Shown here one piece after another: positions 1 to 11,394 of a stretch of 11,394 bases of DNA. The notes below the pieces were generated by a model, which worked only from the letters and a program-made list of their open reading frames with translations, was not told the origin of the DNA and ran no database searches. Source of the stretch: a virus (Duplodnaviria; Heunggongvirae; Uroviricota; Caudoviricetes); IMG/VR virus record IMGVR_UViG_2663763232_000009. One strand, written 5' to 3'. A program made the translations under genes and the position numbers. Each line of letters starts with the position of its first letter. Positions within the stretch are counted from its first letter, which is position 1.

Positions 1-8580: not shown

Positions 8581-9416
8581 TGCAGCGTTCCTGGTTTAAT
8601 AACCGGCTTACATCAGCTAAGCAAAAGTCATTGCTCTATAAATCATTGGCTGATTTGGTTCAGTCAATGATGGACACCTTTGTTGACCCATGGTTGGAGC
8701 GAATTACCAACCGGAAGTCTATTTTCTCTATGAGCAAGGAGGATCTGGAGACCAGGACAAATGAACTTGGCCAGTTCTTTACTATCAGAACGTCGAACTC
8801 ATCTTCTGTTCCGATGTTGTTACAACAGCGTCTTGATGAGATTCACTTTAAGGGGACTGAACGCCCTATAAACCAGACAATTTACCGCGAATTTAACGGT
8901 ATTTCTGTTTTATGGGATCCGATATATGCACCGGTGGACCTTGAGCGTCATCCCTATGGCACAGTTCTAATACCAGAAAGCACACTGGAGACTACCGGCG
9001 GCACATTCGGCGAGATGTTTCTGACTTCCAGAGGGATGATCAGTATTCCCATAAACGACCTGGCCAGGACAATGGGTATTACTGGCACGATAGATCAGTC
9101 CGCAATTACAGAAGAAATTCTCAGAAAGTTTAATCAGTTCGTAAAGCCTCTACTGCCACTGCATATAGTGTTTGATGGGCTTACGCTCTATTTGTCGGTT
9201 GTTGTAAATGAACATGCCGACATGATCACTTTGAACGAGATTTCTGATACCGAAAAAGCATTCTGCTGGTTTGAAACTTCGGATACAACTTCGCTTACTG
9301 GAGTTACGTCGATTAGCGCCCCGATCACCGCAACGCCTGGTGGCACTATTGTGAAAGCGACACCTACGTTTGATCGCACACGCGCAGATGATTTGTTGCT
9401 GGATAGCGACGCCTGA
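8580..9416 (+). CDS. Baseplate / tail-fibre attachment protein (278 aa; GpI-like candidate by position)
   Basis: ATG 8580 overlaps the upstream TGA (GTGATG), with a strong GGAGGAG RBS at 8568-8574. GTG 8577 is an alternative start. Function is inferred from position between the baseplate-type gene and the fibre genes. Confidence 0.45.
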   Translation: MQRSWFNNRLTSAKQKSLLYKSLADLVQSMMDTFVDPWLERITNRKSIFSMSKEDLETRTNELGQFFTIRTSNSSSVPMLLQQRLDEIHFKGTERPINQTIYREFNGISVLWDPIYAPVDLERHPYGTVLIPESTLETTGGTFGEMFLTSRGMISIPINDLARTMGITGTIDQSAITEEILRKFNQFVKPLLPLHIVFDGLTLYLSVVVNEHADMITLNEISDTEKAFCWFETSDTTSLTGVTSISAPITATPGGTIVKATPTFDRTRADDLLLDSDA

Positions 9417-9419
9417 CAA

Positions 9420-9444
9420 TCACCCCGTCCGCAGGGCGGGGTGA
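9420..9444 (+). promoter_or_regulatory. GC-rich hairpin (TCACCCCGTCC / GGGCGGGGTGA, 3-nt loop) just after the 279-aa gene; candidate attenuator, terminator or RNA-processing site before the fibre genes
   Basis: Read directly: an 11-bp stem with one G-T wobble, starting 4 nt after the TGA at 9414-9416. It is followed by the pyrimidine-rich TTACTTCTCTT, not a clean U-tract. A second small inverted repeat, CAATG(N11)CATTG, lies at 9463-9483. Confidence 0.4.
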
Positions 9445-9494
9445 CAAGTTACTTCTCTTACAATGAGGCTTCACAACATTGATTAGGGAAAATC

Positions 9495-9929
9495 ATGTCT
9501 GACGTCTCAACAAACCTCTATAAGAGTCAGTTGTTGGACTATTACTATCAGCGGCGCGCTGAATCGTCCATTAACAAAGGCTCTCGATTTTTAATCAGCA
9601 AGGCCGTTTTCGGTACCAGTTCACTGGTTACTAAGAAAGGAGATGGCACTTATGAGATTGGAGAACTGCCAAAGGCTTTCGATCTGGCAGAACTGACCAG
9701 TCAATTTTGCACCATCAACCTCGTCCCAACCTACTCAGGCGGGATAATTACTGTCCGAATGGACCTTGATCAAAGCCAGTTGCAGGAAGGGAAAAACTAC
9801 CCATTCAACACTCTGGTTGTTCTGGATAACGAGAACAAGCCAATCGCCATTATTTGTGTCCAGGAAGACTCGCTGTATGTGGGCAAAACATATACCGCAG
9901 TTATGGCCATAAACACGACTACAGCATAA
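9495..9929 (+). CDS. Small tail-fibre-associated protein (144 aa) immediately upstream of the tail fibre gene
   Basis: ATG with an AGGGAA RBS. Its stop lies 11 nt before the fibre start. The position matches gene R of P1-type fibre operons (R-S-U), but no motif was recognised. Confidence 0.55.
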   Translation: MSDVSTNLYKSQLLDYYYQRRAESSINKGSRFLISKAVFGTSSLVTKKGDGTYEIGELPKAFDLAELTSQFCTINLVPTYSGGIITVRMDLDQSQLQEGKNYPFNTLVVLDNENKPIAIICVQEDSLYVGKTYTAVMAINTTTA

Positions 9930-9940
9930 GGATATGCTTG

Positions 9941-11394
9941 ATGAATGACGTTACAGTTGTCACATCGGTTACTTACCCATCACCCGAGTCGTTGGCTCTG
10001 GTGGCTGATGTGCAATACCACGAACCATATCTGTCAGCCGCGCTAAACCGAAAATTCAGGGGGATTGTTGACCCGGGATTTTATGCCGGTTTTTTACCTA
10101 AGCCTGGCGGTGGGATGAACCTGTTAATCACCTCAGTGGATGGTGATAAAACCGCAGGCGCGGCGTCGGTGGATATTGGTGAATTCTACCAGGTAACTAT
10201 TCAGCAACGTAAGGATATTTCTCTTGCACTTAGTGCAGGCAAGAAATATGCAATTGTGCTGAAGGGAAGATACCTCCTTGGAGAAGATACCTATCAGGTG
10301 AATACCGCGTCACATATTCATGCGGCTGAATTTGTTGCCAGAACCTATACCGATTCATATCAGTTAGGAGATGGGGAGCTGCTTGTTTGTACGGTGAATA
10401 TCCCTGCTGGTGTATCTGCTATTACCCAGGAGATGATTGATACATCCGAGCGTATCAACCGCACGATCGGCATTGATATTTCAGACTCTGTAACCAGTAC
10501 CAGAAGTGATGTTGCTGCAAGTTCGCTGGCAGTTAAAAAAGCCTACGATCTGGCGAAAAGCAAGTATACGGCGCAGGATGCAAGCACAACGCAAAAGGGA
10601 TTAGTTCAGCTCAGTAGCGCAACTAACAGCGACAGCGAAACAATGGCGGCTACCCCTAAAGCTGTTAAGTCTATAAAAGATCTGGCTGATACCAAAGCGC
10701 CAATAGAAAGCCCGAGTCTGACAGGAACGCCAACAGCGCCGACGGCAGCGCAAGGTACAAACAGCACGCAGATCGCAAATACAGCCTTTGTTAAGGCAGC
10801 TATAACTGCACTTATCAACGGTGCGCCTGGCACACTGGATACGCTGAAAGAAATAGCGGCTGCGATCAATAACGACCCGAATTACAGCACAACTATCAAC
10901 AATGCCTTGGCTCTCAAAGCGCCTTTGGCAAGCCCTGCATTAACGGGTGTCCCTACTGCGCCTACGGCTGCACAGGGCACAAACAATACGCAGATCGCTA
11001 CGACTGCTTACGTACGGGCTGCTATCTCTGCATTGGTCGGCTCATCACCTGAAGCTCTTGATACCCTGAATGAGCTTGCAGCAGCACTGGGCAATGACCC
11101 GAACTTTGCGACAACAATGACAAATGCGCTGGCAGGGAAACAGCCACTTGATGCAACTTTAACCGCGCTTGCTGGTCTTGCGACAGGCGCAAATAAATTG
11201 CCGTACTTTACCGGTACAGACACTGTTTCTCAGACTGACTTAACGTCAGTTGGTCGCGATATTCTGGCCAAAACAAGCGTTCTTGCTGTTATCCAATACC
11301 TTGGTTTGGGAGAAGCGGCAACGAGGAACGTCGGGACGGGTACCGGCCAAGTACCAGATATGAGTAGTTTTACAACGGGGCACTCTGGAGCAGC
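9941..11394 (+). CDS. S: Tail fibre protein, N-terminal and constant part (P1 S / Mu S / P2 H / lambda Stf family); 3' end beyond the window
   Basis: ATG 9941 with an AAGGA RBS. The frame is open to the end of the window (484 codons), which is why it is missing from the complete-ORF track. It has a unique N-terminal domain of about 200 aa, then the hallmark fibre motifs (TAQDASTTQKGLVQLSSATNSDSETMAATPKAVK; two copies of SPxLTGxPTAPTAAQGTNxTQIAxTAFV ... LDTLNELAAALGNDPNFATTMTNALAGKQP; then TLTALAGLAT ... RDILAKTSV ... YLGL). The symbol S assumes P1/Mu-type nomenclature. Confidence 0.85.
   Translation, partial: MNDVTVVTSVTYPSPESLALVADVQYHEPYLSAALNRKFRGIVDPGFYAGFLPKPGGGMNLLITSVDGDKTAGAASVDIGEFYQVTIQQRKDISLALSAGKKYAIVLKGRYLLGEDTYQVNTASHIHAAEFVARTYTDSYQLGDGELLVCTVNIPAGVSAITQEMIDTSERINRTIGIDISDSVTSTRSDVAASSLAVKKAYDLAKSKYTAQDASTTQKGLVQLSSATNSDSETMAATPKAVKSIKDLADTKAPIESPSLTGTPTAPTAAQGTNSTQIANTAFVKAAITALINGAPGTLDTLKEIAAAINNDPNYSTTINNALALKAPLASPALTGVPTAPTAAQGTNNTQIATTAYVRAAISALVGSSPEALDTLNELAAALGNDPNFATTMTNALAGKQPLDATLTALAGLATGANKLPYFTGTDTVSQTDLTSVGRDILAKTSVLAVIQYLGLGEAATRNVGTGTGQVPDMSSFTTGHSGA
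10694..11137 (+). repeat. Diverged tandem duplication (2 x 222 nt, 74 codons) inside the tail fibre gene: the phage tail fibre repeat
   Basis: Unit 1 at 10694-10915 and unit 2 at 10916-11137 are both in frame. They encode KAPIESPSLTGTPTAPTAAQGTNSTQIANTAFVKAAITALINGAPGTLDTLKEIAAAINNDPNYSTTINNALAL and KAPLASPALTGVPTAPTAAQGTNNTQIATTAYVRAAISALVGSSPEALDTLNELAAALGNDPNFATTMTNALAG. Confidence 0.75.
11289..11314 (+). other. Candidate site-specific DNA-inversion crossover site (gix/cix/hix-like 26-bp imperfect palindrome) inside the tail fibre gene
   Basis: Sequence TTATCCAATACC-TT-GGTTTGGGAGAA: two 12-bp half-sites around a 2-bp core. The left half matches the recalled Gin/Hin half-site consensus TTATCNAAAACC at 11 of 12 positions. 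The reverse complement (TTCTCCCAAACC AA GGTATTGGATAA) resembles recalled gixL/cix sequences. It lies at codon 450 or so of the fibre gene, where constant and variable fibre parts join in Mu/P1-type systems. Confidence 0.45.

Follow-up and report, generated by a model that had tools for sequence, protein, structure and literature searches.

Phage P1 alternates between S and S' tail fibres, and hence between host ranges, by means of a documented switch (bioRxiv 10.1101/2022.07.24.501295). Its two variable fibre parts, Sv and Sv', both open with a long common inverted repeat, and the P1 record NC_005856 annotates a 'recombination site cixR; region of Cin recombinase binding' (36471-36490) and a 'crossover site within cixR' (36480/36481). 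In phage Mu the corresponding system consists of Gin and the G segment, where the crossover site gixL reads TTATCCAAAACC TC GGTTTACAGGAA and the constant part of the fibre comprises only 170 codons. Serine-invertase sites with different cores are not known to give stable recombinants.

Prophages of Escherichia coli carry related cassettes. The Pin/P-segment system of e14 in K-12 has a site beside stfP that reads CTCTCGAAAACC TT GGTTTGGGAGAA, and cassettes of the e14/Pin type are about 1.8 kb long, holding two tips and two chaperones with an adjoining pin gene. Pin-family invertases act in trans on e14, between prophages (PMC12529663). P2-like prophages (e.g. NZ_AP038810.1, NZ_CM141450.1) possess cassettes that are seen in both orientations, with exchange at a TT core; their outer half-site is TTCTCGCATACC and their constant part is a fibre of the P2 H type. 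A complete replicon with a comparable arrangement is the Salmonella IncY P1-like plasmid p16-6773.2 (NZ_CP039862.1, L027). Its S protein of 572 aa ends in a short gp53-like tip and is followed by two chaperone genes, a second tip and a 186-aa recombinase, with a 1855-bp segment between the cores and a cixL that reads TTCTCCTAAACC AA GGTTTAGGATTG.

The crossover site of the P1-like fibre gene

The window, meaning the whole stretch of 11,394 nt that was analysed, is the late tail/baseplate block of a P1-like phage-plasmid (Punavirus). Its plus-strand ORFs match P1 one for one and in the same order, sit-pmgA-bplA-16-R-S, with P1 counterparts for sit (3402-6794, encoding an SLT domain), bplA (7147-8580) and gene 16 (8577-9416), all on the plus strand. 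The window is 97.05% identical to P1 across 8.4 kb and 99.98-100% identical to the E. coli contigs L015-L024, which belong to a set of siblings (L005-L024) found by the window's R and sit proteins; relatives in this set encode a sit protein identical to the window's. Tail fibre gene S begins at 9941 on the plus strand and runs off the window end. Its constant part Sc, which includes the crossover core (9941-11302, plus strand), contains Pfam Phage_fiber_2 repeats and is 98.8% identical to P1 S/Sc; the annotated P1 Sc spans locus positions 7000-8360. In a megablast search against phage records, the fibre gene matched P1, P7, RCS47, SJ46, D6 and others.

A cixR-type crossover site lies at 11289-11314 on the plus strand, aligned with the annotated P1 cixR. 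It consists of a left (outer) half-site, TTATCCAATACC (11289-11300), a 2-bp core, TT (11301-11302), and a right (inner) half-site, GGTTTGGGAGAA (11303-11314), and thus reads exactly as quoted in an earlier sequence-only reading of this DNA. That reading had described imperfectly palindromic 12-bp half-sites with the left one a single mismatch from a type half-site, and both points hold: the left half is one position off TTATCNAAAACC, and the arms are complementary at 9/12. The architecture is that of a serine-invertase site, in which a 2-bp core separates a pair of 12-bp half-sites of the ...AAACC type with imperfect symmetry. Scored on both arms with the loose invertase half-site consensus TTNTCNNAAACC, the site reaches 17/18; no other position in the window attains 14/18, and none of 100 dinucleotide shuffles attains 16. 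It is also the sole match to its own sequence on either strand of the window at three or fewer mismatches, and 0/200 dinucleotide shuffles gave any match. No second invertase-type site was found in the 11.3 kb of the window upstream of it.

In S, the core occupies positions 2 and 3 of codon 454, in the stretch ...V I Q Y L G L G E..., which agrees with the placement roughly 450 codons into the gene that had been proposed. The same proposal put the site right after a conserved segment; the site does adjoin '...AVIQYLGL', but it overlaps the end of that segment rather than following it. When the P1 annotation is transferred, the cixR binding region falls at window positions 11292-11311 and the crossover point at 11301/11302, the boundary between Sc and the invertible C segment. 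The suggestion of a Cin/Gin/Hin-type crossover site is thus borne out by a positional orthologue, identical to P1 cixR at 24/26 positions, and the suggested junction of constant and variable fibre parts by an Sc/Sv boundary that lies exactly at the site.

Beyond its position in the same gene S and at the same Sc/Sv boundary, the window site shares with P1 the TT core and all 12 positions of the outer half. It departs from P1 in the inner half-site, which is GGTTTAAGAGAA in P1 and GGTTTGGGAGAA here (AAG in P1, GGG in the window). The latter is the inner half of the e14 site, so that the window carries a hybrid, TTATCCAATACCTTGGTTTGGGAGAA: its outer half is that of P1 cixR (12/12), and its core and inner half are those of K-12 e14 (14/14). 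Over its whole length the site is identical to that of e14 at 22/26 positions, yet the outer half-site and the entire constant fibre part are those of P1, not of e14. The P2-like prophage cassettes have the same inner half-site but differ in the outer half and the constant part. Mu gixL matches at 20/26 positions, with the same architecture, the same place in fibre gene S and an outer half one base away, but its core is TC rather than TT. The cixR of the IncY plasmid L027 is identical at 25/26 positions and preceded by sequence 97.7% identical to the window, although the tip allele there is different (GEAAKRDVGTGDNQIPDM... in L027 versus GEAATRNVGTGTGQVPDM... in the window). Judged by these alignments, 11289-11314 is the cixR of P1's own Cin C-segment switch, an already known system.

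The site very probably serves as the right-hand crossover site of a C-segment inversion switch in a P1-like phage-plasmid, by the mechanism established for the serine invertases Cin, Gin, Hin and Pin. A Cin dimer would bind the two 12-bp half-sites of cixR, which would pair with an inverted cixL a few kilobases downstream in a complex that includes the Fis-bound enhancer inside cin. Both sites would be cut at the TT core, the halves would turn by 180 degrees and the ends would be rejoined. Flipping of the segment would bring one or the other of two tips, both with an assembly chaperone of their own downstream, into frame behind Sc, and the phage would alternate between two receptor specificities. 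The mechanism is textbook, and the site would mark the place where a P1-like phage-plasmid swaps its receptor-binding tip and hence its host range. Such tips are of practical interest because P1-like elements spread resistance genes and serve as delivery vectors.

The fibre tip and strand exchange at the core

To the right of the core, the start of a variable fibre tip (Sv; 11303-11394, plus strand) encodes GLGEAATRNVGTGTGQVPDMSSFTTGHSGA... and ends with the window, so that the first 31 codons of one tip are visible. In 26 phage records, 610 E. coli replicons and 371 PLSDB plasmids, every match to P1-like sequence ends at 11314-11319. Over its last 80 nt the window is unrelated to P1 Sv or Sv'; the tip is neither of the two P1 alternatives. 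Instead, the final 92 nt match, at 96.7-98.9%, the fibre tips of P2-like (L004, L029, L030) and Mu/e14-like (L003, L028) prophages, and copies at the upper value of 98.9% are found in both prophage types. The tip was located in 205 chromosomal and two plasmid places, and neither plasmid is P1-like. Complete homologous tips are about 130 aa long with a gp53-like_C domain (Pfam PF21882). StfP-type fibres of e14 belong to the same short gp53-like_C class, but the StfP tip departs from that of the window after LGLGE. In relatives with the same tip (L003, L030), the order is tip and tfa, then tfa' and tip' on the opposite strand, an order also found in the P1-like plasmid L027 with its tip of the same family. 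By its sequence class, the window tip is accordingly the short gp53-like type of invertible prophage cassettes, not a P1 Sv.

The same tip is joined, at the same core, to three constant fibre parts, of the P1, P2 and Mu/e14 types. The first of these junctions was found in no P1-like record, and in no longer sequence, of INPHARED, PLSDB, complete E. coli genomes, IMG/VR, JGI metagenomes, GTDB representatives or the protein collection. An exact 42-nt scan for the Sc::tip junction gave no match in IMG/VR. In JGI metagenomes and GTDB genomes, exact scans at 34 nt and again at 28 nt were likewise empty. A shorter scan of 22 nt returned four IMG/VR contigs, which were rejected as the same junction since their outer half is TTCTCCAATACC and they represent other phages with other tips. 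At the protein level, a chimeric query that joined the end of the window's Sc to the complete L003 tip, compared with 5.8 billion proteins, found no fibre of P1 length with this tip, its top matches being prophage fibres of 226-332 aa; a 74-aa junction query gave 19 candidates, every one a short fragment, and the 484-aa partial S product was absent from the protein collection on exact look-up. The P1 constant fibre joined to a tip of the P2/e14 prophage pool is a combination with no earlier record. This pairing is the only new element, together with the hint, by extension, of cassette exchange at crossover sites.

Up to the core a group of contigs is identical to the window, and there it parts into five different right-hand continuations. 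A P1-type tip follows in L015, L019, L020, L021 and L023; the second continuation is the window's own tip; in L017, a related tip is interrupted by an IS66 element 27 nt past the site; L016 continues into a 0.93-kb segment; and L018 passes into an unrelated gene via a quasi-site. Both L016 and L018 are 100% identical to the window, Sc included, through 11302 and diverge directly afterwards. With a segment of a Mu-like chromosomal prophage (L026), the 0.93-kb piece in L016 shares 99.25% identity; this homology starts 3 nt beyond one core and stops 5 nt beyond the other, and the flanks either have no relation or reach about 70% identity. The L018 partner derives from CTTTTTCAAACC TT CCTTATTCGTGA, a quasi-site whose core is likewise TT, and only ACCTT at the joint is common to both parents. 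Likewise, the P2-like prophages L030 and L029 are inversion isomers of the tip cassette, with their half-sites swapped exactly at the core.

Stacking of breakpoints on the 2-bp core is the trace to be expected of strand exchange by a serine invertase, secondary sites included; the sequence comparisons indicate use of the site in this lineage, with exchange at that core. Use of secondary (quasi-)sites by Cin is known from the older work of Iida, Arber, Sandmeier, Kahmann and Johnson; the window and its siblings offer a clean natural example of breakpoints stacked on the core. Exchange at the core would also leave a hybrid site such as that of the window, with its outer half from P1 and its inner half from an e14 or P2-like prophage. 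Together with the occurrence of the tip on three constant parts and the L016 homology that ends at both cores, the hybrid site raises the tentative proposal that Cin/Pin-type invertases may also move whole tip cassettes, at crossover sites, between the plasmid prophage and chromosomal prophages. The Pin-type invertases of related prophages (L003, L004, L014) are identical to the Cin of the window's relatives at 145-149 of 186 positions, and the recombinase of the P2-like prophages is of another lineage (145/186 in L004). If cassette exchange does take place, it would open a shared pool of receptor-binding tips to P1-like phage-plasmids.

Partner site and invertase in close relatives

The window ends 80 nt past the site, which places the partner site, the second tip, the chaperones and the invertase out of sight; within the window there is no ORF for a cin-type serine recombinase. 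The earlier reading had made a host-range switch depend on a partner site and an invertase gene in the DNA downstream. Close relatives extend further. The sibling L015 (CP034659.1), with 2 mismatches to the window in 11,314 nt, continues with a P1-type tip, U, U', Sv' and a partner cixL, TTCTCTTAAACC AA GGTTTAGGATTG. L016 and L017 have shorter segments, and their cixL reads TTCTCCCAAACC AA GGTTTAGGATTG. Across the three contigs, cixL takes the form TTCTC(TT/CC)AAACC AA GGTTTAGGATTG, inverted, with a core AA complementary to TT. After cixL, all three encode a 186-aa protein of the resolvase family (PF00239 and PF02796) that is identical to P1 Cin at 185/186 positions, and the annotated 72-bp P1 enhancer is 97.2% conserved in them. 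An intact cixR and an inverted cixL are both kept in L015 and L017, which are 99.98% identical to the window.

Some members of the lineage have lost the switch or carry a damaged one. Sc is joined to an unrelated gene in L018; in L016 it presently continues, by way of a degenerate inner half-site, into a truncated chaperone gene; and the tip of L017 is the one broken by IS66. On balance, the neighbourhood seen in the relatives suggests that the molecule from which the window derives probably still has its partner site and cin just past the window end.

Competing explanations and the contig end

The alternative that survives best, though it is unlikely, holds that the P1-like element is joined not to an intact P1 C segment but to an invertible cassette belonging to a P2-like or Mu/e14-like prophage that resides alongside it. 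This could have come about in two ways: an invertase may have fused the replicons, or the assembly may have joined or broken sequence where two elements have a repeat in common; in either form Sc would read into the prophage cassette, and the nearby invertase would be the prophage's own. Fusion of genomes by the Cin system of P1 appears in the older literature. In keeping with such a junction, 205 of the 207 places of the tip are on chromosomes and none is on a P1-like plasmid, and the closest copies reside in P2-like and Mu/e14-like prophages. Two draft contigs, L005 and L014, pass from P1 Sc directly into P2-like tail genes. They were rejected as clean site-specific fusions to P2-like prophages, as their second site has the core GA, not TT, a mismatch that makes misassembly via shared internal sequence at least as likely.

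The position of the window end bears on the same question. Contigs with the window's sit gene are mostly 5-20 kb long, and short-read contigs of P1-like elements routinely end just beyond the crossover site, which matters for pipelines that process them. The sibling contigs examined end 55, 30 or 20 nt into sequence common to both ends of the P1 segment, which is their own repeat, fitting assembly with k = 55, 31 and 21. The window itself ends 99 nt after the point (11296) at which it becomes alignable, with one mismatch, to the P2-like junction, and 99 is a k often used by assemblers. For a flank of the cin-side or e14 type, the corresponding distance is 97 nt. Should the window be an entire contig, the sample most likely held two copies of the tip sequence, one of them perhaps on a prophage living alongside. 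A population of mixed orientation would instead have broken the contig at about 11315. The window may, however, simply have been cut from a longer sequence. Against a prophage junction it also counts that no more than 12-26 nt are common to P1 and prophage junctions, so that a k-mer graph with k above 26 could not join them without real reads across the joint, and that none of the chromosomal copies seen is identical to the window tip, all having 1 or more differences in 92 nt. Moreover, short tips of this family also occur on complete P1-like plasmids such as L027, which makes a P1-borne cassette of the window's tip type ordinary.

It is improbable that the site is a frozen relic, preserved for the conserved ...IQYLGLGE... 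peptide after the partner or cin was lost or damaged and the tip became fixed. The site does lie inside coding sequence, the LGLGE motif is common to many fibre types, and there are damaged relatives (L018, L009) and degenerate outer sites (L016, L026). A relic, however, fits poorly with half-sites that both retain the invertase consensus, including at positions silent for the protein, with the retention of both sites in L015 and L017 and of an intact cin in L015, L016 and L017, or with the different right-hand partners of otherwise identical contigs, which point to recent use of the site.

Mosaicism is well known in fibre genes, and the foreign tip could in principle have arrived by ordinary homologous or microhomology recombination in the LGLGE-coding stretch, with the coincidence at the core incidental. 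Between D6 and a D6-like plasmid prophage closely related to it, divergence is greatest in the tail fibre inversion region (PMC6799933), and the breakpoint in the window can be placed only within 12 nt, ATACCTTGGTTT (11296-11307), that are common to both parents. Such an origin is nonetheless improbable, as the breakpoints of the siblings are much tighter and include the core: the L018 joint and its quasi-site have five nucleotides in common, and the 99.25% identity of L016 with L026 is confined to the interval from just after one core to just past the other. A chance palindrome is ruled out by the shuffle controls.

Returning to the reading of the site as cixR, the genes immediately upstream also follow P1. 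Gene R, encoding the P1 tail fibre protein R, lies at 9495-9929 on the plus strand, where P1 R is annotated at the equivalent position, and a protein identical to the window's R has Pfam family PF26881 (Phage_P1_tail_fiber_R) on record. Upstream of R and S, at 9446-9464 on the plus strand, AAGTTACTTCTCTTACAAT differs from the annotated P1 late promoter LPs by one mismatch and occupies the equivalent position; it is a putative late promoter, with its function taken from the P1 annotation. R is the first gene of the R-S-U late operon, which reads through the crossover site.

Invertible segments shared between phage types

An entire invertible segment is held in common by a P1-like element (L016 11284-12215) and a Mu-like chromosomal prophage (L026 6001-6932). 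The two 0.93-kb segments are 99.25% identical, and their homology stops no more than 5 nt from the crossover core at both ends, while the flanks outside the segment are unrelated or only ∼70% identical. At present, the constant part of the L016 fibre gene (Sc) runs into a truncated chaperone gene via a degenerate inner half-site, CATTTACGAGCG.

The tip found in the window is also carried by a P2-like prophage cassette, which is present in two deposited Escherichia coli chromosomes (L029 3487-5390 and L030 3487-5390). These copies of the same cassette lie in opposite orientations, with the half-sites swapped precisely at the core (TT/AA).

Sites of this type are widespread outside the P1-like elements. 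Four phage contigs from IMG/VR (L033-L036) contain a closely similar site, TTCTCCAATACC TT GGTTTGGGAGA(A/T), located at the junction encoding …LQYLGLG(E/D)… and followed by tips that are quite different. In one of the four, an inverted partner site is found at a distance of 1.85 kb.

Rearranged and damaged P1-like relatives

An unusual joint is found in L018 (11250-11320), a Logan contig (SRR21938464) that is 100% identical to the window through the core TT of the crossover site cixR. Beyond this core, the contig enters an unrelated hypothetical gene part-way along its length. The partner's parental sequence, CTTTTTCAAACC TT CCTTATTCGTGA, is found at L025 (NZ_CP034659.1 near 400657) and constitutes a quasi-cix site with the same TT core as cixR. 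In ATCC 98082, the hypothetical gene bearing this quasi-cix site lies ∼340 kb away from the P1-like block, both being encoded on one 454-kb replicon. Judged from these sequences, the L018 joint looks like a natural rearrangement by the invertase Cin at a secondary site.

Other relatives have been interrupted near the crossover site. In L017 (11255-13700), an IS66-family element is inserted within the fibre tip, 27 nt past cixR, and thereby knocks out the tip that occupies the expressed position. The C segment of L017 is otherwise intact and P1-like, retaining the alternative tip, the partner site cixL and cin. The closed E. coli chromosome CP178336.1 (L009 10447-11871) contains a P1-like tail block in which the S gene is truncated ∼30 nt past cixR and followed by a DUF551 gene, an integrase gene and host genes. 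This block is a P1 remnant whose break falls close to the core, not on it.

In two large draft contigs, L005 (226 kb) and L014 (289 kb), the P1 tail genes with Sc are followed directly by the tail genes of a P2-like prophage. The second site in these contigs has a GA core, which is mismatched to the TT core in cixR. Either the contigs were misassembled through common tip or chaperone sequence, or they are cointegrates.

Contig ends and variation elsewhere in the window

The short-read contigs L020, L021 and L023 terminate at their 3′ ends 55, 30, and 20 nt into a repeat that flanks the segment on its two sides internally, and the window itself ends 97-99 nt into sequence common to other junctions. 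These ends are the signature of assembly breaks, a pattern at the fibre segment that will conceal the switch in most draft genomes.

Contigs with an identical R protein differ in the length of their sit gene (window 3402-6794; sit genes of L005-L014), which encodes a putative tail ruler and transglycosylase. The sit product spans 1110, 1121, 1124, 1130, 1134, or 1246 amino acids in these contigs and 1140 in P1, which suggests indels in the repeat-rich portion of the gene. Positions 1-66 of the window have a second, inverted match (97%) in CP034659.1, which adjoins an IS1 copy and lies upstream of the P1-like block at a distance of 3.1 kb.
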